Shown here: positions 1 through 64,000 of the stretch, piece by piece | Numbering within the stretch: position 1 is the stretch's first letter | Layout: every line of letters starts with the position of its first letter | Assembly (NCBI GenBank): GCA_044892525.1 | Contig: CM097885.1 | Coordinates: 35,280,001 to 35,344,000, forward strand | Direction: 5' to 3' | Length of the DNA stretch: 64,000 nt | DNA from: Schmidtea polychroa | Lineage: Eukaryota | Made by a program: the position numbers and the translations under genes | The notes under the pieces: model-generated | The model's input: only the letters and a program-made list of their open reading frames with translations | The model's database searches: none | Told to the model about the DNA's origin: nothing

Positions 1-312
1 AGAGCAATGCTGATCTAATATTTGATTCGGAATATGATATGTTTTATCATAATTACGGATAATAAAGATACCGCTACATGTTTTCATAGCATTCCTTTTG
101 AAATCAATCTTACATTGACTATAAAATGGGAATGTATTGTACACTAATGTAAAATCTTGCAGTGCAACTTCCCAGTCACCATTTAAAGAAATCGGATTCT
201 GGAGATTGACCATGAATTTACTGGCTTGATTATCTGGATGAATAAGCGGGCAACTATTGCTTGGTAAAATAGTATAAAAATTCACTTTACTAGATCCTTT
301 TCTGATATACAT
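1..312 (-). CDS. Polinton minor capsid protein (penton), N-terminal part; open to window edge
   Basis: Manual translation NFYTILPSNSCPLIHPDNQASKFMVNLQNPISLNGDWEVALQDF matches the Polinton penton N-terminal signature; paralogous to 10326..11030. Confidence 0.85.
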   Translation of the reverse strand, partial: MYIRKGSSKVNFYTILPSNSCPLIHPDNQASKFMVNLQNPISLNGDWEVALQDFTLVYNTFPFYSQCKIDFKRNAMKTCSGIFIIRNYDKTYHIPNQILDQHCS

Positions 313-910
313 GATGGGTTTTGATAACTATGCCATTTAACATAATATTGTTTATCCTTGCCGACCTTTTTAGTTTTCAATATCTTTTGAATTCTAAATA
401 CTTTTGGGGGAGGAATAACTTGTAATTCTTGCTCATAAAACTTTCCTTGTACAATATTGTTATCATAATCACTGATGACATACATTACAGGATTCTGACT
501 AGTATTTATTTTTGAAATTACAAAGACTTCATCACTCCAATTTGTATCGAAATTTTTAATAAATGGTGATGCACTAATTTTACTAATTCTAACATGGTCA
601 CCGACTTTATATTTAGGTTTTGCAATTTTTACAGATTTCTTAGAAGTCAATGATGTTTTTGATGTAATATCAACCGGTCTCAATCCATTCAGTCCTCGAT
701 GTGATGAATGATTATAACTTGTTATTATTTTCGGTAAAGCATTTACCCATTTTTTATTACCTTGATGCACGAATAATTTCTTTAATCTCTCTCTCAATGT
801 TCTGTTAAATCTTTCAACGTGGGCAGCTTTGTATTGAGAATGTACCGAGTAATGGTTTATTTTCAATTTATTGAGGATTTCCTTGACTTTACTGTTGTAG
901 AATTCTTTAC

Positions 911-914
911 CTAA

Positions 915-982
<68 letters not shown>
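911..982 (-). other. 72-nt GT-AG intron made of (ATT)n inside the integrase
   Basis: TTAG|GTATTATT...ATTTTAG|GTAAAGAA; removal converts the poly-Ile run into the canonical QTDLGKEF catalytic motif. Confidence 0.85.
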
Positions 983-1572
983 CTAAATCCGTTTGCAAGT
1001 TATTAGGATGTCCATCTTTAAATAAATCATTAACAGCTTTAGACATTTCATCTGCAGATTTTGCCTTGACGGGTATTGCTCTGGCAAACTGACTGAATAC
1101 ATCAATACATGTTAAAATATATTTATACCCATTGTTAATTTTCGAATAGGGTATCATCTCCATCAAATCCATTTGCCATAAATCATGGTAAAATATTAGT
1201 TGTCTCGCGTCTGTGTGCGCTTTTTTCTTTGTTTTGGTTGTGTGCGCACACAGACGCGTAAAATTAAAATGTAGAAATTTTTAATCCGATCCTCGCGTCT
1301 GTGTGCGCTTTTCTTTTCTTTGTGTTTGGCTGTGTGCACACACAGACGCGAGCAAGAGGTAAGTTGTTAATCTTTTAGATTTTAGATTTTTATCGATTTT
1401 GAATTTGTTAATTAGAGTTGGAATTTTATCGACGTTTGGAATGAATGATGATTAATTTGAATACATGTGGCTATTGCAATAAAGAGAGTTGTTAAAGATG
1501 GCAATGGAACTCGAGTTGTTGAACTCTTATGGATTTGGTTTTTCGTTTTGTATTATGAGCTTCCGATTAAAG

Positions 1573-1776
1573 ATGGCAACATCTAAATATAACGGGGGAT
1601 TGATGGTTCTCGGTGATTTAGTGGCAAGGTTGAATAGAACCCGCAGCAAAATGGAAATAGAAACTATTTGTAAAGACGATGTTATCAGATCTATCAAATC
1701 TATTAAAATTCTGGGTAATGGATTCTCTCTAATCACATTTTCTCGAGACCGGCAATTAGTTCAATCTGTACCTGAG
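1573..1776 (+). pseudogene. SNF8: ESCRT-II subunit SNF8/Vps22 fragment
   Basis: NGGLMVLGDL...DDVIRSIKSIKILGNGF...LVQSVPE resembles the SNF8 segment NGGLITLEEL...DDLIRAIKKLKALGTGF...LIQSVP. Confidence 0.8.
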
Positions 1777-1833
1777 CAAAATGGCCGAATCGATATTGTT
1801 TTGTGTTCAGAAAGGAATAATATGAGATCAAAT

Positions 1834-2110
1834 TTATGTGTAGCTACACAAAGACAGGTTCCAGATAAAATGATTGAGAAGAGTTCAGCTACAAGATTGT
1901 TTAATATTACTGAAAGTACTGGAAGTGTTATGACTGGTATGATCCCTGATTATCGATCTCAAGTATGTCGTGCACAAATGGAAGCAGCTCGATTTAGATA
2001 TAAACATGGATATGAAATGCCTTGCGACATAATAAGTCGTTCTGTTGCGGATATTAAGCAGTTTTCTACCCAATCAACCGAGATGCGACCATTAGGTTGT
2101 TCAATGATGA
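1834..2110 (+). pseudogene. PSMA6: Proteasome subunit alpha-6 fragment
   Basis: TQRQVPDKM..TRLFNITE..VMTGM..RSQV.RAQMEAA.FRYKHGYEMP.D..EMRPLGC is the PSMA6 pattern. Confidence 0.88.
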
Positions 2111-2215
2111 CATTATCTCCTGGTATGGACACGGAAAAACTGTTATTATTCAGAAATAAATTGATTATGTGTTATTATGAATTTGAAAATGAAGAAATCA
2201 TTTATTCAATATGTT

Positions 2216-2416
2216 TTATAAAATCTTGTTGGGAATCGTTTCTGCATTGGTTTGTTCAAACTGTGGGTTTCTTTTTTCGAATTCGGAACTCTTTTGTTTA
2301 ATTTTGCCACTCCACCGAAACCTGCTTCGTCTTCGGGGTTCGTCCAAATCTTCTCCATTACAACAAGAAGATTTAATATTAAATTTAATGTCTGGTAATG
2401 AAGGATTAGCACCCAT
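2216..2416 (-). CDS. Small ORF with N-myristoylation motif (MGANPS), overlapping the integrase start
   Basis: MGxxxS motif; starts 4 nt after the pX-like stop. Confidence 0.4.
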   Translation of the reverse strand: MGANPSLPDIKFNIKSSCCNGEDLDEPRRRSRFRWSGKIKQKSSEFEKRNPQFEQTNAETIPNKIL

Positions 2417-2419
2417 TGT

Positions 2420-2914
2420 TTATGATCGACTTCCTATTATTCCTCCTAATAATGATATTGCTAAAGGTATCAATGCACCGATAAATCCCCCTTGTTGTTT
2501 ATATATAATTTTCCTCATTTGTTGACAATTTTTATTATTTACTAATGATAGCAAAGGTTTCCTATGTTTACTCAATAATTGCTTTTTAGATTTACTGATT
2601 TTAATCTTGCCTTTGACTACTTTAAGTATAATATCGAGTAAATCATCGACAACATAATTTGGAAAAGATTGCAAAATACTGTTTCTTTTCATACTTGGTG
2701 CCTTTAACAATGTATTGAAAAACGGGAAACTCCGATGATTTTTAACAACTTTTAGTTTCTTAGTGGTTTTACTTTGAGGTTTAGGTTTAGGATTTTTCGA
2801 AATAAGATTCATTGCAGGAAAGTTTTCTGTAATAAGTTCTTTAGATGGAGTATAACTAGCTGTTGGTGGAACTTTGGGTTGTTTTTTAATAGATATCCTT
2901 GTTTTTGAAAACAT
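2420..2914 (-). CDS. Basic core / membrane-active protein (adenovirus pX-like, 'GasderminX'-type adintovirus gene)
   Basis: Lys-rich; C-terminal KQQGGFIGALIPLAISLLGG with an adenain-like GG/F site and amphipathic tail; adjacent to the ATPase. Confidence 0.7.
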   Translation of the reverse strand: MFSKTRISIKKQPKVPPTASYTPSKELITENFPAMNLISKNPKPKPQSKTTKKLKVVKNHRSFPFFNTLLKAPSMKRNSILQSFPNYVVDDLLDIILKVVKGKIKISKSKKQLLSKHRKPLLSLVNNKNCQQMRKIIYKQQGGFIGALIPLAISLLGGIIGSRS

Positions 2915-2927
2915 TACTTATATGTTT

Positions 2928-3566
2928 TCAAATTTGTTTTGAACTTTGTTTATAAACCATGGCACCTTTTGGGTTGAAAATATCTGTTTTTACTCGTATA
3001 TCATCAGGACATTGTTGTGTGAAATCGAGAAATATATACCCATGAGGTATTTTCGTAGCATCTTGAAATGCATTGATAAGAAAATTACGGTTATTAGGGT
3101 ATGCTTGTCGTCCAAGAAAATCAATGACAGTTGCATCTCTAGGATTCTTGAAAATAACTAGATATTGTACATTTAAATTACGTGTTCGATGTGCACCACC
3201 TTGATGAAATAGATTTTGTGTTATGAAAATAACTGTTACACCAACATGTCTGCTGATTTTTGTGAATAAATTATTAAAATCCTTTTCTTTCTTGGCTTCT
3301 TGATACAAATCATCGATAATGATGACATCATCTTTCTTCAAACGACTTGACCAGTTTTTATCAAAACCCTTTACTATTTTCATGTTTTTCAATTGACAGA
3401 AACTTGATTGCGTCAATCCATGTTCTTCATCGGCGCCCCTATGCCAATAAATATTGTTGAATTTTGTTTTGAACAAATTTGATTTTAGTAATTTACAAAC
3501 AAATAATGTTTTTCCGCTACCACTTGGACCAACGATTTGGTATACTGCATCATTTCGTAATTCCAT
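2928..3566 (-). CDS. A32/FtsK-like DNA packaging ATPase
   Basis: Walker A GPSGSGKT, Walker B IIIDD, SRH, ITQN, FKNPRD motifs; intact 212 aa. Confidence 0.95.
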   Translation of the reverse strand: MELRNDAVYQIVGPSGSGKTLFVCKLLKSNLFKTKFNNIYWHRGADEEHGLTQSSFCQLKNMKIVKGFDKNWSSRLKKDDVIIIDDLYQEAKKEKDFNNLFTKISRHVGVTVIFITQNLFHQGGAHRTRNLNVQYLVIFKNPRDATVIDFLGRQAYPNNRNFLINAFQDATKIPHGYIFLDFTQQCPDDIRVKTDIFNPKGAMVYKQSSKQI

Positions 3567-3672
3567 TTTTTAAATTTAAACTATATAATTATTGTTTATA
3601 TTGATAATTTAAATGAACTCCTTTTTAAAATAACTATATATATAACAGAGTTTTTATAATTATTTCATTAAA

Positions 3673-4126
3673 ATCCCTTCAAATATAAATTACAGGGCAA
3701 AAGCTGATGTATCAAAAATGATATTTCCAATGTGGAAACCACAACAACTCATCAATAGAAGTAAAAAATATCCAATAATATATTTCAAAACTGGTAAATG
3801 TAGAATTATGGGATGTAAGGAAATAATCAAAGCTAGTGAATATAATGTTTATGATTTAGAAATACAATCGATAACCGTAACTTCCGATATAGGTTTTTCT
3901 TGTAATTTAAATAAATTGGCTAAATTAATACCATGCTTTTACGAACCAGAATTATTTTCAGCTTTGAGATTATATAAAATATAACCCTATATTCGCTAGC
4001 GGTAAGATAGTAATTCTTGGAATAAAAAATATTGATTACAAATGTATAGTTGATAATATCATATCTGAAATTAAATCAATAATTGAAGGAAATGAATTTT
4101 TAGATTTTTTATTATCACTTAATTAA
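3673..4126 (+). pseudogene. TATA-binding protein (TBP)-like homologue; frameshift/small deletion near 3985 and no in-frame ATG at the predicted start
   Basis: SNINY (cf. QNIV), IIYFKTGKCRIMGCK (repeat 1), IQSITVTSDIGF..LNKLA, FYEPELFSAL, then FASGKIVILG from 3992 in another frame (repeat 2). Confidence 0.8.
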
Positions 4127-4247
4127 TTATTTATCATTGCAAATTCAATGCAATTGAAATGCATGATTCTGATTGGTCGAAATCTAATTGGCTGATGATT
4201 ATTTTTAACAAAATGTTTTCGGTTTAGTTGTCATTTATTCAACAAAA

Positions 4248-4326
4248 ATGTACAACATACAAAGTTCCGCAATCATCTCAATGAAAGAGAATGCAAATTA
4301 TGGTAATTTCAAATATTTATTATTAC

Positions 4327-4420
<94 letters not shown>

Positions 4421-4729
4421 GATGAGTATCAATCAATTATCCTGCAAAGATTATGCTTCTATTATCCAGAATTAAATGAAATTCTACAAGATAGAGATCA
4501 AGCTATCATTTCGGATTTGGTATACAACCAAACACGAATCTGGATATTCGATATAATAAACACCTTTCTATGGGATATCAAAATAGGAAGGGTGATGAAA
4601 GAAATGAAACCAGAGGTTCCTTGCATTTTCGGATGTAGCTGTTGCAATTTCCGTTATCAACAATATGTTGAATGGTGTTTGGTGAAGACTCTGAGAAATC
4701 ACCACTCGAGTCAGATTGTATCAAAATAA
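4248..4729 (+). CDS. Unknown Polinton cargo protein with Cys cluster (CIFGCSCC); probable (TA)n intron ~4303-4419
   Basis: ATG 4248, GT at 4303, TTAG at 4416-4419; exon 2 is open from ~4421 to 4729, but the exon phase join is uncertain; CCAAT boxes upstream. Confidence 0.5.
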
Positions 4730-4993
4730 ATTTTTATGTTGAATTGTTTTGTTTTTGTAAATCGAAATAATAGAAATAGAAATAATAATAGTAATAGAAA
4801 TAGTAATAATATAAGTAATAATAGTAATATTAGAAATAATAATAAAAAACAATATTTATAATAAAAACATTAATGCAACATTAATGCAAATAACATGCTA
4901 TTTAAACAAAGACATGCAGCAATCTGATTGGTTGATAAACAATAGTCATAGGTATAAAAACCCTGTACCATTTCATTTTAATCATAATTCACG

Positions 4994-5413
4994 ATGACAA
5001 AGAAAATTTCAAGCACTGAAAAACCAAAAGTTGTTCCAGAACTTGTACAACCTGTTCAAATGTTCCACAACTACAAAATGTATTTTTTAAAAGAAGAAAT
5101 CAATATGAAATTGGTGTCACCGATCAAGCTAATTCCTACCCAATTTCAATTTTTTTCCAGCACACTTTCAATGATAGATATTACATCTATTGATGAGGTT
5201 TTCAAACGGTTGAATACGAATCTATCCTGTAATCAACATGCATTTTTCAACAACCGATATGCAAGATTTTATGATTCCTTTGATGAAATCAGCTTCAAAG
5301 AAAACGAAAATTGGTATATAACAATTGCAATCCAAGGATATAAAGTTGATAATAATGATGTGTATTCTCCAATTTGGAAAATTATGTCTGCTAGACTTTC
5401 ACAAATATTTTAA
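4994..5413 (+). CDS. Possible OB-fold single-stranded DNA-binding protein
   Basis: Intact 139 aa with CCAAT (4927) and TATAAAA (~4953) upstream. C-terminal ITIAIQGY....YSPIWKIM resembles the terminal strands of T7 gp2.5-like viral SSBs (inference). Confidence 0.45.
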   Translation: MTKKISSTEKPKVVPELVQPVQMFHNYKMYFLKEEINMKLVSPIKLIPTQFQFFSSTLSMIDITSIDEVFKRLNTNLSCNQHAFFNNRYARFYDSFDEISFKENENWYITIAIQGYKVDNNDVYSPIWKIMSARLSQIF

Positions 5414-5546
5414 TGTTATATTTAATAAATGTATTAGTCATATTTGTTTTTTCTCTTTATTAATTGCAACATTAATGCAAATGACATGCAAATTTAACAA
5501 AGAAAATCTATAAACAAACTTATAATATAGTTTTAAAGTGTTATTA

Positions 5547-5899
5547 ATGACTACAGAAAAAGGTTAACATGATTAATTAATTTCCAAATTATTTATTATT
5601 TAGAATTATTAATCAACTTTTTGTTGGCAAAATTAGCAGAAATATCTGGTGTAAAAATTGAGGATGTATTATCTGTTACAAATGCATTAAATATCGGCTG
5701 GGTAGTTGAGAGTCAAGATTCAGGATTTGACGATCAGGAAGAAACCGATACTCAAGAAATTGATGACGAAATCTATGAACCTATAGATGAACCTATAGAG
5801 GAACCTAAAGATAATATTACGAATGATTGTATTGATCATGTCGTTGAAAATATAATGAAATGTGGAGATGACGACTGCGAATGTGTTAATAAATTTTAG
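5547..5899 (+). CDS. Acidic small cargo protein, two exons (intron 5563-5603)
   Basis: ATG ACT ACA GAA AAA G|gt...tag|AA TTA joins in frame with ORF 5621; D/E-rich, DSGFD motif, C-terminal Cys residues. Confidence 0.7.
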
Positions 5900-5959
5900 T
5901 TAATTATTGTTTGTAAATTTATTTAAAATTTTATTTAAAAATCAAACAAAATAACTATA

Positions 5960-6480
5960 TTAATTTTTATTTAAAAATCGGGATAAAACATACAAAATAG
6001 CAACACCTGTTGCAAGTTTTATATAGTTTTTAAATTTCTTTTTCTGTTCATCTATTTCCTTCGCATTTCTGGCGAGTTGATTCAGTACGCCCCATCCGCC
6101 ATTGGCTTCAATCCATGGTTGAAACTTTGACTTGATTATCTAGAAAATAAATATTAATAAAATATAGATTATAAAAGTATTACTTCTTGAGACCACTGAT
6201 AATAATGTTCCGAGTCCCATAAACTTTTTTCGATTATGACCTTCATATAAGCGAACCCTACTAGTATTCGGGTCCACTTCATCTCATCGTCACATAGGCA
6301 GTTAAAAATCCTATGAAAATATAATTTTTTCGTTTCGAGACAATCGGAATTGAGCACATCCTCATAATCGATATGATTTCCTTCGATAATCTTTTCGGTC
6401 CGGTCCACCAGGAAACTCAGGCTTTCCACAATCTTCTTGTTGATAACTTCGCTTAAAAGATTTTCCATAAAATGAGACAT
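5960..6480 (-). CDS. Bcl-2 family protein, 158 aa, two exons (6480-6184 and 6139-5960), tail-anchored
   Basis: BH1-like DDEMKWTRILVGFAY. After a 44-nt GT-AG intron comes BH2 PWIEANGGW, then TM YIKLATGVAILYVLSRF and LNKN*. No stops or frameshifts. Confidence 0.85.
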
Positions 6481-6708
6481 TTCTACAATAATTTAAAATA
6501 TGATGTTTTATTTATACTAATACCGTATGATTTTGATTGGTTGATAGACTATAAATGTAAAAGAAAGGTTTTGATTTGATACACCATGAAAACTATATTC
6601 ATATTGCTAATTATTATAACGAGTGTGTGCTAACACAATACTATATATTTTATAATATTCGACTATGTTTTTAGTTAACCATGATTTGTGATAGAAATTT
6701 GAAATTAT

Positions 6709-6804
<96 letters not shown>

Positions 6805-6839
6805 TATCAATAGATAGATCTTATACTAGACTTTAAGAT

Positions 6840-7444
6840 GAGCTATCGATGAGAACACTAACTTGTTGCATGTGTGGACACTAATAATATTTTTACACAT
6901 TGTGTGTGACCATAGGGGGACAGAATATCTTGTCGGATAGACTATATATACAAAGTATGTGCAATAATTTTATTTTGTCAACTTAATCGTCAAAATAAGT
7001 TTTTTAAAATTTAAAATTTAAAATACCGCAACGTAATATATTCAATAATTAAAATATAATTAAAATTTAAAATACCGCAACGTAATATATTTAATAATTA
7101 AAATATAATTAAAATTTAAAATACCGCAACGTAATATATTTAATAATTAAAATATAATTAAATTTTAAAATACCGCAACGTAATATATTTTAAAAGTATG
7201 ATGTGTCTTTGTTCAAAATTTTCCCCTTTGTTATGCAATATGTCTTTGTTACGTAATATGTCTTTGTTTCAATGACCTTGATGAGTCATATGTCCTTGTT
7301 ACGTAATTTTTAAAATAAAATAAAAAAAAATTTTAAAAAAATTAAAAACCCCCTCCCCGGGGTGGAGGTATGACGTCATATGTCTTTGTGACGTCATCGA
7401 TGGCGTCATATGTCTTTGTTCCCGGCTCCACACATTACCCTACT
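6840..7444. repeat. Polinton terminal/subterminal region (probable TIR)
   Basis: Colinear homology with ~30745-31302 and ~18100-18258; TATGTCTTTGTT repeats, GC block, TGACGTCA at 7371 and 7389. Confidence 0.75.
7008..7193. repeat. 49-bp tandem repeat (~3.7 copies) containing AAAATACCGCAACGTAAT
   Basis: CCG core recurs at 7026, 7075, 7124 and 7173. Confidence 0.9.
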
Positions 7445-9730
7445 GCTAACAAACGCAATAGAAATGAAAAACCCTTCACCAAGGCAGATTAGACAAATCA
7501 ATTTCATTTCACAATTCAACTGCACAATAAACTACGCAGCAGGGAAATCAAACATAGCAGCAGATGCTCTATCCAGAATTGAAAGTGACATAAACGCTCT
7601 AGAATTCGGAGAAATAATCGAATCGGATCAAATCAAATCCAGACAAACCGATACATTAAGCAAACTGCCTACTAAAAACAGCCTTAAACTACAGGAACTC
7701 GACGGAATATGGCACGATGTCTCCAACGAAAGCAACAAACGAATCCTACTACCCGAAGAACTCCGACAAGACTGCATAAAAAAGATACATGCTATCAATC
7801 ATCCGGGAAACAAAAAAACATTCGAGTTAATACATAACAAATATGTATGGCCTCACATGCGGGAAGACATCAAGAATTACGTCAAAAGTTGCCACAGCTG
7901 TCAATTAAATAAAACAACAAAAAAACCCAAAACACAAAAAGTAAACTTCCCAAGCAGTGAAGCGTTTGAAACAATACACACAGACGTAGTAGGACCACTA
8001 CTACCAAACGACACTATAAATATCTACTAACAATTATAGACAGAAAAACCAATTGGTTCGAAGCGATACCAATAAAAGAAATTACAGCAAAAAATATCTG
8101 CGAAATGATCGAACTAAACTGGATAGCTCGTTACGGCCAACCGAAAACAATCATAACTGATCAAGGCAGACAATTCGAATCAGAAATGTTCAAAATAATG
8201 TGCAATAAATACAATATCAAAAAAAACAGCTTACAACCCACAATCAAATGGGAAAATTGAACGGTTTCACAGAACATTAAAAGAAAGCATCAGGACAAAA
8301 GCCAATGACCAAAACTGGTTAATCCAACTTCCAACAATATTAATCGGACTAAGAAATAGCCCAAACTCAACAGATAATGAAAGTCCAGCATACAAAATTT
8401 TCGGAAAAGCAACAAACTTGCCATCACTTAAATCAGATACAAACAAAACCACCGAAAACAGCAAACAAATAACAAACAAAAATAGCGAAACCACCGAACA
8501 GAAACCAAAAGGAATTTTAAAAAGAAGACCGGACTCCGAATTAGACGGAAAAATAGTATTAACAACAGAGTTCATCTTAATAAAAAAACCATTCACAAAA
8601 GGATTCGAATCCAAATACGAGGGTCCATTCAAACTCCTAGAAATTAACAAAAACGTCGCTACAATAATCCAAAACAACAACAAAATAAAAATAAACATAA
8701 GACGAATAAAACCCTATCACCAAAACGAAAACCCACAAAACAACCGACCAGAAAACAAAACACAAACACAAACGAAAACACAATCAATTCACAAAAGAAT
8801 CACATTTAACACCAAAAACTTAATCAAACTATATTTGATAAAGATACAATAATCACACCCCTATACAAAAAACGATACAGTGATTGTCTTAATTAAAACA
8901 CCAACAAAAAAAACACACGCACAAACAATGCCAATTGTACAGTTTTTTATTAATATTCTTGTAAATATAGAGTAAATCGTAAGTTTTTGTTGTATACAGC
9001 TTGTAAATACAAAGAAACAGAAACAAAATACATAAAAACATAAAAAAAGGTTATTGAATGTAATTTTTTTTATGTTACTTTTTATTGATTCATGTTAACC
9101 TCCGGTTTTAAAGGGGGAAGTTATGTAATGTAAAGCGATTTTTATTAATATTTTAGTGTTCACAATTAGGAATTGTGAATACTAAAATATAAAATGCCAC
9201 CATCTGTGGAAATCCAGATTTTTAAAAAAAAACTATATAGCGATAATTTACTATAGGAAATAAAAAAATCGAAAGAAATTGAATGATTAATTATATGTCT
9301 TCAAAACTTCTGTTTGTAAGTTCAAATGCTAAACAAATTTGATAAAGAAACTGAATTAAGAAATTGAATTAAGAAACTGAATTAAGAAATTGAATTAAGA
9401 AACTGAATTAAGAAATTGAATTAAGAAACTGAATTAAGAAATTGAATTAAGGAACTGAATTAAGAAATTGAATTAAGAAACTGAATTAAGAAATCGAATT
9501 AAGAAACTGAATTGAGAAATTGAATTAAGCTGAATTGATCCAAGTAGTATTATTTTTATTTTGTTCAGTAAACGTGTGATATTATTTGAATATTGTTGAA
9601 TATTAATTTTGTTTTTTATTTATTATTGTTACATCACATAGCACAGCCTGCACCCCGATTGTCCCGCCACAAGTTTTAACGGAGACTCTTTCGGGCCCAT
9701 CAATTTTCTTATTAAACATACAACTTAATA
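7445..9730 (+). mobile_element. Gypsy LTR retrotransposon 3' half (end of RNase H, integrase, PPT, 3' LTR)
   Basis: RQIRQINFISQF..GKSNIAADALSR, H-H-C-C zinc domain, IHTDVVGPL, TDQGRQFES, KIERFHRTLK, YEGPF; PPT AAAGGGGGAAG at 9110-9120; LTR end approximate. Confidence 0.9.
9347..9535. repeat. 13-bp tandem repeat GAAA(C/T)TGAATTAA in the LTR, alternating variants
   Basis: About 14 contiguous units. Confidence 0.9.
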
Positions 9731-10356
9731 TCTACAATAGCAAAGTTAAGCAAATCCTTGATTAACTGAAAATAAATCACTACTCGGTATATTCTCAATA
9801 CAAAGCTGCCCATGTTGAAAGATTTAATCGAACATTGAGAGATAGATTAAAGAAATTGTTCGTGCATCAAGGTAATAAAAAATGGGTAAATGTTTTACCA
9901 AAAATAATAACCAGTTATAATCATTCATCACATCGAGGACTGAATGGATTGAGACCTGTTGATATCACATCTAAAACATTATTGACTTCTAAAAAATCTG
10001 TAAAAATTGCAAAACCGAAATATAAAGTCGGTGACCATGTTAGAATTAGTAAAATTAGTGCGTCACCATTTATTAAAATTTTCGATACAAATTGGAGTGA
10101 TGTAATTGGAGTTTTTGTAATTTCGAAAATAAATACTAAACAGAATCCTGTAATGTATGTCATCAAAGATAATGATAATAATATTGTTCAAGGGAAATTT
10201 TATGAGCTAGAATTACAAGTCATTCCTCCTCCAAAAGTATTTAGAATTCAAAAAATATTGAAAACTAAAAAGCTCGGCAAGGAAAAACAATAATATGTTA
10301 AATGGCATGGTGATCAAACCCCGTCATGGATATCAGCAATAGACCTAGTAAAGTGA
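9731..10356 (+). pseudogene. Polinton B integrase, 5'-truncated
   Basis: Close paralogue of 282-910 with premature stops; begins at FYNSKVK at the Gypsy junction. Confidence 0.9.
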
Positions 10357-11030
10357 ATTTTTATACCATTTTACCAAGCAACAGTTGTCCATTAATTCGT
10401 CCAGACAATCAAGCAAGCAAATTCATAATCGAACTCCAAAACCCTATCTATTTGGATAGTGACTGGGAAGTTGCTCTGTTGGATTTTACATTTGTATACA
10501 ATTTATTCCCAATCTATAGCAAATCAGTTATTGAATATAATAAGAAAGTAGCAGTAAAAGAATATATAAATGTTCTTATAGATAAAGATAGTTATAACTT
10601 AACGAGTTCATCGAAATCAATTAAACCCATAATTTATGATGATGGTCAATATTTATACGTGAATTGCTTGAATCACCCATTCGAATTTTTATTTTCTACA
10701 ACGGCTAAACGTCTTGGATTTACTGAAGTACGTAATGTATATTATGATACAGTCAAAATAAATCTCGCTGCATTTCCAAAAACTTATAATTTAGTGGAAT
10801 TCAAATTTAAGCTGTCATACATTGAAATAACTGAGCATGCATATACTTTTAAAGATGATTTATATATTACAGAACTCGAACAATTACAAAGTTATTTAGA
10901 AACAAATTGTAGCGATATTTTAACAGTTTTCGAGCTTCAAAAAGATAAAGTATTTAGATTTAGTATAAATTCGAATCTTAGTCAAGTTAAATTTGACTCA
11001 AATTTGACAAAAACATTAGGTGAACATTAG
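10326..11030 (+). CDS. Polinton B minor capsid (penton), 3'-truncated
   Basis: FYTILPSNS...DWEVALLDF signature directly after the integrase. Confidence 0.85.
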   Translation: MDISNRPSKVNFYTILPSNSCPLIRPDNQASKFIIELQNPIYLDSDWEVALLDFTFVYNLFPIYSKSVIEYNKKVAVKEYINVLIDKDSYNLTSSSKSIKPIIYDDGQYLYVNCLNHPFEFLFSTTAKRLGFTEVRNVYYDTVKINLAAFPKTYNLVEFKFKLSYIEITEHAYTFKDDLYITELEQLQSYLETNCSDILTVFELQKDKVFRFSINSNLSQVKFDSNLTKTLGEH

Positions 11031-11039
11031 AAAACATTA

Positions 11040-11430
11040 GATGATGAAAGAAAAAAGTGGGTTAAAGGCTCAAAACTATTCACCATGTGTTCATCATTAC
11101 AACTCGATTTTATGGATCAACCGAAATATTTACTACCGGAAGTTAATGTACATATTAAACTGAAAAGGTCTGATTTTGCATTATCTCTTACTAGTGCAAC
11201 TGGTGCACCAATATGTCAATTAGTTGATGCAAAATTATTGATGAGAAGAGTTTGAGTAGACCCTTCAGTATTAACGGGTCTTGGGCCTTAATTCAAAACA
11301 TGCAATTTATCTATTAAAAACAAAGGAAATTGTACAATTCGCTATTGCTAACGGTGCATCATCATTCTATAAAGAACAAATATTTGGTGACAGAAGAATG
11401 CCTAATTTTATTCTGAGTACATTTCAAAGT
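11040..11430 (+). pseudogene. Polinton major capsid protein fragment
   Basis: LQLDFMDQPKYLLPEVNVHIKLKRS...AKLLMRRV..., QIFGDRRMPNFIL match the Polinton double jelly-roll MCP; contains a stop and a frameshift. Confidence 0.8.
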
Positions 11431-11431
11431 T

Positions 11432-12002
11432 AATGAAACAAACCGAGGTACCTTTCATATCTACAATCAAACAATGAATGTTACCCGACAAGCAGAGCCC
11501 AATCAAAAAGCTATTTTATGGGAAAATTCAATCGATATTAAATGAAAAAAATAAATCTCAAATATTAACTTTTCGTCAACGTTCACCAATAGCGACGTCA
11601 AAATTAGTGTTCATCAAAATAAAATATTATAGACGTTCTCTATTTTCAAATAAATGGCAATTAAATTTAGTGGAAAATAAAATTGTGCAAATTCCATCTA
11701 TCAACTTGCAGTATGGAAATCGAAATAAATCAAATCAGTCAAACCGAACCCCTAGCTCTGCCAACGTAATCATCTTTTCTAGCATCAATGAGTCAATGAC
11801 TAATAACGAAACCATATCGTCATGAAAAACTGAAAGTGAAATTGTGTGTGTAACATTATTAATAACTGCTCTCTCTATAACAATCTTTCTCACTATTCTC
11901 ATCATCATTGTGTTAATTCAATTTCGAACAATACCGAAATCTTCTACGAATCGATCCGAGATTGCGAGATCCTGGATTGTCTATGAAGAAACGTTTGTGT
12001 AG
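11432..12002 (+). pseudogene. Type I membrane glycoprotein C-terminal remnant
   Basis: Many N-x-S/T sequons (NET, NQT, NVT, NKS, NQS, NRT, NES). Reading through TGA 11823 gives TM IVCVTLLITALSITIFLTILIIIVLI and tail ...VYEETFV*. Confidence 0.55.
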
Positions 12003-12446
12003 TAAGATATAAATACTTTGCATGCAAAATTGATAAAGTAGTAGAGTAGTAATATAGTACAAATATTTTATGGATATTATTAATATTTTATTTCATCATT
12101 ATTAATATTTTATTTCATCAATGATCAATATTTTATTTTATTTTTACTTGTGAATCTGCACTTTTCAATGACAACGGAAAGAATCAATTTGATTGGTTAG
12201 CGCTGTATTAAGGGGAGAGAAAAGGGGTTAAGATAATTTCCATAAGGGTATTTAAGGCGGGTTAAATCCATTAAACTCCATTAATTTTGAAAAAAACAAA
12301 ATCAACAATTAATTAAACGGTAATTATTATTATTTATTTATATAACTAGTCGGTGGGACGGTATCCTTTGGGTACCCCATCTCAAACCTAGTTTTAAAAG
12401 TAAATTAATTTCAAATTTTAATTATATAACTATTTTAGCAAAAAAA

Positions 12447-13196
12447 ATGGAACAAATACAATGGGCAAGGTCGACCTACGAAAGCTATATCAAAATGAAA
12501 AACAATCATGCCGGACAACAAGTATACCGGATCATTGACAATCTTCTATTCCCAAATTATTTAAGAATTCATCACCGAAAAATGAAGATTCAAATGTTTA
12601 CGATAATGAGGAAGTCGAAATTGCGATTGACAGACGAAGTTGAAATGCCAAGGAAAGAAGAATATCACCTGCATGTGATTAAGGGTACAGTTGAGGTACT
12701 GATAAATGAAAATAAAGTATGGTGGGAATTGAGAAAATTCACGTCGTGGAAGTTGTAGACAGACTTCACGTGGAGAATGTTACGAGCGACGAATGAAGAA
12801 ACAACCATGGTAGTGGAAATCAGAACCGAAAATGAAGCGAATGAAGCTCCACAGATGCAGCCAAGTGCTAGAGAAGACCTAATATTACTAAAAATTTCAA
12901 AATACATGCTGAAAAAGAAAATGTCGTTTCTCAGAAAGGAAATGGATTTAGAAGAAATTCGCAATCGAATATTATTTATAGATGCAGAATATGGCATGTC
13001 AGAACAAGGAAAAATGGCCCCTTTGGCAATAGCAATAATGGATTATTATGGAAAAATAATAATGAATATATACCTGACTCCAAGGAGAAAAATTCGGCAT
13101 TTTAATTCAAGGATCCACGGAATCACAGAAGTAGCTAACAGGAATCAAAATGCAAAATATTACAAGATGCGTTCAAAAATATATTGCAAAGATTAG
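12447..13196 (+). pseudogene. DEDDh 3'-5' exonuclease (REX4/ISG20-like) with N-terminal extension, truncated
   Basis: ORFs 12447 and 12777 share a frame across one TAG; ILFIDAEYG (ExoI), AIMDYYGKII and FNSRIHGITE. Confidence 0.75.
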
Positions 13197-13511
13197 CCGC
13201 AGAGACTCCTTATATAAAAAATCTTAACCCTTCCATTGGTACCTGGTTGTAAGTGCTTAATACTTGGTAGTTGATATCTAGTTATTAGTGACTATCTGAA
13301 AGTACTTGGTCGGTGATTGAATTTAGATTGGTACTTAGTAGATGGTTGTCGGTACATGATAGTTGGTACTTGATATATAGTTGGTAGTACCTATTTGGTA
13401 ACAGGTTCTTGGTACTTGGTAACAGGTTTTTGGTATCTATTTGTAGGTATCCGGTTGTTGTTGTTGCTGATATCTTGTACTATTTTGACGGTATCTAGTT
13501 GTTAGTGGCTA

Positions 13512-13700
13512 ATTGTAAGTACAAATACAGAAAATTAGCACAAGACATCCAAGAAGCAACAAACACATATACAACAGTAGAAACATTCGTGGTATGCTCC
13601 CTTGGGACATGAGACAAACGGAATAATGATGTATTCAGAAAATCGGGACTCAAATATGAAGAGTACATGCCCATAAAGAACAAAATGATAGATAGAGTGA
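13512..13700 (+). pseudogene. Restriction-like endonuclease C-terminus of an R2/NeSL-type non-LTR retrotransposon
   Basis: KYKYRKLA...VETFVVCSLGT*DKRNNDVF resembles the RLE pattern KxxKY..VVGSLGxW..N. Confidence 0.55.
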
Positions 13701-14860
13701 TTAAAGGCTCCAGAAAAACATATGAAAATCATCGGGGTTTCTATCAATAACACAAGATAAATGTTGCCAATCAGAAAAACCAGATGAATCGGATAGACTG
13801 CTTTTATCACTGAAATCAAATATCCTACAGCAAAAACAATACACAGAATTTTCAGTAATTGAATACACAAGCCATTCGCGTTGTGTTTCTTCTCCGTTCG
13901 GCAATTGTCTTAAATAATACTTTTTTGAAAATTTACGCCCACTTGACAATGGAAATTCGAAATTTTTTATTTGAATCGGTCCTCTTTCAACAAGGTTACG
14001 TGCGGTAATACTTGATATATTATTTGCCCACATACCTGGATCGTCCAATATTATATTTGCTTCACAATTTTCGTCAGATGAATTTCCAACAGATGAATTT
14101 TCAGACCGAATTTCTGTAAAAATTTCATATTCATTCTCATCACTATCGCTAGAACTTTTATTATCGTCAACAGATATGGTAACATTATTTTCTATTTCTA
14201 TAGGTGTGCTTGACGACGCTGTTGGTGTATTTTCAAAATATTTTGAAAGCGAATTCTTCAAACTCTGCATTGATTTCAGTTTATTTAAACGCTGCTTTTT
14301 GTATTGTGCGCCAGATAAACGTTTTGTTTTTCTTCCGGTCATATCTAATGGTGCAAATAATACAAATAATAAATATCTAACGTACATTATAACACTTATG
14401 TTTAACAAAAATATAGAAAAAGTTGCATTATACTTACCAAATTCTATAATACAATCCTGCTTTCTAATCTAATATTATATATCTCTATTTTTTTTTAAAA
14501 TAAAAATCTTATTGATTTTTATAAATTTAAAAACTGGAAATATTAATGTTGTTTTGAATCCAAAATTAAAACACTAAATGACTTTGACAACTTGTCAAAG
14601 TTATTTAGTGTAATAGTATTTGTCAATGACAAGCCAAGACAGATATATAAAAATTAATGGAGTGCGTTCAATGATACTACACAAACTGTGTGCGTTCAGT
14701 AACAAAATAGTCGAAACTTTTTTTTTATTTTACAAAATGAAAAAATGAATTTTACAAAATGAAATTGTTGTTTTTGCAAATGCATTTTTTTAATTTGCCG
14801 CCTTTCAAACGGCCGCCTGCGTGCCACGCACGCGTTGCACGCCCGCTTGGAGCGCCCCTG
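13701..14860 (-). mobile_element. hAT transposon 5' part (ZMYM1/TTF zinc-finger type transposase)
   Basis: CAGGGGCGC terminus at 14860; KRLSGAQYKK, DDPGMW, RKFS, REWLVYS..SVYCFCCRIF, GFSDWQHL. Confidence 0.85.
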
Positions 14861-16104
14861 AGTGCATTAACAGATTATCAATTTATAGAATATTGAGAAA
14901 CACAGTTGAGTAATGAACAAACTTAAACAATAATAATAATATATTTATCAATAAAATTTATTATTTTCAATAATAATTTATTTTTAAGTTCATAAAACTG
15001 AGAGAAATTTATTTAATAATATTTACAGTAACAAATACAAATTCGAACTGATATAAATATTTAATACACTGATGTAACTTTACACATACCCCAAATAATA
15101 ACACTATAATAAAAATATGAATAGTTTTGCGTACAGTGTTATCACATATAGTTAACTAGTCCTCGGTATATTTTTACTTTGTTGCATTATTTTTACAATC
15201 TAATTACAATTTGCTTAAATATTTTACAACTTTATTTAAAATTTCCGAAATATGTTATTAGTTTGTTGTAATTTAAAGAAAAGTTTCATAATTTTGTGGT
15301 AATTTAGTGTAAAATATTTATTAAATTATTTCCGTTCACCGAAATAATTTCCCACTTTATTGCAACTTAATGAATAATTTATAACATTATTGTATATTAT
15401 TGAAAGATTTCGTAATGTTGTTTTGATTTATTGTAATATTTTTATTAATTTTGTAACCATTAACTGAAATAATTTATTATATTGCAATAATTAGTGATTG
15501 AATATAGTTTAATAGAAGTTATTATTTAATGATGTAATGAATTTTACGGTTTTGATATTACTCATATGCAATAAAGATGCAATATCACTGCATGATTTTG
15601 ATTGGTTGATATGTACTTAACCTTTATGAATTGTATGTATTGAATAATATTAATTTGGGCATGTGTATGAAATAATGTAAGTGTATGAAATAATGTGTAT
15701 AAAATAGAAAATATTATGTTGTAATTTTATAAATCTAAATAATAATTTATAAGATGTACATGGTTTTGGTCGATACTTTGAAATAATAATAATGCGTTCA
15801 GTTATTTAAATTATTTTTCGTGAAGGGTTCTTGACATAATTTATTTATATGTGAATTATTAAACTCAAAACTTAACCTATATATTTTGATTATTTCACGA
15901 TGAGTGACACTAATAATAATAATAATAATAATAATATTAATAATAATAATAATAATAATCATAATAATAAGAAGAAGAAGAAGAAGAAGAAAAAGAAGAA
16001 TAAAATGAAATAAAATTATTAATTTCAATCAATAAAATACTAATTAATGATTGATAAAATTTAATAATAAAATTTCTTAGATTTATTGCATTAAAAGAAA
16101 CAAT

Positions 16105-16638
16105 TGTTGAGGATACCTAAATAACAATTTATAAAGAAATAAATAAAATTTCCTGGGGAAGATTGCCATGACAAACTGGACGATCTATTGTAACTCAGAA
16201 AAGAAAACGGAAGTAAAAAGAAATAAAAAATGAGAAAGATAAAGGAAATAAAAGGAATCAAATAGGAAAATGAAAACCAAGGTCAGTACTAATTAATTAG
16301 TACAAAAAGGAAAAGGAATTTTGAAATCAAGGAAAAAGGAAAAACAACAATATCCTTATCTTGACAGCTTACCAGTGATAAAAGAATTGATGGGAGAAGG
16401 CGGTCAAACAAAAAAAGGAAAAAGGGAAAATAACTTGACAGCTGTCAGAGATAAAAATGGGACAGTCGGAGAAAGCAAGAGAAGGAAAATGGAAAAACAC
16501 TTGATTATCTAGAGTGCCACAAGAGAAGCGAACTATATAAGGAAAAACTGGTGGACATGAAATTAGAAGAAAATTAGAGACAAAGTGACGCGAAATTGAA
16601 AACAATTTGGAAGACGATTTGAGAGACGATTTGAGAGA
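16105..16638. mobile_element. Truncated LTR, inverted relative of the solo LTR at 27414-28511
   Basis: Starts TGTTGAGGATACC, the reverse complement of the 28511 end; homology extends ~530 bp. Confidence 0.85.
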
Positions 16639-17553
16639 TTACTGTCCCCATTTTTTGAATATGATCTTCTATTTCTTTGATGAGACAATCTGGAACAACA
16701 ATGTCAGGAGAATTAATTGCAGATACATCGCTTGTCAATTCAACGCGAGAACCATTTAAGTCAGACTCCCGACGTGGACACAATTGAATGTTAGAGTATC
16801 CATTTCCGTAAAATATTGACTTTCGTTTTGTGGTGCCAGAGTTTTGCTTAACTATATTTATAATTAATATTAAACTATTTAAATAACATAACTTGTAACA
16901 TATTCTTTAATCTCCTCAGGATCGTATGATGTATTCATTTTCGATTGTACTATAAAAAATAATAATTGTTAATAGTATAAAGAGAATTACTTTTAGTAAT
17001 CATAATACTCTTCGTTTCTTCGAATCTTCTAAGATGGTGTCCGTGTTGTCGTAAAAACATTAACCACCTACCTGGTGTTATAATGAGACATTCCGGACAC
17101 ATGTAACCCGATAAAGTAGAGTCATTTATCTTGAAATATGATGATGTAACTGATTTACAGTTCTCAACATCTTCATGACTTTCGGCAATACAAAATTTAT
17201 ATAAAGTGCATCCGTTCACCTAAAGAAAATAATCATGAATAATAGATAAAGAATAAATTATTCAATTATATATTTTAAATTAAAAGTTTAAATGACAAAC
17301 AATTGAAAAGTTACTACTAATATATTACACATGATTAAATTCTGACCAATTAAAATCAAGGAAGAGGTAGAACAAAAATACATTACGTTGCGGTATTTTA
17401 AAACTTAATTATATTTTAAAAATATATTTTGAGGCTAAAGTTTATTTATTTAACATTTTCATAATAATTTCAGGAACATTTTTATAATTTTTGCCTCAAT
17501 TTCATGATTATTTTTAACATTTTCATAGTTTTCAACATATTCATAATTTCCAA

Positions 17554-17686
<133 letters not shown>

Positions 17687-17982
17687 TCTGAAATATTTAA
17701 TCAAATTGTAACATTATAAAAATATTATAACCAAGTAATGACATTTCGGAAATATTTCAACAGATGTAAAATATTTAAGCAAATAATAAAAATTAATAAA
17801 TGATTTTATCAAATCGCAACAAAGTTATAAAATATTTAAACAAAATGTAACAAGATTATAAAAATATTGAAACAAAGTAATAAAATAATGTGATGAATCC
17901 ACAAAGTAATAACATTTTTCATCAAATTGCAAAACAGTAATAACGTTTTTCATAAAATTGTAAGAGAGAAAAAAAACAGTAG

Positions 17983-18258
17983 AGTAGGGTAATGTGTGTA
18001 CCCGGGTGAAACCTTTGCATAGATCTTTTCAAGACCTTTCGAATGATACCCTGTTTTGAAAGTTTGACCTTATTTATCCTTTGGAAATTAATGAACGCGT
18101 AATATGTCTTTGTTACGTAATTTTAAAAAAAATTTTAAAAAAAATTTAAAAAAAATTTTAACCCCCGGGGTAGGGGGCTGGGGTATAACGTAATCTCCTT
18201 TGTGACGTCATCGATTACGTAATAGTTCTTTGTTTCCGGGTCCACACATTACCCTACT
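17983..18258. mobile_element. 276-bp mini-element with Polinton termini at both ends
   Basis: AGTAGGGTAATGTGTG...CACACATTACCCTACT; right ~160 bp similar to 7250-7444. Confidence 0.75.
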
Positions 18259-18339
18259 CTACTGTTTTTTTCTCTCTCTTTTTCACTCCTTTGTCTCTTT
18301 TCCCTTTGTCCGATTGGGATTTAAGTGTAACCATGTATA

Positions 18340-18780
18340 AGCAGAATTTAATTCTCTACAAAATGGCTCAATTACAATTTTAGTTTGTCGCTTTGTGTGT
18401 AATACACACATGTTTTACGATAAATTTGTATTTTTCGCGCGGTTAACGTAATATTTTTGGATTTTTATTCATATATTATATAGATAAAATTTAATTTTCT
18501 ATAAAATAGCTTGATTAAAAATTATGTCTCGTATGTTGTGTGTAATACACACATGTTTTTACGATAAATTTGTATTTTTCATACAGTTAACGTAATTTTC
18601 TTAGGATTTTATTCATATAATATATAGATAAAATTTAGTTTTCTATAAAATGGATTGATTAGAAATTATGTATCTTGTTTTGTGTGTAATACACACATGT
18701 TTTTAAGATAAATTTGTATTTATTATACGTTAACGTATAGAGATAAAATTTAATTTTCTATAAAATGGATTTATCTAGAG
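18340..18780. repeat. ~144-bp tandem repeat x3, each with a TGTGTGTA-A-TACACACA hairpin
   Basis: Units at ~18394, ~18537 and ~18681. Confidence 0.8.
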
Positions 18781-19444
18781 TTTAAAATGTTGTATTATTT
18801 TATTACTTTGTTGCAATATTTTTATAATCTTATAACAATTTGCTTAAATATTTTACATCTGTTGAAATATTTGAAATATTACTTTGTTGATATTTACTGA
18901 AAGACTTCACAATTTATTACAATATTCTTTTTAATTTGTTATCCGTCTTCGAAATAATGTATTGATTTGTCCCAATTAACATCATTATTTTATTAGTTTG
19001 TTGCAATATTTTTATTATTTTAGTTACAATTTGATAAATATTTTACAACTTTGTTGAAATTTTCTGAAATATGTTACTACTTTGTTGTAATATTTTCTAA
19101 TCTTGTTACAATTTGCTTAAATATTTTACAACTGTTGAAAATTTATCTGAAATATGTTATTACTTTGTTACAATTTTATGAAAAACGTTATTACTGTTTT
19201 GCAATTTGATGAAAAATGTTATTACTTTGTGGATTCATCACATTATTTTATTACTTTGTTTCAATATTTTTATAATCTTGTTACATTTTGTTTAAATATT
19301 TTATAACTTTGTTGCGATTTGATAAAATCATTTATTAATTTTTATCATTTGCTTAAATATTTTACATCTGTTGAAATATTTCCGAAATGTCATTACTTGG
19401 TTGTAATATTTTTATAATGTTACAATTTGATTAAATATTTCAGA

Positions 19445-19511
<67 letters not shown>

Positions 19512-19736
19512 TTGGAAATTATGAATATGTTGAAAACTATGAAAATGTTAAAAATAATCATGAAATTGAGGCAAAAATTATAAAAATGTTCCTGAAATTA
19601 TTATGAAAATGTTAAATAAATAAACTTTAGCGTCAAAATGTATTTTTAAAATATAATTAAGTTTTAAAATACCGCAACGTAATGTATTTTTGTTCTACCT
19701 CTTCCTTGATTTTAATTGGTCAGAATTTAATCATAG

Positions 19737-23611
<3,875 letters not shown>

Positions 23612-24499
23612 CAATTAAATTTATGTGAATAATAAAATATATATTGTGAATTATTTGACTTCGTTAATTAAAATATGTTTTATCATTTAATAATTCATTT
23701 GTCCAATTAATTTAGATAATTAGTTTTAAGTAAGAATTATTATTTATCATGAAAAACTTTGCTTTGTTTTGAAAAAATTAATGCCCATTTTATTTTAAAT
23801 TAACACAGCGTTATTTTATGATAATTACTAATTAAAATTTTATTCAAATTGAAGTATTATTGTTACAATTTACACTCTTGTTAGAATATATTAAATGTAA
23901 ATGTAAAATAATAACAATAAAAAAAATAATAAATAAAAAAAAATAATAAATAAAAATTAATTAAAAAAAAATTAATTAAATAACGTAAGTAATTAAAATA
24001 AAATATTAATAAATAATTAATTAATTAAATGTAATAAATTGAAAATTAATTAAAGTAATTAATTAAAACAAAAAACATAATAAAATAATTAATTAATAAA
24101 TTTAAAAAAAAATTAAATAGAAGTAATTAAATAAATTTTAAAAAAAATAAATAAATAAAATGATTCGATTGACCTATATTTGATATGGACATTGGGATGA
24201 CCTTGAAAGTGTCCTGGAGTCCTTACTATATACTACTTACCAGGTCTCATTAAAAAGCCAAAGCATTTTAAGGTCCCTATATTTTTTGTACATAGAATTT
24301 ATGGTCAAATATTTTGATTAATCGATGGACATGTGAAATTTTTGTAATTATTTTAAATTAAGTATATTAGTGTAATAATTAAAAATTAAGTAATAGATTT
24401 TGATGAATCGATAAAATTAGAGAAATAGAGGTAATATTTTAAAATTAAGTAAATTAAAGAAAATTGGTGTAATATTTAAAAAACAGTAATAGATTTAAA

Positions 24500-25415
24500 A
24501 TTTTTGTCAGATATTTTGATGAATCGACGGCCACGTGAAATTATGGTAATAATTTAAAATTAAGCAAATTAAAGTAATATTTAAAAAATAAGTAATAATT
24601 GTAAATAAGTAATAGTTTTACAATTTGGCAAGGTATTTTGAATGACACTGAGACATTAAGGTGATAATTTAAAATTTAGCAAATTAAAGTAAATTAGTGG
24701 AATATTTTGAAAATAAGTAATAGATTTAAACATTTTAGTAAATTTTTTAGAAAAACCAAAGGATATTGAGACTTTAAAGTAATAATTTTCTATACAAATC
24801 CTGGTTTCTGGAATTATCTATACAAAATCCGATCTCGCTAAAAAAGACAATGCTCTAGAGAGCTACACTCTATTTTTTGTATACAAATCCGACTGTCACT
24901 AAGGTAGACAAGATATTTTTAAAGTCCCAGGATTTTTTGTACACAAAATCCGACTGTCACTAAAAGGTCAAGGTATTTTTAAGGTCTATATAATTTTTTG
25001 TATACAAAATCCGTCCCAGGGATTTTTGTATACAAAGTCCAGGTCTCTTTATTATTACTTTAAGGTACTTATTTTAAATTATTACTTTAAAGTCTCAATA
25101 TCCTTTGATTTTTCTAAAAAATTTACTAAAATGTTTAAATCTATTACTTATTTTCAAAATATTCCACTAATTTACTTTAATTTGCTAAATTTTAAATTAT
25201 CACCTTAATGTCTCAGTGTCATTCAAAATACCTTGCCAAATTGTAAAACTATTACTTATTTACAATTATTACTTATTTTTTAAATATTACTTTAATTTGC
25301 TTAATTTTAAATTATTACCATAATTTCACGTGGCCGTCGATTCATCAAAATATCTGACAAAAATTTTAAATTCCAGAAAAAAAATTCCAGAAACCAGGAT
25401 TTGTATAGAAAATTC
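24500..25415. repeat. Foldback-like inverted repeat (~290-bp arms) with TTTTTGTATACAAAATCC sub-repeats
   Basis: ~24500-24785 is the near-perfect reverse complement of ~25078-25372; ~24786-24815 mirrors ~25383-25412. Confidence 0.85.
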
Positions 25416-25854
25416 TAGCGACTCCTTGACTATAGTGTGAAAAGATATATACTGCAGCCATCTGAAGCAGTGGCTTTTTGTATAGAAAAATCCAGAGACC
25501 AAAGAGATCCCTGACTATAGTGTGGAAATATGGTGTAGCCCCCGTAGCAATTGCTTTTTAGCTAGGGTCGATTTTGTGTACAAAAAATTCTAATAGTCCA
25601 AAGAGACTGACTATTGTGTGAATTTGAAAAAATATAGAGTAGCTACCGGAGGCTACTAACTACCTACTTGTTATAAATAAAAATAATAAAAATTTTAAAA
25701 ACAATTTAGAAAAAAATGTATTGAGAAATAATACATGTTAATAAGCAAGTCAGATTTCTTGTACCTAGTAAAATGTAACTTGTAATTTATCCTAATTTTA
25801 ACGAATCGCAGTTTCACTATTAAATAGCATTAAAAATGAGGATTTTTAACACAA

Positions 25855-26655
25855 CTAGCTTGGTTTAGAGGAGTCCAGAATTCCTGGTAGAGTTAAATAA
25901 GAAGTCGAATAGGCTCTACAAAACAGCAAATTTTGAAACGTCATTATTTTATTTTCATCTGGAGAAACAGACGAAAGAGACTCCATTAAATCTGGTTCCT
26001 GGGAACACAGTCGAGTAAATGTCGCAATATCAATGTCAGACTTCCCAGATGCATCTACGAACTTTTGCCAAAGATAGTTAGTAGTATCTCTAGCAGGCTC
26101 ATCCAAATCAAATTGTACAGCTTCTGATCCAGGATCAAATGAATCTTGGAGATATTTAGCGAATTCTTCTTTTCTTCTTAAAATACCATCTCCGTCCATA
26201 TCAAATGCTCTAAAGGCGAAATGTGCTCTTTCTAAAAGAGTACCCCTCAAAAAGACTGACAATCCCATCACAAAGTTTTCAGCACATATGCCCTTTCCGC
26301 GTGAATTATTTTTGAACGCTCTCACTAGACCTTCTAATGATTTTTGGTTCGTTAAATCGAATTGAATTGACAAAAATGATTTCAAATCATCTTCTAAAAA
26401 TAAATTTTCAATTTTTCCGCCAGCAAGTTCACGAAACAGCAATATTATCATTTTAATCTCACAAGTGTTAAAATGAACTTTATTCTCGAGTTTTCGAATG
26501 ATTTGCTTGATTAAATCTGCCGTTTTACAATTTTGTATTTTGCAAACATAATTGGTGCCGTAATTTTTACTTTTTGACACTTCCCATTTTAATTCCTTTG
26601 ACGCTTTGATGTTCAACATGATTTGCATTAAATTTTTCGATGACCAGCACGACAT
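25855..26655 (-). CDS. EF-hand calcium-binding protein, calaxin/EFCAB1-like, intronless
   Basis: FVMGLSVFLRGTLLERAHFAFRAFDMDGDGIL; HFNTCEIK; FDLT...LVRAF. Confidence 0.75.
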   Translation of the reverse strand: MSCWSSKNLMQIMLNIKASKELKWEVSKSKNYGTNYVCKIQNCKTADLIKQIIRKLENKVHFNTCEIKMIILLFRELAGGKIENLFLEDDLKSFLSIQFDLTNQKSLEGLVRAFKNNSRGKGICAENFVMGLSVFLRGTLLERAHFAFRAFDMDGDGILRRKEEFAKYLQDSFDPGSEAVQFDLDEPARDTTNYLWQKFVDASGKSDIDIATFTRLCSQEPDLMESLSSVSPDENKIMTFQNLLFCRAYSTSYLTLPGILDSSKPS

Positions 26656-27221
26656 AATCTCCTGAAAAGTATTCCAATTTGTTCAATTATTCTAATAAAA
26701 TCAAATTTATTGACTTTATTTTATTAATAAATAATTTTAGACTATTTTAGACTTATGCATTGAAAATAAAAAATTTAAATTTAATAAATCGCATTATTTT
26801 TCTAAAAGAAAGAGAGATCTGACTATTCCAAAAAGAAAACCACAATATAAACTTCAATTAAATTTACATGGCATTGTGAACGAAATTAAAAAAAATTAAA
26901 ATATAAAATGAAATATTTTTTTTATATCTGACACTTTTAAATCATAAATTTGTGAAAGGGAGGATATTTTGGAAAAGCAAGAAAATATTAAATTTTCACC
27001 TATTAATTTAATGTGTAATTTTCATTTGATTATGCTTATTTTATCTTTTAGTTATTAATAATTTCATGCGAAAAAATGAAAAGCAATTAATTGAGATTCG
27101 TTTAAAATTTCTATTTGACTAGTTTTCTTACCCGGATTCACCCGAGAACGATTCAAACTCATTCTTCATTAATTTGAAATAATTAATTTATCTTATTACA
27201 AATTTATTTCAACACCTAGAC

Positions 27222-30200
27222 CAGGGGTCGGCAACCTTTTAGTACTGGAGTGCCATTTTTCATTATTTTCTTATTTTTTTATTCTTCGCGTGCGAGAAGC
27301 GACAACTACATAATTTTAAATGATAGGTACAAAAAAAACTTCTTGCTGGAATATTCAAATTTAATGTAAAATAAATTATAATATTTACATTTTAATATAC
27401 AAATATTTTATATTGTTGGGTTATCGAGTTGGTAGTAATTTTAAATGTTACTCTGACTCCAAGCGTGTCTTTATACGATTCACAAATAACACTTGACAAC
27501 AGAAATCTTTATTGATAATCACAAAAAATCTTTCTCTTTACACTGGCAATAAATTCAACACTCTGCTTGCACCAAGTGTACCATGTTTATTTAGTCAACA
27601 AAAATTTTAATATCTTTCCATATCTATACAATGCTTATCACAACACTCGGTGAGGAATAGCACTTATGTATAACACCGGATTAAAAGATCACAAATTACT
27701 GATTGGTTTATCAACTGGGACTTTGAGCTGGTTGTTTTCTTTGACCTTCTTCACAAGTTTATTCAAATACTCAAGTAACTTCTTTTCGTTTTATTTTTCA
27801 ACAAATTCTTTGATTCAAATCTTCTCCAATACGTTTTATTCACAATTATCTTCTTTACAATTCTTTTTCACAATCGTTTCTCCAACAACGTTTCGTCCGA
27901 CGTTGTCTAATTTTCTCCAATAATTTTATCTCTCAAATCGTCTCTCAATTCGTTTCTCAATATCGTCTCTCAAATCGTTTTCCAAATTGTTTCAATTTCG
28001 CGTTACTTCTTGTCTCTAATTCTGTCTCTAAATTTGCTGTCTAATTTTATTCTAATTTCATGTCCACCAGTTTTCCCTTATATAATTCGCTTCTCTTGTG
28101 GCACTCCAGATAATCAAGTGTTTTTCCGTTTTCCTTCTCCTGCTTTTCCCAACTGTCCCATTTTTATCTCTGACAGCTGTTACGTTGTTTTCCCTTTTTC
28201 CTTTTTTGTTTGACCGCCTTCTCCCATTAATTCTGTTATCACTGGCAAGTTGTCGAGATAAGGATATTGTTGTTTTCCTTTTTCCTCGATTTCAAAATTC
28301 CTTTTCCTCTTTGTACTAATTATTTAGTACTGACTTTGGTTTTCATTTTCCTGTTTGATTCCTTTTTTTTCCTTTATCTTTCTCATTTTTAATTTCTTTT
28401 TACTTCCGTTTTCTTTTCTGAGTTCCAATAGATCGTCCCGTTTGTCATGGCGATCTTCCTCAGGTAATTTTATTTATTTCTTTATAAATTGTTATTTAGG
28501 TATCCTCAACAATATCAACAAATCATCTTCTAATCATCTAGTCTAGTGTGATCTTTGGCCTTGCTTGGCTTTGCTTAGCTTTGGGATGTCAGGAACGTAT
28601 TTTGAGACTTTAATTCGGACACATGCTTCGGAGTGATCTGTAGTAAGCCGACTTCGATAGGGATTAATAATGAACTTCATATGCGAAAATATTTGTTCAC
28701 ATATATAAGTCAAACCAAAGGCTGAAAGCATTTCAAATGCAACTTTCTTGAGACAGTCAAACTTTTCGGGGAGAGATGACCAACAATTTAGAATTGAAGT
28801 TGATTGCTCATAATTGTTGGTAGAATTTTCCAAACTTTTTCGTAGCTCTGCAAATTTATTTACCCATAATGAATATACTTTGAAATCGATTAATTGCATC
28901 TCAAAATCTTCAATGCCCATCCATTCAAAGACAAGCAAATCGAAGTTCTCAATACTATCTGGTTTTATTAAAAAAGAAAACATAGGGCCAAATGACTTAA
29001 AATCTTTGAATCTATTTAAAAATTCTAATTTTAGTGCATCCATATACTCATCAGTCACACAAAGGATCTTTACAGTTTTCAATGAAATTTTTTAGATGTT
29101 TGAAGTAACGAAGATTTCGTGTTTTAAGATTCCTGAGGTATAGATTTAGATTTTGGAAACAAATGCTTTCCATATATCATAAAGCTCCATAACCGTTTGT
29201 GAGTTCAATTAAAAACATAAGTTTTATAAGCCACTGTATGTCTTCAAGTTCGGGATATCTTTCAGATTTTTCTTCCAAAAAGACTTTGATTGAGTCGAAG
29301 CATCAAACAAACCTTTCCAGAACTTTACCGAAACTTAGCCATCTAACGCTGCAGTGAAGAGGTATGTGCTGATATGCACATTCCATCTCTTGAACTAAAG
29401 CTTCGAACAGTCTTTTTGTTAGAGAAGAGCGTGCCACAAGAAAATTTACAATTTTAGATACGGTTTTTGAAGTCTTTGCACAAATATTCTCTTGGTGTAT
29501 AATACAATGAAACTTTAAAATAGGGTGGCCAATTTTTTCTTCAAGTAAATTGACGAATCCATTTAGCCTACCTACCATGGCAAGAGCACCATCTGTCGTA
29601 AGAGCAAATATCTTCTTGATGTCAATTCCTCTTTCTTCAAAATGATCGATAAAGGTTTTTAAAATATCTTTCCCCATTGTATTACCATGCATAGATTCGA
29701 GACAACATAATTCCTCACGCATTTCAGTATCATTGTGTCTAGTTACAATTGCGAAACGTGGTATCCCGTTTACATCAACACTCTCATCAAGTGCTACACT
29801 CAGGACTCTAGCATTCCTTAACGCATCAGTGTGCTGTTCTTTTATATTCTGACCCATTTCTGTAATGCGTCTCTCAACCGTCTTAGCAGAAGTAAGCATT
29901 TCTTTAATCCTTGAAATAATTATGTTTTTATTGGGAAGATCATCAAACACTTCAGAGCACTTGAGGAAAATCTCTTTAATATAACCACCGTCTGTAAATG
30001 GCTTTCCGAAATTTGCAATACACTGTGAGATTTTGTAGCTAGCTCCAATTGCTTGATTTTTTCTACCGATCATGTTTACAAAAACGTTTGTTTTCTTCTC
30101 ATAGCGAGGCACCGCATTTTTAATAGATTCATTTTTTTTCTGCCTCACACTTGGAGGATCCTTTGTGTTTTGTTTCAAAAAAACACTTTACAATTGACTT

Positions 30201-30325
30201 TCTGGTTTCCAAACATAAGGCGCAAATAGTACAATCATTTTTTAAAATAAACCCGTAATCTGTTGTCCAAGAAGACTGAAATTGGCGAATATCAAACTTA
30301 ATTTTTTTGGATCTATCGATTTTAT
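27222..30325 (-). mobile_element. hAT transposon (SPIN/GTF2IRD2-like transposase, frameshifted, 28543-~30320)
   Basis: TIR CAGGGGTCGGCAACC at 27222; SVALDESVD, TTDGA, HCIIHQE, VRWLS, TYICEQIFS; other TIR not found. Confidence 0.9.
27414..28511. mobile_element. Gypsy solo LTR (1098 bp) inside the hAT
   Basis: TGTTGGG...CCTCAACA flanked by ATAT duplication. Confidence 0.85.
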
Positions 30326-30335
30326 TGATAGTCCA

Positions 30336-31302
30336 ATTTCGAGGGCGGCATCCGTGGTGGACTAACTTTTGTAAATAAACACTATGTAAAAACAGACCCG
30401 GATACGGCATTGCTTTACATGGATATAAATAATTTATACGGTTGGCCTTTAAGTCAACCTTTACCATGCAGTAACTTTGAATGGGTTACAGGTTATAATT
30501 TATTAAATAATATAATTGTTGAGTGCACAACGGTAGATTTAGATCTGCTTGATTATGGTTATCCATAGAAGTGGATTTAGAAATAATGACGTCAATTCAC
30601 GATAAACTGAATAATCTTCCCGTTGCCGCTGAAAATATGTGTCTACCCGTTTCGAAAATAGAGAAGAGTAGTATATATAATAGTAGTATATATAATAATA
30701 ATAAATATTCCTTTGAACTTGCATTTGAAAATAATAATTTACGACATGTTGAGTGTGAGCAGTACCCTTGTGAGTAATACCCATAGGAGGGGGGGCAGAA
30801 TATTTTGTCCGATAGCCTAGGAGTATATATAATAATAATAATGCAAAGTATGTTCAATAATTTTATTATGTCTTTGTTAAGTCAACTTTAGTTTCAAATT
30901 GTGTTTTAAAATATATTTAAATTTTAAAATACCGCAACGTAATATATTTAATAATTATGATGAGTCATGTGTCTTTGTTCTCTAAAATTTCTTTGTTTAA
31001 ATTGATCAGTCATATGTCTTTGTTTCTTAAAATGTTTTTGTTATATAATATGTTTCTGTTATGCAATAATCATTTATTACATAATGTGTCTTTGTTACGT
31101 AATAATGCTTTGTTATGTGATAGTTCTTTGTTATGTAATGTGTCTTTGTTGTGAAATAGTTTCTTATTATGTAATGTTACTTTTGTATGTAATATGTCTT
31201 TGTTGCGTAAATTTTAAAAATACATAAAATGACGTAATTCCCTGTGTGGCATCATCGATTATGTAATAGTTCTTTGTTCCCGGGTCTACATGTTACCCTA
31301 CT
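30336..31302 (+). mobile_element. Internally deleted Polinton piece: polB fragment plus right terminus
   Basis: GGIRGGL..NKHY..YMDINNLYGW.LSQPLP..HDKLNNLPVA (diverged from the 22-23 kb polB), then a terminal region ending TTACCCTACT. Confidence 0.85.
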
Positions 31303-32036
31303 AAGGTAGTATTTCTAATATTCAACAAGGTCCATCGATATCTTTGGATTTGCAGAAAAAATTCGAAAATCGTAAATTTTAATAACTTGTATTAAAAAAA
31401 TAATATTTTCATAGAATTACATAAAATGACAAAATTCGCCATATCAATGAGCTGGAGACAGAAGATTACAAAAACTTAAAAAACTACTCCGCTTTTTTCT
31501 TAATTGTCTTAAAAAATTAAATGTGTTTGGTGATTTATTTATTAGACTTTTATATTTCGGATTTAAATGTATCTCAGTGGTGTTTGGTGTATACATTAGT
31601 TTACCTATAACCCACCAGTTGCCTACATCAACCACATGGACTTAATATCAACCAGTAGCCTAGCATTAGTGGTTATTGGTCAACTTTTTATTGGAGAATA
31701 TAATTCATTATTATTATTGGTGCTTTCCACATTTTAATTTTAAAGTATTTCATAATTAATTAATTTGAAATTTTTATTATAGTCATGTGTCAATTCTGAG
31801 TCAGAATTTCTGACTTTACTAAATCTTAATTGCTACAAAAATTGTAATAATGTCATTAACCTTAGTTTACTTTTTAAATAATTTTACAATTCAAACTACT
31901 TTTGTTCAAAGTCAATTAAAATAATTCTTTAATTCAACCTAATTTACTACTTTTAACGCATTTACAATTTTATATATTTAAAGTTCTAAAATATTTTCTT
32001 CTAATTTTTTATTGAGACTGAAAAATTGTTGAAATC

Positions 32037-34926
32037 AGTTATGGAAAGTGGTTTGTTTTAATAATATAGTTTTTAGCGTTTTTTTGGAAAATATATTTTA
32101 ACTGCATTTATTATTGATCGTATGAATTTAGAAGTTGAAGACATCATAACTGGCGACCACGCCAAGGAAATTAATGCAATAGGAAAAAAGAAAGGAACTA
32201 AGAATATGTTAGATTCCTTGCCAAAACAAGCACGTGAGATGCTAAATTTTAATGTCAGAAAGTTTGACGGAAAAGTTGGATCTGAAGCCGAACTTTGGCT
32301 AAAGGATATTATGGAATGGCTGAGAATAGAAGATCAAAGTCTAGTAGACGCATTGGATCTTTTGTTGACAGATGCGGCATCGATGTTATGGGAAGCAGCG
32401 AAAATAGCGATGAAGACCGATGAAATGGCAAAAGAGTGGTTTATAGAAACTTTTACAGTAAGGAAAACCATTACTAACAAGATTGTGGAACTAGCTCAAA
32501 TTCAGCAAGAAAAAGATGAAAGATTCCAAGTCTTCGAAATACGAGTAAGAAGTTTAGTTAAAAGTGTATTTAGCTCTGGAATGTCTGATGAACAGATTGT
32601 TCTAGACATTATTTCAAACAGAGCGAAAGACGATAGAGTAAAAGAAATATTCTTATCAGGGAAAGTGACAAGTTTTGAAGATGCCAGGGATATGGCAAAA
32701 ATTCAGGAGAAGATCGAGATGACGAATGACAATAAATTCAATATTGATGCCATAAGAAGAGACTCTTACGCATCAGTGATGAAAAATGGTAAATTCGAGG
32801 GTAGACGAGACCAAAGAAGAATTGTGAAGACAACTGCACATCAACGCGACGAACACCGAGAGATTAATCATGAGAGGAATAGACCTGGTAATGGTTGGTT
32901 TGTACCAATTGTAAATGAAGATAAGAATGAAAATGAGCGGTATAGAGGACGATACGAGACAGGAGAACCATAGAGAAGAATACCTACAGTATCGCTTAAA
33001 GATATTGCAAGAAGGTTATTTAATGACAGCAAAGGAAGAGATTCGCCTCATCCAGTGAAACTGACACCAGGTCAGTGTTTTTGTTGTGGAGAAAAAGGGC
33101 ACCGGCGTTTTGAATGTCCTATGAAAGACAAATGTCTAATCTGTGGAAAAGAAGGTCATGGATTCAGAGATTGTTTTTTGCTTAAAAATAGAAATGGATA
33201 TCAGAAGAGAGTGGCATGTATTTACGAAGAAGATCACGAAAGAAATAATGGTGATTTCACAGAAGATTTATACAGTAATTACGAAGAAACGATAAAAAAA
33301 TCAATGGATAAACCAAAAAACAAGGACGATCCCATTGCTTTCATTTAGTCAGTGGGGTCGACACAATAATCAGTAGAAAGAATCGAAATGAAGACATGAT
33401 GCAGAAGATGTATGAGACGACAGACAGAAGAAAGTGGAGTAAGATTGTAATAAACATGACGGCGATTGACGTGCTTTGGGACTCTGGAGCGTCAGTATCA
33501 GTTATGAGTGAAAAAAGTTGGACAAAGATTGGGAAACCGAGGTTGAAGCAGAGCACAATTTCTCTTTGTGGAGTATTTTCGACGGGAATGAAAAGACTCA
33601 TTACAGAAGACTGAGTCGATGACAAAACTCTTAGAAAAGCAACAAGATGATGTAGATTTCATTCACATGACAAGAGTGTTACAGGGAGAAGAGGAAAAAA
33701 ATGACTTGAATAAAAAGAAATTTCCTTTCAATTTGCATAACAACATAAATTAGAAGATGGGTTTTTATTATTAGAGAAGAATGGTTAAGATGTCATCCTT
33801 GTGCCGATAGACTACTCAAATACGTTAGGTAAAGGAATACATACTGAAATGTGTCACATTGGAGTAAAGAAATTAAGTAGCTATATTGAGCAACATATTT
33901 TTTGGCCAAACATGCAAGAAACTATACAAAACTGTTTGAGAGTATGTGAGATATGCTGCAGAAGGAAAATAGTGCAGGAGAAGACAAAGGAACGATTGTT
34001 GCCGATAATAAGTTCAGACTTTTTAGAGAAGTTGGTCATTGATATAGCACACATGAAGAATGGTGGAGTGTACAATTATATGCTAGTTATCATTGATCGT
34101 TTTAGAAAAATGGTCAGTTTGACAGCACTGGAGAGACAAGACGAGAGATCGATTTTCAAAGCCATTTTGGAGAAGTGGATATACCGTATCGGAAAACCGC
34201 GAAATTGTCTGTCAGACTGAGGGAAGAACTTCGATAGTGGTTTTATGAAAACAAATCTAGGAAGACTGGGTATTACGCAACAGTTCAGTTCACCATATCA
34301 GCATCAATCTAACGGTTTAGTTGAGAGAACAATACGGACAGTCAGACTTGCTGGCAACATCATTAACAGGTGGACTAGGAGAGCGAAATTGGGCGGAGTT
34401 ACTTCCTCGAGTAGAATTTTGTATCAACGTGACACAACAGAGCGCGATGGGATTTTCTCCATTTGAAATTGTTTTTGGGAGGAAGATTAACCTTCATTCA
34501 ACATTGCCTCAGACGACATTGGATACAGTTGAGATACATAGATTGGTAAGAGAGAACAGTGAGAAAGCAGCTAAACGAATGAAAGAGATGGAAACAGAGA
34601 AGAGAACGAATCGATATTTCATGGTGGGGGAGAAAGTATTAGTTCGGAAAGAACCACAAAATCGCGACAAAGATGGACTACAGTATGAAGGTCCTTTTGT
34701 CATATCAAAGTTTGTGTCAGAGCACCAGGTGGAATTGAGTGACGGGACGACAAAGAAACTCAGACGAATTGAATGGCTTAAGAGATGGGCAGTTCCTTAA
34801 ATAAGGGGGAGAGTTATGGAAAGTGGTTTGTTTTAATAATATTGTTTTTAGCGTTTTTTTGGAAAATATATTTTAACTGCATTTATTATTGATCTTATGA
34901 ATTTAGAAGTTGAAGACATCATAACT
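32037..34926 (+). mobile_element. Non-autonomous Gypsy element: 115-bp LTRs, gag, protease and integrase, no RT/RNase H
   Basis: LTRs 32037-32151 and 34812-34926 (AGTTA..TAACT, 2 mismatches); TSD AAATC; PBS TGGCGACCAC; PPT AAGGGGGAG; two CCHC knuckles; WDSGAS; HHCC and DDE integrase with YEGPF. Confidence 0.93.
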
Positions 34927-35352
34927 AAATCAACCAAAAATCTTTTTGTGTTTTTAATGAGTGTGAAATCTATTTCAAAATAGCGTGAGACGAAAATACT
35001 GTTAAAAAACCTTGAAACTCTATGGAAAGCCTAAGAAACTCCCTTGCTATATTATGGTCGCTTCACATTGACATTACTCTTTTGCCACACTTGCAGAATT
35101 CTAGGCGACAAAGGAAAGAGGTACTATTATCATATTTCTTTCGATGATTTTTAACGCATTACGGGGAAAAGTGTGAGCCAATTTTTCCTTAATGATTTTG
35201 CAATAAATATATACATGTCTATATGGGTACACCATTGGTTCTAAAATTATTTGATCAAACACCCCTCTTTCTATAAAAAATATTAATCAGCGCCCCCTGG
35301 ATTTTTTTAAATTTTAATTGCATTTAAGCAGAAATATATATTAGTTACATAT

Positions 35353-38300
35353 TGCTGGGGTGGTGCCTGGTTGACCCTAACCAATCTACGCTCTTGTCTA
35401 GGGGATGCGTGTCCATCTCGTTACGCTACATATGCCCATGTCAACCCGGAGCAGGACCCTGCACAACTTATACTCCAACATAGCACCCGTGAATTGCTTC
35501 ACGTTGGAAATGTGCTATGTCGGCGAGACTCCAGTAAGCAGGTGAGCCCCTGCCTTAGGGCTACTCCTTACTGAGGCCTCGACTCACCTTTTATGACTGC
35601 CGATGGAAGGACTTACGTCTAATCACCGCATCAGACCTCACTTTACTCCGACCCCGAATTTGATACAAATTGACTATTACTTTTCGAACATAAATATTTA
35701 CCCTCGGCTTAAAAAAAAAACTGCTACGAACATTTACGACGATTAGTTAAACTAAACAACAACAAGGGATAACCAAAATTGCTTTATTCTACCATTATAA
35801 TACACTATACAGTTAAGCTCTACATGACATGTACAATTTAGTAGAAAACAGGTTAAGAGAAAAATAAGTCATGATAGTTCAGTTGGCCAATGATCAGTCC
35901 GCACGGTCGTTCTAGGTTGAGACCTTCAGTTCTCCCATTCTGCGTCTGCCAATAACTCGTCTAAATCGAAAAATTCGGAGGCATTCTCCTCCCGAGTCAC
36001 ACCAGCGGCAGAGATGACTCGTCCTGGGATCCCTACTGTTAAATCGATCGTTACGGGGGGATCGTTCGAATTACTCGGGTGGTTAGAAGACAGTTCACTT
36101 TGCTTGACGACCGCTCGCTCACGTTGTCGCTTTTTTCGTTCCGCTCTGGACAATTGACGACGCTTAGGTTTCGAAGGGTTGTTAGACGATGTTACTGAGG
36201 ATGTCGTAGTTAATGGCAACGCCTTGCTAGTTCCGAGGATAAGTGCGTCCGTTGGCCTGGGGGAGAGGTCGGCCTCTACGCACTCCCGACATGACTTCTT
36301 AGATAAAGGTGGTGAATTGAATGGAGGGTCATGGTGAACGGGGAAGATGTTGTCTGCTTCGTTAAGGGGAATGCTAACAATCTTCCGCGTTGTTGCTGCT
36401 TGGACATAGACTTTATGTAGAGCTTCGGACTGCTCTTTGATCAGGCTACACTGAGATCTACTCTCGTTTATCAAGGCATCGCGACAATGCTCACTACGGT
36501 ACAACTTCTTCTGTACCTCCTTCATTTGTACTGGGCTAAACCATGTACCTTCCAAATCGTCGATTTTCTTTTTGTATCGACCGATCTGGGCCTGTAACTC
36601 TCTGATTATGGTGTTTTTGTCGGTGCAGGAGAAACAAGGTTTGAGAGGAGACTTCGTGTTTGGCAACATTCCCGATAAATATAACGAAGAAAGAATAGTA
36701 AAAGTAAATAAAAATAAAATCAGCTATTTCTACTAAACCCTCATGGTGATATAATTATTTATTAATTTCCATGCAAGCTATACGTTACCTTTAATGTAGT
36801 GTTAATAAATCAATAGAAAAGAAATTATAATGACGGACCGGAGAAAGTCTTCGGTTGATTAATATTAAATCCGAATGTTGTTTGTTATCTAAATTTATAG
36901 TTTTACAGATGGTCATAATACACCGCTAGTTGGAATTAATTCGTTAAATCAATATGCTGCCTATGATTATCTCTCATCGAACGTGGATATTGGATTTTAT
37001 TCTCACGATGTGCAACCCCTTTCGTTCTCTACTTGGACAATATTATTTTTGTGGATATTTTCGTCAGTTTATTCGAAAAATCTTCACCTTGGCAATATCG
37101 GTTGGAGATATCTGTTACTGAAGGGACTTCATACTACCGCTATTGTAAATTTCAGAAGAAATCAAAATGTTTTGGCGAAAATAAAGTATTTTTTGAAAAC
37201 GTCTTCTTATTAGAAATGTGTTCAGTAACTTTTCATTTATACTCACTATGCTATTGTATAACGTCCGAGTGAATATATTAGCACTCAGTTCCTTTTATTT
37301 CAGATGAAAATTGACGTTAGTCTTGACAGAAGAGTAGTTTATAGCTAGATGATGGAGTGTCGGTTGATGCGAATAGACGATACAGACTAATTACTGATGT
37401 AAAACGAAAATTACAAAGTGTGGTATCTAAGAATAATGAGGTTTTGATAAATAAAATGTTCGTAGCCACCTCAGTCATTGTCAGTTAAGATTATCCTCCT
37501 CTTTTCAACTTTGAAATGTACTCCACTCCACTTTCAACTATTTCTTGCAGAATTTTATTACCTTCAGCGACGGACCCGTGAGGAAGCCCCCCCATTTCGG
37601 CCCACGTCAGCTGCGTGATTGAAGAGGTCTATACCCACCGGCTGAGCTCCCGAAGGCTCCTCATACCATGGTATAGATCTCCTCAACTCCACGTTTCTCA
37701 AATATAATTTTATTATAACCAATATAACTTGAATATAAAGACATATCATAGATATTCATCTACCATTAGTATTTGAATTTAATCATAAAAATGCATTATC
37801 ATTAAAAAGTGAGATCGAATGAAGAAAATTTATTAAAATCTGTTAAATTGATATAATAAAATTATTGTTAATTTCGAAAACATTTACGCAATTTCACAAT
37901 AAAAACACATTCTTACTTATCGTTCGTAAATCGGTGATTTCAAAAGGCTGAGCCGAAAAGCTAATTAAATCGGTTATAGTGTTAGATCGAAGTGATAGTT
38001 GTTCCTAATAGTCGTCTGTTTTCTGAATGTCCGGTGATTGTCTGGATAGTCGAGTACCTGTAAATGGTTTGGTTTAACAGTAGCTATTTGTCATTATTTC
38101 TTACCTGTAAATGGTTTGGTTTAACAGTAACTATAATGAGTTTGCTGTTTACTTATATATGCATTTTTCGTTTATGCGGACCAATCAAAATCGAGTACCG
38201 CTTTAATTTTTAAATTAATTTGTTTTTCTTATTTCTTTGGTTGTTTTCCTTATTTTCCTTTATTTTTATTATATTTTTTATTTATTTCTTAAATTCCTTA

Positions 38301-38515
38301 TAATTTGTTACATTTTTCGGTATCTTATTCGTTATCTTACACTTTATTTTTAATTTTTATTTTTTGTTTTAATTTTTATGTCTTAATTATTGTTTTTCCT
38401 TATGTCTTATTCTATTTTATTCTTAATTTCGTTCTATTTATTTTTAATTTTCGTTAACTTCCTACTTTCTTATTCCCTTACTTTTTAACAATTAAATTTT
38501 CGACTCAGCCCAACA
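35353..38515. mobile_element. 3.16-kb TG..CA element, probable giant solo LTR
   Basis: TGCTGGGG...GCCCAACA flanked by ATAT on both sides; no gag/pol/transposase recognised. Confidence 0.6.
35926..36669 (-). CDS. Orphan 247-aa protein: CxxC, coiled coil, basic NLS-like stretch, acidic-aromatic C-terminus
   Basis: Uninterrupted GC-elevated ORF within the above element. Confidence 0.55.
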   Translation of the reverse strand: MLPNTKSPLKPCFSCTDKNTIIRELQAQIGRYKKKIDDLEGTWFSPVQMKEVQKKLYRSEHCRDALINESRSQCSLIKEQSEALHKVYVQAATTRKIVSIPLNEADNIFPVHHDPPFNSPPLSKKSCRECVEADLSPRPTDALILGTSKALPLTTTSSVTSSNNPSKPKRRQLSRAERKKRQRERAVVKQSELSSNHPSNSNDPPVTIDLTVGIPGRVISAAGVTREENASEFFDLDELLADAEWEN

Positions 38516-39754
38516 ATATTCTAAAAGAATCTGATTGATCAGAAAAGGAAAGTGATTCCCAGAAGGGGAATAATTAACAAATATGGAAAGTGATGAACAA
38601 GATAGGTAATGATGGTACTAATAAGGAAGTTATTGATTAGTAAAAAAGGAGGTTATATAATATATAAATATCTCTTTCGACGCTCAATCGTACTGAGCAA
38701 GTTAGGGCAAGTATCGATGAACCACTCGGATTGCTCCAATAGCGTTATTTAACAGAAACTTTTTACAACTTGATTGTGTACCATCATACAGGGTAGAAAT
38801 ATAAACTAATTGTTCGTTATTGTGTAGTAGGTAGGTTTTAATTTTAGTGAAATTTAAAATATAAAGTAAATGAAATTACAAATCTACCATCACCCTCTTA
38901 ACCCACGTTAACTCCCCCCCTCTAGGTCTCAAACGCCCACATGGGGGCGTTATCGCCAACTTTAAGACTTAGGTATACAGTGAAAGTATGTATAGTAATA
39001 TAAAAGCCTATTAACAAAATTGTAACACTATTAAATTTGGCGATCAAGTGTAGAGCAATGCGCGTGTTACGAATGATGTGTTCAAACTGAACACCGCATG
39101 GAAATTTTGTTGATTAAAAGCTGTACAGCGAAAAATAGTTTAGCGCCGTATGCATACTTATATTAAATTATAATACATAAAACTAATATTTAAACAAACT
39201 AATTATTTAAACAATCGATAGAAAAAAATAAATCCAGGTATTATTAACTAAACAAATGTCAAAATGTTTTTAAAATCAAGATTTATTAACACTATATCTT
39301 GCAAATATAACTTTATAACAATAAATTTGATTTTTCTTGTTTTAATAAATTATTAATTTAAATTTTAAAAATACCAAAAATATTTACCGGTGTAAAATTA
39401 ATTGCTATCATTATTATTCATGTAACTTAATGAATAAGAGAAAACTATGTATTTGTTATATAAATTCACCAAAATCTGGTTTATAAATAAATATGGATTA
39501 TACATGACTTTTTTATTTTCTTTCTGTAGGTTTTTCCAAAAATATATGACACTTTAATAACGACTTTCTGATTTCACATAACTGAGAAATGGTTTTGCCA
39601 TCATTTAGAAGTATTGGATGATTAACGTTGACAAGCGTACACATTTCATCAATGCACAGACTGAAAATAGATTTATTTGCAATTGTCAGTGTTGAACATT
39701 AAAGATTTATTGATAAATAAACAAATAAAAGTAGCAAACCAAATTAATAATATA

Positions 39755-40183
39755 CTAGCTGGAGTACCCGGCGTTGCACAATTTAAAAAATAGTAAACAG
39801 ATTCAAAATAAAGAAATTTATTTCAAAATTCATTCATTTAAAAAAAAATACATTAAAATTTAATTATAAAAATCTCGGAAGTTGCTTTTGGGGACCAAAT
39901 TTTACGATGGGAAGTCAACTTCTGATGCAATTTTCAGTAGTGCAGTGTATAGATAGAATTTAAAACTAAGTATAATAGCACTTTAAAAATTTGAAAAATG
40001 TTAATGCGTATCTGCGGAAGTAAATCCAGGTGACCCTGAATAGGGTTAGGGGAAACATAGCCTATGACCTGTCCCGAGTCAAATGAGGGTCACATGCAAA
40101 ATTGCAGCACCCTAGGTCCAACGGTGGGAATTCTATGGGTAACAAACAAACAAACAAACAAACTTTCATCTTTATATATTCGA
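39755..40183 (-). mobile_element. Non-autonomous Helitron
   Basis: Minus strand: A|TC..ATATATAAAGATGAAAG(TTTG)n start; GC-rich subterminal segment and CTAG|T end. Confidence 0.75.
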
Positions 40184-40977
40184 TTTTGAAAGTGATTACA
40201 AAAAGCACTCTAGCGCAATAGCTAAACATTTAATTGCAAATTATGTGAAAATTATATAATCTTCAATATTTATTTGGATTCAAATAATAAAAACACTGCT
40301 CAATCTTCATTTATCTAATACTGGCTTTTGCCCGTGAACAATTACGTAATGTAGTGACACAATTTAAAAGAATAATTGTTATGAGAATGTTGGTTAGCAA
40401 CTTAATTATACCGTTATCTGTCTTTAAAAGTATAGTTATACATCATTATGTCAATGTTAACAAAAATTACGAAGCACATTAATAATTAATACGTTGAAGA
40501 ATATATATAAAACTATTGGCAATAATTTTAAATTCATTTCATAATATATTACTGGTACTGATTTTATAATGAAAAGAATATTTTTCAATTCATGCTCGCA
40601 TGACATTTCTAATATGACATTTATTGTTTATTATGGAGATGCCCATTTTTAATATTTTGAATCGCAAATTAAACAGTATAAATCTCTTAGATATGTAAAT
40701 CAAGTCGATTTCAAGAGTGCTGTTGAATTTGCGATTCAAAATAAAAATAACGGGCATCTCCGTAATAAACAATGTCATATTCAAAATAGATACATTATTT
40801 CATTACAAAATCATCTCCGTATACTCCCTACAACACAATACATCTTATTAGGAAAAGAAACAAATAATAAAATATTATAATTTTTATAGTAATAGTAAAT
40901 CGTTTAATAGCTAACAAAAATTCTAACGTAATTCTCTTATTTATATAGTTTCAACAAGATACGAGTATACCTATATC

Positions 40978-41715
40978 CAGGCCCTAGGAGAGCGGGCCAG
41001 GGGGGCCACTGGCCCCAAATCTTCAAAATTTTATTTGAAGAAATTTTTTTGGAAACAAAAATTAATTTTTAAAAATTCAACAATTTGAAAATGGACTAAT
41101 GATATAACTTTGCTCTTATATATCAGATTGATCTAAGATTAGGAATTCGTCATTTAAAATTGCTTGGTCGTTATTAAAATCCACGAATAAGAGATTTTTA
41201 AAAATATTTTTAAAAATATTCGTTTATTAATGATATGATATTGGGGCCCCTAATTTAAACCCAACTAGCATAGAATTCGAAAGAATATTTCAAATTTCAT
41301 TAAAATTTCTCTACTAAAAAAATGAAATAAAACGGCTTGAAATATTTCAAAAAATTTCTCATTGAAGTTTTAAATTTAAAATTGTCGGTGTTAAACTGAA
41401 TTAAAGTTTGTTTATATTGTTTGTGCTTGATAAAAATTAATTTCAATAAATTTTAATACTAAAAAAAATGACCAAAAGGTATGAAAATATTTTTTCGATT
41501 GAATTTCTTGAGATCTACAATGACACAAGAGCGGCTAAATGGATTAGCAATGCTGCATATTAATAACGATATTGCAAGAAACTTAAATTTTATTGAAATA
41601 ATTGATAAATTTGCAATTTCAAAAGCCCGTAAATCATTAATATAATAAAATTTGTTTTTATATTGTGTTGTCGCTAACTATATATATTTTTTAATTATTA
41701 AAAAGGGGCCCCAAA
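40978..41715 (+). mobile_element. hAT deletion derivative retaining the dimerization domain
   Basis: CAGGCCC start, GGGGCCCC subterminal motifs, FLRSTMTQERLNGLAMLHINNDI at ~41505-41640. Confidence 0.7.
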
Positions 41716-42184
41716 AAAAATTTGTAATGATTAATTTTGTAATGATTGATTTTGTAATGAATTTAATACTAAGAAAAACTTAAGATTTAAAAAAAAATTC
41801 GAATATATAATTTAAAATCTAGTCTTTTTTCATTACTATTTGATGATGTGAGTGAACCCGTTAAAATATATTCTATAAGTGTTGCATGATTGGCAATTTG
41901 CCATTTCTATCTTAGAAGCTCTAATGCCTCCAATTTTAAAATAAATCCCCGATACCAGTGGTTCCCAACCTGTGGTACTCGTACCGGTACCGTCGAACTA
42001 CCGGTACGCGATAAATAATAATGAAAACAATATTTTGCGTAAAATAATGTCTTGATACGATAAATCATCAAACCAAAATGTATTGTTTGTCTTTTTCAAT
42101 CCGAATACTTTCCCCTTCTATAGTGGTTGGTAACAACGTGACGCATAATCATGAAACAGAGACAGAGCTAATATCTAATTTACA

Positions 42185-43128
42185 GGGTCACCTCATAAAA
42201 TCGACTTCTAGTACATCGATTTTTAAAACATCGAGTGTGAAAAGATCTACTTTTAGCCTTAAAACATCTATTGTCGAAAACATCTACTGTCAAAAACATC
42301 AACTGTCAATAACATCTAGTAATAAAAGGCAAGAACATCAATCGCCTAAAACATCGAGTTTAAAAAACCTTTTTTTAATTAAATGCTCTCATCATTTTTT
42401 TTAATTTTAATAGTTTTTTTTAATTTGTTTAATTTTGAAACCATCTCTTTTCGTTATATTTTCATCAATTTAATTAATTCAACAAATTTTAATACTCCTC
42501 TGTTGTATCTTAAAGTACCGTTCGTATGTACTTTTCTTCCAAAAAAAGACTTTTACACGAATCGTGCGGGCGTGGTGTGTGTGTGTTGAGTACGACCAGT
42601 CCCCATGTGACCTGTACTCCTCGGGGGTCAAAATACTTTGTCGGATAAACTCAGACAAAATGTAAATGTTTATATCATAGCTTCCCAGCCAGTGTGCCGC
42701 GAAACATTTTCGTTATATTTTCATCAATTTAATTAATTCAACAAATTTTAATATCAGATGAAAGTTTAATTAACCTCAATTAATTTAATTTTAATTTGTA
42801 GATGTTTTAAAACTCGATGTTTTAGAAGTTTTAAAAGTAGATTTTATTGACAATCGATGTATTTGTTGTTGATGTTTTGGACTCGATGTTTTAGACAGTA
42901 GATGTTTTCGCCAATAGATGAAATAGAAGTTGATTATTTTGTTGTTGATTATCTAGAAGTCGATGTTTTAGAAGTTTTAAAAGTAGATTTTATTGACAAT
43001 CGATGTATTTGTTGTTGATGTTTTGGACTCGATGTTTTAGACAGTAGATGTTTTCGCCAATAGATGAAATAGAAGTTGATTATTTTGTTGTTGATTATCT
43101 AGAAGTCGATGTTTTGGGGGCGCGCCCT
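42185..43128. mobile_element. Foldback/MITE with long modular inverted AAAACATCGA repeats
   Basis: Left arm 42185-42370 versus right arm ~42795-43128, which carries a ~146-bp internal duplication. Confidence 0.65.
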
Positions 43129-43687
43129 AATTTATATATTTAAAATCAATAATATTCATAGATAAATAAATTCAATATATTTAAAATTAAATTGAATATA
43201 ACGATTATATTTAAAATTTGCTAATTGAATGTAAATGAGTGAAATGTGATGTAAAGGTCTTTTTGAGTTCTATTTTTGTTTCCTTAAATAAATTTTAACA
43301 CGTTAATATGAGTTACTGTTAAAAATTTTTAAAATTCTGAAATGAATTTTAAAAAAGTATCCATTTGAAATATAAGGAAGTAGCTTATTTAGGAAATTTT
43401 GAATAAATTTTAAAGATTAAAGACTGAAAATAAAATACCTTTTGGAATGTTCGCTTACAATTTTGCAGAAATCTTGAATGAAATAGGATCCATTTATTGT
43501 ATCTCTTAGTGATTTGTATCCAAAAAGTGTTGAATAAACAATAAACAAGTCGCTAAGATTTAGTTTTCCTTCTGGAATAAATGATTTTCTAATCTGAGCT
43601 CTGTCGAATTCGTCAGTGGGAGAATCAAACTGAATAACTACAAATGTTAATAAATGAAGTTAAAACAATAAAAGCATTATTATTATT

Positions 43688-44419
<732 letters not shown>

Positions 44420-45998
44420 TGTAAGGAATAATAGATGTTTGATTTCTAGAATTAATTACTTGAATTAATATTTCAAAACAAACTATATTTTTAAAAACAA
44501 CACAAAATCTCTCTTATTTAAACAATCTCTGTTTTTAGCTTTGAGGATATTTTACGTAAATTATCAAGTGCAGCTCTGATTTTTTCGCCGTATATTTCAT
44601 GATTGTAAATTAAAGTTTCACTAAAATTCTGATTGTATAATAGATATGATGCGCGTAGCCCATGATTGATAATATTCGTATTAATTTTTCCCCAAGAATG
44701 CCGAATCCAACTCTCTACTTCAACCAAAGGCGGTTTTATGGCATTTCCCTTTGCATTTTTGACCATCCTATGTTCAATATAATCGTTTATTTTATCTCTC
44801 AATCCCAATTTAAACGGACTATTTACTGCCACATCCATAAGTTGCAAATAACCAGTCATCCCCGACGGAATCATTACTTGATCAATGTTTCTGGTCTGCA
44901 AAAATGATTTCATCTGGGTAGCCCGATGCGTAGAGGCCGAATCCCAAATTAGCAAACCTCTTTTTTGTCCCCTAAGCACCAATGGGAAATTGATGTCAAT
45001 CCATTTTTTGAGAATGTCCTGGGTGGACCATGCTTTCTCCGACTCCATTATATTCAAACCATTCCTAACTATAGCAGTATCCTTTTTCCCCTTAATAATG
45101 GCTGTGGGAGATATCTTGGTTCCATTTAATCGTACACCCAGTATACAAGTTAGCCGGCAACTTTCATAACCTGTGGATGGAACTTTTATTGATGAAGCTC
45201 CTCGCATTTCAATGGTTGTCTGCGAACTTTCACCATAGAAATGGCCGTTTCATCCATTGAAATACAAAATTCAGGATCATATTTTGATATATTCAAGCTA
45301 TCAATAAAAGCTTTATAATACAGAGTACGCTCGACTATATCATCATCGGACAGTTTGAATAGCGTTGTTGATCGTCTCAATGAGAGGTCATATCGTTTCA
45401 TAAAGCCAGACAACCACTTCCCAGAGGCGGAGAAACTCGATTCGGGATTACTAGAATTTTGTTGTGCCAATCTAAGTGCATATTCTTGGATGTCAGAACG
45501 CTTTACGACTAAATTTCTAGATCTGCGCTCGATAATCCAGTCAAATATGTGTTCCTCAATGTCAGAAATTACCAATTTTCTTCCTCCGCCTTGAGCTCTG
45601 GTCTGTCTCCCCGCATTCTTTAGCGATTGGAGATTCTCTTCCTCTGCTTTCCAACGACGAACAACTCGCAGATCAAGATTTACTTTTGCACAAAACTTTG
45701 CAAGGGTCATGCCGGATGTACGGGATTCACTGATGATTCTAAGCTTATAATCTATTGTATAAGCCTTTCTGGAACTCTTCTGTGCGTTCATGGGTTAAAA
45801 AATGTCTACTAAATGAATATTGAATCAACGACATTTAAAAATCATTATAAAAAACAATAATACAATAAAGTAAACGTATAAATGGTGTATGAATTAAAAT
45901 AGGACTTGTAATAGGAGTAGGGCTTGTAATTATTTATTTTTTAAAAAACGAACAATGGGCTTGTATTGAGAGTATGACTTTTATTAGGCAAAATACGG
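44420..45998 (-). mobile_element. pogo/Tigger-family DNA transposon with one frameshift in the transposase (45791-44518)
   Basis: HTH and CENP-B HTH (FSASGKWLSGFMKRY), MDET, LLIWDSASTH, LQLMDVAVNSPFK; terminus TA|CCGTATTT at 45998; 44420-44552 duplicated at 46084-46217. Confidence 0.9.
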
Positions 45999-46000
45999 TA

Positions 46001-46083
<83 letters not shown>

Positions 46084-46519
46084 TGTAAGGAATAATAGAT
46101 GTTTGATTTCTAGAATTAATTACTTGAATTAATATTTCAAAACAAACTATATTTTTAAAAGCAACACAAAATCTCTCTTATTTAAACAATCTCTGTTTTT
46201 AGCTTTGAGGATATTTTCGCAAACATGAGTTAATAATTGAATAGGGAATATTCGTACACAGGCATTCAATAAATATTTTATATTTTAATTTTCAATCATT
46301 CTTAAATATATTTAATTTATTATTTTAATTTATAATTTTATTATCTATTTTTATTATATTATTTAAATCTATTTAAAACTGGAAATTAAATAATAATTCT
46401 ATTTAATTACTTTCACAAGGAATATACGGTTTTCAGTTATTAGTCTTAAAAAAAAATAAATGCATTTTTATTATTCAATGTAGTCATTGAGTTATTAATT
46501 ATTCATAATTTTTATCCCA

Positions 46520-47500
46520 ATGACCAGAAACAAAATAACCGAAGAAAAACGGCAACTTATAAACCGGTGGTATGAAAGTGGTAAAAGTGTCAAAGAAATT
46601 CAAATTCAAATATACAAAGAACATCCATCAACAACGTGATAAAGAAGTATCACGATACCGGTATAATTTGCAGTCTCCCAGAGGTAGTACAAGAATAATT
46701 AAACTCACCGAAAACATTAAGGATATTATTAAATGAGTACTAGCTGAGGATTGATCGAGAATGTTGAAAGAATTAAAAATATTATTCTTGAACACAGTTG
46801 TGTAGAATTAAGTATTTCTACTGTACACCGAGCATGTGTGGAGTTGAGTTTTAGTTTCAAGCGTATAGTTTTTTTCCCGTGTCCAGGAATTCCGATGCTT
46901 GTATCGATGCAAGATACAGATAAGCTCTGGATTTTACTAACTTGCAAAATGATTTTTCTGATGAATCGGTTTTTTTCATTGATGAAGTCAGATTTTCACT
47001 CTCAACGAGGAGGGTGTGTGGAAGAGCTTTGATTGGAGAAGAAGCAACATTGCAAGTTCCGTCGATAAGGAATAAAAATTTATCTATTTGTGCAGCCATG
47101 TCTGTTTCTGGGGAGTATTTCAAGGTTGTTACGAAAACACCATAAAACATGGTGAAATTTCGTGAGTTTTTATCGAGGTTTATTGAGTTGCTTCATTTTT
47201 AATTTTTATAATGTATAATGTAAGGTTTCATCATTGTAGAGAAGTTTCGCGTTTGATTGATAATACGAATTTTAAATTACTTTTTCTACCATCCTATTCG
47301 CCATTTCTAAACCTGATAGAAAATTCGTTTTCCAAATGGAAAAGTACTGTGATGACAATGCGACCTGAAAATGAAGAACAACTGATCGATATGTAGAAGA
47401 AGCAACTGATTTTTTTTTTCGTTACACGATTTTCAGGGAATATCGGAGGCATATGATGAGGTATATTTCTAAATCGCTTTTAATGCTTGAAATTGGTAGT
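46520..47500 (+). pseudogene. Tc1/IS630-like (DDE_3) transposase remnant
   Basis: ISTVHR, VFFIDE, NVRFHH, FLPSYSPFLNLIENSFSKWK. Confidence 0.85.
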
Positions 47501-48990
47501 TAAAATTTGATATTTCGAATAAAATTTGGTTTTTGACTATATTGAGTGAAAACTTAATTGATTAACTAATTTAAATATTGTGTTTTAATTAATTTAGAAT
47601 TTCATAAGTTTGGTAAATAATAAATGTAAATATTATATTAATAATTTAAATGTAAGTATAATTATAATATAATAATATAATTTAAATTAATAGAATTATT
47701 GTAGAATATTTTCTTGCTCATGATATTTTTGGCGTAAAATAATCCTTTTATTTGAATATTGCGAATAAAAATAAATATTTGAATTTCGAATCTTTAATTA
47801 TTTTAAATGAATACAATTAATACTCAATCCACACAGTCTAACGAAAATAAAAATAATAATAAATTTATTAATTGTGTATAGAATTTGTCATTTTTTTATT
47901 TACATGCTGTTCCATCGGTCTGTGGCTACAGATGTGTGTTGTAACTGTGCAGATGCCATGCGTTGATCTGGTGTTTAGATTATTATTCTTTTATTCTTGT
48001 GATTTGAAAGTTTAAATCGATTTTTATGGATATTTGTGTCTCTTTGGATTTAATTAAAAATTTGTGATTTTCGAATTTTGTGGCTTGTGGGACTGGTTTT
48101 TTCAATATAATGTTGTGATTCAGAATTAGGTCTTTTGTTAATCAATCAAATTTTAATTCAACATTCTGGAATTTTTTTAGAATTTCTAAATGAATTTCGA
48201 TTTCATAAGAGGTGAACCAATTTTGATACCAATGCATATAGCAGAAACTTAAGTCAATACAAAGAAGATAAAATCGATGAAGGGTTCTTTTAGTGATTCA
48301 ACATTGACTCGTTGAATGGAAATAATTACAATCGGAATTCACCGAGAAAGAGGTAGAAGCGGTCGGCGATAGGGTTTTCTTGGTTCGAATTCCAATGGAA
48401 AAGTTCAAAATAGTGAACTCAAATCTAAAAATTCAATGAATTTCAACAGAACTTATAAAGATAAGCATTTCATAAAATATCCTAGAAAATCTTTAAAATG
48501 TTTAGGAATTCCCGCTGAAGTTATAATCAACAAGAACACTAGATTTATGGATTTTAATTCCTTTTAATTCAAACAACATTGACTTCAACACCATTTTAAT
48601 TTCAACATGATCTAATTTTTCACCATAGAAATTTCTGATTGTTATTACGTTCCCTATATCGGAAATAACAAGGTTAAGTAGACAGATTGCATCTTCTTTT
48701 TAAAACCTTGAATAATTTCAATTATCTTAATTTTAATATACATAGGAAAATTTCAAACCAACCCGATATTGTTTTGTATATAATATTGTATATAATAGTT
48801 TGTGCATTGTTAGACTCATAATGGAATGTTAAAATAGTATAAAAGGTATTTTAAAAATATTAAATTTTTAATTTTAACTTTTCTATAGGTGCAAAAATCA
48901 TGTTTTAACATTTTATTACAAAGTTAGACTCGTAATGAGGTGCTCTTGTTTATTAATTATAAGTAATAGATAAGAGCTAAAAATGCTTAC

Positions 48991-51668
48991 TTTCCTGTAC
49001 ATCTGTGCCTCGACACGCCTGAAATACGAAAATTTTTGGTTTATCAGCTAAATCCCGAACATTTTTTACAGTGAAAAAGTTAATTATTTCATCAACAACA
49101 ATCGAATCACCATTTGGGCACCTAATACAACCTTCTTCGCCATGAGACATAAAGAAACAAATTATCATATCGCTATTCGAACTGATTTGATTCGTGAAAT
49201 TCTTTATATCATTGAATAAATTTTCTTTACTTGTAATTTTTTTATCCTATAAAAATTAAATAAAACAATTCTTTATAATTGTTTGAAAGAAATGAATAAA
49301 AAAACTAAATATTGACCTATATCAGAGTTTCTCAACAGCGGCTGCCTGGAACATTTATGATTTTACGAGAAAACACTAGCGGTATTTTTCAAAGTATTTA
49401 CGGCGTCACATTAAGGTTCTATGAAATCTTAAAAAGACTTTAAATTTCTGTTAGGGTGTTTTATTCTACATCAAAGTATTAAAAAAAATTATGCTTGAAC
49501 ATCACAGGATAACGGAGTTTTCAAGGTTGTTTTGTTAATAAACATTGTCAACTAAATCGATGTTAATGAGATACATAGAAAAAGGTGCCAAAAACATTTT
49601 CGATTTCAATAAAAGAAACATATCCGAATATTTTAAAGAGCAATAATGTGGATTTTCTATGTCGTATTTTGCGAGTTAGAATTGTCAACTCTGACTAACA
49701 TGAAAAATGAGAAATGATCAAAATAAAGAAATTGCAAGAACGAACTAAGAGTTCCTATAACTGAAATGGGAACATATTTAGAATCTAAATATAAAATGTT
49801 GATTTAATATTAATATTGGGTAAGAAAGAGCATATAATCCAATTCTTTGTGCTCTAATAAGAAACTCAGTACAATAAGTTTTATTTTAACTACAAAATCA
49901 CAATTTTTCCTATTTTCATTAACAAATAAAAAACCCTTACTTAATACTAAGGGAACGATACCTCAAGCTCAGCGAATTTCATTTAGCCTCTAAAGAAAAT
50001 ACTTCTCTGAACGTCGCTTCTCTGACTATCATGTTTTTTTTTCGATTAAAAATTATTATACTCTTATTCATTTTTCCATTTGCTACCTGCACATACTTCT
50101 TTCCGTGAGAAAATATCAATTGTTAAGAATTTAATTATTTTTAATTGATTTTTGCACTTAAATTTTATTTTCGAGCTTTTGTGTTAAATTTTGTCTATTA
50201 ATTACTTTGCACACAATTTTATGTTTCTTACATTAATTTGTACATACCCTCAGGAAAAAAAAATTAAATTCGGTATAGAATTCATTGAATTAATGAAATG
50301 TATTAGATCCAGACCTAATTATATTGATAAAACTTTATTTTAAATGTATTAAGCATAAATGCATTGAACAAGAAATAAGGGAGTAGTGAAATTTAATTGA
50401 AGATTTTGGAAAATATATATTTCTTTTAGAATTTCAGGCTGTATATTACTAATGACAAAACTGTCAAACAATTATGAAACACGATATTAAATAATAGTAA
50501 AATTAAACGTTTTGTTGAAAATTTTTTTGTTTTTATTCATTTTTTATAGTGGCAATAAATTTGAGAAATACATAAGTTATCTTTGTGGTTTATCAAACTG
50601 TTATACGTATGTTCTCGATTATATATTTGTACGTGATATAACTAGGTTGTAATTAAATATTCGTATATTATAATATCTTATGTTTATGTTCGTTTATGGG
50701 TGTGTAGTAAGAAGGTTTGTAAAATCCAGCCGAGTCACCTTGAAAAAAACTGTCTCGGAAAAGCTGGGGTGAGTGTATGTAGAGCAATATACAATAAACA
50801 AACGACAAAAACAATTATTTCAACTTTCAACTTTTATTCAAAATTAATAAAAATGCGCTTACGATCGTTCAATTAGTTCGCGAATATTATATCGTCCAAA
50901 CTCTAGTAATTTAATTCTAATTTGGCTTTAGTCTTTTACTCGATTCTTCTTTATTTCCTTTAAGTTTCCTGTGTCTTCTGATTGTTTTTATACAATTCCC
51001 GAAAATTATCTCGTAGTTTTTTTATTGATTTTATTATTTTTTTCTCATTATTCTCTAGTGATAATTCACTATAGTGAATTATCACTATATAGTTTTTTTT
51101 TAATAATTTCTCCGTGCGTAACACGCGACAACAAAAATAACGACACGTAATAAAACCTAATAAACAATAAAAAGAATATAATATAACTATCAGAAAATGT
51201 GGTTTATTTTCATTATCAACTTTAAATTTAAGAAAAAGAAAATCTTAAAAAATATCTGATAATTTTAAATGGTGGGGTTCCCTCTGAATGTTATTTCAAG
51301 ACCTCAGTGGGATTTAAAAGATTGAGAAACACTGATTTATAGTATGAAAGAAATAAATATAAACCAAATTGTAAATAAAAACAAATTTAAAGAAATTAAG
51401 ATAAATAAAATGAATCATTCGCGAAAGTAAGGAAACCTATTTCTACCTTGACATTAAATCCTTTGATTCCACCAAAAGTATTTTTAATAATATCAACGTC
51501 AACTTCGCTTCCTTTCCTGTCGTCATTGTTGAAAATAAGACATAAATCTATCAAAGCTAATTCTTAAATTCAAATGCCAATAGTGAAATTTACTATTTCT
51601 ATTTTCATTAATTTCATAATAACTTTGATATGACTTCTCAGATACAAAACCATTTGATTTTTGAGGAT
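48991..51668 (-). CDS. Caspase large (p20) subunit exons 51668-51594, 51547-51447 and 49246-48991
   Basis: In-frame spliced YYEINENRNNLCLIFNNDDRKGSEVD...FMSHG...KPKIFVFQACRG; p10 exon not identified. Confidence 0.88.
49323..51334. mobile_element. Decayed hAT (Charlie-like) element in the caspase intron
   Basis: CAGAGTTTCTCAA...TTGAGAAACACTG terminal inverted repeats; TSD imperfect. Confidence 0.6.
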
Positions 51669-51727
51669 CTGAAATTTTTAATTTTAGACAATAATAACTT
51701 TATATGTTCAATTAATAAAATAATAAT

Positions 51728-51819
<92 letters not shown>

Positions 51820-52110
51820 GATTAATAATAAGTCTCTCCTTGAAATAATAATAATCAGTAACAAAAATACTTTACTTTATCAGTTCAAAATATCCCAAAC
51901 GAAATGATTCGATTAAGGTGCAAAGACTGTCTTACTAAACGCTAAACTTTCATGTACCAATGAATAGCATCAGTAAAGGAATTTATCATTTACAAATAAG
52001 GCTTAGAATGTTCAATTCTGATAATTTATATGCTTATTCGATCATAAATATCATGTCACTGGAAGGTATGATAAAACTATGTGGTTAAACAAAGTATGCT
52101 CTAATGGTAT

Positions 52111-53105
52111 TGTTAGGGATAGGCCTGGAGCCTTGTTGACAAAATAAATAAAAATTACTAAAATTAGAAATAGTATAAATAAAAATAATAAAGTATTACC
52201 AAAAATAAAAGATAGGTTTTATTAATTACTATTAATAGAATTAAGTAGTACATAGGAATATTTGATAATACTATTACTATATATAGTAATTATAAAATTG
52301 CTATTAATATAATAAATAATTAAAATATAATATAAATACTGGTTCAAAAAGAGAACCAGAGGACGATAAAACATTGAGACACAATTTGGACGATAAATTG
52401 GAGAGAATAATTTGGAAAATTATTTAATTAAAGAAAACGTGATTAGAGAATCACTGTGTTATTTGAAATTGATTAAAGAATTTCAACGCTAGTCTAAATC
52501 AAAGAAAACGTGATTAAAGAATCACTGTGTTTATCAAAACTAAGTTAAGGAATTTGTCAACAGTTCAAATTAAATTTAAATATTTCATCGCACCAGACGA
52601 CATTCCGATTCAAATTTCAGATCGATTTCAAACTTGAAAAGTGACTATAAATTGCCAACCAGAATAAACAAGGGTCAGTAAGAAAATCTCTAGAGAAAAA
52701 TTGGAACAGATTTGTGAACGAAAAAGAGAAAAGGAGCCATTAATTTAGACAAGGTAAAAGGAGTTCATTATTTGTGTTGTGTAAGGATAAATTATTATCC
52801 TTGTGAAGTGAAATAGTTAAAATAAAGCGAACACTGCACAGATAGCGGCTTTCGTGTTACCTGGTAGCCCCAAAATCAGCCCTCTTACTTTACCATCATC
52901 TTTCCAATTTATTTAGCGATCGTTGTGCTACACAGGAGCCATCGATCTCTTGCAGGCTGTGGTAAACAGTAAGGATTAATAAATCCGTTTTCTTGTATTC
53001 TTTGCACATATATTATAAAGTTCTTTTGTAAATTATTAAATACATTTTTGTAAAAAGAAAAGAGTTTGTTCTTAACTTATACGCGCAACCACATTAAATA
53101 TAACA
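52111..53105. mobile_element. Probable solo LTR
   Basis: TGTTA...TAACA ends; composition like the other LTRs here; TSD not exact. Confidence 0.45.
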
Positions 53106-55624
53106 TATTTACATCTATTTTTATTTATTTATCTTAATTAAATTATTGGAGTCATTGTGTTAAGATCTGTAGTCCCCGTTTTTCGATCTTAACAGTATTG
53201 AAGTAATGTAAAAAAAAACCATAGCGCTCACACAAAATAATACACCTATATATAAGATTATTTAAAACAATAAAGTGATAATTTAAGCCTTTTGCTACGA
53301 ATAATTAATTAATTTAATTTAATCGTTTATTTAATCCTTTTGCTTAATTGAGTAATGAAACTTGAATTTGACTGCATTTGAGAATTTATATGGAATTTCA
53401 TCTACCATATGATTTTCTCAAAAGCGATTTTCGTGTCTTTGCAAGGATTTTTTATCTCATCAAAAGCTTGTAAGAATCTATCTATATTCTAAAATATTGA
53501 AAAAGGGGTTCCGTCGGTTGTTAATATAAAGTGGAATTGAAAACGTAGTGTACTTAGTCAAATATCTTTTATTCTTTGAACAGTTTTTGAACTTCTTTAA
53601 AATAATGCCAGTCTTATTTTTTATTAATTTTTATTCTGAATCCAGAAAAATTTATGCTTCCAGTGTTCCGCGAAAAAAATGACATTTTATCTTTAAATTT
53701 GCATTTAAGATACATATCATCAAAAATCTCAATTAATTTTTTTATAAGATGATTCAATAAGAAAACCGTTACAGAGATATATAAATATACAAATATAAAA
53801 GTGTTTTTATTGATTGTTGTTGTTGCGCGTGGTATTTTCTTTGCTTATAAGAAGGCATTGTTTACGTTTACGAAAGATTTATAGTAATTTGTGATTGGTC
53901 ACTCATTTTGGGCAAGTATTTTTTTGTCAGTGTTCCGCGTAGATATTAATTTTTATATTAATTTTTATATTAATTGATAACAACTGCCCTAGTGCTTGCA
54001 ACACTTCCAGAACATTTTGCAGAACCAATAATTTCCACGTCCGACACTTCATTATCGTCGCAATCAACATCACTGGTATCGAGGATGAAGAATTGTCATC
54101 AAGTTGAAATCAGCAGAATTTATTTTGGTTTCTGTCGAGTTGTACTGTGTTTCACACAATTCTGGATCCAGTGATCGTAACAGACATGGTGGAGTCGATA
54201 AACAATCGACCGCATTTGATACAAACAGCTGCGTCATCCATAGTTGTCAGGATCAACCTTGAATATTACTAATTGTTGATTTTCTAACCTCTCTTCGCAT
54301 TCTTCACCCACATTTCAATCATTCCAAGATTGAACTGGGTAATCATTCGACCTGAAAAGATGAACGTTCATTACTTTTGCTTATATTTTGCTTCATCACT
54401 GACATAGAAAAGCTTAATGTCGTTTATAAAGTTATTTTTCACAAATTCTGGAGCTCTATAAACGGTCTGTCGGAACTTCTTGTTGTTTTTATGCACTTCC
54501 ACTTTAGTGTAACTTTCTATGAACTTCTGCATCAAGAGATTCGTGATTTAATTGACACTGAGGCCGATGACTGAAGCCAATTTTGCAATAATTTCATCAG
54601 TTAAAGTGAGTTTTTCTTTTAAATATGTATCGATCGTTTTCCTCAGCAGAATCTTTTGATTTTTCCGGTTTGAACGTATCGATATTGATGAAACTTCCAC
54701 AAGTGAGAATGAATCTGATTTGTGTTGTAATCAGTTCGTTTGATGAGCTTGCCTTTTGCGTCATCAGAATAAAGATTACATTCCACAGATTGCAATGAAT
54801 TTGCAATTTTGTGTAAGTTCCTCTTGCAACTCTCTATTAATTCGAGGCTTTTTAAATTTAAAATTTCTTTATTGATGATTTATATCCGTCAAAACTGATT
54901 AGCCTAGTTGTTATTTGAAAACTGTCTATCAGAAATCTATTAAAAATTGAATTCAACGAATTTTTTCGATATTTTAAAATCTAGTTTTTGATTCTTTCTC
55001 GTAATTGAATATCTTTTGGACGAGACTCAAAAATGTACAAAATTTACGAGATCCAGATCATGAGACAAGCGAAATCTGTTAGTATAGTATGAAGTCGCTG
55101 TTGAACTCATATTTGTATCTTTTGTGCCAGTTTTATGTTTTATAAGTGCAATAAAGTGGATTATTACTTATTGAATTACTGTGAGTTAATATATTAAATC
55201 AGTTTTAATTAAGTTTTACAATTTATATTTTTTTTCAATCCCAAAAATGACCAATATTGATTTTATAGATATCTGGAAACAGCATTCATCAAATTTGATG
55301 TGGCAGTGTTTTTTTTAAAAGGACAAAATAAACCACTGGGATTGATTAAATTAAAGTGACCAGGTTTTATGGATTGGAATCTGGGACATGTTGAAATCAA
55401 AACCACATAATCCAGGACGACTGGTCACTTTATACTAGACGTCACCATGAATACACACTAATAATGTGTGCATTACGGAATACTAGAACAGGAACACTAT
55501 TTTTATTTATTCACTAGAAAAGTGTGTAAATTGCATATTTAAATTTTTAAAGGCTATATACCAATTATTTAACCTATATTGGTGAAGAAGAGGGCGAAAA
55601 TTTAGTAATGGTAGAAGGTTCAGA

Positions 55625-55723
<99 letters not shown>

Positions 55724-55929
55724 GAAATTGAAAATAATAAATCATAATAATAAAAATAATAAATAATAATAATGAAAATGAAAATAATAATAAATCATAA
55801 TAATAAAAAATAATTAAAATAATAATTAATAAGAAAAATAATATAATTAATAATAATAAAAATAATAACATCAATGATTTTTTAAAAAGAAATAAATATA
55901 TAAAAAATTTTAATAATAATAATAATAAT

Positions 55930-56005
<76 letters not shown>

Positions 56006-56099
56006 GAAAATAACAACATCAATAATTTTTTAAAAATAAATATAAAAATAATATTAATAATAAAAATAATATAATTTTAAAAATAATATAAAATAATAT

Positions 56100-57560
56100 T
56101 AGTTTGAAAGACCAAAATGTTTAAAGAGATTGAGAAGTTTTATGGGACTTACGAATTATTATCGAAGATTCATTGAAAATTATACAAAGTTTTCTAAGAA
56201 CTTGGAGAAACTATGTTGATGTAAACACAAAAAATTAATATTGACAAATGAATGCGAAATAGCGTTTCAAGATATGAAAGAACAATTAATGAGAGCAGAG
56301 TTTCAGATGATGTGTGAAAATTGCATATTACCGCCTTCGCATTCCACAATAAGAGTAAAAAAAACGATAAATGCATACATAACAAAACAATATAACTTTA
56401 TTACTTTTAATTTAATTCATATTTATTATAAAAACATAAAAATCTTAATATATAAGCAAACTATTTTGAAAACAAAAATATTTTTCACAGATGGAACAAT
56501 ATTGTTCAAATTGGACTAGTTATTAAACAATAGAATGGAAATTGTTATGAAAATAACAAATTTCTGTACAATTTTGCCGCCTTTTGTATTTTTCCGCGGT
56601 GGCGCCTGCGTGAAAATCACGCATCGTACCCGCCTCACGCCGGGCCTGAATGAGAGCTCCAAAACTGACTTTCCCGGATTTTAAAAAAGAATTTATATTA
56701 GATACTGATGCAAGCTTTGATAGAATCGGAGCGGTGTTATCACAGTTAGATTCTAATGGAAATGAAAGAGTGATTGCGTATGGATCGCGTGCAATGAGTA
56801 CACACAAATTACGGTATTCCATCACTATAAAATAATTACTTGCAATTTATTATTTTACGTTATATTTTAAACATTATTTATATGGGAAGCGATTTAGACT
56901 TCGAACGGATCACAAGGCAATAACATTTATGCTTAAAACCAAAAAACCTATTACACCACAGTTTCAGACGTGGATTAACCATCTTAGTGGTTTGGATATG
57001 GATTTAGAGTACAGGAAAGGCTAATTACATGTTAATTCTGATTTTTTATCACGGAACGAATGTGACACATACATACAGTGCCAAACAATACACGAAGAAC
57101 CAAAGAAAGGAAGGTTGAAGACAAGAATCCTAGCGTTGATGCTAGGAGATGATGGTCCCATGTGGCAAAAGGACTCTATAGAAATTGCTGATATAAGAGA
57201 AAAAATACTGAAAGGAGAAGAAATCAAATTTGAAATTAACAACAATGTGATAGCAACAAACAGAAGGAAAATATGGATACCGAAGGAAAAGATAAGACAA
57301 TTCGTAGAACACACTCATCAAACCTTATGCCACGCAGGGTGAAGAAAGTACAAGATTATATTTCACAAACATTTGATTTTGAAAATAAACGTGAACAAAT
57401 TGAGATTGTAATCTGCAGTTGTAAAGAATGCCAAAGAAGAAAAACTTTGACAATACGAACAAAAGAAACTATTTTAAAACATAATAATTCGAATTTATTT
57501 GAGACGATTTTTATTGATTTTTGTGGACCTTTAAAGACAACAATTCATGGAAAGATATAT
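56100..57560 (+). mobile_element. Gypsy pol fragment (end of RT, RNase H, start of integrase)
   Basis: LRSFMGLTNYYRRFI, FILDTDAS..IGAVLSQ, RTDHKAI, IFIDFCGPL. Confidence 0.88.
56296..56648. mobile_element. hAT-type MITE inserted in Gypsy pol
   Basis: CAG...CTG ends with an exact 8-bp TSD AATGAGAG. Confidence 0.8.
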
Positions 57561-57662
57561 ATATATAGATAAATTTTGTATTCTAATTTTCCCTAATTTA
57601 ATCAGATTAATAAAATAACATTAACAATCAAATTAATTAAATGAAATCGAAATAGACTGATA

Positions 57663-60600
57663 TTATAACAAATTCATACTTGAGCTCCGATATCGTTTAC
57701 AATTTGGTTTATTGTCAAATTCTAAATTGTTCTGAAAATCAGTACCAAAATGTTCGCTTAAAAACTTATTAATTTTATTCCAGAAAGTTTTATCGAGTGA
57801 GATTGTACTATCGGAATAGATTTTAAAAAATTCTTGACATTTAATAGATGTTAAAGGTTTGTTAAATATATATTTAACAAATTTAATTAGCTCATCATTA
57901 GTACATAATTGATATATTTTCACATAATTTAATTTCTCTTTTTTTAAAAATTCCTTCCTTTTTTCATAAATTGTTCTTGGGCAATCATGATTTAAACAAT
58001 GAAAAGAAACGTTGATAAAATACAAGGCGCATACAACCATTTCAAATGCATCTTTCTCTTCATTATTCACGAGAAGATTCTTAAAAATAATTCCTAAATT
58101 ACTGTTTCTACAAAAATAAGTTATAAGTAAAATATTAAAATGAAAAATTTACTCCAATTCGAATTTGTCAGATAATATAAAATTACAAATGTGTTTATCA
58201 GTCAAACTTAAATTAATTTTGTTTATTTCATTGTAGTATTTACTCATTTGGTTTGTAGTCGAAATCAAAATACGAATCAAAAATCAATTTTTGTTGTAAA
58301 TAATATTATAAAAATATAATTTAATCCAGTATAATTTAACATAAAATACCAAGAATAAAATTGACCTTGGAATTAATTAAACAAATGTGGATTATTTGTA
58401 AATTAATTTTATAACTATAAATTTGAAAGTTAGTTATGCTATTAAATTGTTGATTATATTCTTAAATGATAGAAAATATTACTTTATTTTTCAATGAACT
58501 GACCAAATTTTTCAATTTATGCATATTATATTATGCAAATCGAATAAATTTGCAAAATTTTTACTTCAAGTGCAAATCTTTCATGGTATTCCGTGTTATA
58601 TTTCGGTATTATAGTGTTTCACATAATTTAAACTTTGTATATCTGCATAGTATCAAATAATTTTGATATTTTTAATTTATTGTTTAAATGTGTTGATTCA
58701 GAAGTAACATGGGGAGTGTAAAAGATCCGTCTCAATTGCTAATTCTAACTTCTAATAAGGTAGGATTGAAAAGTTTATTACTCTAACTAATTTTCCTCCC
58801 AAGCGCAATTAATATGAGGTCAAACACTTAGCAACCGCTAATAGGCAACATTGAAAATAGGACACGAGTGTTTGGCTATAAATAAAATGTGAGCTCGGCT
58901 TTAGAAAAAGCTTATAGTTTGACTTCAGTCAGTTTTACTGATTACTTTTTAGAGATATGTGTCTGTGTTCAGATCTTAAAGGATTTCTCTTTGCACTCAC
59001 ATTACACTTTTAGCCTTTATTAAACAATGCTTAACCCTTTCATTCGGGAATTAATTCTGTGGGTAAATTAATTATCTAGACCATCAAACCTAGTAAGGGG
59101 ACTCAAATTATGCAAAAAAATAAAAAAATAATTAAAATTATTAAAATGTACTAGAACAAATTTCAATTTTCTTAAAAAGTACTTCTCACATTATATTTTC
59201 GAAAAGGTACAACAGATATTCAGCAAACAAAACTGTGTACAATATATTGTACACTCCGTATAAAAGGGTTAAATAAGTATTTCTCAAACCAAAGCTCATC
59301 GTGGACCACAAAATATTTGTTTTTTAGGCGGACCAGAGATAAAATTATGTTTAATTTTAAATTTCTTTCTTGTAAAAAATCTGCAAAATTCATTGAGCAA
59401 TAAATATTTATTATTTATTTATTAGTATATATTTATTCTCTGCTAATCACACCCACGTGTGCAGTATTCATTTCTACTGACTTATTTTTTACAGATTTTC
59501 TCAAACCGAAAATATTAGAGCTGCGGAAAGTTGGTTTTAAAATGCTGCTTTAAATTACAAATTAATATTTGGAAACAACTTTCGCATGATATACTTAAAC
59601 TAATTATGTTAGCGTTTGGGTAAAAGACTAACAAAACTAGCAGACGGATTATTGGCTCTCATGAGAACGCCCATGACTTGCGAAATTTTGGCCAGTGTAT
59701 CCATGACAACTGCCATGTTTTTCATGTACACTGTCATAGAAAATAAGGGGACAAGTGAGCTGTTGTATTACAACTACTCTCTGCTATATTTTCTAGTTGG
59801 TTCTTGATGGCCGTTAGAAGGTTTTACGTCCAACTGATCATCTCCTCATTAAGGTGGTAATATTTACCCTATCAACAAAATACCATTAAATGTACACACC
59901 ACTCCCGTTCCAGGTAGGCCCTTTGTTAAAACAATGATTGACATAAAAACTTAAGTCGAAATCATATAATTGAAACAACATAAAATGGTTACTGATAGCA
60001 AAAAACAAGAAGTTAATCCAAAGTGTCCACACATGACCGCAGTTCCTCTGATAAATCTTGGTCGGATTCGGAAATTTGACGAAATCTGGAACGCTTCGTG
60101 AGCCATTCCGCTCGATCTCGGCCATTAAAGCAGTCAGGTCGAACACGTTGTCCTCAGCTGCTAATAAATACTCCTCTTCGGGTAGCTCGAGGGTGACCAC
60201 GAGGGTTTATGGTAATAAAGAGTTGGCTTAACGCATCGATTTCCGCGCTCACTTCTTGGCGTTACGATCATCCCTTGACAAGTTTCGCCTTTTGGGCTTA
60301 AGAACTGCAGGTGCGGGAAATAGGGATGCTTTAATTGATGAACGATGTGGCCACGATAAGCAGGTTTTGTTTGGCCGGAATTGGAACAAAAGATGTCGTC
60401 AGCAACGAAGATCATCCAGCGCAAGATACTGGCATCATTATTTCCAGTGGTATATGAGTCTGGAAAACATTTGCTTGCCATCCGATCTTCAAACCCGAGA
60501 TACGAGAATCAAGCTCGCGCGCTGAATAGATCTGATAGAGCCTGAGATTACTCCCGTATCAAGGTCCTACGGGCCCTACTTTCCGTGATCAGGTTATCAC

Positions 60601-63600
60601 GACAGTGCTCCAGATAATGGATCTTCTGGTTACTTTTTTCATATGGATTGGAGCGAGATCATTTATAAAGGATTAAAATAATGTGATGTCATTGAGTTGG
60701 GTTGCACTCTCATTTTTCTTTACATTCTTGTTATGATTGAGGTTATTATAATTACTATCTTAATTCTATATATTTTTAGCCCCTTATTTTTTATCATTAT
60801 CCTTACCATTATAAGTATTATCATTACGATTATCTTATTATATATTGAAATTAAATACGAAAGATTGATTATAAATGCAAATTATTTACATTGCAAATGA
60901 AATTTTAAGGGAATTTATTTTAGGCAAACGAAAGGAATATCATATTAATGGAATTACATAAATATAAAAAAATCATAATAATTTATGATTTTTTATAATA
61001 AAAAAAGATTTCAAAATACATTTATGTTGAACAAATGGAGCAAAGAGGCATTTTGAAGCATCAAATACAAACAAATTATAAACAATTAATGATAAAAACA
61101 AGACATGCCATATGTTAGAAGCTATAACATTTAATTCTTCTGTCATCAAAATAAATTACTAAGACTATTAAATCCAAAATTATATTTCATTAAATCTGAT
61201 TATATAAACAAATATTCTTGGGACATTTTCTAAATTTTAATTTCAACCAAATATCAACATACCATCGCATTCATACTTGAATTTCAATTTTATTAAAAAT
61301 TATTTTATTTTAAAATTTCAATTATCATTTCAATTTTAATATCTTAAAATAATTTAAGTTTCAATTAAAATTTTACAAATTTTAATCATGAACTAATTTA
61401 ATTTAGTATTTTAATTTTAACTCCTCACACCATACATAATGAGAATAAAGAAATAATAGAAAACTTAGAAATAATGGATTTATAAGGAAATGCGAATCCC
61501 CTCGGAATTCACCGATTGTCTGTGTTGCGAAGAAACGTACAAATAATGTTTGAATGTGCTTAGACTTTAGATTTTTAGTGTTTTAATTATCGTGAATAAT
61601 TTGATACGTTTGTGTGTGTTATTATACGTCTGAAAGATGTCTCATATTTCATGTTTATTATTACTTAATAGTCTTGAACTCTAAAGTGATAAATACATAA
61701 ACTGTTCTCATAAAATAGATTTTAGACTTTGAATTATGAAACACTTACCTTTAATGAAAATCATTTACAAATAATTGGAAATTCATAATAAAAACGACGG
61801 TTTCATTTCATTAAAAATATTATTAACATTAAAAAATCAAAAATGATTTCAAAAATTTTTTAACTTACCATCTGATTTTAATCTTTGTTCTTGTCTCACA
61901 TTCGATTTCAAACGGAAATACAATGGAAATCAATTCGCTGGTATTCTTTAGGTTGTTATTATCATTTTTGTAATTAGTGCTGAATAAATAAAGTGAAACC
62001 TCTAATTCTAGATCAATAAAAGGAAATTGGATATAATTTCCATGAGAAACACATTGACAATGTCATTACACATGCTATTATAAGTTAGAAAATCAATTAA
62101 ATTTAAAGATCTATCCAAACTATAAAATCGAATAACAATATAATAGATGGTGAATAAAATCAATATCACAGACAAACTTATGCTATTTTCAGAGAAATAA
62201 ATAGAAAATCTGCAGTGAATAAGATAAACAATTCAATCACAGAGCAATATAAAGAAAACCAAAAATTTGAAAAAATCGAAATTTGGTATAGAAAAAATTT
62301 TCGTAATTTAAAGTTGAGAAAAATTGTTTTCTTACAAATAATGTTCATTTTCCACAGATAAATAACATTCCAATTCTGGACTTTATCGATTGACAACTTT
62401 TACATATTCCTTTTCGATACAGTTTTTTTTCAATTTTGCATTTCCTACAAACTTGCCTTGTGTTTCTGTCATCGATTATCTTTTTATGTGGTGAACCCGA
62501 CTGTCGAGCTTCTTCGTTGTGGGTGGTCTGTTTTTGAAGTGTTTTGTTTCGGTCATTTTCCAGTCGCGAATAATTTCCAGTATTTTGTGGATATCTATTC
62601 GACGGGCTTTGTCTATTATCATGTGTATCGGTAATTTTTTTACTATAACATTTTTCACATTTTCTTTGATGCTTTTCACATTCAGTACAATTCCATTGAT
62701 TATTTCTATTTGGAACATTTTCTATCCTTTTTTCATCCCTAATCAAATCTTCTTCAGTATTATGTTTCTTTGTTTTTGGTTCTTTTGGAACATTTTCATT
62801 GTCATTAGAATGCATTCGTTTAATAGGTTGATTATTCTTATTAGGAATTTGTGGATTTCTATTCGATGGGCTTTGTCTATTATCATGTTTATCGGTAATG
62901 TTTTTACTAGAACATTTTTCACATTTTCTTTGATGCTTTTCACATTCAGTACAATTCCATTGATTATTTCTATTTGGAACATTTTCTATCCTTTTTTCAT
63001 CCCTAATCAAATCTTTTTCAGTATTATGTTTCTTTGTTTTTGGTTCTTTTGGAACATTTTCAGTGTCATTAGAATGTATTCGTTTAAAAGGTTGATTATT
63101 CTCATTAGGAATGTGTGAATAATTTCTAGTTTTAGGATTAATCTTATTAGGAATTTGTGGATTTCTATTCGATGGACTATTATCATTTTTATTGGCGTTT
63201 CTTTTCCCAGAACAATTTTCACATTTCTTTTGAAGTGTAGCACATTCATTACATTCCCATTGACTTTTGACCAACTCTTTTTCAGTACGGTGTTTATTTT
63301 TAAATTCGTTTACATATTTCCTTGGAACATAACAAGCATTACAATTTGCTGAACTACTTTCATTTACAAGACTACATTTGGAACATATCCAAGTATCGAT
63401 AAGTGACTTGGAACCTCTGGGAATTAATTCTTCATTCTCATGGTTTGAAAAACTATTCTCGTCCGAAGAAACATCAAAGTTGTTGTCTTTTTCACATTTC
63501 AAATTATTCTCTTCATTATTGTTAAATATATTTTCATCGATGACATTATTTTCTATGGGGACTGGAACTGAAACTTCATATAAAGTGAAACATAATTCGC

Positions 63601-63739
63601 AATTTTTTGAACTAATTTCGTTGGAAAAACTACATGCCTTACATACCCAAGTATCTTTTGTGTTTTTAATTAAATCATCAGACAAATCATTATTATACTC
63701 AACTGATTCATCACCATCAGAGAAATTTGTCTCGACCAT
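57663..63739 (-). CDS. Multi-exon host gene with RanBP2/NZF-type zinc fingers (large exon 63739-~62345; further putative exons near 61980-61870, 58250-58153 and 58108-57680)
   Basis: WVCKACSFSN..CELC and WICSKCSLVN..CNAC, plus three W-x-C-x2-C-x6-C-x2-C repeats; downstream GT-AG-bounded open segments. Confidence 0.7.
59035..59268. mobile_element. piggyBac-type MITE
   Basis: TTAA|CCCTTT...AAAGGG|TTAA. Confidence 0.8.
59886..60481 (-). other. GC-elevated orphan coding-like segment (two overlapping ORFs, one frameshift)
   Basis: ORFs 60161-60481 and 59886-60200; no family recognised. Confidence 0.35.
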
Positions 63740-64000
63740 TAAATCCTGAATTTAATTTTATTATTTACACAATATATTATGAGCTTCAACATTTACATCA
63801 GACATTAAATATTAAGTTAGTGCAGCAAAATACCAAATTTCATACGGACTTCTCATTTCACTTATGATCAATGTTCCCACTAAGCTGACATGCTAAGGTC
63901 AAAAAAGAAAATTTAGGCGCAAATGGACTGCAAAAAACTAATGAGATCATAAGGTTAGATCGTAGGCAATGCTTGGACTCATAATTTGATCCTAGGATAT

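Follow-up and report, generated by a model that had tools for sequence, protein, structure and literature searches.

An accessory arm in Schmidtea polychroa Polintons: a constant TBP-SSB-acidic gene set, exchangeable neighbors, and a likely two-step expression program

Adenoviruses carry small, spliced, non-structural genes (E1A, E1B, and E4) near the end of the genome, and one of their products, E1B-19K, is a Bcl-2 homologue. The locus studied here, a 64,000-nt stretch of Schmidtea polychroa DNA (GCA_044892525.1, contig CM097885.1, positions 35,280,001 to 35,344,000; hereafter the window), raises the question of whether a comparable early region exists at the end of a Polinton, as an earlier note had proposed from five small genes thought to manipulate host transcription, replication, and apoptosis. 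Animal Polintons/Mavericks have been proposed as adintoviruses, for which homologues of Bcl2 and IAP were reported along with orphan accessory genes (Starrett et al. 2021, PMC8502044); Bcl-2/IAP cargo is accordingly already published. The present family bears on the viral or transposon nature of animal Polintons, and on the timing of their genes. Our main reading, to which we give a probability of roughly 0.6, is that the accessory arm consists of a constant TBP-SSB-acidic set with exchangeable flanking genes and likely follows a two-step expression program, rather than being a copy of E1/E4.

The element and its copies

In the window, positions 2216-7444 make up the terminal arm of a defective 12.3-kb Polinton/Maverick that has terminal repeats and a 6-bp target duplication. 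The terminal inverted repeat (6737..7444, no strand assigned) ends in CTACT and is 83.5% identical to the opposite end over 655 nt, with 97% identity in the last 36 nt. The hexamer GCTAAC (7445..7450, plus strand), located within a Gypsy element's pol gene, flanks the Polinton on both sides, and together with the ends AGTAG...CTACT this fits the AG/CT repeats and 6-bp duplication of Polintons/Mavericks. The element has terminal repeats and duplication, a retroviral-type integrase, protein-primed PolB, an A32-type packaging ATPase, and an adenain-type protease, all of them shared with adintoviruses (PMC8502044). As for the window copy, it is a dead mosaic and unable to replicate by itself; its PolB is mostly deleted, with only a C-terminal remnant left. 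Copies followed in two subfamilies gave long PolB matches (3/6 in subfamily C, 3/4 in subfamily B), the probe being an outside locus's long polymerase frame, which we take to belong to the PolB family. One insertion in the window copy contains host gene pieces, and no tRNA genes were found in positions 1-9000.

As the earlier note had described, a packed leftward core block is followed by five spaced small genes (3673-6480); beyond this layout, three of the small genes (Cys, acidic, and Bcl-2) have introns, the TBP gene is broken, and the stub of a sixth gene is present. The core genes lie without gaps on the minus strand, beginning with the A32/FtsK-type packaging ATPase (2928..3566; open frame; Pox_A32, E=1.8e-7) and a basic ORF with a hydrophobic GGFIGALIP tail (2420..2914), a putative virion core protein that has no database match, is conserved in outside Polintons, and, as we presume, resembles adenovirus pX. 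Next comes the broken integrase-chromodomain gene (282..2358, minus strand; rve and Chromo matches below cut-off), which is 34-48% identical to outside integrases and includes a predicted intron full of microsatellite and a 1-kb foreign insertion (1187-2201). Putative penton and hexon genes and the protease (Peptidase_C5, E=7e-5) follow upstream of the window. The putative capsid ORFs fit in size and place and are conserved in outside loci, with no Pfam or PDB sequence match; purifying selection acts on them and on the ATPase (dN/dS 0.02-0.35).

The gene arrangement is beyond chance, since the genome holds at least 150 close copies each of the Bcl-2 exon and the ATPase and the same order recurs in 27 of 40 Bcl-2-anchored copies. 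Linkage of the small genes to Polinton cores was borne out, with a core gene within 10 kb in 35/40 Bcl-2-anchored copies and TBP adjacent in 40/40 ATPase-anchored ones. Conserved synteny stood only in part: the order beside the ATPase is fixed, but the five-gene set is not, with Cys in 14/40 and Bcl-2 in 12/40 ATPase-anchored copies, neither in 24/40, and TBP-SSB-acidic alone constant. Neither Cys nor Bcl-2 is present in the least diverged subfamily, and amplification of the youngest subfamilies went ahead without Bcl-2; natural variants of this kind, in which Bcl-2 and Cys are present or absent, reveal which accessory genes are needed for amplification.

TBP, SSB, and two orphan genes

The short TBP-like gene (3673..4126, plus strand) stands head-to-head with the ATPase and is broken in the window copy, where the start codon is missing at 3673 and a frameshift lies near 3985. 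Its first fragment matches PF00352 with E=1.2e-6, and an unbroken copy elsewhere with 5e-15. The C-terminal repeat scores 55-62 bits against this profile and the N-terminal 60 residues score nothing, a FxxGKxxxxG strand motif being visible there by eye; the N-terminal repeat appears shortened and altered and the C-terminal repeat TBP-like. TBP and SSB relatives were found together in outside Polinton contigs; a viral contig collection gave two weak TBP matches, neither with Polinton genes beside it. In the portion of PMC8502044 searched, TBP comes up solely in a legend that deals with viruses infecting non-animal hosts, and the part of one supplement file covered gave 0 matches to TBP or SSB. 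A literature search covering sources other than subscription journals and Repbase found no paper combining Polinton, TBP, and Bcl-2, and nothing, in titles and the starts of abstracts, on animal Polintons with a TATA-binding protein, late promoter, or SSB OB-fold.

The next constant gene (4994..5413, plus strand, open frame) encodes a putative binding protein for single-stranded DNA (SSB) with a predicted OB fold of the T7 gp2.5/ASFV CP312R type. Its model (pLDDT 92) had as top four among 48,161 chains ASFV CP312R, DUF2815, T7 gp2.5, and the Enc34 SSB, with Z-scores of 6.7-7.2, values that, being below 8, are middling on the structure tool's own scale. The OB fold is common to T7 gp2.5, Enc34, ASFV CP312R, and the protein here (rmsd 2.8-4.7 A over 101-125 residues), whereas identity is below 10% and the predicted protein of 139 residues has no acidic tail. 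Pfam and the ESM Atlas gave no match, and Foldseek by itself reached E=0.13.

The two orphans have no known relative or fold. The Cys-cluster (CSCC) gene has two exons (4248..4729, plus strand), a predicted intron (4303-4421) with a (TA)n run, and CCAAT boxes upstream; its protein model is all-helical without a fold match, and no family emerged from Pfam (none), the ESM Atlas (best 0.87), Foldseek against PDB and viral structures (no E<1), or a wide structure comparison (best Z 5.0). The acidic gene, also of two exons (5547..5899, plus strand; predicted intron 5563-5603), encodes a helical start, a variable acidic middle, and a C-terminal CxxH/CxxxxCxC cluster. Homology between the two proteins was ruled out (hhalign E=0.83). 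Profiles of Cys, acidic, and Bcl-2 gave no credible match in 26 outside TBP loci, most on contigs below 5 kb, the one hit of E=0.002 lying inside an integrase.

All five small genes are under purifying selection, with dN/dS of 0.11-0.36 between subfamilies at dS >0.05. This contradicts the view that they are passively captured host fragments, functionless for the element, to which their spliceosomal introns and the host gene pieces in one insertion of the window copy might otherwise point. The 55 TBP relatives are short proteins that make up a family of their own, the SSB fold is of viral type, and the Bcl-2-like protein, when compared with other Bcl-2 loci, shares no more than 25-29% identity with the two that score best, over stretches of about 50 residues; we consider passive capture highly improbable.

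Two promoter classes and the early-region analogy

The promoters of the family fall into two classes. The box TATAAAC, scored 22-65 nt before a gene (random windows, 1.3%), lies 34 nt before the ATPase (3594..3600, minus strand; 69/70 copies), 40 nt before the basic ORF (2948..2954, minus strand; 65/69), and 38 nt before the acidic gene (5509..5515, plus strand; 65/67). It also precedes the hexon-like gene in 25/25 copies and a small core ORF in only 17/28, and was found before the penton-like gene in 0/26 copies within the range tested. Elsewhere it is rare (SSB 1/69, Bcl-2 0/51, TBP 0/71, Cys 0/36). In one subfamily the acidic gene is inverted and 34% identical, and TATAAAC is kept in 18/18 copies; in the outside TBP-bearing loci checked (7/7), ATAAAC occurs no more than 120 nt ahead of the ATPase. 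The second class has CCAAT boxes upstream of SSB (69/69), Bcl-2 (46/51), and Cys (36/36), against a background of 16%, represented in the window by a reverse CCAAT box with TATAAAA before SSB (4926..4960, plus strand) and a region common to Bcl-2 and the sixth gene (6516..6556, no strand assigned) with a CCAAT box and TATA on either side. In subfamily D the SSB gene has the CCAAT box in 0/20 copies. Copies within one subfamily are not independent, so these counts overstate the evidence.

In the two-step program that we favor, (i) host RNA polymerase II and host factors would read the CCAAT/TATA promoters of SSB, Bcl-2, and Cys, the TBP gene would be read early from a TA-rich promoter, and SSB would cover the strand that protein-primed PolB displaces; and (ii) the mini-TBP may then bind TATAAAC and switch on the ATPase, capsid, core, and acidic genes. 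This candidate switch is defined by one protein and one 7-nt box, and the family comprises hundreds of young copies. Beta- and gammaherpesviruses likewise pair a virus-coded TBP-like protein (the ORF24-type TBP mimic) with a variant TATA box on late structural genes (PMC7498053, PMC6541308), although their mimic is large and acts in a six-protein complex, whereas here the protein has about 150 residues and the pairing is a predicted one.

A unitary E1/E4-like early region that reprograms the host cell cycle, transcription, and apoptosis within a full infectious cycle, with Cys and acidic as E1A-like oncoids, agrees with the terminal position, the Bcl-2-like gene and IAP-type RING in the same slot, the CCAAT promoters on three genes, and a relaxed MxCxD motif (66/66 copies) and CK2 sites (64/66) in the acidic protein, as well as with the oncoids, Bcl2, and IAP described in adintoviruses (Starrett et al., PMC8502044). 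Nonetheless, the E1A-type LxCxE motif is absent from 32 Cys and 66 acidic exon-2 frames (0/32 and 0/66), as is the CR1 motif (0), and the least diverged subfamily has neither Cys nor Bcl-2. Adintovirus oncoids lie upstream of PolB and contain LxCxE, whereas the small genes of this arm are located past the ATPase and do not have the motif, and the arm differs from adenovirus in having no E1A motif, as these motifs are quoted in PMC8502044, and in one gene with a late-type box. That box, the virion-gene TATAAAC on the acidic gene, speaks by motif against an early-region character, and because of it the arm is not a pure early region. Of the host-manipulation module, what stands is a group of selected genes covering transcription, replication, and probably apoptosis; the E1/E4 analogy fails at the gene level, where only Bcl-2 has an E1B-type counterpart. 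We know of no TBP homologue in adenovirus, nor of any E1/E4 counterpart of TBP or the OB-fold SSB; the adenovirus DNA-binding protein is an E2 gene product with a different fold. We therefore judge the E1/E4-like reading unlikely.

The exchangeable cell-death slot and reshuffling between subfamilies

The Bcl-2-like gene (5960..6480, minus strand) has two exons, a 44-nt GT-AG intron (6140-6183), a BH1-like KWTR, a BH2 WIEANGGW, and a hydrophobic tail. Searched separately, exon 1 matched Bcl-2A1 best (E=0.017) and exon 2 Bcl-xL (E=0.057), both below cut-off and in the right order; all Pfam matches of the gene are likewise under cut-off (best E=7e-4). BH1 reads KWTR instead of NWGR, the glycine being replaced, and with the sub-threshold matches this makes the anti-apoptotic direction an assumption. 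The protein might delay host-cell death, and would be optional or supplied by other copies. The intron shows GT-AG in 52/52 copies matched and is absent from one contig of a run presumed to be RNA. In the young subfamily D, the position of Bcl-2 is taken by a mostly deleted RING-finger gene (zf-C3HC4_3, E=7e-8; top PDB matches, cIAP/XIAP RINGs), which falls short of the BIR plus C-terminal RING of the IAP family, its 185-residue frame giving no BIR match.

Alleles were gained, lost, and reshuffled between subfamilies, with TBP dS of about 1.9 beside ATPase dS of up to 0.5, which fits co-replication as free DNA. We tentatively suggest, at somewhat short of even odds, a Polinton lineage with its own minimal late-transcription system, in which a TBP of 150 residues would read TATAAAC in the host nucleus, and with a terminal exchangeable cell-death slot (Bcl-2, IAP-type RING ligase, or no gene) whose content co-resident subfamilies reshuffle among themselves, as in a replicating endogenous virus population. 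Swapping between such deeply diverged subfamilies, and the selected putative capsid genes and ATPase with their common dedicated box, argue against a purely intracellular copy-and-paste life, in which SSB and TBP would help the element to replicate and be expressed in stem or germ cells, Bcl-2 would sustain the carrier cell, and no particle would exit. This alternative, which we think rather doubtful, draws on the thousands of candidate copies in very young bursts, introns and microsatellites within genes, Polintons as piRNA targets in a planarian (PMC8532177), and the planarian Burro LTR retrotransposons with BCL2 and BIR domains (PMC6431247); as regards the switch, it is compatible with the two-step program. 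Burro elements are similar in kind, being mobile elements with BCL2-like, BIR, and RING-type cargo, although theirs consists of retroelement polyprotein domains (PMC6431247) and here the genes are separate genes of a DNA element.

In a large protein collection, the Bcl-2 exon had a single, near-identical match, and Bcl-2 matches also fall within frames as long as 3,058 codons in the same genome. The sixth gene (6586..6640, plus strand) is a stub in the window copy, with an early stop and a deletion; in other copies it has a signal-peptide-like start, a coiled coil, and a hydrophobic tail, as in a secreted-type protein.

Linkage of the accessory arm to Polinton cores

Sequence comparison points firmly to a terminal accessory arm of the Polinton/Maverick element that is real, functional, and modular. 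The genome of Schmidtea polychroa (781 Mb, AT-rich, four large contigs) carries this 12.3-kb element inside a Gypsy pol gene, with its right end (CTACT) at 7444 and its left end (AGTAG) 4,885 nt before the window begins; GCTAAC flanks both ends, which share 83.5% identity over 655 nt. On the minus strand, a gapless gene series encodes an ATPase (Pox_A32), a basic ORF, an integrase-chromodomain protein, a putative penton, a small core ORF, a putative hexon, and an adenain-type protease. The putative capsid names are based on size, place, and conservation in loci outside the genome, and Pfam and PDB searches with both proteins returned no match. The window copy is dead, because only the end of PolB remains, a 1-kb insertion splits the integrase, and the penton-like and hexon-like frames are split. 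This insertion (1187-2201, ~1 kb) has a 7-bp duplication (AAATCAT), a pair of short hairpin repeats on the left, and one 267-codon frame in which pieces of an EAP30/Vps36-family gene and of a proteasome subunit are fused; it was not found in 80 other copies searched and looks like a gene-capturing non-autonomous transposon.

The earlier note had made its reading of the small genes at 2216-7444 as a viral early region depend on their linkage to Polinton cores, and this linkage was borne out: a core gene lies within 10 kb in 35 of 40 Bcl-2-anchored copies (exceptions L028, L032, L037, L050, and L058), sampled from a list of at least 150 as the 20 best after the window's own and 20 from its lower end. 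The complete order ATPase-TBP-Cys-SSB-acidic-Bcl-2 was present in 27 of these 40. ATPase-anchored copies (40 of at least 150) carried TBP in 40, SSB in 39, the acidic gene in 39, Cys in 14, and Bcl-2 in 12, and 24 of them had TBP, SSB, and the acidic gene only (subfamily C). When six subfamily C copies were traced for 20 kb past the ATPase, Cys, Bcl-2, RING, and the sixth gene had no match in any, and three showed long PolB matches. Among 26 loci outside the genome with the element's TBP type, 12 had a Polinton core gene (of the next five loci, one more did) and at least six a clear SSB neighbor, in variable gene order; Cys, acidic, and Bcl-2 genes were not found at these 26 loci, on mostly short contigs. 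Two such outside Polintons, L125 and L126, have ORFs that by eye resemble a parvovirus-type phospholipase A2, a KilA-N domain, and an exonuclease.

Genes of the arm and selection

The TBP-like gene (3673-4126) is broken in the window copy and forms a single frame of ~150-165 codons in others, with at least 85% of it open in 61 of 72 matched copies. Its C-terminal repeat matches archaeal and eukaryotic TBPs (E=5e-15), its N-terminal part is shorter than that of TBP with no scoring TBP match, and the protein falls in a 55-member family of short proteins (35-96% identity). The Cys orphan (4248-4729) has a conserved 19-codon first exon, an intron, and an invariant CSCC; its model is helical and confident (pLDDT 93), and structure searches with it gave no match. 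The predicted intron of this gene (4303-4421) contains a (TA)n microsatellite and that of the integrase (908-980) an (AAT)n microsatellite, both varying in length among copies. For SSB (4994-5413), 46 matches were found among cluster representatives, and a model built from 41 of them (pLDDT 92) structurally matched ASFV CP312R best (Z 7.2, rmsd 4.7, 125 aligned), followed by DUF2815 (Z 7.0), T7 gp2.5 (Z 6.8, rmsd 3.2, 104 aligned), and Enc34 SSB (Z 6.7).

The acidic orphan (5547-5899), with predicted splicing, combines an acidic middle of variable length with a Cys/His tail. A single contig shows a poly(A) loose end on the + strand at 6162, downstream of two AATAAA, which suggests that the acidic gene's transcript runs antisense into Bcl-2 exon 2 (5899-6162); a loose end with poly(T), at 6480, was likewise seen in a single contig. 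The Bcl-2-like gene (5960-6480) matches Bcl-2A1 in exon 1 (E=0.017) and Bcl-xL in exon 2 (E=0.057), and its 44-nt intron is missing from a contig of one of four runs, all presumed by guess to be RNA, with a matching loose end in a second. The sixth gene, which has a signal-peptide-like start and points away from Bcl-2, occurs in 29 of 80 copies and is a stub in the window copy. At L021:1969-2739, Bcl-2 exon 1 and the sixth gene also occur together on a separate fragment, ~2.4 kb past the other end of the 12.3-kb element. Elsewhere in the genome, many Bcl-2 matches fall within long open frames (1,000-3,058 codons) of the kind described for Burro retroelements, and seven Bcl-2 genes form a tandem cluster on contig C4 (89.9-90.8 Mb).

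For pairs with dS >0.05, pairwise dN/dS was 0.17-0.20 for TBP, 0.14-0.27 for Cys, 0.14-0.16 for SSB, 0.34-0.35 for the acidic gene, 0.11-0.18 and 0.26-0.36 for Bcl-2 exons 1 and 2, and 0.02-0.30 for core genes, the pairs being non-independent and anchor genes biased low. Near-identical pairs reached 0.35-1.25, as expected post-insertion.

Subfamilies and gene exchange

A third TBP type was sampled in 20 of at least 150 copies. In the RING-bearing subfamily D, the ATPase is 88-92% identical but TBP only ~55%, a distant relative occupies the Cys slot (hhalign E=1.5e-4, probability 52%), SSB is spliced (E=1e-14), and the acidic gene is inverted in 19 of 20 copies. No whole Bcl-2 was found in 20 copies, apart from one weak 29-codon match; a gene that has an IAP-type RING at its end and lacks BIR is whole in two, reduced to its last codons in 16, and absent from two. 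Some subfamily B copies have a 72% relative of this gene behind PolB. Median within-group divergence was 0.2-0.6% in C, 0.3% in D, 1.0-1.6% in A, and 1.6-2.2% in B, in anchor-biased samples of which only A and C come from the same list; the least diverged groups are therefore those without Bcl-2.

Alleles have also been reshuffled between types: the window copy joins type A TBP and Cys (96-98% DNA identity to L094) to a type B Bcl-2 (98% to L026 versus 70-77% to L094), and the same combination occurs in L029, L034, and L039. Opposite-orientation ATPase matches 4-7 kb apart (C3:98537804/98544844, C2:147742082/147746112, and C2:149732325/149736859) suggest fold-back (palindromic) copies.

Promoter classes and a possible expression programme

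TATAAAC lies 22-65 nt upstream of the ATPase in 69/70 copies, the basic ORF in 65/69, the hexon-like gene in 25/25, the small core ORF in 17/28, and the acidic gene in 65/67 (subfamily D 18/18), against a background of 1.3%; in the same interval it was found for the penton-like gene in 0/26, SSB in 1/69, Bcl-2 in 0/51, TBP in 0/71, and Cys in 0/36. CCAAT precedes SSB (69/69), Bcl-2 (46/51), and Cys (36/36; background 16%), and none of 20 D-type SSB genes; TBP has a TA-rich box alone. Two promoter classes are thus combined in the arm, and these may correspond to early and late genes. In outside loci, ATAAAC was upstream of the ATPase in 7/7 checked.

Gene identities, order, selection, boxes, and modularity are established by the analysis, and the expression programme that we infer is as follows: (i) host polymerase II would first make SSB, mini-TBP, Bcl-2, and Cys; (ii) SSB would assist strand-displacement replication; (iii) mini-TBP would switch on the TATAAAC genes, including the acidic protein, in that case an assembly or late regulatory factor; and (iv) Bcl-2 or the RING protein would hold off cell death, with loss, or borrowing from other copies, possible. 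Going by TBP structures, the altered N-terminal repeat of mini-TBP would recognise the box in its 3' half.

The suggested analogy to adenovirus E1/E4 holds for place and for Bcl-2 but not for gene content. The TBP-box pair resembles herpesvirus late transcription. Published work reports LxCxE oncoids as well as homologues of Bcl2 and IAP in adintoviruses (Starrett et al., PMC8502044), cargo genes of nematode Mavericks in a meeting report (PMC10680173), and piRNA silencing of planarian Polintons with de-repression in differentiation (PMC8532177). Within the literature covered, Polinton, TBP, and Bcl-2 were not found together. Acidic frames between protease and PolB at L187:5108-5353 and L201:8839-9141, the place reported for adintovirus oncoids, had no Pfam match.

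Further along the window, broken PolB frames of another Polinton-type copy (20055-23297) lie inside nested inverted repeats (15.8-20.3 kb and 16.1/28.3 kb), and terminal-repeat-like sequence recurs near 18.1, 19.6, and 30.9-31.2 kb. A 468-codon frame at 62345-63751 (minus strand) contains several zinc-finger-like repeats of the form W-x-C-xx-C, together with a tandem duplication of 264 nt.

Follow-up and report, generated by a model that had tools for sequence, protein, structure and literature searches.

A conserved TATA-binding-protein homologue of Polintons and a matching putative promoter box

Background

Viral proteins that mimic the TATA-binding protein (TBP) are known from the beta- and gammaherpesviruses (KSHV ORF24, EBV BcRF1, and HCMV UL87), which lack an RNA polymerase of their own and mark their late genes with a variant box (TATT). 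KSHV ORF24 contains four Phe residues but no TFIIB-facing acidic residues; it contacts the Pol II CTD via an additional domain and depends on five further viral factors (PMC12529657 and PMC7498053, in the parts covered). TBPs of giant viruses are paired with a viral TFIIB and a viral polymerase; their TFIIB contacts have diverged, and most viral TBPs have also lost helix H2, which in canonical eukaryotic TBP carries a basic patch bound by TFIIA, TAF1, Mot1, and Brf (PMC7221094, in part). Among non-viral variants, TRF2 has lost intercalating Phe residues (PMC10005294, in part), while the engineered TBPm3 reads an altered TATA sequence due to changes at three positions, I194, V203, and L205 (PMC1636458, in part).

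The gene expression of Polintons is essentially undescribed in the searchable literature, and it is a long-standing question whether these elements are, in animals, true viruses with an infection cycle. A 'TBP' label is present in a figure legend on MELD viruses in Starrett et al. 2021 (PMC8502044); section 3.4, one supplement, and parts of the preprint neither discuss the label nor mention a promoter box. The covered parts of PMC11161782, PMC11296320, and PMC12220804 contain no relevant terms, and Polintons are unnamed in four searched supplement files of PMC7221094. As far as the searched literature goes (subscription papers, Repbase notes, figures, and bioRxiv supplements aside), a Polinton TBP was found in print only as a map label. 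A conserved viral TBP, together with a putative promoter box that matches it, is described below, starting from one Polinton of Schmidtea polychroa.

The locus and its element

The window, i.e., the whole analysed stretch of 64,000 nucleotides (contig CM097885.1, positions 35,280,001 to 35,344,000 of assembly GCA_044892525.1), contains a Polinton-borne gene of TBP fold (Table 1). The copy is disrupted, as originally noted: it has no start codon at 3673-3675, and the frame shifts at small indels near 3970-3990, so that IYFKTGKCRIMGCK and YEPELFSAL are encoded in frame 1 and FASGKIVILG in frame 2. The frame-1 piece (first 111 residues) matches the Pfam TBP family PF00352 with an E-value of 1.1e-6, above the curated cut-off. 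All three motifs quoted in the original prediction as marks of two recognisable TBP repeats are present; the N-terminal repeat proved incomplete, with its strands kept and the helices H1 and H2 missing. Likewise, the divergent arrangement with the packaging ATPase across about 100 bp holds for this copy (head-to-head, spacer of 106 bp), whereas the two genes share a strand in 26/28 metagenome contigs that hold both.

Table 1. Annotated features of the Polinton at the start of the window
Feature	Position	Strand	Remarks
Putative minor capsid gene, 5' end	1..355	-	label from gene order; ATAAAC at 350-355
rve integrase with chromodomain	282..2433	-	Pfam rve and Chromo both below cut-off; ~1-kb insert at 1187-2194
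PX: basic protein, GG-type cleavage-like motif near C-terminus	2420..2914	-	no Pfam match
YATAAACR box 5' of integrase 5' part	2496..2503	-	second box at 2417-2424
A32-like genome-packaging ATPase	2928..3566	-	start at 3566; Pfam Pox_A32 E 1.8e-7
YATAAACR box within ATPase 3' end	2947..2954	-	~39 nt before next gene
YATAAACR box	3593..3600	-	~33 nt before ATPase start; putative late core promoter
Ordinary TATA-type run	3635..3646	+	~30-38 nt before TBP start; putative host-read (early) promoter, from sequence
Mini-TBP gene	3673..4126	+	154 aa in open copies; broken here
Small ORF, no named family	4307..4729	+	CCAAT boxes and octamer (4291) upstream
T7 gp2.5-type SSB	4988..5413	+	upstream octamer (4884), CCAAT (4927), TATAAAA (4953)
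TATAAACA box (5509) and acidic small ORF (5573-5899)	5509..5899	+	
Bcl-2-like ORF near element end	6169..6492	-	weak Pfam match below cut-off, E 0.0068; 0.0017 in another copy
Repeat-rich end region of element	6700..7445	.	then retrotransposon-like sequence

The element resembles the Polintons, Mavericks, and adintoviruses of Starrett et al. 2021 (PMC8502044, in part) in its genes for PolB, rve integrase, A32 ATPase, adenain-like protease, and capsid proteins. This set occurs within one element, as judged from the gene order in copies and from Pfam matches for ATPase, protease, and integrase. The order in this first group of elements is PolB, protease, putative major capsid, PW, putative minor capsid, integrase, PX, and ATPase, with TBP and SSB encoded on the opposite strand; the two capsid labels in the TBP-bearing group rest on order and size, with no Pfam match, and PW and PX serve as working names. 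Remnants of the capsid, protease, and PolB genes of this element precede the window, within 10 kb of it (L193).

A search of the same genome for further copies of the TBP gene yielded 3644 first-look candidates; scores were computed for 150 of them. Only the best-scoring loci were read, so that the following counts are not a genome-wide rate: the frame is open in 19/19 other top-scoring copies, the window copy being the only broken one among 20 loci. With a canonical TBP as query, the genome yielded six TBP/TRF loci of the host as well as five additional Polinton TBP families, which share 56-62% identity with the first; open copies are present in at least six such families. Two of the host loci (L123 and L127, among L122-L127) are single-ORF and divergent.

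Outside this genome, a word search found 97 related proteins, and a word-free search returned 113 matches at E-values up to 1e-10, which mix family members with cellular TBPs. A Polinton core gene is present in 40 of the 81 relative loci fetched and in 27/36 among those of at least 3 kb; two of the loci hold canonical TBPs. At least three layouts occur: the TBP gene adjoins SSB and ATPase, follows the protease and an exonuclease-like gene, or is flanked by a PLA2 gene and the ATPase. In a query with the ATPase only, two (L182 and L183) of four GTDB contigs carry a TBP gene and boxes. Scans of IMG/VR gave no match for a single TBP protein, the ATPase, or the capsid, and one match for the TBP alignment, which is a TBP of the giant-virus type; in the ESM Atlas, only generic TBP clusters with low recognition were obtained, and none for SSB.

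Protein architecture

The natural open copy P0001 (154 aa) matches solved TBP structures with E-values down to 1.5e-16. Its structure model (pLDDT 96) superimposes on TBPs over 139-146 residues (Z 10.6-12.6, rmsd 2.2-3.3 A), which identifies the two-lobed saddle fold of the TBP superfamily (PF00352); for comparison, the TBP-like RepDE proteins match with Z about 6. According to the model, the C-lobe is complete, while the N-lobe retains its strands and lacks H1 and H2. This region is short in 120/156 measurable members of the family, long in 18, and intermediate in 18; in the 18 long members H2 is mostly acidic instead of basic. The family thus lacks the basic H2 patch of canonical eukaryotic TBP. 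Most members have 140-200 aa, with the TBP fold spanning the whole model, and within this size range none has the additional N-terminal Pol II-binding domain or the C-terminal domain of the herpesvirus type.

Residues were counted in 198 non-canonical family members, with yeast numbering assigned by offset. Three of the four intercalating Phe residues, which the original prediction had singled out for inspection, are kept almost without exception (F116 in 172/173, F190 in 197/197, and F207 in 193/193), whereas the fourth is replaced, Phe being found at the F99 position in 1/163. The acidic TFIIB-contact stirrup of the C-lobe, also singled out, is retained: E186 is present in 185/197 members and E188 in 194/197 (with the word-free search by itself, 96/108 and 105/108). 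The acidic pair is numbered E184/E188 in PMC12529657 (in part), while the offset used here gives E186/E188. Asn occupies the N69 position in 151/158, and the second Asn (N159) is Ser or Thr, a near-fixed change of the DNA-facing surface. Further near-fixed changes of this surface are V122R (173/174), T124M (189/190), L205N (193/194), I194R (176/197), and V203C (176/195).

Like eukaryotic and archaeal TBPs, the Polinton protein has an almost full-length saddle fold (Z up to 12.6) with N69, F116, F190, P191, F207, and the acidic stirrup. Unlike them, it measures only about 150 aa, has lost H1/H2 in the main clade and has no F99, carries fixed polar or charged substitutions at V71, V122, N159, I194, and L205, and forms a separate branch of the tree. 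The loss of an intercalating Phe is reminiscent of TRF2/TBPL1, which is a full-size host paralogue, and the three positions altered in TBPm3 are changed here as well, although to R, C, and N, in natural and fixed form. Among viral proteins, TBPs of Nucleocytoviricota and mirusviruses are the best fold matches (E 1.5e-7), while BcRF1 is a weak structural match (Foldseek E 0.014). The analogy with the herpesvirus vTBPs, put forward in the original prediction, holds for the logic and for a DNA-binding face of greater polarity (V122, T124, and L205 are among the changed positions); the mechanism appears to differ, as the Polinton protein is a bare domain with three Phe residues that keeps the TFIIB pair and has no counterpart of the extra domain of ORF24.

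Selection and phylogeny

The TBP gene is under purifying selection, judging from its codons. The dN/dS ratio among copies, proposed earlier as a check, is 0.10-0.45, well below 1 (17 pairs with pS 0.1-0.5; only open frames were used, which biases the ratio low). Between families of this genome it is 0.10-0.37 in 12/15 pairs, the unsaturated ones, again from open frames only.

In a quick maximum-likelihood tree of 94 rows, computed without bootstrap, 46 Polinton-type rows (genomic context is known for part of the rows) constitute one side of a branch with SH-aLRT 99; the short forms nest inside the Polinton side (98), and the six host TBP/TRF loci fall among eukaryotic TBPs. The giant-virus TBP L021, the single one in the tree and on a long branch, is placed on the cellular side. 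The broken window copy, taken alone, could suggest a recently captured and decaying pseudogene of host TBP/TRF. Open frames in all the other copies read, six families at 56-62% identity, dN/dS well below 1, and the separation from the host paralogues argue against this reading so consistently that its probability is negligible; both outcomes that the original prediction had named as fatal to it, clustering with host TBP/TRF and a lack of intact copies, thus failed to appear.

The YATAAACR box

Upstream regions of the ATPase genes share the motif ATAAAC, whose flanks extend to YATAAACR. Occurrences were counted in non-redundant windows from -60 to -18 relative to the start codon, after removal of L021 and L101 (canonical TBPs) and of L094, whose ATPase match is doubtful; upstream windows that were nearly identical and genes for which no start lay within 45 nt of the expected position were left out as well. 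The box precedes the ATPase in 27/27 cases, about 35 nt upstream (shuffles: mean 1.8, maximum 5), PX in 12/12, the minor capsid gene in 10/12, the major capsid gene in 7/11, the exonuclease-like gene in 10/13, and PLA2 in 7/9. It is rare before TBP (1/56) and SSB (1/18), and ATAAAC is the top 6-mer in an unbiased count (73/84 vs 2/74). A shared motif upstream of the capsid genes had been predicted, and the box that was found marks packaging and structural genes; in this it corresponds to the variant TATA box of late herpesvirus genes, although late timing would follow here from the gene class.

The association is not universal, as the box precedes the integrase in 5/11 and PW in 2/9. For PolB, a separate check with a wider window gave 1/9, and the PolB gene of L069 has a box; the ATPase gene of L182 is without one. 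In the window, an ATAAAC at 4935 before the SSB gene is preceded by G and hence does not match YATAAACR. TATAWAW is found before 28/56 non-redundant TBP genes, and in this genome TATAAAT takes the place of the box before the protease gene in 5/5 cases seen. A donor-like GTAAGT directly follows the protease ATG in 7/8 stretches (protease 5' ends L104, L194-L198, L029, and L031) and is likely to mark an intron.

The strand bias is pronounced: in 14 elements totalling 85 kb, 107 boxes are in sense orientation (17 expected) and one is in antisense (11 expected). Where it overlaps the end of the ATPase gene, identical codons are used in 13/13 elements (7.5 expected); the nominal P of 4e-4 is optimistic due to the relatedness of the elements.

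A single base separates TATAAACA from the host consensus. The box also resembles a forkhead site. Since it is so close to the host consensus and host TBP was crystallised on a C(-25) variant (PDB ID: 1qn3, source covered in part), host TBP or one of the six host paralogues might read it. In the Polinton protein, the residue expected to face the C at box position 7, L114, has remained hydrophobic, and the changed residues face position 2, an ordinary A. The C of the box could be accounted for either by the loss of F99 together with V122R, the N-lobe Phe pair being presumably placed at the 3' kink, or by a reversed orientation of the protein. A reverse orientation relative to cellular TBP is improbable, but may hold because the other strand, TGTTTATR, puts a G at position 2 under the face formed by L205N, I194R, and V203C.

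A TBP-less Polinton group in the same genome

A second Polinton group (2407 first-look candidates), characterised by a PLA2-integrase fusion and the double jelly-roll capsid PF21738 (L154-L173, e.g., C2:180467801-180487000), provides a contrast. No TBP was found within the gene block of 10 of its elements, the four TBP matches there belonging to neighbouring first-group elements. The box is absent from 61 upstream windows (0/61), with a sense count of 7 versus 16 expected; two ATPase copies have ATAAAC at about -9, outside the counted window. Instead, a TAA run abuts the ATG in 54/61 windows, versus 48/158 in the first group. The TBP-less control consists of one lineage (10 elements of one genome) and one 5.5-kb contig (L184); the co-occurrence of TBP and box therefore amounts to one lineage against one, a contrast rather than a phylogenetic test. 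The TAA-ATG motif is similar to the late promoters of poxviruses and hints that the second group may depend on a helper-virus polymerase.

Proposed role and alternatives

The viral TBP is probably made early, reads YATAAACR as a late box, and recruits TFIIB and Pol II of the host; both binding and timing are deduced here from sequence and models. The TBP gene would be transcribed early by the host machinery from its ordinary TATA promoter, as would SSB and PolB via host TBP. The viral TBP would then bind the box through its remodelled concave face, and host TFIIB would be drawn to the packaging and capsid genes by the intact acidic C-lobe stirrup, with Pol II following, so that the host polymerase would be redirected. 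With the N-lobe helices lost, the protein may be blind to TFIIA, TAF1, Mot1/BTAF1, and Brf1. Transcription by Pol II in the nucleus fits the donor-like GTAAGT after the protease ATG as well as the octamer and CCAAT boxes. Among the 32 + 14 element ORFs compared with Pfam, no member of a TFIIB or RNA polymerase family was detected, although a very divergent one could escape such a search. A wider claim is quite possible, if somewhat on the doubtful side: that the protein and its box form an orthogonal TBP-promoter pair of natural origin (specificity altered at the TBPm3 positions, a private box, unmodified host TFIIB and Pol II, and escape from all N-lobe regulators) and constitute an early-to-late programme of a large Polinton clade, the smallest known.

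The box might rather be read by a host factor (TBP, a TBP/TRF paralogue, or a forkhead protein) while the viral protein does another job, e.g., as a TFIIB decoy or a damper of host transcription. The closeness of the box to the TATA consensus, the six host TBP/TRF loci together with the expanded TFIIB paralogues, and the acidic stirrup as the best-kept protein-binding surface would suit such an arrangement. A decoy, however, has no need of a fixed, family-specific DNA-reading face with three Phe residues; the box has been conserved between widely differing elements and, presumably, hosts; its fixed position and antisense depletion fit a core promoter better than an enhancer site; and the TBP-less group of the same host is without it. 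A host reader is therefore unlikely, though it is the strongest of the competing explanations.

Considerably less probable is cooperation of the viral TBP with a helper giant virus or another machinery outside Pol II, i.e., a viral TFIIB and polymerase or Brf1/Pol III. Almost all TBP-bearing viruses also have TFIIB and Brf1/2 use the same Glu (PMC7221094, in part), and virophages and PLVs borrow helper polymerases, according to sources covered in part. Yet the first Glu, kept in only about 40% of viral TBPs (same source, in part), is present in 185/197 members here; splice-donor-like sites, octamer, and CCAAT boxes speak for a nuclear location; the H2 patch required by Brf1 has been lost; and it is the TBP-less group, with TAA directly at the ATG in 54/61, whose appearance suggests dependence on a helper. 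The frequent neighbourhood of SSB (22/81) or ATPase (28/81) and the existence of TBP-like folds in proteins unrelated to transcription (RepDE, Z about 6) raise the thought of a DNA-bending structural, replication, or packaging factor, with the box as a packaging or origin signal. One box per gene on the sense strand at a fixed distance from the start codon, and the retention of the TFIIB-facing Glu pair, make this slightly more remote still than a helper.

A dedicated late factor and its matching box would imply that particle production follows a timed programme, and the data suggest a switch made of a single protein, by which late viral genes are turned on using the host polymerase; the question of Polintons as viruses becomes testable, since the protein and its 8-bp target are defined. 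In terms of transcription, nature has here carried out an experiment on a TBP, which retains the contact to TFIIB but has shed the regulatory lobe surface, a solution opposite to that of the herpesvirus and giant-virus TBPs.

Additional observations

The TFIIB candidates of the whole genome number only 32, and those read are host genes. The TFIIB-family matches include 13/21 intronless, divergent paralogues of about 304 aa, clustered at C3:38.2-39.1 Mb and C1:23.8-24.2 Mb (L186-L188). These multi-copy ORFs were considered as Polinton genes and dismissed, as three of them were read and had no surrounding Polinton gene set. A 141-aa neighbour of TBP, considered as a partner transcription factor, was dismissed as well because of its gp2.5-type SSB fold. 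This conserved neighbour has no Pfam match, and the model of a homologue (L031:1788-2135) resembles phage SSBs (Z 8.3, 8.1, and 7.7), with T7 gp2.5/Enc34 and ASFV CP312R at Z 8.3-6.9.

Perfect octamers ATGCAAAT are located at 4291, 4884, 5475, and 5486, upstream of three small genes of the element, two of which are also preceded by CCAAT boxes; control of early genes by a POU factor is possible on this pattern. In contigs from four sequence-run sets that are guessed to be RNA and are possibly DNA, the TBP gene is covered in X1, and poly(A)-like loose ends follow SSB and ATPase-side genes in X3.

The insert that splits the integrase gene consists of joined fragments of an EAP30/Vps36-family gene and a proteasome subunit, and a related insert is present at another site in L004. 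A (TAA)n tract inside the integrase frame (about 915-985, reverse strand) is likely an intron. Fragments of a further PolB-bearing element are located at 16574-23611 of the window. Accessory genes of related elements (L029:225-722, L022:3975-4316, L079:6944-7909, and L075:13315-13914) encode ubiquitin E2, dual-specificity phosphatase, KilA-N, and RING proteins.

Follow-up and report, generated by a model that had tools for sequence, protein, structure and literature searches.

Bcl2 and IAP homologues have been observed in adintoviruses (Starrett et al. 2021, PMC8502044), with Bcl2 labels in Suppl. Fig. S2, and for adintoviruses associated with mammals the accessible text of PMC11071296 says that the majority seem to carry homologues of anti-apoptotic genes, candidate oncogenes or both. 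The usual mode of action of viral Bcl-2 proteins is to trap pro-apoptotic family members in the groove, as summarized in the accessible part of PMC7022251. For planarians, a BCL2-like motif has been described in the Burro giant LTR retrotransposons (PMC6431247, accessible part). The main text of PMC8502044 mentions no Schmidtea, planarian or flatworm, and the available part of its supplement mentions no Schmidtea or Dugesia. We found no report of a planarian Polinton Bcl-2 in the literature; Repbase, subscription papers and the slide supplements of Starrett et al. may hold one. It is an open question whether the life of Polintons in animal cells is virus-like, and an anti-death gene under purifying selection across Polinton families would be indirect evidence in favor of it.

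Here we describe a Bcl-2-family gene from the planarian Schmidtea polychroa. The window, i.e. the whole stretch of DNA that was analysed, comprises 64,000 nucleotides (G000:C1:35280001-35344000) of a 781-Mb assembly. We propose, with a probability of roughly 60%, that the gene is a viral Bcl-2 (vBcl-2) which planarian Polintons/adintoviruses carry as an accessory gene; it would have been taken from the host's pro-survival bcl2-1, or from the ancestor of that gene, and serve as an apoptosis inhibitor.

The carrier element and the gene model

The gene resides in a Polinton of 12,329 bp that extends from C1:35275116 to position 7444 of the window. The right TIR (6845-7444) has an AGTAG-type terminus and shares 470 of 483 aligned bases with the left end, and the hexamer GCTAAC directly behind it (7445-7450, plus strand) also precedes the left end as a 6-bp TSD; both features belong to the list given for Polintons in the accessible part of PMC8097293. 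The terminus that the initial annotation had placed at 7444 is confirmed by this matching end 12.3 kb away and by the TSD. Three typical proteins complete the picture: an rve integrase with chromodomain (282-1172, minus strand; Pfam rve E 0.0017, below the cut-off, and Chromo E 0.0006), the frame of which is broken by a microsatellite-rich insert, an A32/FtsK-like packaging ATPase (2928-3566, minus strand; Pox_A32 E 1.8e-7) and, left of the window, an adenain protease (Peptidase_C5 E 7e-5). The element continues to the left through a gene whose 5' part occupies 1-312 (minus strand) and which we take to be a minor capsid (penton) gene.

A capsid-like gene and a C-terminal remnant of PolB also lie left of the window. 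The former is 75% identical to the query from a second Polinton family, termed family B (L055-L060, L063), which has capsid-like, adenain and PolB-like genes. In the ESM Atlas, the family-B capsid-like query reached 0.98 against clusters in which 15-24% of the members carry DJR-like_dom (double jelly roll, the fold of the Polinton major capsid), a recognition below threshold, and the capsid-like ORF had 0 matches among PDB sequences. The PolB remnant is 53% identical to a 1,389-aa ORF of family B, in which we spotted by eye motifs that we take to be PolB-like; Pfam gave no PolB match for this ORF at E 0.01. Because PolB is reduced to a remnant, the window copy is considered non-autonomous.

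The Bcl-2 gene points inward and is flanked by the core genes on one side and the right TIR on the other, in the position that the initial annotation had assigned to it. Its usual neighbor is a 139-aa ORF of no known family (4994-5413, plus strand; no Pfam match of weight), which was present next to it in 26 of the 29 close copies other than that of the window and, with 32-33% identity, at 5 of 6 loci of family B. Nearer to the gene, and convergent with it, is a small acidic open frame (5573-5896, plus strand) of 108 codons from stop to stop, with a similar frame in L077. A TBP-like ORF (3718-3984, plus strand; Pfam TBP E 8e-7) continues in another frame in the window copy, and a TBP-like gene stands beside the Bcl-2 cassette in both Polinton families (L055:2521-2988, TBP E 2e-14).

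The Polinton was inserted into the pol gene of an LTR retrotransposon, with RT/RNase H left of it and the integrase zinc finger right of it (7451-8030, plus strand). Further mobile DNA is found in the window. An ORF at 1498-2301 (plus strand) fuses EAP30/Vps36 and proteasome-subunit fragments; its DNA is a repeat, 95-99% identical among the best 40 of 1,350 candidates and often present twice in the same orientation at a distance of about 4 or 6.5 kb, which may be an LTR with captured host fragments inserted into the Polinton. Two more Polinton-type termini (18185-18258 and 31229-31302) and an inverted integrase/penton-like block (9731-11030; 84-93% similar) derived from other Polinton copies have no Bcl-2 match near them within the window. 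Finally, 32037-34926 resembles an LTR retrotransposon, with direct repeats of 115 nt at a distance of 2.8 kb and frames labelled by eye as gag-, protease- and integrase-like.

The Bcl-2 gene is encoded on the minus strand. Exon 1 (6480-6184) comprises 99 codons from the ATG with zero stops and encodes a short N-terminal helix, a helix at the BH3 position and the BH1-like segment KWTR (KWTRILVGF). A predicted phase-0 GT-AG intron of 44 nt follows (6183-6140), and exon 2 (6139-5960; 59 codons and a stop) encodes BH2 with the sequence WIEANGGW, a linker and a predicted hydrophobic C-terminal anchor between basic residues. Splicing would yield a product of 158 aa, compared with 103 aa for the unspliced ORF. 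Restoration of the frame alone is weak proof of the junction, since in a chance control 18 GT-AG pairs restored an open frame to the same stop, among which 6183/6140 yields the longest product. The junction is fixed by colinearity with the host protein, by a constant GT-AG boundary despite variation in intron length, and by the intronless version in family B. Exon 1 aligns with residues 40-126 and exon 2 with residues 127-182 of host bcl2-1 (E 2e-11 for exon 2), free of gaps and with the exons abutting at 126/127. GT and AG were present at the same codon boundary in all 30 close copies (window copy counted), in 14/14 further copies and in the 3/3 gene-bearing copies picked by their ATPase, with intron lengths of 30, 39, 42, 44, 45, 46, 48, 51 and 54 nt, both in and out of frame. 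As a reading of the DNA, we thus regard the two-exon Bcl-2-family gene as confirmed, real and well supported.

The 44-nt intron, the 158-aa frame and the three motifs named in the initial annotation were borne out by the exon reading, the host alignment and the copies, with KWTRILVGF in exon 1 and the other two in exon 2. The CCAAT box it had reported at 6536 is present at 6540-6536 (minus strand), followed by TATAAA at 6516-6511; both would be promoter boxes. All 5 of the other Polinton copies that were tested have a CCAAT as well, located at -57 to -69, and none was found in the 130 nt upstream of the host gene.

Copies, selection and origin of the cargo

Exon 1 is present in the genome in at least 150 copies that are 90-100% identical, 145 of the 150 being without internal stop; these are the best-scoring 150 of 2,420 candidates and hence biased towards intact ones. 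The gene is therefore far from single-copy, and the initial annotation, which would have fallen with a single-copy gene absent from other copies of this Polinton family, stands on this point. Among the 30 close copies, exon 2 was measured in 29 and was fully open in 22, carried one in-frame deletion in 1 and was broken in 6. Pooled pN/pS over 29 close copies (94-98% identical) was 0.23. Pairwise dN/dS with the further copies was 0.08-0.26 in 14/14 comparisons, which share ancestry and are not independent, at dS values of up to 1.5. As judged from these substitution ratios, the gene is shown to have been under long purifying selection inside the element.

The Bcl-2 gene of family B is intronless, encodes 144 aa and occupies the same slot with the same two neighbors in 5 of 6 loci, at about 22-30% identity to the gene of the window family. 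A search of the assembly (G000) for an intronless processed copy of the window's own family gave 0 matches.

For a survey of the cargo, 14 Polinton copies were taken as about every tenth of 150 listed ATPase matches (5,037 candidates), a sample biased towards the youngest subfamily. The Bcl-2 gene was found at the expected slot in 3 of them and was absent there in 11, so the view that this Polinton always carries the gene was rejected: it is optional, not obligatory, cargo. Polinton copies can thus spread in the genome without it, as 11 of these 14 young copies have no gene at the slot. The initial annotation knew of no Bcl-2 as standard Polinton cargo; the novelty that this implied is not supported, because Bcl2 and IAP homologues in adintoviruses were reported in 2021.

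The 11 copies without the gene (L077, L079-L088) part from the window sequence at position 5900, or 5904 in one case, where left-arm-like sequence takes over, which suggests that a single arm-copying event lengthened the TIR over the gene. Head-to-head gene pairs 6-10 kb apart may represent the reverse of this event. In L007 hardly any sequence separates the terminus from the Bcl-2 promoter, and the 139-aa neighbor is missing.

The closest host protein (P0006) is ACW83059.1 / UniRef C9WPR4 from Schmidtea mediterranea, named bcl2-1 in the supplement of PMC4993586, according to the accessible part of which RNAi against bcl2-1 leads to total lysis. The orthologue in our assembly (L044) is one two-exon locus, 86-91% identical to the S. 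mediterranea protein, with an intron directly after GGW of BH2. The host paralogues compared came from a Pfam scan of the genome (best 150 of 909 candidates), and of these L044 gave the best match to each of the two exons as well as to family B. An intron after BH2 GGW was found in 5 of the 6 host genes testable by pattern. The Polinton copies examined lack this host intron, and the window family's own intron lies 16 codons earlier. Because the post-BH2 intron is missing from these copies and family B is intronless, the sequences point to capture through an mRNA, and such a capture followed by gain of an intron appears to be the simplest reading.

Phylogenetic analysis placed the Polinton rows together with bcl2-1 on one side, with a support of 78/81 that was not starred. 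A single Polinton clade was neither shown nor rejected (AU p 0.338), which leaves one capture or two. This tree was built without the Burro pair and without L045 and L047, which are partial host rows; its Polinton group included L070, and its rows contained no other flatworm or adintovirus Bcl2. A tree of all 20 rows did not resolve the deep nodes. At the level of similarity, bcl2-1 is shown to be the most similar host paralogue, and bcl2-1 or its ancestor is the likely donor. An origin of the Bcl-2 gene from Burro was not supported; the presumed Burro BCL2 domain forms a separate long branch.

Two further groups of Bcl-2 relatives were observed in the genome. L070 (G000:C2:119840200-119841400; labelled PolC in the trees) is a third, intronless relative whose frame contains a single internal stop and whose identity is 52% to family B and 43-46% to bcl2-1; no Polinton gene was found in 5.8 kb of its flanks. 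Seven near-identical Bcl-2 matches with canonical NWGR and no post-BH2 intron lie within 0.9 Mb at G000:C4:89.95-90.83 Mb (L033-L039).

Protein features and possible functions

The assignment to the Bcl-2 family, as proposed by the initial annotation, is supported by profile searches. Scanned apart, the two exons of the window gene match the Pfam Bcl-2 profile (PF00452) in colinear order (profile 12-67, E 0.018, and 86-100, E 0.28) with 16 and 12.2 bits, each under the cut-off of 31.4 bits. This cut-off is passed by L051 (34.6) and L048 (34.4), two in-frame-intron copies translated with X at the intron stop, and by L056 of family B (32.7). Against the sequences of solved structures and without any host sequence, L056 alone retrieved Bcl-xL (E 1.7e-4) and L051 retrieved A1/Bfl-1 (E 0.0047); a profile including the host protein reached Bcl-xL at E 1e-8, and the best 60 of 137 matches all belonged to the Bcl-2 family. 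Top matches of exon 1 in the ESM Atlas were Bcl-2 clusters at 0.93, a recognition below threshold.

AlphaFold models of L056 and of L051 (with X) are all-helical and of low confidence (pLDDT 59.6 and 53.1). With these models, the Foldseek matches listed were all of the Bcl-2 family, the best at E 0.064 and a TM of about 0.3, with nothing at E 0.001 or better. Wide VIA-align searches with the same low-confidence models gave best Z values of 6.6 and 7.1 to unrelated helical repeats and no Bcl-2 chain among the best 50 in either. Searches for relatives outside returned 1, 3 and 1 proteins by word index and 1 by the full HMMER library, all of them close exon-1 copies or the host protein, and 0 were confirmed among 25 pattern matches in IMG/VR.

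The BH2 motif W-I-x-x-x-G-G-W is present as WIEANGGW, which aligns with BH2 of Bcl-xL. Canonical BH1 is NWGR, with an important glycine. This glycine is absent from the window gene (KWTR), from host bcl2-1 (RWSR) and from family B (CWSK), while the tryptophan and the arginine or lysine are retained in all three. Since an essential host member also lacks the glycine, its absence is no bar to family membership; groove binding cannot be assumed, because the glycine is replaced by threonine in the window gene and by serine in bcl2-1 and family B. A hydrophobic stretch of 17 residues (mean Kyte-Doolittle 1.61) ends 3 residues from the C-terminus, aligns with the tail of the host protein and is predicted to form a membrane anchor. 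The helix at the BH3 position has the L-x-x-x-x-D spacing of BH3-type motifs, absent in host bcl2-1, with valine and not glycine before the aspartate.

A function as apoptosis inhibitor is a reasonable reading of these features, helped by the fact that the closest host gene is the essential bcl2-1, RNAi against which reportedly acts by raising apoptosis (work by Pellettieri from 2010). We hypothesize that the gene was captured via a host mRNA and that the window family later gained the short intron before BH2. Upon de-repression of the element, host Pol II would transcribe the gene from the CCAAT and TATA boxes and the intron would be spliced. The tail anchor would direct the protein to mitochondrial or ER membranes, where it could restrain Bak/Bax-type or BH3-only proteins. 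The cell would then survive Polinton DNA replication, integration and particle assembly, as with E1B-19K for adenovirus. Passively copied derivatives would not need the gene and would often lose it. Transcription, splicing, localisation and partner binding are thus all features that we infer from the DNA.

The Bcl-2 fold could instead have taken on a role outside mitochondrial apoptosis, such as blocking autophagy or innate signalling, which some poxvirus and herpesvirus Bcl-2 proteins do. We consider this unlikely, but several observations agree with it. Apart from the replaced BH1 glycine, the identities point to fast change: the window family is 26-30% identical to bcl2-1 and about 22-30% to family B, whereas the capsid-like genes of the two Polinton families share 75%. 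Such functions are known for viral Bcl-2 folds (PMC7022251, accessible part), and in the ESM Atlas a cluster with Poxv_Bcl-2-like on 11% of its members ranks third, a weak indication. However, BH2 and the tail anchor are retained in host-like spacing, and host bcl2-1 is essential despite the same lack of glycine. NF-kB-inhibiting Bcl-2 folds are, in the accessible part of PMC7022251, not found outside Poxviridae.

It is quite unlikely that the gene is now a silent passenger, selected in ancestral replicating elements and inactive in present copies due to piRNA silencing. In S. mediterranea, SMEDWI-2 keeps Polintons silent (PMC8532177, accessible part), exon 2 is broken in 6 of the 30 close copies and the youngest subfamily sampled lacks the gene. 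Nevertheless, the pN/pS ratio is still 0.23 among copies that are 94-98% identical, and CCAAT box and splice sites are kept. This alternative concerns present expression and is compatible with the biochemistry of an apoptosis inhibitor.

Very doubtful is a pro-death or dominant-negative protein that would lyse the cell for particle release or jam host bcl2-1. The L-x-x-x-x-D spacing in the BH3-position helix, not shared by bcl2-1, could be taken as a sign of it, but the residue before the aspartate is valine instead of glycine, and at least 150 integrated copies of a gene that kills would come at a high cost. Viral Bcl-2 proteins known to regulate apoptosis mostly promote survival (PMC7022251, accessible part). 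Hardly credible is a 103-aa product without splicing, or a decayed host pseudogene trapped in the element. In favor of this, the forms annotated by public gene callers are all of 103-112 aa (P0003-P0005), and the frame can be restored in 18 ways. Against it, the GT-AG pair stays at the same codon boundary over intron lengths of 30 to 54 nt, both in and out of frame, and the protein sequence of exon 2 is conserved (74-91% identity) and meets that of exon 1 on the host protein with no residue between.

Starting from the preferred reading as apoptosis inhibitor, we speculate further, and regard it as unlikely, that the hundreds of dispersed, spliceable bcl2-1 derivatives form a PIWI-gated reservoir of survival genes. 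It would be switched on when Polintons are de-repressed, i.e. during differentiation or upon loss of SMEDWI-2, and would keep element-bearing cells alive. If true, such a reservoir would alter how cells compete and turn over in an animal whose renewal depends on somatic stem cells. A Polinton accessory gene would then have a live function and a cell-level drive mechanism, with the Burro BCL2 domain as a convergent second case. Because RNAi and piRNA de-repression are routine in planarians, the function is testable in the host.

Comparison with known systems

The adintovirus Bcl2 genes of PMC8502044 resemble the planarian gene in their carrier, which has integrase, FtsK-like ATPase, adenain and capsid genes. 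The likeness is one of description, not of aligned sequences, and the accessible parts of that report describe neither a donor gene nor an intron. From its sequence, the planarian Polinton Bcl-2 looks like a local capture. Host bcl2-1 of S. mediterranea is colinear with it over residues 40-182, has the same layout of BH2, linker and tail and likewise has the BH1 glycine replaced. In contrast to the Polinton gene, which encodes 158 aa at 26-30% identity and has a different intron, bcl2-1 is a single cellular locus for 184 aa with an intron of about 3 kb after BH2.

Adenovirus E1B-19K and the vBcl-2 proteins of herpes- and poxviruses are also encoded by small Bcl-2-family genes in dsDNA virus genomes (PMC7022251, accessible part), and E1B-19K is the functional model for our proposal. 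Their activity was tested experimentally, whereas the Polinton gene is known from sequence. In the ESM Atlas, one cluster in which 20% of the members carry Adeno_E1B_19K scored 0.85, which is a lead only and no direct sequence link.

Burro is a second class of planarian mobile elements with a BCL2-like module, but there it is fused in frame into a polyprotein and sits on a long branch of its own. Similarity between exon 1 of the window gene and the presumed Burro BCL2 domain was weak (E 0.04), and we rejected the idea that it is the same cargo. Among the best 150 of 909 candidates, dozens of Pfam Bcl-2 matches lie in frames of 1,000-3,000 codons (up to about 3,090; e.g. L054, L065, L075). These long frames are consistent with Burro, to which L065 and L075 presumably belong.

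Vertebrate Maverick genes are intronless (PMC8097293, accessible part). The cargo of nematode Mavericks (wasp proteases and KRMA kinases; bioRxiv 10.1101/2022.07.12.499685) is, like the gene described here, host-derived, intron-containing and near the TIR. It belongs to other protein families, the accessible text contains no 'Bcl', and the Polinton intron is not at the host position. Compared with these systems, Bcl2 as cargo is no new concept, and the apparent novelty lies in the likely donor and in an intron that the host gene lacks. Our findings add a likely donor with a lethal RNAi phenotype and hundreds of copies, in which the host intron has been lost and another one gained.
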